DNA of 64,000 nucleotides from an uncultured Gammaproteobacteria bacterium (lineage in GTDB: Bacteria; Pseudomonadota; Gammaproteobacteria; UBA9214), in NCBI GenBank assembly GCA_963748215.1, contig CAVVHS010000006.1:988355-1052354 (forward strand). Reading direction: 5' to 3'. Under the pieces are notes generated by a model that had not been told where the DNA came from, did not search any database, and worked only from the letters and a program-made list of their open reading frames with translations. Every line of letters starts with the position of its first letter. The stretch's first letter is position 1. A program made the translations under genes and the position numbers. Below are positions 1 to 64,000 of the stretch, in pieces.

Positions 1-703
1 CGCCCGCCAGCACCGAGCAAGGCATGCCGGGCTCGCCCAGGTGATCGAGCACCAGTGCTGCCCCGGTAAAATCCTGTTGCGCGGTATAGGGATTGACGGT
101 CACCAGCGTGACCACCCCGGCGGCCAGCGCGGACTGCAGACCGTTGAGCGAGTCCTCGATAGCGATGCAGGCCTGCGCCGGCAGGTCCAGTTGCGCCAGT
201 GCGTAGTCATAGATATCCGGGGCCGGCTTTTTGCTCGGCACGACGCTGCCGGCGGCAATCACCTCGAACCAGTCGTGCGCCGCCTCGCTGAACGAATGCT
301 CGAGCAGGGCGGTGATATTGTCCGGCGTCGTGGTCGTGACAATGGCCAGGCGCAGCCCGGCGGCACGGATGTCCCGCAACAGGCGCTCCACGCCTGGCCG
401 CAGCGGCACCTTGCCGCTGGCCAGCGCCCCGACGTAATAGCCGGTCTTGCTCTGGTGCAGACCGGCAATGAAGCCATCGGCGTCATCAGGAAAAACGAAC
501 CCGGGCCTTTCGCGCTGCAGGTAGTAGCGGATGCGCTCCTTGCCGCCGGTCACGGCCAGCAACTCGTGATACAGCTCACGATCCCATTCCCAGTCGAGCC
601 CTGCCGCGGCAAACGCCGCATTGAAGGACTGGCGGTGAATCTCCTCGGTGTCTGCCAGCGTCCCGTCCACGTCCAGCAGCACGGCTTGCAATTCATGTTT
701 CAT
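1..703 (-). CDS. HAD-superfamily hydrolase, CbbY-like (3' end beyond window edge)
   Basis: Manual minus-strand translation from ATG 703: MKHELQAVLLDVDGTLADTEEIHRQSFNAAFAAAGLDWEWDRELYHELLAVTGGKERIRYY. HAD motif I (DVDGT) plus the CbbY-type HR..FN.AF and TGGKER motifs. Absent from the ORF track because it runs off the window. Confidence 0.85.
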   Translation of the reverse strand, partial: MKHELQAVLLDVDGTLADTEEIHRQSFNAAFAAAGLDWEWDRELYHELLAVTGGKERIRYYLQRERPGFVFPDDADGFIAGLHQSKTGYYVGALASGKVPLRPGVERLLRDIRAAGLRLAIVTTTTPDNITALLEHSFSEAAHDWFEVIAAGSVVPSKKPAPDIYDYALAQLDLPAQACIAIEDSLNGLQSALAAGVVTLVTVNPYTAQQDFTGAALVLDHLGEPGMPCSVLAG

Positions 704-789
704 CGATTACCCCACTTTGTAGTGCTCCGGCACGACCCGTTCACGGCAAATACCGGCAAACAGGCCGTTTTTACAGCCTGCCCGTATCC

Positions 790-817
790 TTGACTAATGG
801 TAAAAGTGGCGTATAAA
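790..817 (+). promoter_or_regulatory. Putative sigma70 promoter of dksA
   Basis: TTGACT-16 nt-TATAAA in the AT-richer divergent intergenic region. Confidence 0.5.
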
Positions 818-929
818 TAACGCCCCTGTAATGGTTCCCCGCCGGATATGATACCTGAGCGCGGCAATAATTGAATCGAAATATCAACTCAAACAGTGAG
901 TTAAAAAGCACCACGCGGAGAGCTTCCAG

Positions 930-1670
930 ATGGCTGTTAAAAAGAAGGCAGTAAAGTCAAAGGCAACGAAGAAGAAGACCGTCTCCAGGGCAAAGCCGGC
1001 CAGGAAAACAACAGCAAAGAAAGCCGCCCCTGCCAGGAAAGCCGCACCGAAAAAAGCCGCATCGAAAAAAGCCGCACCTGTAAAAAAAGCCGCGCCGAAA
1101 AAAGCTGCCCCTGCAAAGAAAGCCGCACCGAAAAAGGCCGCACCTGTAAAGAAAGCCGCGCCGAAAAAGGCCGCCCCTGCCAGAAAAGCCGCGCCGAAAA
1201 AGGTCGCCACATCCACCCGTGCAGTCACGACGGCACGGAAGAAAGCCAGCGGGCAGATCGGACCCGTGCCCGGCATCGCGGCGTATGCCGAAAAAAGGGG
1301 CGAGGAATACATGAATGACAAACAGGTCGCGCACTTCCGCAATATCCTCCAGGCCTGGAAGCGCAGCCTGATGGAAGAAGTCGACCGTACCGTGCACCAC
1401 ATGCAGGACGATGCCGCGAATTTCCCGGACCCGAACGACCGTGCAACCCAGGAATCCGAATTCAGCATGGAACTTCGCGCACGTGACCGCGAGCGCAAGC
1501 TGATCAAAAAGATCGAAGAATCGATTCGACATCTCGACAACGACGACTTTGGTTACTGCGAGGCCTGCGGCGTGGAAATCGGCGTCAAGCGGCTCGAGGC
1601 ACGTCCGACCGCGACACTGTGCATCGACTGCAAGATCCTCGACGAGATCCGCGAAAAGCAGATGGGCTGA
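930..1670 (+). CDS. dksA: RNA polymerase-binding factor DksA with Lys/Ala/Pro-rich N-terminal extension
   Basis: C-terminal EEYMNDKQ..HF, coiled-coil tip DPNDRA, zinc finger CEAC...CIDC; followed by gluQ as in the canonical dksA-gluQ pair. Confidence 0.95.
   Translation: MAVKKKAVKSKATKKKTVSRAKPARKTTAKKAAPARKAAPKKAASKKAAPVKKAAPKKAAPAKKAAPKKAAPVKKAAPKKAAPARKAAPKKVATSTRAVTTARKKASGQIGPVPGIAAYAEKRGEEYMNDKQVAHFRNILQAWKRSLMEEVDRTVHHMQDDAANFPDPNDRATQESEFSMELRARDRERKLIKKIEESIRHLDNDDFGYCEACGVEIGVKRLEARPTATLCIDCKILDEIREKQMG
1017..1203 (+). repeat. Degenerate coding repeat (KKAAP-type units, about 33-bp period) within dksA
   Basis: About 11 units, mostly alternating AAPKK and AAP[AV][KR]K. Confidence 0.85.
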
Positions 1671-1696
1671 CGGCCCCGTCGCTGTGCCACATGGAC

Positions 1697-1721
1697 AAAG
1701 CCGGCCCGCGCCGGCTTTTTC
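1697..1721 (+). terminator. Intrinsic terminator between dksA and gluQ
   Basis: aaagccggc-ccgc-gccggcttttt hairpin with T tract. Confidence 0.7.
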
Positions 1722-1751
1722 ATTGATCGAGGACATGGCTCCGATTCGCAC

Positions 1752-2687
1752 ATGACATTTACCCCGGACTACCGCGGCCGTTTCGCGCCTTCACCGACCG
1801 GCCCCCTGCATTTCGGGTCGCTGGTCGCCGCCGTTGGCAGTTACCTCGATGCGCGCCATTACCAGGGGCGCTGGCTGGTTCGCATGGAAGACCTCGACCC
1901 GCCGCGCGAGATGCCCGGCGCCGGGGACCTGATTCTGCGCACACTGGAAGCGTTCGGACTCGAATGGGACGAAACCGTCGACTATCAAAGCCGGCGCGGC
2001 ACGCTGTACGATGCGGCGCTTGACCGGCTGGAGCGGGACGGTCACCTCTACCACTGTGCCTGCACGCGACGGGAAATCGCGGACAGCATGACAGGGCCGG
2101 ACCGCAGCTCCGTCTATCCCGGCACCTGCCGCAACGGCCTGCCACCCGGCAGGCAGGCACGCGCCGTGCGAGTGCGCGTGTACGACTCGGCCATCAGCAT
2201 GACAGATTTGCTGCAGGGTGGCATGACCCAGGCACTCGGAACGGCAGTTGGCGATTTCGTATTGCGCCGCGCCGACGGCCTCTATGCCTACCAGCTTGCC
2301 GTGGTGGTCGACGATGCCGAGCAGGGCATTACTCACGTCGTGCGCGGCGCCGACCTGCTCGGCTCGACGCCACGGCAGGTTTACCTGCAGCAACTGCTTG
2401 GCTACACCAGCCCCGCCTACCTGCATCTGCCGGTCGCCGTGAACGCCGGCGGCGAGAAACTCGGCAAACAGACCTTCGCACCGGCCATCCCGTCCACGCA
2501 CGCGATCGACACCCTGCAGCAGGCACTGGCGTTCCTCAACCAGCCGTTGCCCGATGGCGCCCGGGATGCCACGGTGGCCGAATTGCTCGCGTGGGCCGCA
2601 ACGCACTGGGACAGGCATGCCCTGCCCGGCCGGCGGCAGCTGGTGGCACCGGGAGTATTTCAACAAGTCACACCGGCAAGGCTATAA
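1752..2687 (+). CDS. gluQ: Glutamyl-queuosine tRNA(Asp) synthetase
   Basis: YRGRFAPSPTGPLHFGSL, YQLAVVVDD, KLGKQ; no anticodon-binding domain; downstream of dksA. Confidence 0.93.
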   Translation: MTFTPDYRGRFAPSPTGPLHFGSLVAAVGSYLDARHYQGRWLVRMEDLDPPREMPGAGDLILRTLEAFGLEWDETVDYQSRRGTLYDAALDRLERDGHLYHCACTRREIADSMTGPDRSSVYPGTCRNGLPPGRQARAVRVRVYDSAISMTDLLQGGMTQALGTAVGDFVLRRADGLYAYQLAVVVDDAEQGITHVVRGADLLGSTPRQVYLQQLLGYTSPAYLHLPVAVNAGGEKLGKQTFAPAIPSTHAIDTLQQALAFLNQPLPDGARDATVAELLAWAATHWDRHALPGRRQLVAPGVFQQVTPARL

Positions 2688-2729
2688 TCGGCCCCTGTCA
2701 ACCCGACACCAGCCCCAGCGGAGCAGAGT

Positions 2730-4670
2730 ATGTCCGAGAGCAAGATCTACGATGTACCGGAATCATTCGCAAGAACAGCACACCTCGACGCAGCGCAATA
2801 CCAGGCCATGTACCGGCAATCCGTCGAGGACCCTGACGGATTCTGGGCAGAGCAGGCCGGGAAATTCCTGACCTGGGAGCAGCGCTGGGACAAGGTGGTG
2901 GACGCGGATTTCAGCAAGGGCGACATCCGCTGGTTCGAGGGCGGCAAGCTGAATGCCTGCTTCAACTGCGTCGACCGGCACCTGGAAAAGCGCTCCACGC
3001 AGACCGCACTGATCTGGGAGGGCGACGACCCCGCCGACGACGCACACATCAGCTACGGCGAACTGTATGAGCACGTCTGCCGCCTGGCCAATGCACTGAA
3101 GGCGCGCAACGTCGGCAAGGGCGACCGCGTCTGCATCTACATGCCGATGATTCCGGAAGCGGTCTACGCCATGCTGGCCTGCGCGCGTATCGGCGCCGTT
3201 CACTCGGTGGTATTCGGCGGCTTTTCACCGGATTCGCTCAAGGGCCGCATTCTCGACTCGGACTGCCGGACCGTCATCACCGCCGATGAAGGCCTGCGCG
3301 GCGGCAAGACCGTACCGCTCAAGGCCAACGTCGACAAGGCGCTGCAGGGCTGCCCCGATGTACACAGCGTGATTGTCGTACGCCGCACCGGCAGCAGCGA
3401 CGTGGGCTGGCACGAGGAACGTGATATCTGGTATCACGACGCGATAGCGGCCACGGAGGTCGAATGTCCGGTCGAATGGATGGATGCCGAGGATCCTCTG
3501 TTCATCCTCTACACCTCGGGCTCCACCGGCAAGCCGAAGGGTGTGCTGCACACCACGGGCGGCTACCTGCTGTACGCGGCCATGACGCACAAGTACGTGT
3601 TCGACTACCACGACGGCGATATCTACTGGTGTACCGCGGATGTCGGCTGGATTACCGGTCATACCTACATCGTGTACGGACCGCTTGCCAATGGCGGCGT
3701 GTCGCTCATGTTCGAGGGAGTGCCCACCTACCCGGATGCCTCGCGCTTCTGGAAGGTTTGCGACAAGCACAAGGTCAACACGTTCTATACCGCGCCGACG
3801 GCCTTGCGCGCGCTCATGCGCATGGGTGAGGAGCCGCTCAGGAAGTCCTCGCGCAGCAGCCTCCGTCTGCTGGGCACGGTCGGCGAGCCGATCAACCCCG
3901 AGGCATGGGAATGGTATTACCACAAGGTCGGTGACGCACGCTGCCCGATCGTCGACACCTGGTGGCAAACCGAAACCGGTGGCCACATGATCACCCCGCT
4001 GCCGGGCGCCACCCGCCTGAAACCCGGCTCCGCCACCCTGCCCTTTTTCGGCGTGCGACCGGCCATCGTCGACAACCAGGGCAAAATCCTGGAGGGAGAG
4101 GCCGAGGGCAACCTGGTGATCACCCACACCTGGCCGGCGCAGATCCGCACCGTCTACGGCGATCACCAGCGTCTTATCGACACCTATTTCTCGGCGTTTC
4201 CCGGCATGTACTTCACCGGCGACGGTGCACGGCGCGACGCGGATGGCTACTACTGGATCACCGGCCGCGTGGACGACGTGCTGGTCGTGTCCGGCCATAA
4301 CCTCGGCACCGCGGAGCTGGAAAGTGCACTGGTGCTGCACGCGGCGGTGGCCGAGGCAGCCATCGTTGGTTATCCGCACGACATCAAGGGCCAGGGCATC
4401 TATGCCTATGTCACGCTGGTCAACGGCGTGGAACCGACCGAGGCACTGCGCAAGGAGCTGATCAATCACGTGCGCCAGGAGATCGGCCCCATCGCGACGC
4501 CGGACGTCATACAGTGGGCACCGGGGCTGCCCAAGACACGCTCGGGCAAGATCATGCGCCGCATCCTGCGCAAGATTGCAGCCAATAAAATGGACGAGCT
4601 CGGCGACACCTCGACCCTGGCCGATCCCCACGTGGTCGACGACCTGGTCGCCAACCGGATCGCTACCTGA
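2730..4670 (+). CDS. acs: Acetyl-CoA synthetase
   Basis: [38 protein letters not shown]. Confidence 0.97.
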
Positions 4671-4704
4671 GCCGCCGGCATCACCCGCCGGACGCGCGGG
4701 GCGC

Positions 4705-5664
4705 ATGATCACAGCCAGCGCGTTCCGGCCGGCCTGGTGGCTGCCCGGGGCGCACCTGCAGACGCTCTACCCGTCGCTGTTCCGCAAGCGCATCATCCCG
4801 CGCCTGACACGCCAGCGGCTGGAATTACCGGACGGCGACTTTATCGACATCGACTGGACCGATGCCGGCAGCGATCTGCAGGTGCTGGTGCTGCACGGCC
4901 TGGAAGGCTCACTGGAATCCCACTACACCGGCGCCCTGCTCGCCAGGCTGGCACAGGAAGGCTGTCATGCGGGATTGATGTACTTCCGCGGCCGCAGCGG
5001 CGTGGTCAACCGGCTGCCGCGCAGCTACCACTCGGGCGATACCGCGGATCTCGATTATGCCGTTCGCACACTGCGCACGGCCCACCCGCACCGGAAACTG
5101 GCCGTTATCGGCTTCTCGCTCGGCGGCAACGTATTGCTGAAATGGCTGGGAGAACAGGGCTGCGGCGCGCCCGTCAGCACCGCGATAGCGATTTCCGTGC
5201 CCTTCGATCTCGACAGCGCGGCACGGCAGCTCGAACGCGGCCTGTCGCGCATCTACCGCAATCACCTGCTCGGCAGGCTGCGGCAATCGGTCATGGCGAA
5301 ATCGGCCACACACCGGCCGCCGCTGCCGCTGCAGGAACTGCACCGGCTGCGCAGCTTTCGCGCCTTCGATGATGCCATAACCGCACCGTTGCACGGATTT
5401 GCCGGTGTTGACGACTACTACTCACGCTCCAGCAGCGGGCAGTTCCTGCACTCGATCTGCATACCGACCCTGATCCTGCAGGCGCGGGATGATCCGTTTC
5501 TTCCGGCCGATGCCCTCCCTGGCGAATCAGACCTCAGCCCGGCCGTCACCCTGGAACTGGCGGAACACGGCGGCCATGTCGGATTCGTAACCGGGCGCAC
5601 CCCGGCGGCACCCGTCTTCTGGCTGGAACAACGCATCGCGGAACATCTGGCAGGCTATACCTGA
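4705..5664 (+). CDS. YheT-family alpha/beta hydrolase
   Basis: FRPAWWLPGAHLQT, LHGLEGS, GFSLGG nucleophile elbow, DDPF, GGHVGF; start taken at ATG 4705. Confidence 0.88.
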   Translation: MITASAFRPAWWLPGAHLQTLYPSLFRKRIIPRLTRQRLELPDGDFIDIDWTDAGSDLQVLVLHGLEGSLESHYTGALLARLAQEGCHAGLMYFRGRSGVVNRLPRSYHSGDTADLDYAVRTLRTAHPHRKLAVIGFSLGGNVLLKWLGEQGCGAPVSTAIAISVPFDLDSAARQLERGLSRIYRNHLLGRLRQSVMAKSATHRPPLPLQELHRLRSFRAFDDAITAPLHGFAGVDDYYSRSSSGQFLHSICIPTLILQARDDPFLPADALPGESDLSPAVTLELAEHGGHVGFVTGRTPAAPVFWLEQRIAEHLAGYT

Positions 5665-5804
5665 TCGACACGGCGCCGGCTGCAGTATCGCCAGCCGTCG
5701 GTACAGGCCGGTCTCCGGCACTCTCAAGCAGTCAGGCCCGGTGCCGATAACGCCCCTATATAAGGTATTCCGGCACCTTAAATCTCGAGCCACGGGCAAC
5801 CCAT

Positions 5805-7055
5805 ATGTACAAAATCATTTCCGGTATCACCTTGCTGCTGGCATCCGCCGTTTGCATGGCCCAGGGCGACATCTGGAACAACCTGTTCCAGGAGAAGCTG
5901 CGCGAGGCCAACCAGGGCAACAGCGAGGCACAATACGACGTTGGCACCATGTACCAGAACGGCCGCGGCGTAAAGCCGAGTCGCACCAGCGCGGTCGAAT
6001 GGTTCAGCAAGTCCGCAGACCAGAACAATCCGCAGGCCATCTCGCGCCTGAAGCTGATGCACGAGAACGAGACACGCTTCAACCGGACACTGGCGGAGGC
6101 GGAACAAGGTGACCGTGCAAGCCAGTATGAACTGGGCAATATGTACACCAAGGGTGTCGGTGTGGAAATCGACTACCAGAAAGCGATTGCTGCCTACGAG
6201 AAGGCGGCCGACCAGGGTTACGACAAGGCCGCCTACAAGCTGGGACTGATCTATAGCGAAGGCAGCGGCATTCCGGCTGACATGAAAGCCGCGTTCAAGT
6301 GGTTCAGGATCGCCGCGACCGGCGGCTACCCGGCCGCCCAGTACAATCTGGGTAAGATGTACGCTGCCGGCCAGGGAACCGGCAAAGACAACGCGCTGGC
6401 GCTGGAATGGCTCAGCAAGGCGGTCGAGGGCGGTTTCGACCAGGCACGCGGCGCGATGATCAATGTATCGGAAAACATCGCCATGGAGGCTGCGGCAGCC
6501 CGGTCTGCCAGCTCCACGCAGGCCGCACCGGAACCCGCGCCCGTCGTCACGGCACGCAGGCCCGCCAAACCCGTCGTCAGCCGCAAGCGACGCAAGATAG
6601 AGCAGCCCGCAAGCAGGACCTGGAGTATCGAGGACCTGATGCTCGCCGCCTGGTACCGCGACACCGACCCCGTCACCTACCTGCCGTCCGCGATCAACAA
6701 CTGCAGGATCGAGGACGACCGGCTCGTATGCCTGAGTGACGACCAGACACGACGCACGGCCGCCAACCTGATCAAATACAAGACCAAGGCAATCATCGAG
6801 AATTTCACCGACACGGGCACGTTCGAGATCACCTACCGCAACCTGGTCATCGATGCCAGCCGGATCGAGTCGGCGGACGCCGCTGATGAAACAGGCGGCA
6901 GTGATGATGAAAACACCTATACCGTCAAGACCGGCTGGGGCACACCGCACAACCTGGAGTGCCAGTTCAAGGACCATGGCACGCTCACCTGCGTGAAAAA
7001 CAAGTCGCACAGCTTCGAACTGATCTCGCCGCAGAACCTCGCGGCCGGCAAATAA
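5805..7055 (+). CDS. Secreted Sel1-repeat protein with uncharacterised C-terminal domain
   Basis: Signal peptide; Sel1 units AQYDVGTMYQNGRGV, SQYELGNMYTKGVGV, AAYKLGLIYSEGSGI, AQYNLGKMYAAGQGT. Confidence 0.85.
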   Translation: MYKIISGITLLLASAVCMAQGDIWNNLFQEKLREANQGNSEAQYDVGTMYQNGRGVKPSRTSAVEWFSKSADQNNPQAISRLKLMHENETRFNRTLAEAEQGDRASQYELGNMYTKGVGVEIDYQKAIAAYEKAADQGYDKAAYKLGLIYSEGSGIPADMKAAFKWFRIAATGGYPAAQYNLGKMYAAGQGTGKDNALALEWLSKAVEGGFDQARGAMINVSENIAMEAAAARSASSTQAAPEPAPVVTARRPAKPVVSRKRRKIEQPASRTWSIEDLMLAAWYRDTDPVTYLPSAINNCRIEDDRLVCLSDDQTRRTAANLIKYKTKAIIENFTDTGTFEITYRNLVIDASRIESADAADETGGSDDENTYTVKTGWGTPHNLECQFKDHGTLTCVKNKSHSFELISPQNLAAGK

Positions 7056-7216
7056 CAACCCTCCACCCGTCGTCCCGCACTCCAGCGGGGCCGGTAGATA
7101 TTGTCAGCTCCGCACGGTGCGGGCATCATACCTGCATCCGACATGCAGCGACGAACTGCAGGCCTGCCCGCCGGTCAGTCGGCAACCATAACAATCGGCA
7201 CATCGTGGAGGAGAAC

Positions 7217-7693
7217 ATGCTTGCAACAGGCGATAGCGCACCGGCTTTCGAACTGCCGGACTCGGACATGAAGATTCGTTCACTGGAGGAGCTGTCCGGC
7301 TCCTGGGTGGTCCTGTACTTCTACCCGCAGGACGACACGCCCGGCTGCACCATCCAGGCCAACGAATTCACCGACCTGATCGACGACTACGCCGCCGAGG
7401 GGATCCAGGTACTGGGCGTCAGCCCCAACGACTGTTTCAGTCACCAGGCGTTTCGCGAGAAGTACGGCCTGAAAATCGTGCTGCTCGCCGATGTCGACCA
7501 GGAAGTCTGCGAACAGTACGGGGTGATTCAGGAAAAGGAGAAGAACGGCGTGCGCAAGATCGGCGTTGTCCGGTCAACCTTCGTCATCGACCCGGCTGGC
7601 CGGCTGGCCCACGTTGAATACGGCGTCACGCCCAAGGACCATGCGCACAAGATACTCGAACGGGTACGGCAGCTTGCAGCAGGCCAGCCCTGA
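7217..7693 (+). CDS. bcp: Peroxiredoxin BCP/PrxQ family
   Basis: VVLYFYPQDDTPGCT, RSTFVID; GGAGGAG Shine-Dalgarno before ATG 7217. Confidence 0.9.
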   Translation: MLATGDSAPAFELPDSDMKIRSLEELSGSWVVLYFYPQDDTPGCTIQANEFTDLIDDYAAEGIQVLGVSPNDCFSHQAFREKYGLKIVLLADVDQEVCEQYGVIQEKEKNGVRKIGVVRSTFVIDPAGRLAHVEYGVTPKDHAHKILERVRQLAAGQP

Positions 7694-7720
7694 CAGCTAC
7701 GCCCTGTTTCGCCAGGTCTG

Positions 7721-8155
7721 CTACAGTCGCTCGGGAAGGTGGCCGCGTATTTCGTGCGCGGTGTATTGACCCAGGTTTTTCTCCAGCTCGGTAACCTGCA
7801 CGTCCGCGGGCAGATCGAGATGCTGTCTGAGATGTCCGAGCAGGTGCGGCCCGGCCACCAGCAACAGGCGGTTGCAACGCCCGTCCTGGCAGGTAGTCTT
7901 CAGGTGATCGCAGAGGTGCTTGGCGAAGCGGATGAGCTCCTGTTCCACGGGGTCCACCGAAACGCCCATCGAATGCCTGCCCTTCCCCTTCGAGTCGAAA
8001 CTGCGCCCGGGACGGTCGGCATTGATATCGCGGGCGTGCTCGCGCCCTTCCGGATGCTCCAGCACACCAATCTGCTGCAACCCGCCTTCCGGATCGTCAG
8101 TGGTGAAGATCCGCGCACTACTGTTGTCTGCGACAACGATCCAGTGTTTTGACAT
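7721..8155 (-). CDS. Host attachment protein family
   Basis: WIVVADNSSARIF, DRPGRSFDS.G.GRHSM, LLLVAGPHLLGHLR; start at ATG 8155 with AGGGG upstream. Confidence 0.85.
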   Translation of the reverse strand: MSKHWIVVADNSSARIFTTDDPEGGLQQIGVLEHPEGREHARDINADRPGRSFDSKGKGRHSMGVSVDPVEQELIRFAKHLCDHLKTTCQDGRCNRLLLVAGPHLLGHLRQHLDLPADVQVTELEKNLGQYTAHEIRGHLPERL

Positions 8156-9131
8156 AAAGCCCCTCTCCCTTGCATATCCAGTTGTCTGTCTGACCTGCCC
8201 GTACATTATACATAGGATATCGCGAACGTATTGACCGGGATCATATTACCCATGCCGGGACGACGCAAAAACATACCGCCCGCTCCGTCGTCGCACGAAC
8301 AGCCGCGTCCCGGGTGACTGCCGCGACGCTAAAACACGGCCGGGCAGGATTGCCGGTGACACGTGGCCGCCGGGCTGCTGGAGACGTGTGCGCGGGAACG
8401 GTCCTGTAGCGGGTCAGGATCTCCGGCTGGCACGCACTCATTATTGCGGCAGGTGTACCGGCTGCGATCCCGGCAGCAATCCGGATGCCCGCCTGGCGAG
8501 TCAGGCCGTATCGCAGCGTTGGGGTATCCGTCGCAAGAGCCGGCTGCAGCTGATATACGCGGACTCGACGGTGTCCATGCACATCAGGAAGTCACTGCAA
8601 CCGGCAGGCGGCTTCGCGCAGGCCGACAGTCGGCAGGCTGGTGTTTATCGCGGCCAGGTGCGGGCTGCTTCTTGCTTCGATCAGCGACGCCCCGCGATCC
8701 CCTTTTATTGTCTGCCTTGCCGTGATGTGCAGGTATTGAGGTCGATCATGATGCCGTTTGCGTAGACGGTATCCCTGCGGAACGGTGCCAGGTTTTGTTC
8801 CTGGCGAGCCTGCCCTTGCCGCACCGATTCCTCACCTTGTTGATGCCCCCTCCAGAGAGATGAATGACGACGTCAAACCTTGCGCGGGATGGCCGCTATA
8901 TCCATATACCACCGGCCGTCAGACGCCAGCATTGTTGCTGTTTTTATATCACGATCCGGACAGCATGCAGCATCGGGGAGAGGTTCGTGCGGCCATTCAG
9001 CGGGTTAACCGGTCCCGCCGCCAGTATTTGTCCATTCAGCGCAAACGCGGGATAATGCCAGTGCAAGATAATAATTCTGATATAGCAGCATTGATAATAA
9101 CAAGCAGGCGCCCTGCTCCGTAGGTTGCGGC

Positions 9132-10032
9132 ATGAAATTCCGACTCGGCAAAAGCGAATCCGCCAGTAAAGGCATCGCGCGCATCAATCGCGAGTTGTGC
9201 GAGTACGCTGCCGGGATGACCGGAAGCGGCAACGCCCTGACTGACGACACGGCATTCGAACTGCGCAAAACCGTGAAGAAGCTGCGGGCGGTGCTGCGGA
9301 TCAGCCGTCCCGCGCTGGGTAACAGTGCGTATCGGGAACTCGACCGTCGCATGCGCGACTTCGCCAGGGAACAGGGCCTGCTGCGCGACAGCGCGGTGCT
9401 CATCGAAACGCTCGATGCATTGCTGGAACACTTCAAACCGTTTCCGGATGAAATCGCCATGCAGACGGCAAGGAATGCATTGCACTGCCGCTACGAGCTT
9501 GCGCTGGAAGATTTTCTGCAGGCCAATGATGACATATCCCTGACAATGCGATTCACCGACATCGAGCAGCGGGTTCGGGATCTCGATCTGCGGCGTGTCT
9601 CGCGTGCGATGCTGCTGGAGGGCATCGGCAAGACCTACCGGCGCTGTCGAACCGGGCTGCAGAAACTGCACGAAATCCCCAGCACGGAAAACAGCCACGA
9701 TCTGCGCAGACAGGTGAAATATGCATGGAACCAGCTGCGGCTGATACGCAGATGGCAGCCCGGCGGATTCAAGCCGGTGATTGCCGGACTGGACAGGCTG
9801 GGCGAGCTGCTGGGCCAGGACAGTGATCTCGCCATGCTGGCGGGCACTGTCCAGCGCCACCCGGAACTCTGCTGTAACCGTATCCGCGCCGAATTCATTA
9901 TCGCGCTGGTGGAGGCACGCCGTGTTGCCTTGCTGACTGCAAGCCTGCGCCTGGCGGACCGGCTCTTTGCCGAGCCGCCGGACAAATTCGCCCGGCGGCT
10001 GAAGCACGACAGCGGCGGCAAACTCCGGCTGA
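9132..10032 (+). CDS. CHAD-domain protein (probable true stop TGA 10030-10032, out of frame by one base)
   Basis: ELRKTVKKLRAVLR and HDLRRQVK CHAD motifs, LGELLGQDSDL. The ORF track reads through the terminator into pnp antisense; removing one base near 10011 gives ...KHDAAANSG*. Confidence 0.8.
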
Positions 10033-10044
10033 GACGCAGGCAAC

Positions 10045-10071
10045 AAAAAAGGGGCCGCAGCCCCTTTTTTA
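10045..10071. terminator. Bidirectional intrinsic terminator between CHAD gene and pnp
   Basis: aaaaaaggggc-cgca-gcccctttttt between convergent genes. Confidence 0.85.
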
Positions 10072-10088
10072 CCGGTTCAGGACCGGTC

Positions 10089-12182
<2,094 letters not shown>

Positions 12183-12243
12183 GAGTAGTTTCCTTTGATT
12201 TGGATGGTCATCGGTCGGGCGAGTTGCGCGACAGCGTCGCCGG

Positions 12244-12513
12244 CTAGCGGCGCAGACCCAGGTTTTCGATCAGGTCCTGGTAGCGCTTGCTGTCCTTGCC
12301 CTTGAGGTAGTCAAGCAGCTTGCGGCGCTTGTTGACCATGCGCAGCAAACCCTGGCGTGAATGATGATCAGCCTTGTGTTTCGCAAAATGGTCGGTCAGA
12401 TCGGTAATGTTGGCGGTCAGCAGGGCCACCTGCACTTCCGGCGAACCGGTATCGGCCGCGCCGCGCTGGTGCGTCTTGACGATCTGTTCCTTTTTCTCGG
12501 CATTCAAAGCCAT
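12244..12513 (-). CDS. rpsO: 30S ribosomal protein S15
   Basis: [26 protein letters not shown]. Confidence 0.98.
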
Positions 12514-12566
12514 GGATAGAACTCCGTGAAATTACGATAATTTCTTCAAAATTGAGCGAGCTGCGT

Positions 12567-12595
12567 ATTCTAACTGCCGTTGGGGCCGGCCACAA
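12567..12595 (-). promoter_or_regulatory. Putative sigma70 promoter of rpsO-pnp
   Basis: Minus strand TTGTGG-17 nt-TAGAAT. Confidence 0.55.
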
Positions 12596-12664
12596 GTCAT
12601 ACCGAGGTGGTAGGCCGGCCGGGCGTTCCCCGGCTTCCCGTCAGTCTCCCGGACTGTCCGCCTG

Positions 12665-12713
12665 GACCGCATTGCTCACCGGGCGGTGCCTGTCCCGGTG
12701 AGAATGCGGGCTA
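12665..12713. repeat. Miniature hairpin copy of the GCCCGCATT..CTCACCGGG terminal-repeat element, abutting the truB stop
   Basis: ccgcattgctcaccggg ... cccggtgagaatgcgggcta; ends nearly identical to the element at 61548-61793. Confidence 0.7.
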
Positions 12714-13637
12714 GCGACCGCCCGCCATCAGCCGGCGCGGTGCGACCCGACCGTCGTCCAGGATCTCGCCCATGCCCATGAACTCACGGTCGCCCTCGTA
12801 CAGCCGCACCCAGCCCTGCGACGGCGCCTGGGGCACCTGCACCGGCTGGCCCTGACGGATGTAGAAGGCCGCATCCCCGCTCAGGCGTACCCCCGGCCAC
12901 TGGGCCAGGCCGCTTTCAACCGGCAGCAGGATGCCATCCAGCGCCGCAAAACCCTCGGCGGCGAGACCCTGCAGGGTCTCCAGGTCATACAGGCTGCTGT
13001 CGTCGAACGGCCCGACACTGAGCCGCCGCAGGTCGGCGACATGTGCCCCGCAGCCCAGCACCGCACCCAGATCCTCAACCAGGGTGCGTACATAGGTGCC
13101 CTTGGAGCAATGCACGCTGATCTCGGCGATGTCGTCGTGAAGTGACAGCAGTTCCAGGGCATGGATGGTGACACTGCGCGGTTCGCGTACCACTTCGACG
13201 CCCTGGCGGGCCAGCTTGTACAGCCGCTCGCCCTTGTGCTTGAGGGCCGAGTACATGGGCGGCACCTGCTCGATTTCACCACGGAAGCCATCCATGGCCG
13301 CGCGGATCTGCGCCCCGGTGACCGTATCCGACGGCATGCGCTCGATGATCTCGCCCTCGGAGTCGCCGGTCGTGGTCCGTTCGCCGAGCTTGCAGAAGAC
13401 GTGGTAACGCTTGTCTGCTTCGAGCAGGAACCCGGAAATCTTGGTCGCCTCGCCGAAGCAGACCGGCAGCAGGCCGGTCGCCAGCGGGTCGAGGCTGCCG
13501 GTATGACCTGCCTTGCGCGCCTGGTAGAGCTTCTTCACCGCCTGCAGGGCCGCGTTGGAGGTCAGCCCGGCCGGCTTGTCCAGCAACAGGATCCCGTTGA
13601 CGTTGCGCAGGTTGCCGCGTTTTTGATGTCTGCCCAT
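12711..13637 (-). CDS. truB: tRNA pseudouridine(55) synthase
   Basis: LLDKP.G, KAGHTGSLDPLATG, QVPPMYSALK, CSKGTYVRTL. Confidence 0.97.
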   Translation of the reverse strand: MGRHQKRGNLRNVNGILLLDKPAGLTSNAALQAVKKLYQARKAGHTGSLDPLATGLLPVCFGEATKISGFLLEADKRYHVFCKLGERTTTGDSEGEIIERMPSDTVTGAQIRAAMDGFRGEIEQVPPMYSALKHKGERLYKLARQGVEVVREPRSVTIHALELLSLHDDIAEISVHCSKGTYVRTLVEDLGAVLGCGAHVADLRRLSVGPFDDSSLYDLETLQGLAAEGFAALDGILLPVESGLAQWPGVRLSGDAAFYIRQGQPVQVPQAPSQGWVRLYEGDREFMGMGEILDDGRVAPRRLMAGGR

Positions 13638-13777
13638 GTAACCTCAAAGGGACTATTACCCTGTAGTACTTCCAGCACCAGGTGAGCCCGGTTAAACCGC
13701 CATTGCAAGGAACGGAGTGTCGCGTTGATCAGGGGTTCCCTGGATATATGTCCAGGCGCATCGCTCGGAACAAACCG

Positions 13778-14152
13778 CTACTCCTCGCCCTTGTTGCCCT
13801 TGTCGCTGGCGATGGCCCGGTTGATCAGCGCGCCGATCCGCGCACCCTCTTCCAGTGACCGGTCAAGGAAAAAATGCAGCTCGGGTATTACGCGCATATG
13901 CATGCTCTTGCCCAGCTTGTGACGCAGGTAGCCCGCAGCATGCTTCAATACGGTCATCGATTCGGCGACCTGCTCCTCGCTGCCGAACACCGAAACGTAT
14001 ACCTTGGCATGCCCGAGGTCGCGCGAAACGCTGACCGCCGAAATGCTGATCATACCCAGCCGCGGGTCCTTCAGCTCATTCTGGATCAGCGCGGCAAGCT
14101 CGCGCTGGACCTGCTCGCCGACACGGTGCGTCCTGGGAAATTCTCTGGGCAT
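13778..14152 (-). CDS. rbfA: 30S ribosome-binding factor A
   Basis: RVGEQVQRELA, KDPRLG, VSRDL.HAKVY, PELHF. Confidence 0.96.
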   Translation of the reverse strand: MPREFPRTHRVGEQVQRELAALIQNELKDPRLGMISISAVSVSRDLGHAKVYVSVFGSEEQVAESMTVLKHAAGYLRHKLGKSMHMRVIPELHFFLDRSLEEGARIGALINRAIASDKGNKGEE

Positions 14153-14160
14153 GATATTTA

Positions 14161-14211
14161 AATCGGGGACAGACCCCGATTATTGCCATGCAACAATCGG
14201 GGTCTGTCCCC
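14161..14211. repeat. REP-like inverted doublet (GGGGACAGACCCC family)
   Basis: ggggacagaccccgatt (14165-14181) and its exact reverse complement (14195-14211). Confidence 0.8.
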
Positions 14212-14227
14212 AGTCTGTTTCCGTCTG

Positions 14228-16798
14228 CTACAGCGTGCGCGCCACTTCGACGCGCTCGAACACCTCGATCTGGTCGCCGGCCTTGACGCTGTAGTTCTTC
14301 ACCCCGATGCCGCACTCGGTACCGGCCTTGACCTCGTTGACGTCGTCCTTGAAGCGCCGCAAGGACTCGAGCTCGCCTTCGAAGATGACCACGTTGTCAC
14401 GCAGCACGCGGATCGGCGAACTGCGCCGCACCACACCGTCGAGCACGATACTGCCGGCGATATCGCCCAGCTTGCGCGACTTGAACACTTCCTTCACCTC
14501 GGCCAGCCCGATGATATCCTCGCGCACCTCGGGTGACAGCATGCCGGTGGCTATCGCCTTGACGTCGTCGATCGCATTGTAGATCACGCTGTAGTACTTG
14601 AGATTGACATTGTTCTCCTCGACCAGGCGTTTCGACGAGGCATCCGCGCGCACGTTGAAGCCGATGATCATGGCGTTGGAGGCCATCGCCAGGTTCACGT
14701 CGGTCTCGTTGATGCCGCCGACGCCGGATGACACCACCTTGACCTTCACGTCCTCCGCCTCGGAAGTGATATTGGTCAGGGCCTCCCGGAGCGCCTCCGC
14801 GCTGCCCTGCACATCGGCCTTGAGCACGATATTCACGGTCGGGCGTTCTCCCTCGGCAGCCGCAGAGAACACGTCTTCCATGCGGGTCGCCTGTTTGGCG
14901 AGGCGCTGGTCACGCGAGCGTTCCTGGCGCAGCTGCGCCAGCTCACGCGCCTTGCGCTCGTCGGCCACCACCATGACCTCTTCGCCGGCACCCGGCACGG
15001 CCGACAGGCCGAGTACCAGCGCCGGAATGGACGGCCCGGCCTCGTCGATCTGGCGCCCGGTTTCGTCGAACATCGCGCGTACGCGGCCGTACTCGCTACC
15101 CGTCAGGATCAGGTCACCCTTCCTCAGCACGCCATTCTGGACCAGGACGGTAGCCACGGCACCGCGGCCCTTGTCGAGACTGGATTCGACCACGATACCG
15201 GTGGCCGGGCACTCGTACACAGCCGTCAGCTCGAGCACCTCGGCCTGCAGCAGTACCGCGTCGAGCAGGTTATCGATGCCTTCGCCGGTCTTGGCTGACA
15301 CCGGCACGAACATGGTGTCGCCACCCCAGTCTTCAGGCACCACCTGCAGCGCGGCCATCTCGCTCTTGACGCGCTCCGGATCGGCATCCGGCTTGTCGAT
15401 CTTGTTGACCGCGATCACCATCGGCACGCCGGCCGCCTTGGCATGCTGGACGGCCTCCCTGGTTTGCGGCTTGACACCGTCGTCGGCGGCAACCACCAGG
15501 ATGACGACGTCGGTCACGCCGGCGCCGCGTGCGCGCATCGCGGTGAAGGCTGCATGGCCCGGGGTATCCAGGAAGCTGATCATGCCCTTGTCGGTTTCCA
15601 CGTGATAGGCGCCGATGTGCTGGGTAATGCCGCCAGCCTCGCCCTCGGCGACGCGGGTACGGCGGATATAGTCGAGCAGCGATGTCTTGCCGTGGTCGAC
15701 ATGGCCCATGATGGTGACCACTGGCGGCCGCGGCAGCCGCTCGCCGCTGACTTCCTCGATCTTCTGCTTGAGTTCCTGCTCCAGCGCATCTTCCTGCAGC
15801 GGCTTCGCGATATGCCCCATTTCCTCGACCACCAGCGAGGCCGTATCCTGGTCCAGCGCCTGGTTGATGGTGGCCATGACGCCAATCCTCATCAGCGTCT
15901 TGATCACCTCGGCGGATTTCACCGACATCTTGCGCGCCAGGTCGGCCACCGAAATGCTTTCCGGGATACCGACTTCGTACACGACCGTGGCGGTCGGCAA
16001 TGCAAAACCGTGTTCACCGGTCGATTCGATGGTGACACGGCGCGATGTCTTGGTCTTCTTCTTGCGACGCCCGCCCTTGCCGGCAGTGACGTGCAGTTCC
16101 TTGCGGCCGTACTTGGTACCGCGCTCCTCGCTGTCGCTGCGCCCGTGACGCGACTTGCGGTCGCCTTCAGCCGGTTTCTTGTGGCGTCCGTCGTCCGGCT
16201 CGGCGCGCGTGCGCGTTTCGCTTGCTGCCAGCGACTGCTTGCGCGCCTCTTCAGCGGCCTGCTGCCGCGCCTCGCGCTCGGCCTGCAGGCGTTTCTCCTC
16301 GGCTGCCTTCTCTTCCTCCAGCTTGAGCAGCGCCTCCTCGCGCTGCTTGCGCTCGGCCTCGTCGCGCGCCTGTATTTCGGCTTGCTCTAATGCCTTCTCC
16401 TCGGCCTCGCGGTCGAGGCGTTCCTTCTCCTCGGCGACCAGATCGGCGCGTTTGACGTAGGTACGCTTCTTGCGCACTTCCACCGTCACGGTGCGCGCCT
16501 CGGGTCGGGCGGTGCGCAATGCACTCCGGCCCGCCGGGCCGCGCCCTGCTGGCACGGTGGCGCGCAATTCGCTCTGCGTCTTGCGCTTCAGCGAAATCTT
16601 GCTGGGGCCCGCTGCCGAAAGCGCGCCGCGCTTGCCGTGGCTCTTGCGCAGGAAGTCCAGTAACTGCGTCTTCTCGGTATCCGAAATGGTCGCATTCTCG
16701 TCGTTGATCTCGAGACCGGCCTCGCTCAGCTGCGTCAGCAGCCGGTCAGTGGGCACACCAACCACTTCGGCGAATTGTTTTACCGTGACATTCGTCAT
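14228..16798 (-). CDS. infB: Translation initiation factor IF-2
   Basis: [31 protein letters not shown]. Confidence 0.98.
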
Positions 16799-16821
16799 TG
16801 CCTGTCTTGCTCCTCGATGCT

Positions 16822-18381
16822 TCAGTCAGTCGCCTCTGCGGCGAACCAGGGCGCGCGCGCCGCCATGATCAGCGTACCGGCCCTTTCCTCATCCATGCCT
16901 TCGATATCCATCAGCTCGTCGACTGCCTGTTCCGCCAGGTCCTCCATGGTGACCACGCCGCGCCCGGCCAGCTCGAAGGCCAGTGCCGAGTCCATGCCTT
17001 CCATGCTCAGCAAATCCTCGGCGGGCTCGGCATCACCCAGCTTCTCTTCTTTCATGATGGCCTGTGTCAGCAGCACGTCGCGCGCACGCCCGCGCAGCTC
17101 GTTGACCATGTCTTCATCGAATTCCTCGATGGCGAGCAGTTCGCTGTTGGGTACGTAGACGATCTCCTCGATGGTGGAAAAACCTTCCTGCACCAGGATG
17201 TCGGCAATTTCCTTGTCGACGTCGAGATGCTCGACGAACAGCTGCTGCAGACGATGCGCCTCGGCCTCGCTCTTCTCTTCCGCCTGCGCCTCGTCCATCA
17301 CGTTCAGCACCCAGCCGGTCAGCTGGCTGGCCAGCCGCACGTTCTGCCCGGCGCGACCAATCGCCTGCGAAAGCTGGTCTTCGTTGACGGCGATATCCAT
17401 GGTGTGTGTCTCTTCGTCGACCACGATGGACGCCACTTCCGCCGGCGACATGGCATTGATCACGAACTGCGCCGGATTGTCGTCCCACAGGATGATATCC
17501 ACGCGCTCGCCGGACAGTTCCGTTGACACAGTCTGTACGCGCGAGCCACGCATGCCGACGCAGGCGCCGACCGGATCGATGCGCGGATCATTGCTCTTCA
17601 CCGCGATCTTCGCCCGCAGGCCCGGGTCGCGGGCGGCGCCAAGGATCTCGATCAGGCCCTGCCCGACCTCGGGCACTTCCAGCTTGAACAGCTCGAGCAG
17701 GAAATCCGGGGCCACGCGGCTGACGAACAGTTGCGGTCCACGCTGCTCCGAGCTGACCTCGCGCAGGTAGCCGCGCAGACGATCACCCGGCCGCACGGCC
17801 TCGCGCGGAATCATTTCCTCGCGCAGGATGATGGCCTCGGCATTGCTGCCCAGGTCCATGTAGACATTGCCGCGTTCGACACGCTTGACGATGCCGGTCA
17901 CCAGTTCGCCCACGCGGTGCCTGTAGGCCTCAACCACCATGGCGCGTTCCGCCTCGCGCACCTTCTGCACGATCACCTGCTTGGCGGTCTGGGCGCCGAT
18001 GCGGCCGAACTCGACATTGTCCATCGGTTCCTCAATCCAGGAACCGTGTTCCAGCGACGGGTCCATTTCCTTGGCGGCGGCCAGGGTGAACTGGCGCTCC
18101 GGCGCATCGAATACCAGCACGTCCTCGTCTGCCTCGGCATCAGCGGTCCCGGCCCCGGTCTCGGTCTCGGCCAGCGTCTCGTCGACGACCTGCCAGCGGC
18201 GGAAGGTCCGGTATTCCCCGGTCTTGCGGTCGATCTCGACGCGCGCGTCGAGATCGCCGGTCGCACGCTTGCGCGTTGCCGTCGCCAGCGCACTCTCGAT
18301 GGCCTCGAAGATCACTTCCTTGTCGATACCCTTTTCATTGGATACCGTGTCCACGACCATCAGTATTTCTTTACTGTCCAT
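16822..18381 (-). CDS. nusA: Transcription elongation factor NusA
   Basis: [54 protein letters not shown]-terminal acidic repeats. Confidence 0.98.
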
Positions 18382-18402
18382 TAACGACCTCCACGTGCCG
18401 CG

Positions 18403-18858
18403 TCAGTATTCGGGTACCAGACGCGCCTGTTCAATCTGTTCATAAGGCAGGCTGACCTGCTCTCCATCCTGTTCGATAACTACCGTGTCATCCTGCAAGC
18501 CCAGCAGACGTCCCTTGAACTTGCGCTGCCCCTCGAGCGGAAAACGCATGCGCACGCGCACATCATGTCCGGCAAAACGCTCGAAGTCCCGCGGCCGGAA
18601 CAACAGCCGGTCGAGTCCGGGGGACGACACCTCCAGCGTGTAGTGCCCCGGTATCGGGTCCTCCACATCGAGCACACCGCTGACCTGGTAGCTGACGCGC
18701 TGGCAATCATCCGCGGAGATGCCATTCTCGCTGTCTATGTAGACACGCAGCAGGCCACCAGCCTTGCCACCGTGGTATTCCACGCCGACCAGCTCGTAAC
18801 CCATCGACCGGATACCCGGTTCCAGCATTTCGTCGATATGTAACGGATCCTGCTTCAT
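18403..18858 (-). CDS. rimP: Ribosome maturation factor RimP
   Basis: LRVYID, DVEDPI, YTLEVSSPGLDR; ATG 18858 preceded by GGAGA. Confidence 0.95.
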   Translation of the reverse strand: MKQDPLHIDEMLEPGIRSMGYELVGVEYHGGKAGGLLRVYIDSENGISADDCQRVSYQVSGVLDVEDPIPGHYTLEVSSPGLDRLLFRPRDFERFAGHDVRVRMRFPLEGQRKFKGRLLGLQDDTVVIEQDGEQVSLPYEQIEQARLVPEY

Positions 18859-18874
18859 GCCGTTCTCCGGAAAC

Positions 18875-18897
18875 AAAAAATGGGCCAAAGGCCCACT
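18875..18897 (-). promoter_or_regulatory. rimP leader terminator-like hairpin
   Basis: Minus strand TGGGCC-TTT-GGCCCA-TTTTTT just upstream of the rimP RBS, where the gammaproteobacterial rimP leader lies. Confidence 0.6.
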
Positions 18898-19018
18898 CCA
18901 TGAACTCCGAAATTGTTCTTTCGGGAGTATAGCAAAATCCCATACTCCAGCCCAAACCTCACGCCGTGGAATCCGTTCCGGGCTACTCGAACCGTGTGAC
19001 GGGTTCTGTCAACAAAAT

Positions 19019-19095
<77 letters not shown>

Positions 19096-19108
19096 TCAAC
19101 GGCGATGA

Positions 19109-19137
19109 AGTGTAGCGACAGACTTGCACGTTTTCAA
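19109..19137 (-). promoter_or_regulatory. Putative sigma70 promoter of tRNA-fMet-rimP operon
   Basis: Minus strand TTGAAA-17 nt-TACACT, 14 nt before the tRNA. Confidence 0.65.
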
Positions 19138-19257
19138 GAGTCAGCGAGCAAAAACCCAATGGAAATCAGCAGAAATCCTCTAAGGCCGCGATTATCCGAA
19201 CGGAATCGGCCATTGCGGCCCGCAGCCCCGGCAGGGTGCGGGCCGGTTCTTCCCCGG

Positions 19258-19737
19258 CTATTTGCGTGGCACGTAGGCGAGATTCTTGTGCCAGAACTCG
19301 ACCACGTAGTTGATCCGCGGATGGATCTTTTCCCGGAACTGGTTGAGATCGCACAGGTGCACCCAGCGGCACTCGATGATGCCCTCTTCCACCTGCGGGC
19401 GGACATCGTCGTTATGTCCGTTGTAATGCATCATGTACCAGTGGGTTTTCTTGAGGTATTTCTGCATGCCGTGGCGTGTGGTATGCCAGGTGGGCACCAG
19501 CTTGCCCGTGATCACGAGCTTCTCCTCTTTCAGGCCGGTCTCCTCGTGCACCTCGCGCAGTGCAGCCTTTTCGTAGCCGTCCGCCTCGACACGCCCCTTG
19601 GGCAAATCCCACTTGCCGCGCTTGAAGATCATGAGGATACAGTTGTCTTCGCTGCACACCAGTCCGCCCGCCGATTCGATCAATGGCAAGCCGATTGTGT
19701 CCTGCAGGTTGTACTTTTCGACAGTTTCGCTTGGCAT
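19258..19737 (-). CDS. NUDIX hydrolase
   Basis: SAGGLV, GKWDLPKG...ALREVHEETGL Nudix box. Confidence 0.9.
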   Translation of the reverse strand: MPSETVEKYNLQDTIGLPLIESAGGLVCSEDNCILMIFKRGKWDLPKGRVEADGYEKAALREVHEETGLKEEKLVITGKLVPTWHTTRHGMQKYLKKTHWYMMHYNGHNDDVRPQVEEGIIECRWVHLCDLNQFREKIHPRINYVVEFWHKNLAYVPRK

Positions 19738-19959
19738 TGTCTATCCCGTCTGAGCGGTGCTTGCAGGGTTTCAGGGCAGGTGCATCTTACCAGCAATTTC
19801 CCGCCTGGCCGCCTTTTTTGTTGCCGGGGCGCTGGCGCTGGCTACACGCCGCAGCCCGCAATGGCAGGCCCGGCCAGATTTAAATATCCTTATTACTTAC
19901 AATCAGTTAACTACCAATGCGCCAGGATGCCCGATGCAGTCTCCACGCGTCATGGATCG

Positions 19960-21396
19960 TCAGCTCAGTACGCTGTTGCAGAGGGCGAGCAGGCCACCCG
20001 GGAACAGCCCAAGACCGAGCACGGCGAGACCGTTTACGCTGACGACGATACGCAGGTCGGTGTTGACCGCCAGCGGTGCGTCGGATTCCGGCGTGTCGAA
20101 GTACATGAGCTTGACGAGGCGGATGTAGTAGAAGGCCCCGACGATGGAGAAGGCAACCGCGACCAGTGCCAGCCACAGCATGTCGACGTTGATCACGGCC
20201 TGCAGCACGGACAGCTTGGCGTAGAAACCCACCGTCGGCGGCACGCCGGCCATCGAGAACATCAGGATCAGCATCATCAGCGCGAACCACGGGCTGCGGT
20301 CGTTCAGGCCCTTGAAATCATCCAGGCTGTCGGCCTCGTAACCGGCCCGGCTCAGCAGGATGATAATGCCGAAGCTGCCGATCGCCATCAGCGCGTAGGT
20401 GATGGCGTAGAACATGGCGGCGGAATAGCCCTGCGCGGTCCCCGCCAGGATTCCCAGCAGCAGGAAGCCGACATGCGAGATGGTCGAATAGGCCAGCATG
20501 CGCTTCAGGTTGGTCTGCGCGATGGCGACCACGTTGCCGATGGCCAGCGAAAGCACGGACAGGATCGCCAGCATGCCCTGCCAGTCAACCACCAGCCCGC
20601 CCAGCGTCTCGGCCAGCAGGCGCATGGCCATGGCGAAGGCGGCGATCTTCGGTGCACTGCCGATGAACAGGGTCACCGCCGTCGGCGCACCGTGGTAGAC
20701 GTCCGGCACCCACATGTGGAAAGGCACGGCGCCGAATTTGAAGGCAAGGCCAACCACGATAAAGCATAACCCGAACACCAGGATCATCCCCTTGTCCTGC
20801 GTGTCGCCGATCACCGTCGCGATGCGGGTGATATCCAGGCTGCCGGTCGCGCCGTAGATCATGGACATGCCGTACAGCAGCATGCCGGAGGCCAGCGCAC
20901 CGAGCACAAAATACTTCATCGCCGCCTCGGAGGCCGGCGCGGAGTCACGGTCGAAGGCCACCATCGCGTACAGCGACAGCGACAGCAGTTCCAGCCCGAG
21001 ATAGATCGTCAGCAGGCTGTGCGCCGACACCATCACCTGCATGCCCAGCACCGCGAACAGCCCCAGCACGTAGTACTCGCCGCGCAGGGCGCCCTGGGTG
21101 GTCAGGTAGCTGCGCGCATAGGCAAAGGCGCCGACCACCACCAGGAAGATGCTGGTCTTGAGCAGCGCCGCCATCGGGTCGTGAACGAACATGTCGCCCA
21201 GCGCCAGGGTGCGCCCGGTATCCAGCGTGCCGGCGCTGATCAGGGCGGCGGCCAGCAGGGTCAGCTGGGCCAGCACGTAGCTGAGCTGCGGCCGGCGCTG
21301 GCCGAAGAAGGCCTCCAGCACCAGGATGGCGCAGGCCATGCAGAGCACGAACACCTCGGGCAGGAACAGCGCGAATTCGTTCAGCGGAATAGTCAT
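19960..21396 (-). CDS. nuoN: NADH-quinone oxidoreductase subunit N
   Basis: [46 protein letters not shown]; ATG 21396 has GAGGTG upstream (GTG 21405 alternative). Confidence 0.96.
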
Positions 21397-21406
21397 CGTT
21401 TTCACC

Positions 21407-22964
21407 TCAGGGCCGTATCGCCTGCAGCAGCGCCACCCCGGTTTCGGCGGGCGGCAGCTTGCTCACGGACAGGTGCAGCAACAGGTTGTCGACGCTGGCA
21501 TGCATCACCTCGACCAGCGGCGCCGGCCACAGGCCGAACAGCAGCACGACCACCGCCAGGCTGCCTAGAATGAAAGTCTCGCGGCCATTGATGTCCTGTA
21601 GCTGGCGGACATCGTCATTGGCGACATCGCCGAACACCACGCGCTTGACCATCCACAGGGTGTAGGCGGCACCGAGGATCAGCGTCGTGGCGGCCAGGAA
21701 GCGCGAACCAGAAGTTCGCCTTGAAGCTGGCCAGGATCACCATGAACTCGCCGACGAAACCGGAGGTGCCGGGCAGGCCCGCGTTGGCCATGGCGAACAG
21801 CACCATGAAGGCGGCGAACACCGGCATGGTATTGACCACGCCGCCGTAGTCGCTGATCTCGCGGCTGTGCACGCGGTCATACAGCACGCCGACACACAGG
21901 AACAGCGCGCCGGAGATGAAGCCGTGCGAAATCATCTGCACCATGCCGCCTTCCATGCCGAGCGCGGCGCCCTCGACGGAGCCGGTGTTGTCCAGCAGTG
22001 TGAACACGAGGAAGATGCCGAGGGTCACGAACCCCATGTGCGCGATCGACGAGTAGGCAATCAGCTTCTTCATGTCGCTCTGCACCAGCGCGACGAAGCC
22101 GATGTAGACCACCGCGACCAGCGACATGAGGATGATCAGCCAGTCGAGCTCGTGGCTGGCATCCGGCGTGATCGGCAGGCTGAAGCGCAGGAATCCGTAG
22201 CCACCGATCTTCAGCATGATCGCGGCCAGGATCACCGAGCCGCCGGTCGGCGCCTCGACGTGCGCGTCCGGCAGCCAGGTGTGCACCGGCCACATCGGCA
22301 CCTTCACGGCAAACGCCATCAGGAAGGCCAGGAAGATCAGCATCTGCTCGGTCATGCCCAGCGGCAGCAGGTGGAAATCGAGGATGCTGAAGCTGCCGGA
22401 CTGCAGGTACATGTAGATCAGCGCGACCAGCATGAACACCGAACCGAGGAAGGTGTAGAGGAAGAACTTGATGGTGGCGTAGACGCGCCGCGGCCCGCCC
22501 CAGACGCCGATGATGAGGAACATCGGGATCAGCATCGCCTCCCAGAACACGTAGAACAGCATCGCATCCAGCGCCGCGAACACGCCGATCATCAGGCCTT
22601 CCATGATCAGGAAGGCGGCCATGTACTGCGCGGTCTTGTCCTTGATCACCTCCCAGCCGGCCAGCACCACCAGCACCGTCGTGAACGTGGTCAGGATGAT
22701 CAGCGGCATGGAGATACCGTCGACGCCGAGGTGATAGTTGACATTGAAGGCGGCGATCCAGGGGATGATTTCCTGGAACTGCATCGCGGCCGTGCTGGTT
22801 TCGAAGCCGATATAGAGCGGAACGCTGAGGATGAAGGTCAGCACGGACACGACCAGGGCCATCTCGCGACAGGCCTTGTTGCCCAGCGCGTCCATCACCA
22901 GCAAGGCGGCGCCTCCGGCGATCGGCAACCAGATCAGCAGACTCAGTAGCGGGTAATCGATCAT
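21407..22964 (-). CDS. nuoM: NADH-quinone oxidoreductase subunit M (apparent insertion near 21701)
   Basis: [42 protein letters not shown]; C-terminus in shifted frame. Confidence 0.95.
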
Positions 22965-24947
22965 GCCGCTGCCCCCGTTGTGCGGAACACGAACCAGAAC
23001 AGCATCAGCAGCAGGCCGATGATCATGCTGAAGGCATAGGTGTAGAGATGCCCGGTCTGGATACGGCGCACGACGCCGGCAGTCCAGCCCACCACGCGCG
23101 CACTGCCGTTGACGATCAGCCCGTCGATCAGCACCACGTCACCGACACGCCACAGCAACTGGCCGAGACCGCGGGCGCCGCCGGCGAACACGACCTCGTT
23201 GAAATCGTCCGCGTAGTACTTGTTGACCAGCAACTGGTAGATACCCTTGAAACGCTGCCGGACATCGTCAGCCAGCTGCGGGTTCTTCATGTAGATGTAC
23301 CAGGCCACGGCGACGCCGGCGATGGCCAGGTAGATGGCCGGGCCGCCGAAGGCGTGCAGCACGAAGCTGGCCGGGCCGTGATAATGCTCCGCCATCGCGG
23401 CCAGCACGTCGTGGTTCGCGGCGACATGAATCACGCCGTTGAACCAGTCGCCGAATACCACCGGGTCGATCAGGTAGCCGGCCAGCACCGACGGAATCGC
23501 CAGCATGATCAGCGGCACGGTCACCACCCAGGGCGTTTCGTGCAGGTGTTCGCGGGTATGGTCATCCATGCGCGGCTCGCCGTGGAACACCAGGAAGTAC
23601 AGGCGGAAGCTGTACAGCGCGGTGACGAATACGCCGGCCAGCACGGCCACGTACACGCACGCCCGCATACTGGCAGGTGCGAGTGATGCACGGCCTCGAT
23701 AATGGTGTCCTTGGAGAAGAAGCCGGAGAAGAATGGCGTGCCGATCAGCGCCAGCGAGCCGACCAGGAACGTGATCCAGGTGATCGGCATGTACTTGCGC
23801 AGCCCGCCCATCTTGCGGATGTCCTGCTCGTGGTGCATGGCGATGATCACCGAGCCGGCGGCGAGGAACAGCAGCGCCTTGAAGAAGGCATGCGTCATCA
23901 GGTGGAAGATACCGGCCGCATAGGCCGAGACGCCCAGCGCCACGGTCATGTAACCGAGCTGCGACAGCGTCGAATAGGCCACCACGCGCTTGATGTCGTT
24001 CTGCACGATGCCGAGGAAACCCATGAACAGCGCGGTGATGGCGCCGATCACCAGCACGAAGACCAGCGCCGTCTCGGACAGCTCGAACAGCGGCGACATG
24101 CGCGCCACCATGAAGATGCCGGCGGTCACCATGGTGGCCGCGTGGATCAGCGCCGAGATCGGGGTCGGGCCTTCCATGGAATCCGGCAGCCAGACATGCA
24201 GCGGCACCTGCGCGGACTTGCCCATGGCGCCGATGAACAGCAGGATGCAGATCACCGTCATCAGCGACCAGTCGACGCCGGGGATGACCTGGTACATGGT
24301 GCCCTGCTCCGCGGGCGCGGCGGCGAACACCGTCGGCGTAGTCGAGGCTGTCGAAGGTCGCATCAGATAGCCGCGATGCCGAGCAGGAAACCGAAGTCGC
24401 CGACCCGGTTGACCAGGAAGGCCTTCAGGTTGGCGTAGATCGCGCGTCGGCCGCGTGTACCAGAAACCGATCAGCAGGTAGGACACCAGGCCGACCGCCT
24501 CCCAGCCGAAGAACAGCTGCAGGAAGTTGTTGGACATCACCAGCATCAGCATGGAGAAGGTAAACAGCGCGATGTAGCTGAAGAAGCGCTGGTAACCCGG
24601 GTCGTCCTGCATGTAGCCGATGGTGTAGATATGCACCATCAGCGAGACGAAGGTGACCACGGTCATCATCAGCGCCGTCAGCTGGTCGATCAGGAAGCCG
24701 ATCTCGAAACGCACACCCTCCGTCACCATCCAGGTGTAGACCGTGCCGTTGCAGGGCTCGGCGCCGCCGAAGGCGAACTGCCTGAGCACCACCAGCGACA
24801 GCACGAAGGACGTCGCCACGCCGAGAATGGTGACCGTAGTGCGCCCCGGCACGGCCGATCGAGCGGCCGAACAGGCCGGCGAATGATGGCACCCAGCAGC
24901 GGCGCCAGCGGGATGGCAAGGTAGATCATTTTGCTGACACCGTTCAT
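22961..24947 (-). CDS. nuoL: NADH-quinone oxidoreductase subunit L (several apparent indels)
   Basis: GKSAQVPLHVWLPDSMEGPTPISALIHAATMVTAG, THAFFKALLFL; split over several frames. Confidence 0.93.
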
Positions 24948-24951
24948 GCCG

Positions 24952-25257
24952 TTACCCCTTCAGTGTATCCAGGTCCTCGACGTTGATGGTCCGGCGGTTG
25001 CGGAACAGCACGACCAGGATCGCCAGGCCGATGGCGGCCTCGGCGGCCGCCACGGTCAGGATGAAGAACACGAAGACCTGCCCCGCCGTGTCACCGAGAA
25101 AATGCGAAAACGCGATGAAGTTCATGTTCACCGCCAGCAGCATCAGCTCGATGGACATCAGCAGGATGATGACGTTCTTGCGGTTCAGGAAGATGCCCGC
25201 GACGCTCAGCGCGAACAGGATCGCCGCCAGTATCAGGTAGTCGGATAACGCAATCAT
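24952..25257 (-). CDS. nuoK: NADH-quinone oxidoreductase subunit K
   Basis: [28 protein letters not shown]. Confidence 0.96.
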
Positions 25258-25292
25258 TTCATGACGCCCTGGCCATTGCTGGCATATTTTTC

Positions 25293-25439
25293 TCGCGCAA
25301 AGTTGCAAACACGCCAAGGGTCACTGCGCACGGAAACAAGGCCTTTGCTGAAAACCGTCAGGTCCGTCTTGTCGAAATTGCCTGCCATAATTGTATCCAT
25401 AATCTGGTTATTTCTTTGCGCCTTGGCGTCTTTGCGCGA
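25293..25439. repeat. MITE-like insert with imperfect CGCAAAG/CGCCAAG inverted ends between nuoJ and nuoK
   Basis: tcgcgcaaagttgcaaacacgccaag ... ctttgcgccttggcgtctttgcgcga flanking a lower-GC core. Confidence 0.65.
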
Positions 25440-25460
25440 TTTACTTTTCCTCTATTGGCT

Positions 25461-26067
25461 TTACTGCTTTTCCTCGGTCTTCATGCTGACCAGCCGCACG
25501 CGGTCGGCGCGCTTCACACTGACCTGCTGCGACGGGTCCTGGTACTTCGTTTCCGGGCGTTTGCGCATGGTCAGGGCAATGGCGGCGATAATCGCCACCA
25601 GCAGGATCACCGCGGCGATCTCGAACGGGTACACGTAATCGGTATACAGCACGCTGCCGAGTTCACGGATGTTGCTGTAGCCCTCCCCGTGGCGTGCAGG
25701 AATGGCCACCACGTCGCTGCCGAAATGCTTCGCGCCGACCACCATGAACATCTCGGCGAAAATCAGCAGCGCCACCGTCGCGCCGAGCGGCAGGTAGCGC
25801 ACGAATCCCTCGCGCAATCGGCGAGGTGTTGATATCGAGCATCATCACCACGAACAGGAACAGCACCATGACCGCGCCGACATAGACCAGCACCAGCGCG
25901 ATGGCGAGGAACTCGGCCTCCAGCAGCAGCCACAGGCCGGCGCAGGTGAAAAACGCCAGCACCAGGTACAGCGCCGCATGCACCGGGTTGCGCACGGTGA
26001 TCACACGCCCGGCGGCGAACACCAGGATGGCGGCGAAGATATAGAAGATGATGCGTTCGTAATCCAT
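25461..26067 (-). CDS. nuoJ: NADH-quinone oxidoreductase subunit J (apparent frameshift near 25820)
   Basis: [50 protein letters not shown]. Confidence 0.93.
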
Positions 26068-26557
26068 CAGCGGTACCTCGCATCCTGTTTCCGGTCGGCG
26101 GCAATCTGCGCCTCGTACTTGTCGCCGATGGCCAGCAGCATTTCCTTGGTCATGATGTTCTCGCCGCGGTTCTCGAAGTGATATTCGAATATCGCGCGTC
26201 TCGACAATGGAATCGACCGGGCAGGACTCCTCGCAAAAACCGCAGTAGATGCACTTGAACAGGTCGATGTCGTAGCGCGTGGTGCGGCGCGTGCCGTCGG
26301 CGCGCTGCCTCCGCCTCGATGGTGATCGCCAGCGCCGGGCATACCGCCTCGCACAGCTTGCAGGCGATGCAGCGCTCCTCGCCGTTCGGATAGCGGCGCA
26401 GCGCATGCAGGCCGCGGAAGCGGTGCGACTGCGGGGTCTTCTCCTCCGGGTACTGCACCGTGATCTTGCGCGCGAACAGGTAGCGCCCGGTCAGGCGCAT
26501 GCCCTGGATCAGTTCCCAGAGGAAAAGACTTTTCAGAAAGCTGGTAAACCCGTCCAT
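26067..26557 (-). CDS. nuoI: NADH-quinone oxidoreductase subunit I (apparent frameshifts near 26310 and 26195)
   Basis: [21 protein letters not shown] and [12 protein letters not shown] 4Fe-4S motifs in different frames. Confidence 0.93.
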
Positions 26558-26572
26558 TGCTGCGCGCCTCCC

Positions 26573-27717
26573 TCAGTCGAACCACGGGGCGATGTTCAGC
26601 ACCACCGCGGCGCCTTCCACCACCATCCAGACGATGGTGATCGGAATGAACACCTTCCAGCCCAGGCGCATGATCTGGTCGTAGCGGTAGCGCGGAAAGG
26701 TGGCGCGGAACCACAGGAAGAACAGCAGGAACAGCGAGGTCTTCGCGCAACAGCCAGTAGAATGCCCGGCAGCCCAGGCCGGATACCGGTCGTCCAGACC
26801 GTCGGCATGACCCTGGAACGGCGACAGCCAGCCGCCGAGGAACATCAGTGCGGTCAGCGCCGCGATCAGGATCATGTTGGCGTACTCGGCGAGGAAGAAC
26901 ACCGCGAAGGCCATGCCGGAATACTCGACGTGGAAACCGGCGACGATTTCCGACTCGCCCTCGGCGACGTCGAACGGCGCGCGGTTGGTCTCCGCCACGC
27001 CGGAGATGAAGTACACCAGGAACAGCGGCAGCAGCGGCAACCAGAACCAGTGCAGCACGCTGCCCTGCTGCGCCTGCACGATTTCACCCAGGTTCAGGCT
27101 GCCGCCGGCCATCAGCACGCCGACCAGCGCGAAGCCCATGGCGATTTCGTAGGACGACGATCTGCGCCGCCGAGCGCATGGCGCCGAGGAAGGCGTATTT
27201 CGAGTTCGACGCCCAGCCGGCGATGATGACGCCGTAGACGCCGACCGAGGTCAGCGCCAGGATATACAGCAGGCCGGCATCGATGTTGGCCAGCACCAGC
27301 GTCATCGGTGAACGGCATCACCGCCCAGGCGGCCAGCGCCGGCGCGATGGACAGCATCGGCGCGACGATGAACAGGAAACGGTTGGCGTTGGTCGGGACG
27401 ATGATTTCCTTGATCAGCAGCTTGAGGGCGTCGGCAATCGGCTGCAGCCAGCCGCGCGGTCCGACCCGGTTCGGCCCGATGCGCACCTGCATGTAGCCGA
27501 TGATCTTGCGCTCGGCGAAGGTCAGGTAGGCCACGCCCAGCATCAGCGGCACCAGGATCAGCACGATTTTCACCAGCGAATACAGTACCGCACTGCCCTT
27601 GATGAAATCCCAGTAATGCACACCGAGCATGACGGCGGCCGCACCCGCAACTGCCAGCACCAGCAGCGTGACGACCCAGTGTCCCGTGTAGGATTTTTTC
27701 AGTGTGGTCTCGTTCAT
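26573..27717 (-). CDS. nuoH: NADH-quinone oxidoreductase subunit H with N-terminal hydrophobic extension (apparent frameshifts)
   Basis: [63 protein letters not shown]. Confidence 0.93.
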
Positions 27718-27727
27718 GGCCGCGTGC

Positions 27728-30127
27728 TCACACCCGTTCGATAGTGACCGGCCCGAAGGCCGCACCCAGCGAGGCCGCGGCCACGGTACCGGCCTGGATC
27801 CAGAGGCAACCGTCGGCCACGCGCTCATCGATGCAGACATCCATCACCTTGCTGGCGTCACCCTGCGTGACGGTCACGGTGAAGCCATCGCGCACACCGG
27901 CAAGTTCCGCCTGGCGTGAGTTGAGGTGTACCAGGGCGGCCGATCCGGCATCCGGCGTCATCTGCAATGCCGCGGCACGCCGCACCAGTGCATCGGCCGA
28001 GTTGATCGCCACGTCGCCGATACGCTCCAGGCCGTCGCCGGTCTGCCCGGTCGCGACCGGGCCCGGCGGCTGCGTATTGTCCAGGTTGAGGGTGCCGGCC
28101 TGTCCCAGCAGCGTATCGCGGACCTCCTCGCTGCTGTTCTGCCCGAAGCCATCCAGCCCGAACTGGTTACCGAGCACGCGCAGCACCTTCCAGCCGGGGC
28201 GACTGTCGCCCACCGGGCTGGCCACGCCGCTGAAACTCTGCCAGCGGCCCTCGGCATTGATGAAGGTGCCGGAGGTCTCGGTGAAGGGACCGATCGGCAG
28301 CAGTACGTCGGCAACTTCCTGCATGGCCTCGCTGGCCCACGGGCTGATGGAGACCACGAAACCAGCCGCATTCATGGCCTCTAAGGCCTGCGCCGGATCG
28401 TTGCAGTCATGCGCCGGCTCGACGTTGAACAGCAGGTAGGCCTGGCGCGGATTCGCCAGCATCGACTGCGCATCGAGGCCCGGCGTCTTGACGCGGCTGC
28501 CGGCGGGTCCGCGGTGCGGCAGCGCGCCGGCCAGCCAGGCGCCGGTGCTGTTGGCAGCCTCCGGCAGGATGCCCAGCACGGCATCGCTGTGTTGCGCGAT
28601 CACGCCGGCCAGCGCCTTGAGCAATGCATACTGCGGGTGTGCGCCGGCGACCGCGCCCAGCAGCACGGTGGCATGGGCGGCACCGCGCAGCGCGGCGGCC
28701 ATGGCGCGCTGCGTGTCGTCCGGGCTGGCGGCGGTGATGGCGGCCCTGACGTCTGCGGCAGCATCCCGGCCGGCATCCGGATAGCAGGCCGCGATCCCGG
28801 CCAGCGTGGCGACCAGTCGCGACGGCGCTGTTATGGCCTTCGCATGCACGGGGAACAGGAATTCGTAATCGACCGGGTTGACGAACATGACCTCTGCGCC
28901 ATTCAGCGCGGCCTTGCGCAGGCGGTGACCGGCCAGCGGCAGGTCCTTGCGGATATTCGAGCCGATCACCAGCGCGGCCGACACGCTTTCCAGTCCGGCC
29001 AGCGACTGTCCCAGCGTCGGGCACAGCGGCGCCTGCTCCTGGTCGCAGAAGTCCGCCTGGCGCAGGCGGTGATCGATATTGTTGACGCCGATGCCGCGCG
29101 CGACGGCCTGCAGCAGTGACAGTTCCTCCAGCGTTGCGGTCGCTGAGGCCAGCACGCCGACCTGCTCCGCGCCGCTGCTGTTGATCACGCCGCGCACGCC
29201 GTCGACGACGGCCTGCAGTGCGCTTTCCCAGTCGGTGCGCTGCCAGTTGCCGTCGACCCTGATCATCGGCTCGCTCACGCGGTCCGCGCTGTACAGGCCC
29301 TCGTAGCTGAAGCGGTCGCGGTCGGACAGCCACACCTCGTTGACCGCCTCGTTTTCGCGCGGCACCACGCGCATCACCTGGCCACGCCGGGTGTGCACGA
29401 AAATATTCGAGCCGATGGCATCGTGCGGTGCGATGGTGGCGTGCTGCTGCAATTCCCAGGCGCGCGCCTTGAAGCGGAACGGGCGCGAGGTGAGCGCACC
29501 GACCGGGCAGACATCGATCACGTTGCCGGACAGCTCGGACTCCAGCGAGGTCTCGATATAGGTGCCGATTTCCATGTTCTCGCCGCGCCCGGTCGCGCCG
29601 AGTTCCATCTTGCCGGCCACCTCGCGCAGCATGCGGATACAGCGCGTGCAGTGGATGCAGCGCGTCATGTCGGTGGCGATCAGCGGGCCGATATACTTGT
29701 CCTGGACCACGCGCTTCTTTTCGGCGAAGCGCGAGATATCACGGCCGTAGCCCAGCGCCAGGTCCTGCAATTCGCATTCGCCGCCCTGGTCGCAGATCGG
29801 ACAGTCCAGCGGGTGATTGATGAGCAGGAATTCCATCACCGCCTTCTGCGCGCCGGTCGCGATGTCCGAGCGGGTGAAGACCTTCATGCCCTCGGTAACC
29901 GGGGTGGCGCAGGCCGGCAGCGGTTTCGGCACCTTCTCGACCTCGACCATGCACATGCGGCAGTTGGCCGCGATCGACAGCTTCTTGTGATAGCAGAAAC
30001 GCGGTATCGGGATGCCGGCGGCGTCGGCCACCTCGATGATCATGGCGCCCTTGCGTGCCTTGAACGGCTTGCCATCGATCTCGATACTGACGAGATCCTC
30101 TGCCGGGATTTCGGCTTGCGCGCTCAT
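27728..30127 (-). CDS. nuoG: NADH-quinone oxidoreductase subunit G
   Basis: [39 protein letters not shown]. Confidence 0.97.
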
Positions 30128-31426
30128 GCCGCCTCCCCTGCCGGTGCCCTGGCGCCCGCCAGGCAGCGCTTGTGGGTGATGTGGTATTCGAATTCGTCGC
30201 GGAAGTGGCGCAGAAAACCCTGCACCGGCCAGGCGGCCGCCTCACCGAAGGCACAGATCGTCTTGCCGGCGATCTGGTCGGCCGCGCTCAGCAGCAGGTC
30301 CAGATCCTCGGGACGGCCCTGGCCTTCCTCGATGCGCTTGATGATGCGGTGCATCCAGCCCGTGCCCTCGCGGCACGGCGTGCACTGCCCGCAGGACTCC
30401 GCATAGTAGAAGCGCGAAATGCGCATCGCGGCCTTCACCATGCAGGTGGTTTCGTCCATGACGATGACCGCGCCGGAACCCAGCGCGGAACCCGCCTTGG
30501 CCAGCGCAGTCGTAGTCCATGTCGCATTCCATGATGATGTCGGCGGGCAGCACCGGCATGGAGGAACCGCCCGGGATGACGGCCTTGAGCCGGTGACCGT
30601 CACGCACACCGCCGGCCATCTCGAGCAGCTCGCGGAATGGCGATGCCCATCGGAACCTCGAAATTGCCCGGCTTGTTGACGTGGCCGGACACGGAGAAGA
30701 TCTTCACGCCGCCGTTGTTCGGCTTGCCGAGGTTCATGAACCACTCGCCGCCGTTGCGCATGATCGCCGGCACCGAGGCCAGCGTCTCGGTATTGTTGAT
30801 GGTGGTCGGCTTGCCGTACAGGCCGAAGTTGGCCGGGAACGGCGGCTTGAAACGCGGCTGGCCCTTCTTGCCCTCCAGCGACTCCAGCAGCGCGGTCTCC
30901 TCGCCGCAGATATAGGCGCCCGCACCGAGGTGACTGTAGCAATCGAAATCCACGCCCGAACCGAGAATATCACGGCCCAGCAGGCCGGCTTCGTAGGCCT
31001 CCGGCGAGTGCCTGCTCGAAGCGCTCGAAGGGTTCGTGGTGGAATTCGCCGCGCATGTAGTTGTAGCCGACCGTCGCGCCCATGGCGTAGCCGGCGATGG
31101 CCATGCCCTCGACCAGCGCATGCGGATTGAAGCGCAGGATATCGCGGTCCTTGCAGGTGCCCGGCTCGGACTCGTCCGAGTTGCACACCACGTATTTCTG
31201 CACCGGGGCGTTGCGCGGCATGAAGCTCCACTTCAGGCCGGTCGGGAAACCCGCGCCGCCACGGCCGCGCAGGCCGGAGGCCTTGACCGTCTCGATGACC
31301 TCTTCCGGCGGGGATCTTTTCAGCCAGGATCTTCTTCCAGGCCTGGTAGCCGCCGACCTTGAGATAATTCTCCAGCGTCCATGGCTGGTCGAATTGCAGG
31401 GTGTCAAAACAGACCTGTACGCTCAT
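30124..31426 (-). CDS. nuoF: NADH-quinone oxidoreductase subunit F (several apparent indels)
   Basis: [52 protein letters not shown]. Confidence 0.94.
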
Positions 31427-31429
31427 CTG

Positions 31430-31933
31430 CTACTCCAGTCCGTCCAGGATGGCGTCGACCTTTTCCGGTGTCAGCCGTTCGTGGTAATGACCGTTCACCG
31501 TCATCATCGGGCCGCCGGAGCAGGCCGCCAGGCATTCCTCTTCCAGCTTCAGCGTGATGCGCCCGTCCGGCGTGGTCTCGCCCAGCCCGATACCGAGCTT
31601 TTTCTCGACGTGCTCGACCAGGCTTTCCGCCCCGCACAGCATGCAGGAGATATTGGTGCAGAGTGCCACCATGTTGCGGCCGACCGGCTCCAGCTCGATC
31701 ATCGAATAGAAGGTACCGACCTCGTAGACCTGCACCGGCAGCAAGCCGAGGTAGTCGGCCACGGCGTCCATCAGGTCGCGCGTGACCCAGCCGCCATTCT
31801 GTTCCTGGGCGGCCTGCAACGCGCACAGCACGGCAGACTGTCGCTGCTCCGCCGGATACTTCTCCAGCCATGCGTCGATCGTCGCACGTGTCTCGCTGTT
31901 CAGCAGGTCGGATTTGCGGGCCGGTGTCGTCAT
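31430..31933 (-). CDS. nuoE: NADH-quinone oxidoreductase subunit E
   Basis: MTTPARK start; CTNISC and ECLAAC 2Fe-2S ligands. The ORF track fuses it with out-of-frame nuoD. Confidence 0.94.
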
Positions 31934-33191
31934 CAGCGGTCGATCTCCCCGAACACGATATCCTGCGTGCCGATGACGGCGACCACGTCGGCCAGCATGT
32001 GGCCGCGCGTCATTTCGTCCATGGCCGACAGGTGCGCGAAACCCGGCGCGCGCACCTTCAAGCGGTAGGGCTTGTTGGCGCCGTCGGACACCAGGTACAC
32101 ACCGAACTCGCCCTTGGGGTGCTCGACAGCGGCATAGGCCTCGCCTGCCGGCACGCAGAAGCCCTCGGTGAACAGTTTGAAATGGTGAATCAGGGCTTCC
32201 ATGTCGGCCTTCATTTCCTCGCGGCGCGGCGGCGCGAGCTTGTGCGTCATCCAGCATGACCGGGCCGGGATTTTTGCGCAGCCAGTCGATGCACTGCCTG
32301 ATGATGCGGTTGGACTGGCGCATCTCCTCGATGCGCACCAGGTAGCGATCATAGCAGTCGCCGGTCACGCCGACCGGGATATCGAAGTCGCATGCGGTCA
32401 TAGACTTCGTAGGGCTGCTTCTTGCGCAGGTCCCATTCGATGCCGGAACCGCGCAGCATCGGGCCGGTGAAACCGAGCTGCAGGGCGCGCTCCGGGACTG
32501 ACCACGCCGATGCCGACCGTGCGCTGTTTCCAGATGCGGTTGTCGGTGAGCAGGGTTTCGTATTCGTCCACGCAGCCCGGAAAGCGCTTCGTGAAGGCCT
32601 CGATGAAATCCAGCAGCGAGCCCTGGCGGTCGGTCGTTCTTTCTGTCGACCTCGCGCTGGCTGTGCCACTTGGATGCCTGGTACTGCGGCATCATGTCCG
32701 GCAGGTCGCGGTAGACACCACCCGGGCGGTAATAGGTCGCGTGCATGCGCGTGCCGGATACCGCCTCGTAGCAGTCCATCAGGTCCTCGCGCTCGCGGAA
32801 GGCATACAGGAACACCGTCATGGCGCCGATATCCAGGCCGTGCGCGCCCAGCCACAGCAGGTGATTCAGGATGCGGGTGATTTCGTCGAACATCACGCGG
32901 ATGTACTGCGCCCGCAACGGCGGCTGCGACGCCGAGCAGCTTTTCCATCGCCAGCACGTAGCCGTGCTCGTTGCACATCATGGACACGTAGTCGAGCCGG
33001 TCCATGTAGCCGATGCTCTGGTTGAACGGCTTGCTCTCGGCCAGTTTCTCGGTGCCGCGGTGCAGCAGCCCGATGTGCGGATCGGCGCGCTCGATCACCT
33101 CGCCGTCCATTTCCAGCACCAGCCGCAGCACGCCGTGCGCGGCGGGATGCTGCGGGCCGAAGTTCAGGGTGTAGTTGCGGATCTCCGGCAT
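31933..33191 (-). CDS. nuoD: NADH-quinone oxidoreductase subunit D (several apparent indels)
   Basis: [43 protein letters not shown]. Confidence 0.94.
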
Positions 33192-33194
33192 ACG

Positions 33195-33953
33195 CTACTC
33201 CGTCGCCCCGGCTTCCGCCGCCGATTCCGGTTCGTCGGCGACCTGCATGAGATCGACCGACTCGACGCTTTCGGCACGGATCACCTTCGGCACCAGGACA
33301 CGCGGCTCGATGCTCACCGGCTGGTAGACCACGCGCTTCTTCTCGGCGTCGTAGATGACCTCGACGTTGCCGGACAGCGGGAAATCCTTGCGGAACGGGT
33401 GACCGATGAAACCGTAGTCCGTCAGCAGCCGGCGCAGGTCCGGGTGACCCTCGAACAGGATGCCGTACAGGTCGAAGGCCTCGCGCTCGTACCAGTTGGC
33501 GCTGTTCCAGATGTCGATAACCGAGGGTACCACCGGCAGGTCATCGCTCGGTGCGAACACCTTGAGGCGCAGGCGCCGGTTATTGCGCAGCGACAGCAGG
33601 TGGTAAACCGCGGCGAAACGGCGTGCAGTGCCCGGCTTCTCCAGCACCAGGTCCTCGGTGACGGCAGTCAGCCGGCCCGCGGTCCCCGGCTCGACGCCAC
33701 GGCTGAAGCCGGACGCCGTAGTCTCTTCGGTAGCCCACTCGTCGCGTCCGTAGTTGAGATAGTCGACACCGCACAGGTCGATCAGTGTCTCGAAGGCAAA
33801 GGCCGGTTCGTCGCGCAACGCCGTCGCGACCTCGTGCAGGGCGTCACCGGCCAGCTCCAGGGTCACCTCACCGACGGCATCGATCACGGCGTCCAGCCGG
33901 TCACCGAAGCGGTCCTGTAACTGCTCTGCGAGCTGTCGGGAGAGATCTGACAC
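33195..33953 (-). CDS. nuoC: NADH-quinone oxidoreductase subunit C
   Basis: [47 protein letters not shown]. Confidence 0.96.
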
Positions 33954-33972
33954 GCAATGCTTCCTTCAGCCC

Positions 33973-34449
33973 CTAGCGGGCGATGGTGTTGGTTCGCTTT
34001 ATCTTGTTTTGCAGCTGTATGATTCCATACAGCAGCGCCTCGGCGGTGGGCGGACAGCCCGGCACGTAGATGTCGACCGGCACGATGCGGTCGCAGCCGC
34101 GTACCACGGAATAGGAATAGTGGTAGTACCCGCCGCCGTTGGCACAGGAACCCATCGAGATCACCCAGCGCGGCTCGGCCATCTGGTCGTAGACCTTGCG
34201 CAGCGCCGGTGCCATCTTGTTACACAGCGTGCCGGCCACGATCATCACGTCGGACTGGCGCGGGCTGCCGCGGAACACGATGCCGAAACGATCCAGGTCA
34301 TAGCGCGAGGCACCCGCCTGCATCATTTCCACCGCACAGCAGGCCAGGCCGAAGGTCATCGGCCACATCGAGCCGGTGCGCGCCCAGTTGATCAGGCTGT
34401 CGGCCGTGGTGGTGACGAAACCTTCCTTGAGCAGGCCCTCGACGCTCAC
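33973..34449 (-). CDS. nuoB: NADH-quinone oxidoreductase subunit B
   Basis: [33 protein letters not shown]. Start assigned to GTG 34449 ([10 protein letters not shown], 158 aa) rather than GTG 34524 inside the repeat. Confidence 0.95.
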
Positions 34450-34477
34450 GTCAATGCTCTCGCGTCTGGACAGCAGG

Positions 34478-34998
34478 CCGGGATTCGGCACGCCAGCGTC
34501 GCTCGCGGACGTGCGCATCCCCACTGCGTGGGGCCCCTGCCTACTGCTCGCGCCCGCGCCTCAGGCATTGAGTCGATATCGGATAATTCCGGGATTCGGC
34601 ACGCCAGCGTCGCTCGCGGACGTGCGCATCCCCACTGCGTGGGGCCCCTGCCTACTGCTCGCGCCCGCGCCTCAGGCATTGAGTCGATATCGGATAATTC
34701 CGGGATTCGGCACGCCAGCGTCGCTCGCGGACGTGCGCATCCCCACTGCGTGGGGCCCCTGCTTACTGCTCGCGCCCGCGCCTCAGGCATTGAGTCGATA
34801 TCGGATAATTCCGGGATTCGGCACGCCAGCGTCGCTCGCGGACGTGCGCATCCCCACTGCGTGGGGCCCCTGCTTACTGCTCGCGCCCGCGCCTCAGGCA
34901 TTGAGTCGATATCGGATAATTCCGGGATTCGGCACGCCAGCGTCGCTCGCGGACGTGCGCATCCCCACTGCGTGGGGCCCCTGCTTACTGCTCGCGCC
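34478..34998. repeat. Tandem array, 111-bp unit x 4.7, between nuoA and nuoB
   Basis: Units start at 34478, 34589, 34700, 34811, 34922; identical except one C/T site (cctgcctact in units 1-2, cctgcttact in units 3-5). Confidence 0.97.
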
Positions 34999-34999
34999 G

Positions 35000-35356
35000 C
35001 TACTCCCATTCCAGCGCACCTTTTTTCCATTCGTAGATGAAACCGATCACCAGGATTGCCAGGAACACCAGCATGGCCAGGAAACCGAACATACCAATGG
35101 AGTCCAGCACCACTGCCCAGGGAAACAGAAAGGCGATTTCGAGATCGAACAGGATAAACAGGATGGCGACCAGGTAGTAGCGCACGTCAAAGCGCATGCG
35201 CGTGTCCTCGAAGGCCTCAAAGCCGCATTCGAAGGGCGAATTTTTCTCGCTGTCGGGCTTGTTCGGAGCCAGCAGAAAACCCAGTACGACCGGACCCACG
35301 CCCACGCCGATGCCGATGGCGATGAAGATCAGGATCGGAAGGTAGTTTTCCAGCAT
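35000..35356 (-). CDS. nuoA: NADH-quinone oxidoreductase subunit A
   Basis: [38 protein letters not shown]. Confidence 0.97.
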
Positions 35357-35440
35357 CGTTCCCCTCGTGTCCGGCCAGGACCATTTTGCGCAGGCATCCA
35401 CCTGGTATTGTAGTGTCGGATGCGGCTAAAAAGATTGTGC

Positions 35441-35469
35441 AGTCTAGGCCAGCGTGCCACCACTGTCAA
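35441..35469 (-). promoter_or_regulatory. Putative sigma70 promoter of the nuo operon
   Basis: Minus strand TTGACA-17 nt-TAGACT. Confidence 0.7.
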
Positions 35470-35592
35470 GTTGGGATATGCCTGTTTTTTTCTTATATTT
35501 CAACAGATTAATTGGGTTATCGGGGTATAGAAAATCAGCATGCAGGCCACCTTGCCGCGCACGAAAAAATGGCCAGCACCTGCTGTTTGATT

Positions 35593-35677
35593 TGGTACCG
35601 ATGGCCGGACTCGAACCGGCACGGCTTGCGCCACTACCCCCTCAAGATAGCGTGTCTACCAATTCCACCACATCGGC
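35593..35677 (-). tRNA. tRNA-Leu (GAG)
   Basis: GCCGATGTGGTGGAATTGGTAGACACGCTATCTTGAGGGGGTAGTGGCGCAAGCCGTGCCGGTTCGAGTCCGGCCATCGGTACCA; long variable arm; leuU-like position after secG. Confidence 0.96.
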
Positions 35678-35710
35678 GTGGGTATGTTGTACAGGAAATG
35701 CAGCAGCGGA

Positions 35711-36172
35711 TTATTGAGGCAAGTCGTCCGCCACCGGGCCGCCCGGCTCCAGGGTGGCCGGCGCACCCGGCACGTCGCCGGCTGGCTGCGTCAGTGGCTC
35801 GGTAACCAAAGCTGGCAGATCGTCCGCCGCCGGCTGCGCCTGTTCCAGCTTGTCGGCGATTGCGGCCGTTTCCGCGGATTCCCGGGTCTGCTGCACCTGC
35901 TCCTCGATCTTGTCCGCGATGCCGAGGCTGGCCGAGCCGCTGTGGCGCACCAGCGGAGAGGCAATCAGCAGGCAGTTGAGAAAAAATACCGCCGCCAGGA
36001 TGCCCGTGGCGCGGGTCAGGAAAGAACCCGACCCGCGCGATCCGAACACGGTACCGGAGGCGCCGGCGCCGAATCCGGCGCCCATATCGGCACCCTTGCC
36101 CTGCTGCAGCATGACCAGCGTGATAATGCCGACCGAAACCAGGATCTGTATTGCCAGTAGTATGGAAAACAT
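35711..36172 (-). CDS. secG: Preprotein translocase subunit SecG
   Basis: LQQGKGADMGAGFGAGASGTVFGS.GS..FLTR.T. Confidence 0.95.
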   Translation of the reverse strand: MFSILLAIQILVSVGIITLVMLQQGKGADMGAGFGAGASGTVFGSRGSGSFLTRATGILAAVFFLNCLLIASPLVRHSGSASLGIADKIEEQVQQTRESAETAAIADKLEQAQPAADDLPALVTEPLTQPAGDVPGAPATLEPGGPVADDLPQ

Positions 36173-36204
36173 GGGCTTCCCGTTAGTTGATTAAGAGCAA
36201 TGAA

Positions 36205-36960
36205 TCAGGCGTTGGCGGCCTTGCCAATGGCAAGGAAATCGGCCGGCTTGAGCGACGCGCCACCGATCAGGCCACCGTCGATATCCGGCATGGCCAGCAG
36301 CTCTTGCGCGTTGCCGGCGTTCATGCTGCCTCCATAGAGGATGCGCACCTTGCCGGCGACCGCGCTGTCGAGACCGGCCAGCTTGCCACGGATGAAGGCG
36401 TGCACTTCCTGGGCCTGTGCCGGGGAAGCGGTCTTGCCGGTGCCGATCGCCCAGACGGGTTCGTAGGCAATCACGGCAGCACCGAGGGCCGCGACGCCCT
36501 CGAGGTCGATCACGGCATCGAGCTGGCGTTCGACGACCTGCTCGGTTATACCCTGCTCGCGTTCCTCGAGCAGTTCGCCCACGCACAGGATCGGTACCAG
36601 CCCGGCCTTGCGCGCGGCGGCGAACTTGGCGGCGGTGAAGCCGTCACTCTCGCCATACAGGCTGCGCCGCTCCGAATGACCGACAATCGCGTACTTGCAG
36701 CCGAAGTCGATCAGCATGCTGGCAGCCACCTCGCCGGTAAAGGCGCCGGCTTCCTGGTCACTGACATCCTGCGCACCGAAGCTGATGGCAGTGCCGGCCA
36801 GCAGTGCAGCGACCTGGGGGATATAGACAAACGGCGGGCAGACAGCCATTTCCGCCGTCTTGACAGCGCCGATGCCGGCCATGATGCCTTTGATCAGCGC
36901 CTTGGCACTGTCAGAGGAACCATTCATTTTCCAGTTACCGGCCACCAGTGGCTGACGCAT
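36205..36960 (-). CDS. tpiA: Triosephosphate isomerase
   Basis: AGNWKMN, GHSERR, AYEPVWAIGTG, YGGS, GGASL. Confidence 0.98.
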   Translation of the reverse strand: MRQPLVAGNWKMNGSSDSAKALIKGIMAGIGAVKTAEMAVCPPFVYIPQVAALLAGTAISFGAQDVSDQEAGAFTGEVAASMLIDFGCKYAIVGHSERRSLYGESDGFTAAKFAAARKAGLVPILCVGELLEEREQGITEQVVERQLDAVIDLEGVAALGAAVIAYEPVWAIGTGKTASPAQAQEVHAFIRGKLAGLDSAVAGKVRILYGGSMNAGNAQELLAMPDIDGGLIGGASLKPADFLAIGKAANA

Positions 36961-37035
36961 ATCGAATTCCTTGTATCGGAGAGCCGGGTAGCTTAGCCAG
37001 CCGGCACGGAAAAATCAATTTCGGCCGTCTCGACA

Positions 37036-38301
37036 ATGGCGCCGGGCCCCATTCCAGCGCTCGGGCGCATACCGCAATCCGGCACGGTTGATCACGGCCC
37101 GGAGCTGGTCCATCATCGTGCCGTTCGGTTGCCTGGTGTTGTCATCTGGCAGGCAACCGCGTCGAACCGGTCGCACATTGCGCCCAAACAGACAACATGG
37201 GTATACACAAACCGGGGGTCGGGTATTAATCGCTGTCGACTGGCATTGGTAATGATCGCGCGCAACGAGGCGACCGGTATTGCACGCTGCCTGGCCAGTA
37301 CGGCGCCGCACGTCGATGCCATGCTGGTACTCGACACCGGCTCTAGCGACGCGACGGTCGCGCTCGCGGAGGCCGCCGGCGCGGAGATCCATCACTTCAG
37401 CTGGTGTGATGATTTCGCCGCGGCACGCAATGCGGCACTGGACCTGTCTCGCGCAGACTGGAACCTGATCCTGGACGCCGACGAATGGATTGCCGGTGGC
37501 AGCGAACACCTGGCCGAACACACCCTGGGCGGCGAACGCTTTGTCGGACAAGTGCCGGTTACCAGCGAATTCGATCTGCAGGGCGGTGTGCAAACCGCCA
37601 CCTCGTGGATGCCGCGCATCCTGCCCGCCGGCGTCCGTTACACCGGCCGCATTCACGAACAGCCGCAATCGGACCTGAGGCGCGCACGCGTGCCGCTCGC
37701 CGTCACCCACGCAGGCTACCGGCAGGCCGAGCTGACGCGCAAAAAAGGCCGCAACCGCGACCTGCTGCAACGCGCGCTGGCGGAAACACCCGCTGATGCC
37801 TACCTGCTCTACCAGCTGGGCAAGGACCATGAAATCTACCAGGAGTATCCTCAGGCCGCGCGCTGTTACGCCCGCGCGCTCGAACAGGCACGCCCCGCCG
37901 ACAGCTTCCGCCACGACCTGGTGTTGCGCACGTTGTATTCGCTCAAACAGTCGCGCCGCTTCGAGGAGGCCTTTCAGTTTGCCGAGACCGAGATGCCCAA
38001 CTGGCAGCAATCACCGGATTTCTATTTCGCGCTGGGCGATCTGCTGCTGGACTGGGCCATGGAAAACCCCGAACAGGCCGTGCAGCAACTGTTACCCATG
38101 GCTGAATCATGCTGGATGCGCAGTGTCGAGATCGGCGAGCGACCCGACCTGGAAGGCTCGGTACACGGGCGCGGCAGCTTTCTCGCGGCGCACAACCTGG
38201 CGGTACTCCACGACGGGCTGGGCAACCGGGAACAGGCGCAACACTATCGCGACCTGGCCGTGCAATTACGTGCCGGCGCGGGCGGCACCACACCAGCGTA
38301 A
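37036..38301 (+). CDS. Glycosyltransferase family 2 with C-terminal TPR region (start uncertain; recognisable homology begins near 37235)
   Basis: LVMIARNEA, DTGSSDAT, DFAAARN, LDADE, GRIHEQ, HAGY; TPR-like helices. Confidence 0.85.
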   Translation: MAPGPIPALGRIPQSGTVDHGPELVHHRAVRLPGVVIWQATASNRSHIAPKQTTWVYTNRGSGINRCRLALVMIARNEATGIARCLASTAPHVDAMLVLDTGSSDATVALAEAAGAEIHHFSWCDDFAAARNAALDLSRADWNLILDADEWIAGGSEHLAEHTLGGERFVGQVPVTSEFDLQGGVQTATSWMPRILPAGVRYTGRIHEQPQSDLRRARVPLAVTHAGYRQAELTRKKGRNRDLLQRALAETPADAYLLYQLGKDHEIYQEYPQAARCYARALEQARPADSFRHDLVLRTLYSLKQSRRFEEAFQFAETEMPNWQQSPDFYFALGDLLLDWAMENPEQAVQQLLPMAESCWMRSVEIGERPDLEGSVHGRGSFLAAHNLAVLHDGLGNREQAQHYRDLAVQLRAGAGGTTPA

Positions 38302-38375
38302 TATCAACGTATGCCGCACCCCGGGAAGCACGGCAAACGAACCCGGAGGGAGGCCTTCAACCGAACGCTGGCGGC

Positions 38376-39710
38376 CTACACAGCAGCGGCAACGATCGAG
38401 GCGAGCTGACCGGCTTCCTGTAGCACCTGGTTTTCGTCCTCGCCTTCCACCATCACGCGCACCACCGGCTCGGTACCGGACGGGCGCAGCAGGACCCGGC
38501 CACGGCCGGCCAGGCGTTTCTCGGCGGAGCTGACCGCTTCCCTGACGGCCGGTGCCTGGTCCAGGTCGACCGTCTCCCGCACCGGCACATTGATCATGTG
38601 CATCGGGTATTTGCGCATATCGGATTTCAGTTCGTGCAGCGAACGCTCCGCGCGCTTCATGGCGGCCAGCACCTGCAGCGCGGATACAATGCCATCGCCC
38701 GTGCTGGTGCGGTCGAGACAGATGATGTGACCGGATGATTCACCGCCGAGCAGCCACCCGTTCTGCTGCATCAACTCCAGAACATAGCGGTCGCCGACCC
38801 GGGCACGCGCAAAGGGAATGTTGCGTGCCTGCAGGGCGTGTTCCAGTCCCAGATTGGTCATCTGGGTGCCGACCACGCCACCATTCAACGCGCCTTCACG
38901 CTCGCGCGAAACAGCGATGATGAACAGCAGTTCGTCACCGTCCACGATTTCACCCTTGTGATCGACCATGATGACCCGGTCGCCGTCTCCGTCCAGCGCG
39001 ATGCCAAGATCGGCGCCGTGTTCCAGCACCATCTTCTGCAGCACTTCCGGCCGCGTCGAACCGCAGTCGCGGTTGATATTCAGGCCGTCAGGTGAAATGC
39101 CGGTCGCGATGACCTGCGCGCCCAGCTCGCGAAATACGCTCGGCGCGACCTGGTAGGTGGCACCGTGCGCACAATCGACCACGACCCGCATACCCTCCAT
39201 GCCCATACTCATGGGGATGGTGCTCTTGCAGAACTCGATATAGCGGCCCTCGGCGTCCTTGACGCGTACCGCCTTGCCCAGCTTGTCGGAACTGACTGTG
39301 ACCAGCGGTTTGTCCAGCTCCGCCTCGATGGCCAGTTCGATGTCGTCTGCAAGCTTGGTGCCTTGCGCGGAAAAGAACTTGATACCGTTGTCGGCGTAAC
39401 CGTTGTGCGAGGCGCTGATGACGATACCGGCGCAGGCGTGCAGTGTGCGCGTCAGGTAGGCGATGCCGGGCGTCGGCATGGGTCCCAGCAAACCGATATC
39501 GACACCGGCCGCGGACAGCCCCGCCTCGAGCGCGGACTCGAACATGTAGCCGGAGATGCGGGTGTCCTTGCCGATGATGACACTGGCACCGCCCGCCGAA
39601 CCCAGTACGCGACCGGTCGCCCAGCCCAGCTTGAGCATGAATTCCGCCGTGACCGGGTGTTCCCCGACCCGGCCGCGTATACCATCGGTTCCGAAATATT
39701 TTCTGGACAT
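38376..39710 (-). CDS. glmM: Phosphoglucosamine mutase
   Basis: [39 protein letters not shown]. Confidence 0.97.
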
Positions 39711-39742
39711 GTGTGTGTCGTCTCCAGTAAGCGTCGTGGCGA

Positions 39743-40588
39743 TTATAGCCCCTGTTCCAGGCCGGCATCCCGTACTGCCCGGCACATTTCGATGGCTTCG
39801 CGGGTGGCGGCAACATCATGGGTCCTGACGATAGCGGCGCCCTGCCAGACAGCAAGCACGGCAAGCGCCAACCCGGGATACAACCGTTTATCGACCGGCA
39901 GGCCAAGGACATTACCGATCAGTGACTTGCGCGAAAAACCGACCAGTACCGGGTAACCCCTGGCAACCAGGACGTCGAGCCGTCGCAGCAATTGCAGGTT
40001 ATGCCGGGTGGTCTTGCCGAAACCGAAGCCCGGGTCGAGCAGGATGCGTTCGCGCGCGATGCCGGCCGCCTGGCAGGCCTCGGCGCGTCCCACCAGGAAA
40101 CCGGCCACCTCCTCGACCACATCGCGGTATTCCGGCTGTTCCTGCATGGACTGCGGCGTGCCCTGCATGTGCATGAGACAGACCGGCACCCCGAGGGCGG
40201 CGGCCGTGGCCAGCATGCCCGGCGCCTGCAGGGCATTGACGTCATTGATCAGTCCGGCGCCGGCCTGTACTGCCGCCTGCATGACGGCCGGCTTGCGGGT
40301 ATCGATCGAGACAGGTACGGCCAGCGTTGCGTGCAGCGCCTCGATGACCGGGATGACGCGCTGCAGCTCGACATCCTCCGGTACCGCTTCCGCCCCGGGA
40401 CGGGTGGATTCACCACCCACGTCGATAATCGCCGCTCCGGCCTCGACCATTCCCTGCGCGTGCTCAACCGCCCGGTCGGGCGCAAGGAACTCACCCCCGT
40501 CCGAGAAGGAATCGGGGGTGACATTGAGGATACCCATAACGCAGGGAATCGACAGATCCAGCGATGTACCTGCGCAGTCGAGAATCAA
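39743..40588 (-). CDS. folP: Dihydropteroate synthase
   Basis: [44 protein letters not shown]. Confidence 0.97.
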
Positions 40589-40707
40589 GGGGTTTGCTGC
40601 TTAAGTGACAGGTAGACTGGCAAGCAGCGAGCAGCGCCGTATTACACAGACATTCGATCCGTTGCCTGTTACCGGCGGCCAGTCACTCGCTGTGTGCAAC
40701 GCGATTG

Positions 40708-42627
<1,920 letters not shown>

Positions 42628-42703
42628 AGCGGTTTCCTCGAATTATTCATCAACGCGCGCCTCAACTGCCTGTCTCGGCCCGCCAAATACACGTCTTTAG
42701 TCA

Positions 42704-43336
42704 TTATGACACATTCGTGTCACGCCGGCCCTGCGCCAGCACGTACACTTCACGGCTCCGCGGGCGCGACGCTTTCGGCTTGCGTATCAATACCTTGTCG
42801 TATTTTGCACGTACGTCCGCCAGCACCGCTTCGAACCCTTCACCCTGGAAGGCCTTGAACAGCAAACTGCCGCCCTCATCAACTACCCGATCCGCGAAAT
42901 CGATCGCCAGTTCCACCAGGTACATGCTGCGCGGAATGTCGACTGCCTCCATACCGCTGATATTGGGTGCCATATCCGACATTACAAGGTGCACCGAGGT
43001 TCCGTCGAGTGCCGTCATGAGCATTTCAAGGGCCGCGTCTTCGCGGAAATCACCCTGGATGAACTCGACGCCGGGCAATGCCTCCATGGGCAGGATGTCG
43101 AGCGCGACCAGGCGCGCCTTGCCGGCGAGCAGCCGGCCTGCGTACTGGGACCACCCGCCCGGCGCCGCACCGAGGTCGACGATGGTCATGCCGGGCTTCA
43201 GGATGCGGTCCTTGCGCTGGATCTCGTCCAGTTTGTAAACCGCGCGCGAGCGATAGCCTTCGCGCTGCGCGCGCTTCACGAATTCATCGTCAAAATGCGA
43301 CCTGAGCCAGTTGTGACTGCTCTTGCTTCTGCCCAT
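42704..43336 (-). CDS. rlmE: 23S rRNA Um2552 methyltransferase
   Basis: [31 protein letters not shown]. Confidence 0.97.
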
Positions 43337-43504
43337 ATTCCGTTCTGTCCGGCGACGCCTGGCATGCGCCGCGCGCGGGTTCCCGCGCTGGCCCCGGTTC
43401 CATTACCATTCGCCGGCCGTCTGATTTAACATGCGGCTGGCACAGCACACGCCGATCAGGTGCTGGCCACCCTGCCCTAACCTAGCACATCCAGGACGTA
43501 CAGC

Positions 43505-43777
43505 ATGGCCCTGACCGAAAAACTCAAACGCGAATTACGCGGCCGCGGCCATACCCTGAAACCGGTCGTGAGCATCGGCAGTGCCGGGCTCAGCGAGGCC
43601 GTATTGCGCGAAATCGAACTGTCGCTGGAACACCATGAATTGATGAAAGTGAAAATCTCCGGCGCCGACCGGGACGCGCGCAGGGACATCATCGGGCGGC
43701 TGTGCGCTGCCAGCGGCGCCGAGCTGGTGCAGGCGGTCGGTCACATCGCGCTCATCTACCGGGAAGCGGCGGACTGA
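43505..43777 (+). CDS. yhbY: CRM-domain RNA-binding protein YhbY
   Basis: H.LKPVV.IG..GL, HELMKVK, LVQ.VG...LIYR; divergent from rlmE. Confidence 0.92.
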   Translation: MALTEKLKRELRGRGHTLKPVVSIGSAGLSEAVLREIELSLEHHELMKVKISGADRDARRDIIGRLCAASGAELVQAVGHIALIYREAAD

Positions 43778-44214
43778 TTCCCGTGTTCCGGCCCGGCGGC
43801 CACCAGCCCCAGCCCGAGCAGCGCCGTCAGCAGGAACAGCAGGCCGGCGATGCCGTGTAACTGGCCGAAACGCGGCGATCCCGACAGTCCGGCCACGCGC
43901 AGTTCCGCGATCATCGGGGCAAGCACGAACTGCCCCACCGCCACCAGCACCAGCATGCCGACCGTCACCCACAACCGCCAGCCGCCCCTGGCGCCACGCA
44001 CATAAGCGACCACCAGCAGCGCGAGTCCACAGGCCAGCCCGAGCCAGGCGACAAGGCCGAACAGTTCGCCGGCCAGGGTGCCAGCCTGCGCGCGGTCATC
44101 CAGGCGGGCAAACAGCATCGGCGCGACCATGAATCCGGTCACCCACAGGCTGCCGACCCACAGGGTCAGCAGGACGCGTTCGAGCGTGAGTGAAAGTTGT
44201 TGCCTGGTGAGCAC
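43756..44214 (-). CDS. DUF4149-type membrane protein
   Basis: LWVGSLW..GF.VAP.LF, AG.LAG.LF, F..LHG; usual yhbY-greA neighbour. Confidence 0.8.
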   Translation of the reverse strand: MLTRQQLSLTLERVLLTLWVGSLWVTGFMVAPMLFARLDDRAQAGTLAGELFGLVAWLGLACGLALLVVAYVRGARGGWRLWVTVGMLVLVAVGQFVLAPMIAELRVAGLSGSPRFGQLHGIAGLLFLLTALLGLGLVAAGPEHGNQSAASR

Positions 44215-44231
44215 CTGACAGGGCGTGATTG

Positions 44232-44707
44232 CTAGATGTAGCGGACTTCGACGATTTCGAAATTGCGCTCGCCACCGGGTACGATCACGGTCACGACGTC
44301 ACCTTCGAGCTTGGCGATCAGGGCGCGCGCGATCGGCGAATTGATCGAGATCATGCCGACCTTGATATCCGCCTCGTCCTCGCCGACGATCTGGTAGACC
44401 ACGGTCTCCTCGCTGTCCTCGTCGAACAGCTCGACGGTGCAACCGAATACCACCTTGCCGCTGGCATCCAGCGTGCTGACATCGACGATGTGGGCGTGAC
44501 TCAGCTTGCTTTCGATTTCCTTGATGCGCCCCTCGGCAAAGCTCTGCTGCTCGCGGGCGGCGTGGTATTCCGCGTTTTCCTTGAGGTCGCCGTGCGCACG
44601 CGCCTCGGCAATGGCCGCAATGATGCGCGGACGGTCAACGGTTTTCAGTCGCACCAGCTCCTCGCGGAGTTTTTCGGCACCGCGTGCAGTGATCGGCACT
44701 TTCGAGG

Positions 44708-44711
<4 letters not shown>
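44232..44711 (-). CDS. greA: Transcription elongation factor GreA
   Basis: [29 protein letters not shown]; ATG 44711 overlaps the carB stop. Confidence 0.96.
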
Positions 44712-47929
<3,218 letters not shown>

Positions 47930-47941
47930 AGATCGGTTTTT

Positions 47942-48082
47942 GCCACAAAGATCACAGAGGGCACAAAGGAAAAGTTCTTTCCTGGCAACCCGCTTTGTCA
48001 TCAGCACTGCGCCGCAACATGGGAAAGGTGCATGATGACCGGTGAAATAATTTTTCTCTGTGTACTCGGTGTCCTCTGTGGC
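47942..48082. repeat. Inverted pair of 3 x 9-nt NNCACAGAG repeats between carA and carB
   Basis: gccacaaag-atcacagag-ggcacaaag (47942-47968); reverse complement of 48056-48082 reads gccacagag-gacaccgag-tacacagag. Confidence 0.75.
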
Positions 48083-48087
48083 TATAT

Positions 48088-49218
48088 TTACCTTTCCATC
48101 ATTTCGACAAAGCGGTCGAACAGCGGCGCCACGTCGTGCGGACCGGGGCTTGCCTCCGGATGACCCTGGAAACTGAACGCCGGGCAATCGGTGCGTGCCA
48201 CGCCCTGCAGTGACTGGTCGAACAACGAACGGTGTGTCGCCACGAGGGTATCGGGCAGCGTGGCGTCGTCCACCGCGAAACCATGGTTCTGGCTGGTGAT
48301 CATCACGTGCCTGCTGTCCAGATCCTGGACCGGGTGATTGGCACCGTGATGGCCGAATTTCATCTTCACGGTGCGCGCGCCGCTCGCCAGCGCCAGCAGC
48401 TGGTGGCCGAGGCAGATGCCGAATATCGGGATACCGCTGCCGAGCAGCTCGCGGATGGCCGTGATGGCATAGTCGCACGGCTCCGGGTCGCCCGGCCCGT
48501 TGGACAGGAAGATCCCGTCCGGCCGGTATGCCAGCACCTCGCTGGCCGGTGTCTGGGCCGGCACCACCGTCACCCGGCAGCCACGCGCCGAAAGCATGCG
48601 CAGGATATTGCGCTTGATGCCGAAATCATAGGCCACCACGTGCCAGCCCAGTTCGGCGTCCGTGCGTTCCGCCGGCAGACCACCACTCAGCGACCAGGTG
48701 CCCTGGCGCCACGCGTAGCGCTCGACCGTGGTCACCTCCTTCGCGAGGTCCATGCCCTTGAGACCGGGGAATGCGCGCGCCGCGGCGATGGCCGCGTCCG
48801 CGTCAGGCGCTGCGCCGGCCACGATGCAGCCGCCCTGTGCGCCCTGCTCGCGCAGGATGCGTGTCAGACGCCGGGTATCGATATCGGCGATACCGACGAC
48901 ACCGCGGTTAGCCAGGTACGCTTCCAGCGATGCTTCGCTGCGCCAGCTGCTGGCCAGCAGTGGCAGATCGCGGATCACCAGGCCGGCACAATGTATGCTG
49001 TCCGCCTCTTCGTCCTCGGCATTGGTACCGACATTACCGATGTGGGGATAGGTCAGCGTGACGATCTGTCGCGCATAGGAAGGATCGGTCAGGATTTCCT
49101 GGTAACCGGTCATCGAGGTATTGAACACCACCTCACCGGTCACCTGCCCCTCGACTCCAATAGCAACACCCCGGAAAATATTTCCGTCTGCAAGCGCCAG
49201 AAGGGCCGCTTTCCTCAA
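48088..49218 (-). CDS. carA: Carbamoyl-phosphate synthase small subunit
   Basis: [41 protein letters not shown]. Confidence 0.98.
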
Positions 49219-49229
49219 GGAAACCTCCG

Positions 49230-49292
49230 CTAATCGTAGAAAACGGGAGGGTTCACGAAGACCCCTCCCGTTTTGGTGTGCTTGTCTGTCAT
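49230..49292 (-). promoter_or_regulatory. carA leader: 20-codon leader ORF spanning a terminator hairpin (putative attenuator)
   Basis: [20 protein letters not shown]; hairpin AAAACGGGAGGGGT-loop-AACCCTCCCGTTTT; stop adjoins the carA SD (GGAGG). Confidence 0.65.
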
Positions 49293-49311
49293 ACCCGAAT
49301 TTCTGGCGTGA

Positions 49312-49340
49312 ATTGTACGGATTGAATTGGCGGCTGTCTA
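49312..49340 (-). promoter_or_regulatory. Putative sigma70 promoter of carAB-greA
   Basis: Minus strand TAGACA-17 nt-TACAAT. Confidence 0.65.
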
Positions 49341-49442
49341 TGCTGCAAACGGAATCGCAGCCGTGTGCCCGGTCAGCCGCATGCGGTCCGGAAAAATAAC
49401 CGAAAAATGCTGTCAGGACAGCATTTCCGCGCTACCAACGTG

Positions 49443-50303
<861 letters not shown>

Positions 50304-50387
50304 TCAAAACCCAATCGTTTTCCTGCAGTAAGGATAACCTATTATGTGTCGGTGCAAGCCGCATTACTCGATTAGAGTCGTAAATTG

Positions 50388-50975
50388 TTTCGCCCTTTCG
50401 GGCGAGATACTTTTTGCGAAGTCCATCCCTGGACTTCGCCCTTCGGGCCATCCTGCGGATGTCCCAATTCGCTCCCGGCGAATTGGTCTTGCGTGCCCAA
50501 GAGAAAGTACCCAAAGAGAAGGGCACCCAACGCCCGCGCCGGGTTGTACTACAAGGCCGCTTCGTAGCCTTGCCCTGCGTTCCTCGCCAAGCCGGGGGCG
50601 CGCGCAACTCGGAGCCCGGGCGGATGAAACCATCCGCCCGGACTTGCCTCGAACAGGGCGCGCACCTTGATCCCGGATTGCCTGCGGTACGCGGCGCGGC
50701 CCACGGGGCATCGGCTGGCACCATCGGACCCCGTCAGGCGCTGCCGAGCATCGCAGGTATTTCGGGATTGAGCGAGTCGCCTTGTCGAGCTGCACTTGCT
50801 AGCCAGAATGGCGCAGCAAGTGCTGCGAGTTCGACGAGCGCCCGAAATACCGAGAAGCGCAGGGAACCCGGACAGTCATCGAAGATGAATGGCCGGGCAA
50901 GCCTTCGGGTTCGCCTTTCTTTTGGTTACTTTTCTTTGGCGAAGCAAAGAAAAGTAACCCGCCGTCAGGCGGAAA
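50388..50975. mobile_element. Non-coding MITE-like structured element (about 590 bp) with imperfect inverted ends and a nested hairpin module
   Basis: Left ...gatacttt[insert]cttgcgtgcccaagagaaagtacccaaagagaagggcaccc versus right gggttcgcctttcttttggttacttttctttggcgaagcaaagaaaagtaacccgcc; several internal perfect stems. Confidence 0.65.
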
Positions 50976-51035
50976 CTGATAAACCTTCTGGGATTGAACT
51001 CACTGGAATGCAGCGTGCGAAAAAACCGCTCGATG

Positions 51036-52188
51036 CTAACCGCCTAAACCGTCGAAGAACTTTTTCACGCCGTCCAGCCAGGAATGTGCCTGCGGATTAT
51101 GGTGGCTGCCGCCCTCGTCCATTTCGCCGGAAAATTCCTGCAGCAGCTCCTTCTGCCGGCGCGTCAGCTTGACCGGTGTCTCCACGCTGACCCGGCACAG
51201 CAGGTCGCCGACGGGGCCGCCACGCACCGGCTTCACGCCCTTGCCGCGCATGCGGAACATCTTGCCGGTCTGCGTTTCGGCCGGGATCTTCAGCTTGACG
51301 CGGCCGTTCAGCGTCGGCACCTCGAGTTCGCCGCCCAGCGCCGCGGTCACGAAGCTGATCGGCACCTCGCAGTAGAGATTGTTTTCGTCGCGCTTGAAGA
51401 TCGGATGCGCCTTGACCTGAATCTGTACATAGAGGTCGCCGGGCGGACCGCCGTTCTCACCGGCCTCGCCCTCGCCGGCCAGGCGGATGCGGTCACCGGT
51501 ATCGACACCGGCCGGCACCTTCACCGACAGTGTTTTGCGTTCCTGTACCCGGCCCTTGCCATGACAGGTAGCGCAGGGATCGGAAATGATGGTGCCGCTG
51601 CCCTGGCAGTGCGGGCAGGTCTGCTGCAGCGAGAAGAAGCCCTGCTGCATGCGCACCTGGCCATGCCCGCCGCAGGTGGTGCAGGTCTTGGGCTCGCTGC
51701 CCTTCTTCGCGCCGCTGCCGCCGCACGTCGTGCAGCTGACCAGCGTCGGCACGCGGATCTTGACCTCGGTACCGGCCACCGCGTCTTCCAGCGACAGCTC
51801 CAGGTTGTAGCGCAGGTCGGAACCGCGGTAGACACGCTGGCCGCCGCGCGCACCGCCGCCGCGCCCACCACCGAAGATATCGCCGAACACATCGCCGAAG
51901 ATATCACTGAAGCCTGCGCCGGCCGCCGGCAGGCCCGTAGCCGCCGCCACCGCCCATGGACGGATCGACGCCGGCATGGCCGAACTGGTCATAGGCGGCA
52001 CGCTTGCGCGAATCGCTCAGGACCTCGTAGGCCTCCTTGCCTTCCTTGAATTTCTCCTCGGCTTCCTTGTCGTCCGGATTGCGGTCCGGGTGATGTTTCT
52101 GCGCAGCGCGGCGATAGGCCTTCTTCAGCTCCGCCTCGCTGGCATTTTTGGAAACGCCAAGCACTTCGTAGTAATCACGTTTTGACAT
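51036..52188 (-). CDS. dnaJ: Chaperone DnaJ (apparent frameshift near 51930)
   Basis: J domain with HPD, G/F-rich region, four CxxCxGxG repeats. Confidence 0.96.
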
Positions 52189-52204
52189 TCGTTCCTCACA
52201 ATGC

Positions 52205-52265
52205 GGACAGACCCCGCGTTCCGTTTCCCGATCAGTTCAGGGGGCGGAAAACGGGGTCTGTCCCC
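52205..52265. repeat. REP-like inverted doublet (GGACAGACCCC family), second copy
   Basis: ggacagaccccg (52205-52216) ... cggggtctgtcc (52252-52263). Confidence 0.75.
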
Positions 52266-52337
52266 GGCCCGGCGCGGCATTGGATCCGGACCGGCTGCGC
52301 CGTCCCGGATCCGCGGGAATACCGTTACTGCTGGGTA

Positions 52338-54274
52338 TTACTTGCTGTCGGCGTCCTTCACTTCTTCGAACTCGGCGTCCACGACATCGTCGTCACCGCC
52401 CGCCGCACCCGCGGCCTTGGCATCACCACCACCGGCCGCCTCGCCCTGCGCCGCCTGTTCCTTGTAGACACGCTCGGCCAGCTTGCCGGATTTCTCGGCC
52501 AGTGCCTCGGTCTTCTGCTTCGATGGCGTCCTTGTCGTCACCCTTCATGGCTTCCTGCAGCGCCTCGATGGCCGCCTCGATGTCCTGCTTCTCGCCCGCC
52601 TCCACCTTGTCAGCCAGGTCCTTGAGCGACTTGTTGGTGGCGTGGATCATGCCATCGGCCTGGTTGCGCGCGTCCACCAGTTCGTGGAACTTGCGGTCCT
52701 CGTCGGCATGCGCCTCGGCGTCCTTGACCATCCGGTCGATCTCCTCGTCCGACAGACCGCTGGAGGCCTTGATCTGGATCGACGTGCTCCTTGCCGGTCG
52801 CCTTGTCCTTGGCCGACACGTGCATGATGCCGTTGGCATCGATGTCGAAGGTCACCTCGATCTGCGGCACACCACGCGGCGCCGGCGGAATGTCGGCCAG
52901 GTCGAAGCGGCCCAGCGACTTGTTGCCCGAGGCCATCTCGCGCTCGCCCTGCAGCACGTGCACGGTCACCGCGGTCTGGTTGTCGTCGGCCGTGGAGAAC
53001 ACCTGCTGTGCCTTGGTCGGGATAGTGGTGTTCTTCTCGATCAGCTTGGTCATGACGCCACCCAGGGTTTCGATACCCAGCGACAGCGGGGTGACGTCCA
53101 GCAGCAGCACGTCCTTGACCTCGCCGCCCAGCACGCCACCCTGGATGGCCGCACCCACGGCGACGGCCTCGTCCGGATTGACGTCCTTGCGCGGCTCCTT
53201 GCCGAAGAAATTCTTCACCATCTCCTGCACCTTGGGCATGCGGGTCTGGCCACCGACCAGGATCACGTCGTCGATGTCCTTCGCCGACAGCCCGGCGTCC
53301 TTCAGCGCCATCTTGCACGGCTCGATGGTGCGATCGATCAGTTCCTCGACCAGCGATTCCAGCTTGGCGCGGGTCAGCTTGATGTTCAGGTGCTTCGGAC
53401 CGCTGGCATCGGCCGTGATGTACGGCAGGTTGACATCGGTCTGCTGGCTGGAAGACAGTTCGATCTTGGCCTTCTCGGCGCCTTCCTTCAGACGCTGCAT
53501 GGCCAGCGGATCACCGCGCAGGTCCATGCCCTGGTCCTTCTTGAACTGGTCGGCCAGGTAGTCGATCAGGCGCTTGTCGAAGTCCTCGCCACCCAGGAAG
53601 GTGTCGCCGTTGGTGGACAGCACCTCGAACTGGTGTTCGCCGTCGACGTCGGCAATCTCGATAATGGAAATATCGAAGGTGCCGCCACCCAGGTCATACA
53701 CGGCGATCTTGGAGTCGCCGCGCTTCTTGTCCATGCCGTAGGCCAGCGCCGCCGCGGTCGGCTCGTTGATGATGCGCTTGACGTCCAGGCCGGCGATGCG
53801 GCCGGCGTCCTTGGTCGCCTGGCGCTGCGAGTCGTTGAAGTAGGCCGGCACCGTGATCACGGCCTCGGTGACCGGCTCACCCAGGTAGTCTTCCGCGGTC
53901 TTCTTCATCTTCTGCAGCACGCGCGCGGAGATTTCCGGCGGCGCCATGTGCTTGCCATGGGCCTCGACCCAGGCATCGCCATTGTCGGCCTTGACGATCT
54001 TGTAGGGCACCAGGTCGATGTCGCGCTGCACCACGTCTTCCTCGAAGCGGCGACCGATCAGGCGCTTGACCGCGTACAGGGTGTTGTGCGGATTGGTCAC
54101 CGCCTGGCGCTTGGCGGCCTGGCCGACCAGCACCTCGTCATCGTCGACATAGGCGACGATGGACGGCGTGGTGCGATCACCCTCGCTGTTCTCGATCACC
54201 TTGGCCTTGCCACCCTCCATCACGGCGACGCAGGAGTTGGTGGTGCCCAGGTCGATTCCGATGATCTTGCCCAT
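52338..54274 (-). CDS. dnaK: Chaperone DnaK (apparent frameshifts near 52783 and 52520)
   Basis: [45 protein letters not shown]. Confidence 0.97.
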
Positions 54275-54338
54275 TTTCTCTAATCTCCATGTAAGTACAT
54301 GTATTATTTGATAATTGAATTAATCTGCCATTACCCTG

Positions 54339-54368
54339 TAAGTGGGGGCGCCGGCACGCGAAATCAAG
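54339..54368 (-). promoter_or_regulatory. Putative sigma32 promoter of dnaK
   Basis: Minus strand CTTGATTT...CCCCACTTA. Confidence 0.6.
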
Positions 54369-54381
54369 CCCGCAACACGGC

Positions 54382-54948
54382 TCAGCCCGGCGCCGGCGCC
54401 TTCGAGACGATGACCATGGCCGGACGGATCAGGCGTTCGTTCAGCAGGTAGCCTTTCTGCACCACCGTGACCACCGTGTTGGGCGCGACGTCGCTGCGCT
54501 CCTGGATCGACATGGCCTGGTGAAACTCCGGGTTGAACGGTTCGTCCACGGGATCCACTTCCTGGATCCGGAACTTGTCCATGGCGCCGGTCAGCATCTG
54601 CAGGGTCAGTTCCACGCCCTCACGCAGCTTGCCGACGTCGGCGCCTTCGGTATCGAATGCGGCCAGCCCCATCTCCATGCTGTCACGCACCGGCAGCAGT
54701 TCGGCGGCAAACCGCTCCAGCGCGAACTTGTGGGCATTGGCCAGATCGCGCTCGGAACGCTTGTGCAGGTTGTCGATTTCGGCCTGCAGGCGCAGGCACT
54801 GGTCCCAGTGGGCATCCGCCTTGCCGCGCGCATCTTCGAGTAACGCAGTCAGCTCGGCATGCTCCGGCGCGATGGCGCCGCTCTCCTCAACCACGCTACC
54901 GGCCGCGTCGACGGCCGCGCCTTCCAGGCCGTTTTCTTTCTCTGCCAT
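54382..54948 (-). CDS. grpE: Nucleotide exchange factor GrpE
   Basis: LRLQAEIDN, LLPVRDS, FNPEFHQAM, QKGYLLNERLIRPAMVIV. Confidence 0.96.
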   Translation of the reverse strand: MAEKENGLEGAAVDAAGSVVEESGAIAPEHAELTALLEDARGKADAHWDQCLRLQAEIDNLHKRSERDLANAHKFALERFAAELLPVRDSMEMGLAAFDTEGADVGKLREGVELTLQMLTGAMDKFRIQEVDPVDEPFNPEFHQAMSIQERSDVAPNTVVTVVQKGYLLNERLIRPAMVIVSKAPAPG

Positions 54949-55025
54949 AGAGTTACTCCCTGTTCCTGAAATTCTTCGCAAGCAACCGGCCGACTTACCT
55001 GTGAGGTTGCCGGTCGCTGCCGAGG

Positions 55026-55053
55026 ATATGGGGCTTATTCCTTGGTATTCAAG
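55026..55053 (-). promoter_or_regulatory. sigma32 promoter of grpE overlapping the hrcA 3' end
   Basis: Minus strand CTTGAA-14 nt-CCCCATAT, consensus match. Confidence 0.8.
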
Positions 55054-56111
55054 GCTGCGCCGAGCAATCGGGCAGTGGCCTCGACGATCGGGATCACACG
55101 ATCATACGCCATGCGCGTGGGCCCGATGACACCCAGCACCCCGAGCACGCGGCCGTTGACGCTGTAGGGCGCGGTCACCATGCTGCACTCATCCAGCATC
55201 CGGTAACCGGACTCCTCGCCAATGAAGATCTGGATACCCTCGCCATGCACGCACTGGTCGAGCAGGTGCAGGATATCGCGCTTGTGGTTGAAGGCCTCGA
55301 ACAGCCTGCGGAGCTTGTCGATGTCGCACAGCTCCTGGAATTCCATCAGGTTGGTCTGGCCGGCCATGATGACATCCTCGTCGCGGTTCCGCTCCAGGAC
55401 CTGGTCGGCCATCTGCATCGCCGTACGCATCATCTCATCCATGTTGGAGCGCGTTTCCTGCATCTCGTGCAGCAGGGTGGCGCGCACCTCGGCGAGATCC
55501 TTGCCGGCAAACAGCTCGTTGAGGTAGTTCGAGGCCTGCTGCAGCTCGGACGCGCTGCATTCCCGCTCCGTCCGGAGCACCCGGTTCTGCACTTCGTCCT
55601 CACCGGTCACGAGGATGGCGAGCACGCGGCGGTCGGACAGTGGCAGGAATTCGACGCGCTTGAAGAGCGGGTGGTCGTGCTTGGGCAGGGTCACCACGCC
55701 GGCGAGCCGGGTAATCCCGGACAGCAGGCTCGAGGCCGACTCCACCAGGCCCTTGGGCGTCTGGTCCAGCTTCAGTTCGGCGCGCATCCGATCCAGCGCA
55801 CGCGCTTCCAGCGGCTGCACAGACAGCAGGGTATCCACGAAGAAGCGGTAGCCCTGCACCGTCGGCACGCGACCGGCCGAGGTATGCGGCGAGGTCACGA
55901 AGCCCAGCTCCTCGAGGTCGGACATGACGTTGCGAATGGTTGCCGGCGACAGCTTCAGACCGGCGTCGCGCGCCAGCGTGCGCGAACCGACCGGCTGGCC
56001 ATCGCGGACGTAATGATCGATCAGCGCCCGGAGCATCTGCTGCGCGCGTTCTGAAAGTTCTGTAGGTGAATCGCTCATGCCATTGATCAGCTTCGATGTC
56101 CTGCCTGACAT
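55035..56111 (-). CDS. hrcA: Heat-inducible transcription repressor HrcA (alternative start ATG 56078)
   Basis: PVGSRTL, SPATIRNVM.DLE, PHTSAGRVPT..GYRFFVD, GVIGPTRM.Y. Confidence 0.96.
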   Translation of the reverse strand: MSGRTSKLINGMSDSPTELSERAQQMLRALIDHYVRDGQPVGSRTLARDAGLKLSPATIRNVMSDLEELGFVTSPHTSAGRVPTVQGYRFFVDTLLSVQPLEARALDRMRAELKLDQTPKGLVESASSLLSGITRLAGVVTLPKHDHPLFKRVEFLPLSDRRVLAILVTGEDEVQNRVLRTERECSASELQQASNYLNELFAGKDLAEVRATLLHEMQETRSNMDEMMRTAMQMADQVLERNRDEDVIMAGQTNLMEFQELCDIDKLRRLFEAFNHKRDILHLLDQCVHGEGIQIFIGEESGYRMLDECSMVTAPYSVNGRVLGVLGVIGPTRMAYDRVIPIVEATARLLGAALNTKE

Positions 56112-56121
56112 GATAGATCAT

Positions 56122-56148
56122 CTGGCACTCCAGGGGATAGAGTGCCAA
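56122..56148. promoter_or_regulatory. CIRCE operator
   Basis: CTGGCACTC-N9-GAGTGCCAA, matching TTAGCACTC-N9-GAGTGCTAA, directly upstream of hrcA. Confidence 0.88.
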
Positions 56149-56245
56149 GCCGTCGCCGCAGCTTGCGCACTGTGCAGCGGGATTAGTTGGCGCACCCGGC
56201 CAGTCGTGATAGTTTCGCTGCCACAACAGTCACCAACAGACCCAG

Positions 56246-57121
56246 ATGACAGCACAATTCTCCCGCGTCGGTCTTATCGGCAAGGCCAATGACCACCAGG
56301 TCGCCCTGACCCTGCAGGCACTGGCCGATTACCTCGACCGCCGGCAGATCGAGTACCTGCTGGATGCCGACGTCGCATCGCTGGTGTCCTGCCCCGGCCA
56401 TCTCGTGGTGGAACGGGCTGCGCTGGCCGGCCAGTGCGACCTCGCCATCGTGGTCGGAGGCGATGGCACCCTGCTGAACGCGGCACGCAGCCTCGCCGAA
56501 CCAGGCGTGTCCGTGCTTGGCGTGAACCTGGGCCGGCTCGGCTTCCTGGTCGACGTGTCACCGGATGAAATGACCGCCCAGCTGGATCGCATCCTGTCCG
56601 GCGAATACCTGCAGGAAGAGCGCACCCTGCTGCATTCCAGTACGAGCCGGGGCGACAGTATCCTTAGCGAGAGCACAGCGCTAAACGACGTGATCGTGCA
56701 CAAGCGCGACATCGCACGCATGATCGAACTGGATACCTGGATCGACGGCCATTTCCTGAACACCACCCGCTCCGACGGCCTGATCGTGGCCACTCCGACC
56801 GGTTCGACCGCCTACGCACTGTCCGGCGGCGGACCGGTGCTGCGTCCGAAGCTGAATGCCATCGCTTTGGTACCGATCTGCCCGCACACGCTGAGCAACC
56901 GGCCCATCGTGATCGATGATGATGCAGTGATCGAGATCGTGCTGCACGACGGCACGCTGGAGGCCACGGTGTCGTGCGACGGCCAGGTCAGCCAGCCGCT
57001 GGAGGCCGGCGATCACGTACGCGTGCAAAAGCACGCTCATACCCTGCGGCTGCTGCATCCACCCGATCATGACTACTTCGCCGTGCTGCGCAAAAAGCTG
57101 CGCTGGAGCGAGCAGCCGTGA
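56246..57121 (+). CDS. nadK: NAD+ kinase
   Basis: GGDGT, GRLGFL, LND, DGLIVATPTGSTAYALSGGGP. Confidence 0.96.
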   Translation: MTAQFSRVGLIGKANDHQVALTLQALADYLDRRQIEYLLDADVASLVSCPGHLVVERAALAGQCDLAIVVGGDGTLLNAARSLAEPGVSVLGVNLGRLGFLVDVSPDEMTAQLDRILSGEYLQEERTLLHSSTSRGDSILSESTALNDVIVHKRDIARMIELDTWIDGHFLNTTRSDGLIVATPTGSTAYALSGGGPVLRPKLNAIALVPICPHTLSNRPIVIDDDAVIEIVLHDGTLEATVSCDGQVSQPLEAGDHVRVQKHAHTLRLLHPPDHDYFAVLRKKLRWSEQP

Positions 57122-57134
57122 CGGCCGACCGGGC

Positions 57135-58865
57135 ATGCTGACCCACATCCACGTCCGCAACCTGGCCATCGTCGACTCGCTCGATGTGGAGCTGGCGGCC
57201 GGCATGACGGCTTTGACCGGCGAGACGGGTGCCGGCAAATCCATCCTGATCGATGCCCTCGGCCTGGTGCTCGGCGACCGCGCCGACAGCAAGGTGGTAC
57301 GCCACGGCGCCGGGCGCGCGGAGATTTCCGCCGTCTTCGACATCGGCACCAACAGCACCGCGGGCGCCTGGCTGCAGGCGCATGACATGGACAGCGACGG
57401 CGAATGCCAGCTGCGGCGCGTCATCAGCCGCGACGGGCGCACGCGCGGCTATATCAACGGCCAGCCGGCCCCGATGCAGTCCCTGCGCGAACTCGGCGAA
57501 CAGCTGGTCGACATCCACGGGCAACATGAGCACCAGTCGCTGCTGCGTCCTGCCGTGCAGCGCCAGTTGCTGGATGCCTGCGGCGGGCACTCCGTCCTGC
57601 TGGCCGGGGTCGCCGGCCTGTACCGCGACTGGCAGGTGGCGCGTACCGCACTGGACGCCGCGATTGCCGATGAAACCGACCGCGATGCACGCCTCGACCT
57701 GTTGCGCTACCAGCTGAACGAACTCGAGGCCCTCGGCCTCGACAGTGCCGAAATCGAGTCCATCGACGAAGAACACGCCCGGCAGGCCAACGCAGGCAAG
57801 CTGCTTGAAACCGCACGGCGCGGCCTGGCCCGGCTCGACTGCGAGGAAGGCGACAGTGCCGCAAGCCTGCTGTCGCGGACACACGGCGAGATCGGTGAAT
57901 TGAGCCGGCTGGATCCCGCACTGGAGGAATCCGCCAGACTGCTCGGCGATGCCATGGTGCTGCTGCGGGAAGGCATCGACGCCCTGAATCATTATGCCGA
58001 ACGACTGGAGATCGATCCGCAACGGCTGCAATGGCTCGAGGAACGCATCGGCGCGCTGCATGACCTCTCGCGCAAGCATCGCTGCAAGCCGCAGGAACTG
58101 CCCGCTGTCGAGGAACGGCTGCGCGCCGAACTCGATGCCATCGAACATGCCGACCAGCACCGCGAGCAACTCGCTGCACGCCTCGAGCGGCTCGAGCGGG
58201 ACTACCTGTCAAGTACAGGGAAACTCACCGCGCAACGCAAGCAGGCCGCCAGCACATTCAGCAGCGAGATCACCGCGGCGATGCAATCGCTGGGCATGGC
58301 CGGCGGTCTGTTCGAGGTGCGCATCGGCACGCGCAAGGATGTGCAGTTCTCGCAGCACGGCGTGGACACAGTCGAGTTCCGGGTCAGTGCCAACAAGGGT
58401 CAGCCGGCACAAGCACTTGCCAGGGTGGCATCCGGCGGCGAACTTTCGCGTATCAGCCTGTCCATCCAGACCCTGTCGGCGGACAGCGGGACCATTCCCA
58501 CGCTGATTTTCGACGAGGTCGACAGTGGCATTGGCGGCGGGGTCGCCGAAATCGTCGGGCGCAAATTGCGCGGCCTTGCCACCGGCCGCCAGGTACTGTG
58601 TGTCACCCACCTGCCGCAGGTCGCGGCGCTTGCACATCACCAGCTGCAGGTCAGCAAGCTGGCCGGGGACGATACCACCATCACACGCATTCGCCCGCTC
58701 ACCGACGAGGAGCGCATCGACGAACTGGCACGCATGCTGGGTGGCGTGACCATCACCCGCCAGACCCGCGAGCATGCCCGTGAAATGATCGACCAGGCAC
58801 AGCAGGCGCCGCCACCGCGCCGCAGCACGCGCGCACGCAGACCAAAGGCGCGCAGCGCGGATTGA
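57135..58865 (+). CDS. recN: DNA repair protein RecN
   Basis: TGETGAGKS, HGQHEHQ, ASGGELSR, IFDEVDSG, THLPQVAA. Confidence 0.97.
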   Translation: MLTHIHVRNLAIVDSLDVELAAGMTALTGETGAGKSILIDALGLVLGDRADSKVVRHGAGRAEISAVFDIGTNSTAGAWLQAHDMDSDGECQLRRVISRDGRTRGYINGQPAPMQSLRELGEQLVDIHGQHEHQSLLRPAVQRQLLDACGGHSVLLAGVAGLYRDWQVARTALDAAIADETDRDARLDLLRYQLNELEALGLDSAEIESIDEEHARQANAGKLLETARRGLARLDCEEGDSAASLLSRTHGEIGELSRLDPALEESARLLGDAMVLLREGIDALNHYAERLEIDPQRLQWLEERIGALHDLSRKHRCKPQELPAVEERLRAELDAIEHADQHREQLAARLERLERDYLSSTGKLTAQRKQAASTFSSEITAAMQSLGMAGGLFEVRIGTRKDVQFSQHGVDTVEFRVSANKGQPAQALARVASGGELSRISLSIQTLSADSGTIPTLIFDEVDSGIGGGVAEIVGRKLRGLATGRQVLCVTHLPQVAALAHHQLQVSKLAGDDTTITRIRPLTDEERIDELARMLGGVTITRQTREHAREMIDQAQQAPPPRRSTRARRPKARSAD

Positions 58866-59044
58866 CGGGCAGCGACTGGAGAGACAGGCAAGACGCCCCC
58901 ACTCCAACGCCCGAAAAACCAGCCGCGGAATGCGCGGGGCAACACCGGGCCGAATCGCGAGGCCGAACCCGAAAAGTGAAGCTGGCCTGAAACCGGCCGA
59001 ATTAACTCACCAGGGGTTCTGACAAACGGCAGGGAAGCTGACAG

Positions 59045-60007
59045 GTGCGCAGTCGAATATACCAGATTCTTGAAATTGCCCGGGCCGATGACCCGGCCAG
59101 TCGCCGCTTCGATATATTCATCGTCCTGCTGATCTCGCTCAACATCCTCGCGCTGGTACTGGAATCCGTCGACGAAATCAGGACCGTGTACTTCGAATGG
59201 TTCTTCTGGTTCGAGATCTTCTCGGTCATCGTGTTCAGCATCGAGTACCTGTTGCGGATATGGTCCTGTGTCGAATCCCGGGACCCGCGTTTCCGGGAAG
59301 GGCTGGCAGGTCGCCTGCGCTTCGCACTGACGCCAATGGCCCTGGTGGACCTGTGCGCGATTCTGCCCTTCTATCTCGGCGTGTTCTTTTCACTCGACCT
59401 GCGTTTTCTGCGCGCGCTGCGCCTGCTGCGTATTTTCAAGCTCACCCGCTATTCGACCGCCATGTCGTCGCTGCTGAAGGTACTGCGTGACGAGGCGCAG
59501 TCATTCGGCGCAGCCTTCCTCATCCTGTTCGTGATCATGATCATCGCCTCCAGCGGGGTTTACCTGTTCGAGCACAAGGCACAGCCCGAGGCCTTCAGCA
59601 ACATTCCGGAAGCAGCCTGGTGGTCGGTGGCGACACTGACCACGGTGGGCTACGGCGACGTCACACCGGTCACAATCGGTGGCAAGATTTTCGGCATTGT
59701 CATCATGATCATCGGCATCGGTATGGTCGCGCTTCCGGCCGGCATCCTGGCCTCGGCCTTTTCCGATGAACTGCGCCAGCGGCGCATCGAATACCGGGAC
59801 CTCGCCGAAACAGTCCTGGAGGACGGCCTGATCACGCCCAAGGAACGGCAGGCCATGGAAGCCACCCGCCTCAAACTCGGCCTCAGCGAGGAAGATGCCG
59901 AGCAGATCTTCAGCCGCATTACCCGGGAGGAACTGCACAAGAGCGGCGTGTGCCCGCATTGCCACAAGCCACTCTATGCGCGACGCAAGAACGACCGGGA
60001 ATCCTGA
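59045..60007 (+). CDS. Voltage-gated-type 6-TM potassium channel (ion transporter)
   Basis: S4 LRFLRALRLLRIFKLTRY, filter TTVGYGD, C-terminal CPHC. Confidence 0.9.
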   Translation: MRSRIYQILEIARADDPASRRFDIFIVLLISLNILALVLESVDEIRTVYFEWFFWFEIFSVIVFSIEYLLRIWSCVESRDPRFREGLAGRLRFALTPMALVDLCAILPFYLGVFFSLDLRFLRALRLLRIFKLTRYSTAMSSLLKVLRDEAQSFGAAFLILFVIMIIASSGVYLFEHKAQPEAFSNIPEAAWWSVATLTTVGYGDVTPVTIGGKIFGIVIMIIGIGMVALPAGILASAFSDELRQRRIEYRDLAETVLEDGLITPKERQAMEATRLKLGLSEEDAEQIFSRITREELHKSGVCPHCHKPLYARRKNDRES

Positions 60008-60111
60008 GAAACACCTTCCTTTTACTTGCCGCGCGAGGCACGCCGTCGCCCATGCCGTATATCCGGACAGGGCTGACTTCCCCGAACAGCCCACGCCACG
60101 GGTGACAGGGT

Positions 60112-60570
60112 ATGACTGGAAAACCGGGATTCATACTGGCACTGTGGCTGGCAGCAGCCGGAACCTGCTGCGGCGACGAACACGCCACCTGCACCGACAC
60201 CGACTACGACTGGCATGCGCTTGCAACAGACGCGTTGCGCACCATCGCCGGGAACTGCAGATCGGGGGCATTTGCGGAACTCAACTACCACCGCGCCTAT
60301 TTACAGGACCTGCTGGGCGAAAACGCCGCCGTCTCGGGTCTGATTTCCTACCCGGCCGCACGGGAACCGAACATGGAATCCCACGCTGTGCACATGCTGC
60401 TGCTCGAGCAGCTGGCGCCGCTGTATTATCCCTCGGCAAGGGAGCGCGCAGCTTTCCTCAATGCAGAATACGAGATCAGGAACGAAATTGCGGAATTGTG
60501 GCTGCGTGGCTACGGCACGCTGGCGACCCGACTCAGTGAACAGCGCACGCACAACACGCCGGCCAGGTAG
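60112..60570 (+). CDS. Hypothetical exported protein
   Basis: 152-aa ORF with signal-peptide-like N-terminus filling the gap; no recognised family. Confidence 0.55.
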   Translation: MTGKPGFILALWLAAAGTCCGDEHATCTDTDYDWHALATDALRTIAGNCRSGAFAELNYHRAYLQDLLGENAAVSGLISYPAAREPNMESHAVHMLLLEQLAPLYYPSARERAAFLNAEYEIRNEIAELWLRGYGTLATRLSEQRTHNTPAR

Positions 60571-60579
60571 CCTGCGAGG

Positions 60580-60993
60580 CTACTTACCCTGGCATTCCTT
60601 GCAGATACCGTACATGTACAGGCAGTGGTCGGTCATTTCATAGCCGAGTTCACTGGCAATCGCGCGCTGGCGCTTTTCGATGGTTTCGTCGACAAACTCG
60701 TCAACGCGACCGCATTTGAGGCAGACGATATGGTCGTGGTGGCCACCCTCGTCGAGCTCGAACACCGAATGCCCACCCTCGAAGTGGTGACGCTTGACGA
60801 TGCCGGCCGATTCGAACTGGGTCAGCACCCGGTAGACCGTCGCCAGCCCGATATCCTCGCCTTCCTCGAGCAGCGCCTTGTAGACATCCTCGGCACTGTG
60901 GTGCCGGCTGCTGCTGGCCTCCAGGATATCCAGGATCTTCATCCTGGGCAGGGTGACTTTCAGTCCGGCCTTGCGTAATTCACTGGATTCCAA
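60580..60993 (-). CDS. fur: Ferric uptake regulator
   Basis: GLKVTLPR, IGLATVYRVL.QF, HHDH.VC..CG; divergent from bamE. Confidence 0.96.
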   Translation of the reverse strand: MESSELRKAGLKVTLPRMKILDILEASSSRHHSAEDVYKALLEEGEDIGLATVYRVLTQFESAGIVKRHHFEGGHSVFELDEGGHHDHIVCLKCGRVDEFVDETIEKRQRAIASELGYEMTDHCLYMYGICKECQGK

Positions 60994-61076
60994 TGTGTAT
61001 TCTCCTCTGATGATGCCAACGGACCTGGACTTGGGGTATCATGCGGCCGGTGCCGAGCGAGTTCACTGGTTCCCGG

Positions 61077-61550
61077 ATGAAAAAGCTGCTGATTATTATA
61101 GTCCCCTTTGCCTGCCTGTGGCTGACTGCCTGCTCCATCGCCGACTGGAGACTGGTGCACCGTATCGACGTGCAACAGGGAAATGTGATCGATCAGGACG
61201 CACTCAACCAGCTGCATCCCGGCATGACGCGCCGGCAGGTGCAGTTCGTGATCGGCTCACCCATGGTCGCGGACGCCTTCCACCAGGACCGCTGGGACTA
61301 CATTTACCGCATGCAACCCGGCACGGGCAAAGTCTCGAAAGAGCACATCACGCTGTACTTCGAGAACGATACACTGGCGCGTATCAGCGGCACCCTGCAC
61401 CCCGAAGCACCTGCCGGTGACGGCACGGTGCCGGCACGCGAACAGGTAACGCTGGTCGTACCGCCCGAGGAACGCATTCCACCCGGCCTGCTGAATCGCT
61501 TCTGGCACTGGATCACCTTCAGCAAGCTTGACGACAGCGGGATCAAGTAG
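61077..61550 (+). CDS. bamE: Outer membrane assembly lipoprotein BamE
   Basis: Lipobox LTAC, IDVQQGN, GMTRRQV.F..GSP, RWDYIY. Confidence 0.93.
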   Translation: MKKLLIIIVPFACLWLTACSIADWRLVHRIDVQQGNVIDQDALNQLHPGMTRRQVQFVIGSPMVADAFHQDRWDYIYRMQPGTGKVSKEHITLYFENDTLARISGTLHPEAPAGDGTVPAREQVTLVVPPEERIPPGLLNRFWHWITFSKLDDSGIK

Positions 61551-61793
61551 CCCGCATTTCTCACCGGGATCCCGGATGCTGGCGCAGGGCTCGCGTGTCC
61601 GGACGCCGCTCTGGAATGAAAGTGGTAGCCGTAGCTACCACTTGAGTGAAGAGCAAGTACGGGCATGCGAGAACCAGCCAGGGCCGGGATAGGCGGTGGC
61701 CGATAACACACTGTTTGTTGGCGAATGGGTATTAGCTTCATGGTTTCAGCTCATTATGTCGGATAACAGCCGCCCGGTGAGAAATGCGGGCTA
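61548..61793. mobile_element. MITE with perfect 19-bp terminal inverted repeats flanked by TA
   Basis: TA|GCCCGCATTTCTCACCGGG ... CCCGGTGAGAAATGCGGGC|TA; internal hairpin aagtggtagc-cgta-gctaccactt; no transposase. Confidence 0.8.
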
Positions 61794-61811
61794 GCCCGCG
61801 CGAATCGCGGC

Positions 61812-62138
61812 TCATTCGCTGTCGGCGGCAGCGGCGCCCTTCTTCATCACCTTGCCCTCGGCGGCACGCTTTTTCCTGACTTCCTTGGGATCGGCAATCA
61901 ACGGCCGGTAGATTTCCACCCGATCGCCCGGCTGCAGGGTATCGCCCAACCTGCCCGGCTTGCCGAACACACCAACCTTGTTTGTGGCGAGATCGATATC
62001 CGGGAATTGCTCGAGGATACCGGATGCACGAATCGTGCTTTCAAGCGTCGCGTCCGGCGCCACCATCAGCTTCAGGATGACCTGTTTCTGCGGCAGCGCA
62101 TAGGCGACCTCGACGGGAATCCTGTCAGCGTTTTCCAT
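61812..62138 (-). CDS. ratB: RnfH/RatB family ubiquitin-like protein
   Basis: [31 protein letters not shown]. Confidence 0.9.
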
Positions 62139-62577
62139 ACACGTCTACCGCGCGCTGCCGGAATGCATCGACCAGGGAATTGGCGATCTTGTTGAACACC
62201 GGCCCGGTCACCATGCTCACCAGCCTGCTGGAAAAGTCGTATTCCAGGTCGAGGGAAATCTTGCAGCCGGCATCGCCCAGCGGCTCGAAACGCCAGCCGC
62301 CTTCCAGCCGGCTGAACGGCCCGTCCACCAGCTGCATGAGGATGGCCTCATTCGCGACCAGGCGGTTGCGGGTGGTAAATGATTTCGATACGCCGCTCAC
62401 CGAGAAAGCGATGCGCGCCTGCACCTCGTCATCCACGCGCGACAATGTCCGCGCGGCGCTGCACCAGGGCAGGAATTGCGGATAGGTATCGACGTCACTG
62501 ACCAGTGCGAACATTTCCTGCTGCGTGTAGGGCACCAGCGCCGAGCGTATGATGTGTTCCAAGTCCAGTACCTGCAT
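62125..62577 (-). CDS. ratA: RatA/Coq10 START-domain protein
   Basis: RSALVPY...[30 protein letters not shown]. Confidence 0.92.
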
Positions 62578-62588
62578 TCGTCAAGTCT

Positions 62589-63971
62589 TTAAATGATTCC
62601 CACAGCACGTACGAATACGATACCGACGGCGACCGGGGTGATATAACGCACGAGGAAACGCCACAGCGGGTAGAAGAAACGGTCGCCCATATTCAGTTCA
62701 TCCATGCTCGATTCGCGTGACATGATCCAGGCTGCGAAGATCGCGATCAGCAAGCCGCCCAGTGGCAGCATGATGTTGGCGGTCAAATAATCGAGCAGAT
62801 CGAAGATCGTGCTGTCCCTGAATATCGGGATCATCGATAGCGGCTTGAACTCCGACCACATATTGAAAGAGAACACCGTCAGCAGCCCGAACAGCCAGGT
62901 CACGACACCGGCCAGCACGGAAGCCGACACCCGCTTCAGGCCCTGATTCTCGACCAGCCAGGCCACCGCCGGCTCGATCAGCGAGATCGAAGACGACCAT
63001 GCCGCGAACACCAGCAGGATGAAAAACAGCATACCGAAGAAAGAACCATAGGGCATATGGCCAAAGGCAATCGGCAGGGTCTGGAATATCAGCCCCGGCC
63101 CGACGCCCGGCTCCAGGCCATTGGCAAATACAATCGGAAATATGGCCATGCCTGCCAGCAATGCCACCGCGGTATCCATCAGGGAAACGGCGATGCATGT
63201 CCTGGCAATTGAAATCCTTTCAGGCAGGTAGGAGCCGTAGACCATGATGGCGCCCATGCCGAGACTCAGGGTAAAAAAGGCGTGTCCCATGGCGATCAGC
63301 ACACCGTTGGCGGTGATCTTGCTGAAATCAGCGTGAAACAGGAAGTCGATGCCCTGCTCGAATGAGCCGCTGTTCCAGGCGTAGCCGACCAGGATCAGCA
63401 GGATCAGGAACAGCCCCGGCATCAGCAGGCGCACCGCCGACTCCAGGCCGCTGCGCACGCCGCGCGCGACCACGACCATCGTCATGACCATGAACAGCGT
63501 GTGCCAGGCCAGCAAGCGCTCCGGACCGCCGATCAGGGTATCGAAAATACTCTGCACGCCATCGGCCGTCAGGCCGGTGAACATGCCGCTGCCGGCACGA
63601 AACACGTAGGCCAGTGCCCAGCCCGCGATCACGCTGTAATAGGACAGGATCAGGAAGCCGGCGACGACACCGGCCCAGCCCAGCCACTGCCAGTGCGGGT
63701 TGGCGTTTTCCTCGGCGGCCAGGGCACGCATGGTATTGATCGGGCTGCGACGGCCGCGCCGGCCGAGCAGTACCTCGGCCATCATGATCGGTATGCCGAT
63801 CACCGCGATACAGGCCAGGTAGACCAGCACGAAGGCACCACCGCCGTTCTCACCGGCGATATACGGAAACTTCCAGATGTTACCCAGACCGACGGCCGAG
63901 CCAGTCGCCGCCAGTATGAATGCCAGCCGGCCCGACCACTGGCCGTGTATGGGTTCGCGCTTGGTTGCCAT
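62589..63971 (-). CDS. Sodium-dependent transporter, SNF/NSS family
   Basis: GSAVGLGNIWKFPY..GENGGGAF, FFTLSLG, GPGL.F. Confidence 0.93.
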   Translation of the reverse strand: MATKREPIHGQWSGRLAFILAATGSAVGLGNIWKFPYIAGENGGGAFVLVYLACIAVIGIPIMMAEVLLGRRGRRSPINTMRALAAEENANPHWQWLGWAGVVAGFLILSYYSVIAGWALAYVFRAGSGMFTGLTADGVQSIFDTLIGGPERLLAWHTLFMVMTMVVVARGVRSGLESAVRLLMPGLFLILLILVGYAWNSGSFEQGIDFLFHADFSKITANGVLIAMGHAFFTLSLGMGAIMVYGSYLPERISIARTCIAVSLMDTAVALLAGMAIFPIVFANGLEPGVGPGLIFQTLPIAFGHMPYGSFFGMLFFILLVFAAWSSSISLIEPAVAWLVENQGLKRVSASVLAGVVTWLFGLLTVFSFNMWSEFKPLSMIPIFRDSTIFDLLDYLTANIMLPLGGLLIAIFAAWIMSRESSMDELNMGDRFFYPLWRFLVRYITPVAVGIVFVRAVGII

Positions 63972-64000
63972 TGTCGATCTCCGGAGACCCGCGAAATGGG

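Follow-up and report, generated by a model that had tools for sequence, protein, structure and literature searches.

Within a 64,000-nucleotide stretch of DNA from an uncultured gammaproteobacterium (the window), the genes nuoA and nuoB are held apart by a tandem array of repeats. Comparison with related genomes gives good support to two conclusions about this insert: that it appears to sit exactly at an ancestral 10-nt nuoA/nuoB overlap, with the start of the open reading frame that bridges it being a relic of the nuoB start, and that the insert has apparently been kept translatable in the family. A ribosome relay through the relic frame, feeding nuoB and leaving a peptide only as a by-product, is judged the probable explanation.

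Under the mechanism proposed here, insertion into the overlap would have left nuoA its stop, with nuoB obtaining a new start downstream. The old ribosome-binding site and start of nuoB would persist as a relic held by constrained nuoA codons, and ribosomes starting or restarting there would read a stop-free frame across the insert before terminating at a TGA that overlaps the nuoB GTG, where termination-reinitiation coupling would keep feeding nuoB. With a repeat unit of 3 x 37 nt, gain or loss of units would leave both junctions in register. The relic start is presumably in use and translation of nuoB would depend on the relay.

Architecture of the nuoA/nuoB junction

The gene order on the minus strand of the window is tpiA-secG-tRNA-nuoA-nuoB-nuoC and onward, with tpiA and secG named by reading their ORF translations, without a search. 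The nuoA gene (35000..35356, minus strand; 118 codons and a TAG stop at 35002-35000; Pfam Oxidored_q4, E 1.8e-41) has orthologues in relatives at 84-97% identity by tblastn and ends, on the minus strand, in CTG GAA TGG GAG TAG. The Glu-Trp codons of this end make up the ATG of the relic nuoB start (35007..35009, minus strand), which opens the “bridge” ORF (34446..35009, minus strand), a frame of 187 codons and a TGA built of 37-codon repeats. Within the Lys-Lys-Gly codons of nuoA, 7 nt upstream of the relic start, the Shine-Dalgarno-like AAGGTG (35017..35022, minus strand) is a putative ribosome-binding site. The sole stop of the bridge frame, TGA 34448-34446, overlaps the GTG start codon of nuoB (34449-34447) as GTGA. 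The nuoB gene itself (33973..34449, minus strand; 158 codons; Pfam Oxidored_q6, E 1.2e-28) shares 92-99% identity with its relatives from residue 1, and the NuoB proteins of these relatives begin at the position of GTG 34449.

The spacer between the two genes measures 550 nt and consists of 1 base, the array (34478..34998, minus strand) and a non-repeat tail of 28 nt (34450..34477, minus strand). The tail is common to two relatives (L004 and L009) and includes a weak Shine-Dalgarno-like GAGAG (34461-34457, minus strand) 7 nt upstream of the nuoB GTG. Four 111-nt units (34998-34888, 34887-34777, 34776-34666 and 34665-34555) and a 77-nt partial unit (34554-34478), all on the minus strand, make up the array, which is 68% GC and for which Tandem Repeats Finder gives a period of 111, 4.7 copies, 99% matches and zero indels. 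A hairpin core of the form GCAGGGGCCCC-7 nt-GGGGATGCG, located by pattern match in the window's genome and showing covariation in its stem, lies at 34514..34540 in the last partial unit and at 34625-34651, 34736-34762, 34847-34873 and 34958-34984 in the remaining copies, again on the minus strand. The sequence, Tandem Repeats Finder and Pfam confirm what a preliminary description of this DNA had reported, namely a 111-nt array and an ATG-to-TGA bridge of 187 codons joining the end of nuoA to the nuoB GTG. That description had also warned that openness of the frame may be due to chance, and the warning was apt: three of the six frames are open across the array, two of them on the plus strand. 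Because the array copies are near-identical, only one 37-codon unit is effectively tested for openness, and the openness of the bridge frame alone is weak evidence.

The assembly of the junction can be compared in part with short-read contigs. Exact matches from two DNA studies, one run of which may be the source sample itself, account for the two ends of the array and a complete unit period; those of run X1, with 0 differences, extend from the end of nuoA into unit 1 (34969-35150), across a unit period (34860-34983) and from the partial unit into nuoB (34433-34507). The array is not bridged from end to end by any contig, so that 4.7 as a copy number comes from the assembly alone; neither the array stretches that lack contig cover nor the depth figures are interpretable. 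Two metatranscriptome libraries contain unit-like contigs, one of them, 201 nt long, extending from nuoB to within the last unit and showing 10 differences; as RNA libraries can contain DNA, these hint only weakly at transcription. Within the array no site resembling a promoter or a terminator was found, so that nuoB-N must be transcribed through it.

The neighbouring nuo genes of the window carry frameshifts. Relative to the intact 417-codon nuoD of a related genome (G028; 95.3% identity over 1351 nt), nuoD of the window carries five 1-nt insertions, and nuoF, nuoH and nuoL also appear split. These frameshifts reflect either indel errors of the assembly or a decaying operon, and if the operon is decaying, the tolerance of the insert in this particular genome means less.

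The ancestral overlap and the fate of the relic frame

In the family to which the window belongs, 54 genomes were searched; nuoB was located in 51 and the junction was readable in 49, with both genes present in 45 and the other four junctions (L004, L007, L014 and L015) cut off by the end of a contig, either within the element or shortly before it. An order-level search added nothing, all 45 of its genomes belonging to family f1. The start of nuoB falls within the last codons of nuoA in 28 of the 49 readable junctions, where the two genes share a 10-nt overlap, ATGGGARTAG, and nuoB begins ATG/GTG GGA ATA GAR GGN (MGIEG). The bridge start of the window occupies the codon position of the nuoB start in these 28 overlap-type relatives, in all of which the nuoA codons for K-K-G-A-L-E-W-E precede the true nuoB start. 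Moreover, in an RNA-library contig of a relative with about 90% identity, nuoA runs into nuoB through the ancestral overlap (joint 34434/35000). The earlier suggestion that the MGV start of the bridge may be the ancestral overlapped nuoB start is thereby borne out, an MGIEG start within nuoA being found in 28 of 34 further junctions.

The geometry of this overlap imposes constraints on any insert. Because both genes keep their ends, the ten overlap bases must be duplicated or replaced by the insert, and because the old ribosome-binding site and start are made of the conserved nuoA codons for K-K-G-A-L-E-W-E, they would be hard to lose. The second codon of nuoB is GGA in all 28 overlap-type genomes, where the nuoA codons force it to be invariant. 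Among the 17 loci that have an insert and both genes, it is AGY in 12. In the 10 loci whose relic frame ends at +1, it is the AGY second codon that supplies the overlapping TGA.

How the relic frame has fared can be followed through these 17 insert-bearing loci, in all of which it is open to within -27 to +8 nt of the nuoB start. Their inserts range from 28 to 550 nt; 11 carry the conserved core and six carry other sequences (28, 28, 34, 40, 100 and 279 nt). The frame ends at +1, as ATGA or GTGA, in 10 of the 17, which answers to the GTGA overlap that the preliminary description had proposed to look for across relatives, and of the others one ends as TAGTG and one as TAA-ATG. The four loci at contig edges are likewise open over the sequence available. 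In four short inserts of 28-40 nt that have no sequence relatedness (L018, L021, L023 and L038), the end is ATGA or GTGA in every case. Six family arrays (the window, L004, L005, L006, L007 and L008) combine a 111-nt period with an open frame, as expected from the earlier argument that a unit of 3 x 37 nt lets the frame survive changes in copy number, and a stop in the relic frame, which had been named as evidence against the bridge, was found in none of the orthologous arrays of the same family.

Copy number itself varies, from one partial unit in the 106-nt insert of L009, through two or three cores in L005, L006 and L008, to 4.7 in the window. L009, the closest single-copy relative, retains exactly the last partial unit and the tail of the window, which would be the expected product if the first and last copies of an array had recombined unequally. 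On a tree built from nuoA of 45 family genomes, no fewer than nine changes are required for the core-bearing state, and core-bearing and overlap-type genomes are repeatedly sister to each other with strong support. The junction site is therefore one that is often gained, lost or exchanged.

Shuffled controls put a measure on the openness of the frame. In a conservative test, shuffling was confined to the variable tail of each lineage, with the common core and the final 27 nt left out of account. The relic frame proved open in all 15 representative tails versus 10 and 6 of 15 for the other two frames, and the product of the chance probabilities was 3.9e-4. For single-unit family inserts, whole-insert dinucleotide shuffles gave an expectation of 8.0 direct bridges against the 12 of 12 observed (P 0.0015). 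Frame openness thus exceeds shuffled controls modestly, at P of about 0.002-0.0004, values that overstate the case because the relatives share ancestry and kin are not independent. By hand count, insert length leaves a remainder of 1 on division by 3 in 11 of 15 lineages. The periods of arrays at nuoA/nuoB junctions are multiples of 3 (111 or 114), except for one composite case of 133, whereas arrays elsewhere have such periods in only 9 of 17 cases.

More distant lineages, with NuoA 67-88% identical, carry sister inserts at the same nuoA site. These came from a metagenome scan whose pattern had one base more between GAGC and AGCAGGGG than the 4 nt of the window type, which is why it retrieved sister inserts rather than window-type arrays. 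In one form, the relic frame runs straight through the element, using a different element frame than in the window. In the other, a 5-codon relic ORF ends in a TGA that overlaps the element's own GTG or ATG, and the second ORF that starts there crosses one to three units and ends between -6 and +10 nt from the nuoB start; many junctions outside the family need this two-step relay. In the wider set of dereplicated insert junctions, an unbroken ORF or a relay reaches nuoB in 50 of 51, versus 40.4 expected from dinucleotide shuffles (P 2.7e-5), the one broken relay being that of L139, outside the family. Single-unit junctions in the wider set give 38 of 38 versus 32.5 expected (P 0.0018). In a plasmid collection, one match on a Ralstonia chromid has the same geometry by eye; it lacks gene annotation and was left out of the evidence.

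These figures bear most directly on the view that the repeat is neutral selfish DNA that landed in the junction, its open frame owed to GC content, a chance multiple of three and common descent, with nuoB translated from a ribosome-binding site of its own. This is unlikely, yet it keeps an appreciable share of the probability. Half of the six frames are open across the window array, a relay survives the shuffling of inserts about 80% of the time (40.4 of 51), array periods away from nuo show no comparable preference for multiples of three, the bridge frame bears no coding signature, and nuoB could be translated independently from its weak GAGAG. Neutrality does not lead one to expect that the relic frame, rather than either of the others, is the one open in every variable tail, or that the relay is intact in all but one of the 51 junctions. 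It also leaves aside the ATGA or GTGA with which all four of the unrelated short inserts end, and the change of the second nuoB codon from a uniform GGA to mostly AGY where an insert is present.

A dispersed hairpin repeat and its possible relatives

To judge from its core, the array repeat is a member of a dispersed family of GC-rich hairpin repeats that has been tandemly amplified at this locus. The full 111-nt unit occurs in the window's genome (G000) at this locus only, and the core motif occurs there in 13 copies. A scan of one genome per species for the core, GCAGGGGCCCC-(5-11 nt)-GGGGATGCG, found at least 121 loci, nearly all in betaproteobacterial MAGs; among the matches listed, 7 of 121 lie at nuoA/nuoB, with up to four loci per genome. 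In an even sample of the class, the exact motif was present in 8 of 401 genomes and a backwards control in 0 of 401. Many of the core loci hold tandem arrays, whose repeat periods lie between 100 and 115 nt and often between 108 and 115 nt. Inverted pairs of the core also occur: in the window's genome, eight elements that are about 500 nt long and bounded by terminal inverted repeats contain one pair each, and inverted doublets are found at other loci as well. Five matches to the Y1-transposase family (PF01797) are present in the same genome, none adjoining any of the 13 motif copies.

At some loci away from nuo (e.g. L062, L064, L087, L094 and L110), an ORF begins at the ATG belonging to the unit and stops 73 nt past the core, where an ATGA marks the beginning of a long gene. 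In GC-rich DNA this geometry was not discriminating as a general test: a through-ORF had its stop in contact with the start of an ORF of 60 codons or more at 45 of 75 sense and 31 of 76 antisense non-nuo loci.

The stem of the hairpin shows covariation. Across 133 aligned elements, stem pair 34/49 is GC in 90, AU in 36 and GU in 4, with 132 of the 133 paired and 38 elements changed on both sides; pair 40/48 is CG in 91, UA in 12 and AU in 11. In one 19-element subfamily, an outer helix links a downstream stretch to the 8 nt that run up to the start codon of the unit; it is paired in 121 of 152 cells versus 43-68 in slid controls. Such conservation, which is at the level of nucleotides, invites a reading in which the hairpins would be places where the mRNA is processed, stabilised or bound by protein, so setting the ratio of nuoA to nuoB-N, and the ORF is incidental. 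A stable 80-nt RNA from loci containing the Bordetella repeat element BRE, described in the accessible part of Hot et al. 2011 (PMC3110155), lends this reading some precedent. As the whole explanation it is improbable, although it may coexist with a relay. Folding of the entire array yields no gain in stability over shuffled sequence (z -0.6), and Rfam, searched over 33900-35900 at E up to 1, gave no match for the array, only the upstream tRNA and two chance-level matches over the same tRNA stretch. Moreover, a role for RNA structure fails to explain why short inserts unrelated to the hairpin keep the frame and the ATGA end.

Among known repeats, the closest parallel in architecture is offered by the mycobacterial MIRUs, which, according to the accessible part of a review (PMC12548453) citing Supply et al. 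1997, appear to insert at start codons and contain an internal ORF coupled at -4 nt. As described there, MIRUs lie in tandem between genes of an operon (e.g. senX3-regX3), with units that are tens to about 100 nt long, comparable to the 4.7 copies of 111 nt in the window, and vary in copy number between relatives, as do the nuoA/nuoB arrays. They insert at the downstream start codon, much as the insert of the window directly follows the ATGGGARTAG that is the overlap of 28 relatives, and their co-oriented ORF makes a 4-nt stop/start overlap of the kind seen in the GTGA at 34449-34446 and in the ATGA or GTGA of 10 of 17 family loci. On dispersal over many loci of a genome the evidence points both ways: the full unit is confined to a single locus in the window's genome, and it is the core that is dispersed in other genomes, with up to four loci per genome among the matches listed. 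Mycobacteria belong to another phylum, however, and the array is likened to MIRUs by its architecture, as an analogue and not a member. The two also differ in that the window frame is launched from a relic start in the last codons of nuoA, because the target was a 10-nt gene overlap, and in that the unit has a covarying GC-rich hairpin that is also found in inverted pairs in MITE-like elements.

A second parallel is BRE itself, a GC-rich repeat of about 90 bp, often tandem and in variable number, in Bordetella and other Betaproteobacteria (Hot et al. 2011, PMC3110155). In the accessible part of that paper, BRE is about 69% GC, intergenic, present in up to eight tandem copies and variable between strains, and the array of the window is likewise GC-rich, tandem and variable; certain BRE copies share a few bases with the end of an ORF, and BRE is transcribed, while neither a function nor an ORF relay is proposed for it there. 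The core motif of the window also matches mainly betaproteobacterial genomes, among the matches listed. Against this, BRE measures 75-91 bp according to the same part of the paper, and the window unit measures 111 nt and is gammaproteobacterial. Compared by description rather than by sequence, the array repeat family is possibly BRE. In the limited collection of literature consulted, Hot et al. (PMC3110155) was the only report on proteobacterial repeat elements of that name. The same limited collection held no bacterial report of the core motif, no relevant nuoA/nuoB intergenic repeat and no MIRU-like intergenic report.

REP/REPIN elements are short GC-rich imperfect palindromes mobilised by RAYT transposases. 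The array resembles them in its palindromic hairpin with base-pair covariation and in the inverted doublets of its motif. It differs from them in the direct tandem arrangement of the window copies, in the 13 motif copies in the genome and in the lack of a Y1-transposase match beside the motif there.

Translation through the array and its consequences

Two further readings concern the protein products of the junction. The first holds that NuoB starts upstream, in the last hairpin, at GTG 34524-34522 or ATG 34518-34516 (34516..34524, minus strand; ORF 33973..34524), and so bears an N-terminal extension of 23-25 residues. The nuoB frame is indeed open back to 34524, and the same extension is open in L009 and L011, but this frame has stops before nuoB in most relatives, the candidate codons lie in the 3' arm of the hairpin without a spaced Shine-Dalgarno sequence, and NuoB homology begins at GTG 34449, all of which make such an extension very improbable. 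That the bridge ORF encodes a functional protein of 37-residue repeats, as its length, start codon and Shine-Dalgarno-like site might suggest, is less credible still: the 187-residue product has no Pfam family match, GC content by codon position is flat (0.66/0.70/0.64, versus 0.57/0.48/0.86 in nuoB), changes between relatives preserve base pairs and alter residues (T/A/M, W/R), the covarying hairpin positions being non-synonymous in the bridge frame, and in sister lineages a different frame of the element is open.

The bridge frame is thus best read as a ribosome relay and not as a protein, and a relay that would feed nuoB is plausible and has a precedent in the mycobacterial MIRUs. Termination-reinitiation at ATGA overlaps, as treated in the accessible part of the review cited above (PMC12548453), resembles the GTGA or ATGA at nuoB, with the ORF possibly only delivering ribosomes. 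It differs in that the delivering ORF, elsewhere a neighbouring gene or a minimal leader, would here extend to as many as 187 repeat codons. A further benefit first ascribed to translation of the insert, the masking of its RNA from Rho, has been weakened: the array RNA is G-rich (C/G 0.83) and structured, and for that reason is a poor loading site for Rho. Copy number might in addition tune the output of nuoB-N, as the preliminary description proposed.

A broader generalization can be offered more tentatively, as a possibility somewhat short of an even chance. The hairpin-core repeats may be a proteobacterial counterpart of the MIRUs: mobile elements that would home to stop/start junctions within operons, duplicate the junction and keep a stop-free relay, either as a single bridge or as a chain of ORFs coupled by ATGA or GTGA, and that could in this way spread and amplify in essential operons without polar damage. 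Read in this manner, the nuoA/nuoB overlap would be a recurrent target, with at least nine gains or losses within the family and sister versions at the same site elsewhere. What would be new here, if the analogy is sound, is a MIRU-like arrangement in Proteobacteria that is launched from a start frozen in the upstream gene and built of a dispersed hairpin repeat.

These arrays also have practical consequences for the study of the genomes that carry them. They break short-read assemblies at nuoA/nuoB: in 4 of 15 relatives the locus begins or stops at the edge of a contig, within the element or shortly before it. Gene callers will also predict spurious repeat proteins from such arrays. For the evolution of such operons, a relic start frozen by the codons of the upstream gene is a clear natural case of constraint forcing an insert to be translatable. 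If the relay is real, a repeat can enter a tightly coupled essential operon and grow to half a kilobase there with the downstream genes still coupled. A principle known only from the MIRUs of mycobacteria would then extend to Proteobacteria, and BRE, the unexplained repeat of the Betaproteobacteria, would gain a testable rationale.

Variation in inserts of related nuoA-nuoB junctions

At locus L017 of the related genome G004, the insert between nuoA and nuoB has about 57 additional nt inside the hairpin loop of the core, the covarying GC-rich hairpin of the repeat unit, and one additional base close to the 5' end. The relic frame, which runs from the ancestral nuoB start within the last codons of nuoA, is open despite both additions and ends in a TAA immediately 5' of the nuoB ATG.

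The junction on metagenome contig L192 is spanned by a chain of reading frames in which two restarts are needed after the relic ORF; as the junction was read, a further 10-codon ORF lies just upstream of nuoB. The insert is 366 nt long, and the loop of its second core holds a nested, unrelated second palindromic sequence. On another metagenome contig (L203), the hairpin carries a 1-nt deletion that brings the element's own GTG into the nuoB frame without a stop up to nuoB, so that an N-terminally extended NuoB is predicted to result.

A longer element containing the core

Elsewhere in the genome from which the window derives lies a non-coding element, about 500 nt long, in eight copies, all outside the window (C4:62496, C4:95654, C6:112388, C6:221640, C6:568746, C6:660919, C8:281519, and C9:20110, as contig and position). 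The copies show 83–93% identity, in pieces, and every one contains an inverted pair of the hairpin core of the nuoA-nuoB array. The element also has terminal inverted repeats of roughly 21 nt and resembles a MITE or REPIN.

Genes flanking the array

Upstream of nuoA, the order as judged from ORF translations alone is tpiA-secG-tRNA-nuoA, with the tRNA gene between secG and nuoA at 35596–35677 on the minus strand (Rfam RF00005, 48.7 bits).

Downstream, five 1-nt insertions disrupt nuoD (about 31900–33191, minus strand) by comparison with the gene of a relative, G028, which is intact at 417 codons and 95.3% identical over 1351 nt. The ORF map of the window suggests that nuoF (about 30124–31426), nuoH (about 26573–27840), and nuoL (about 22961–24852) are also split. 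The broken nuoD and these apparently split genes reflect either assembly indel errors or decay of the complex I operon.
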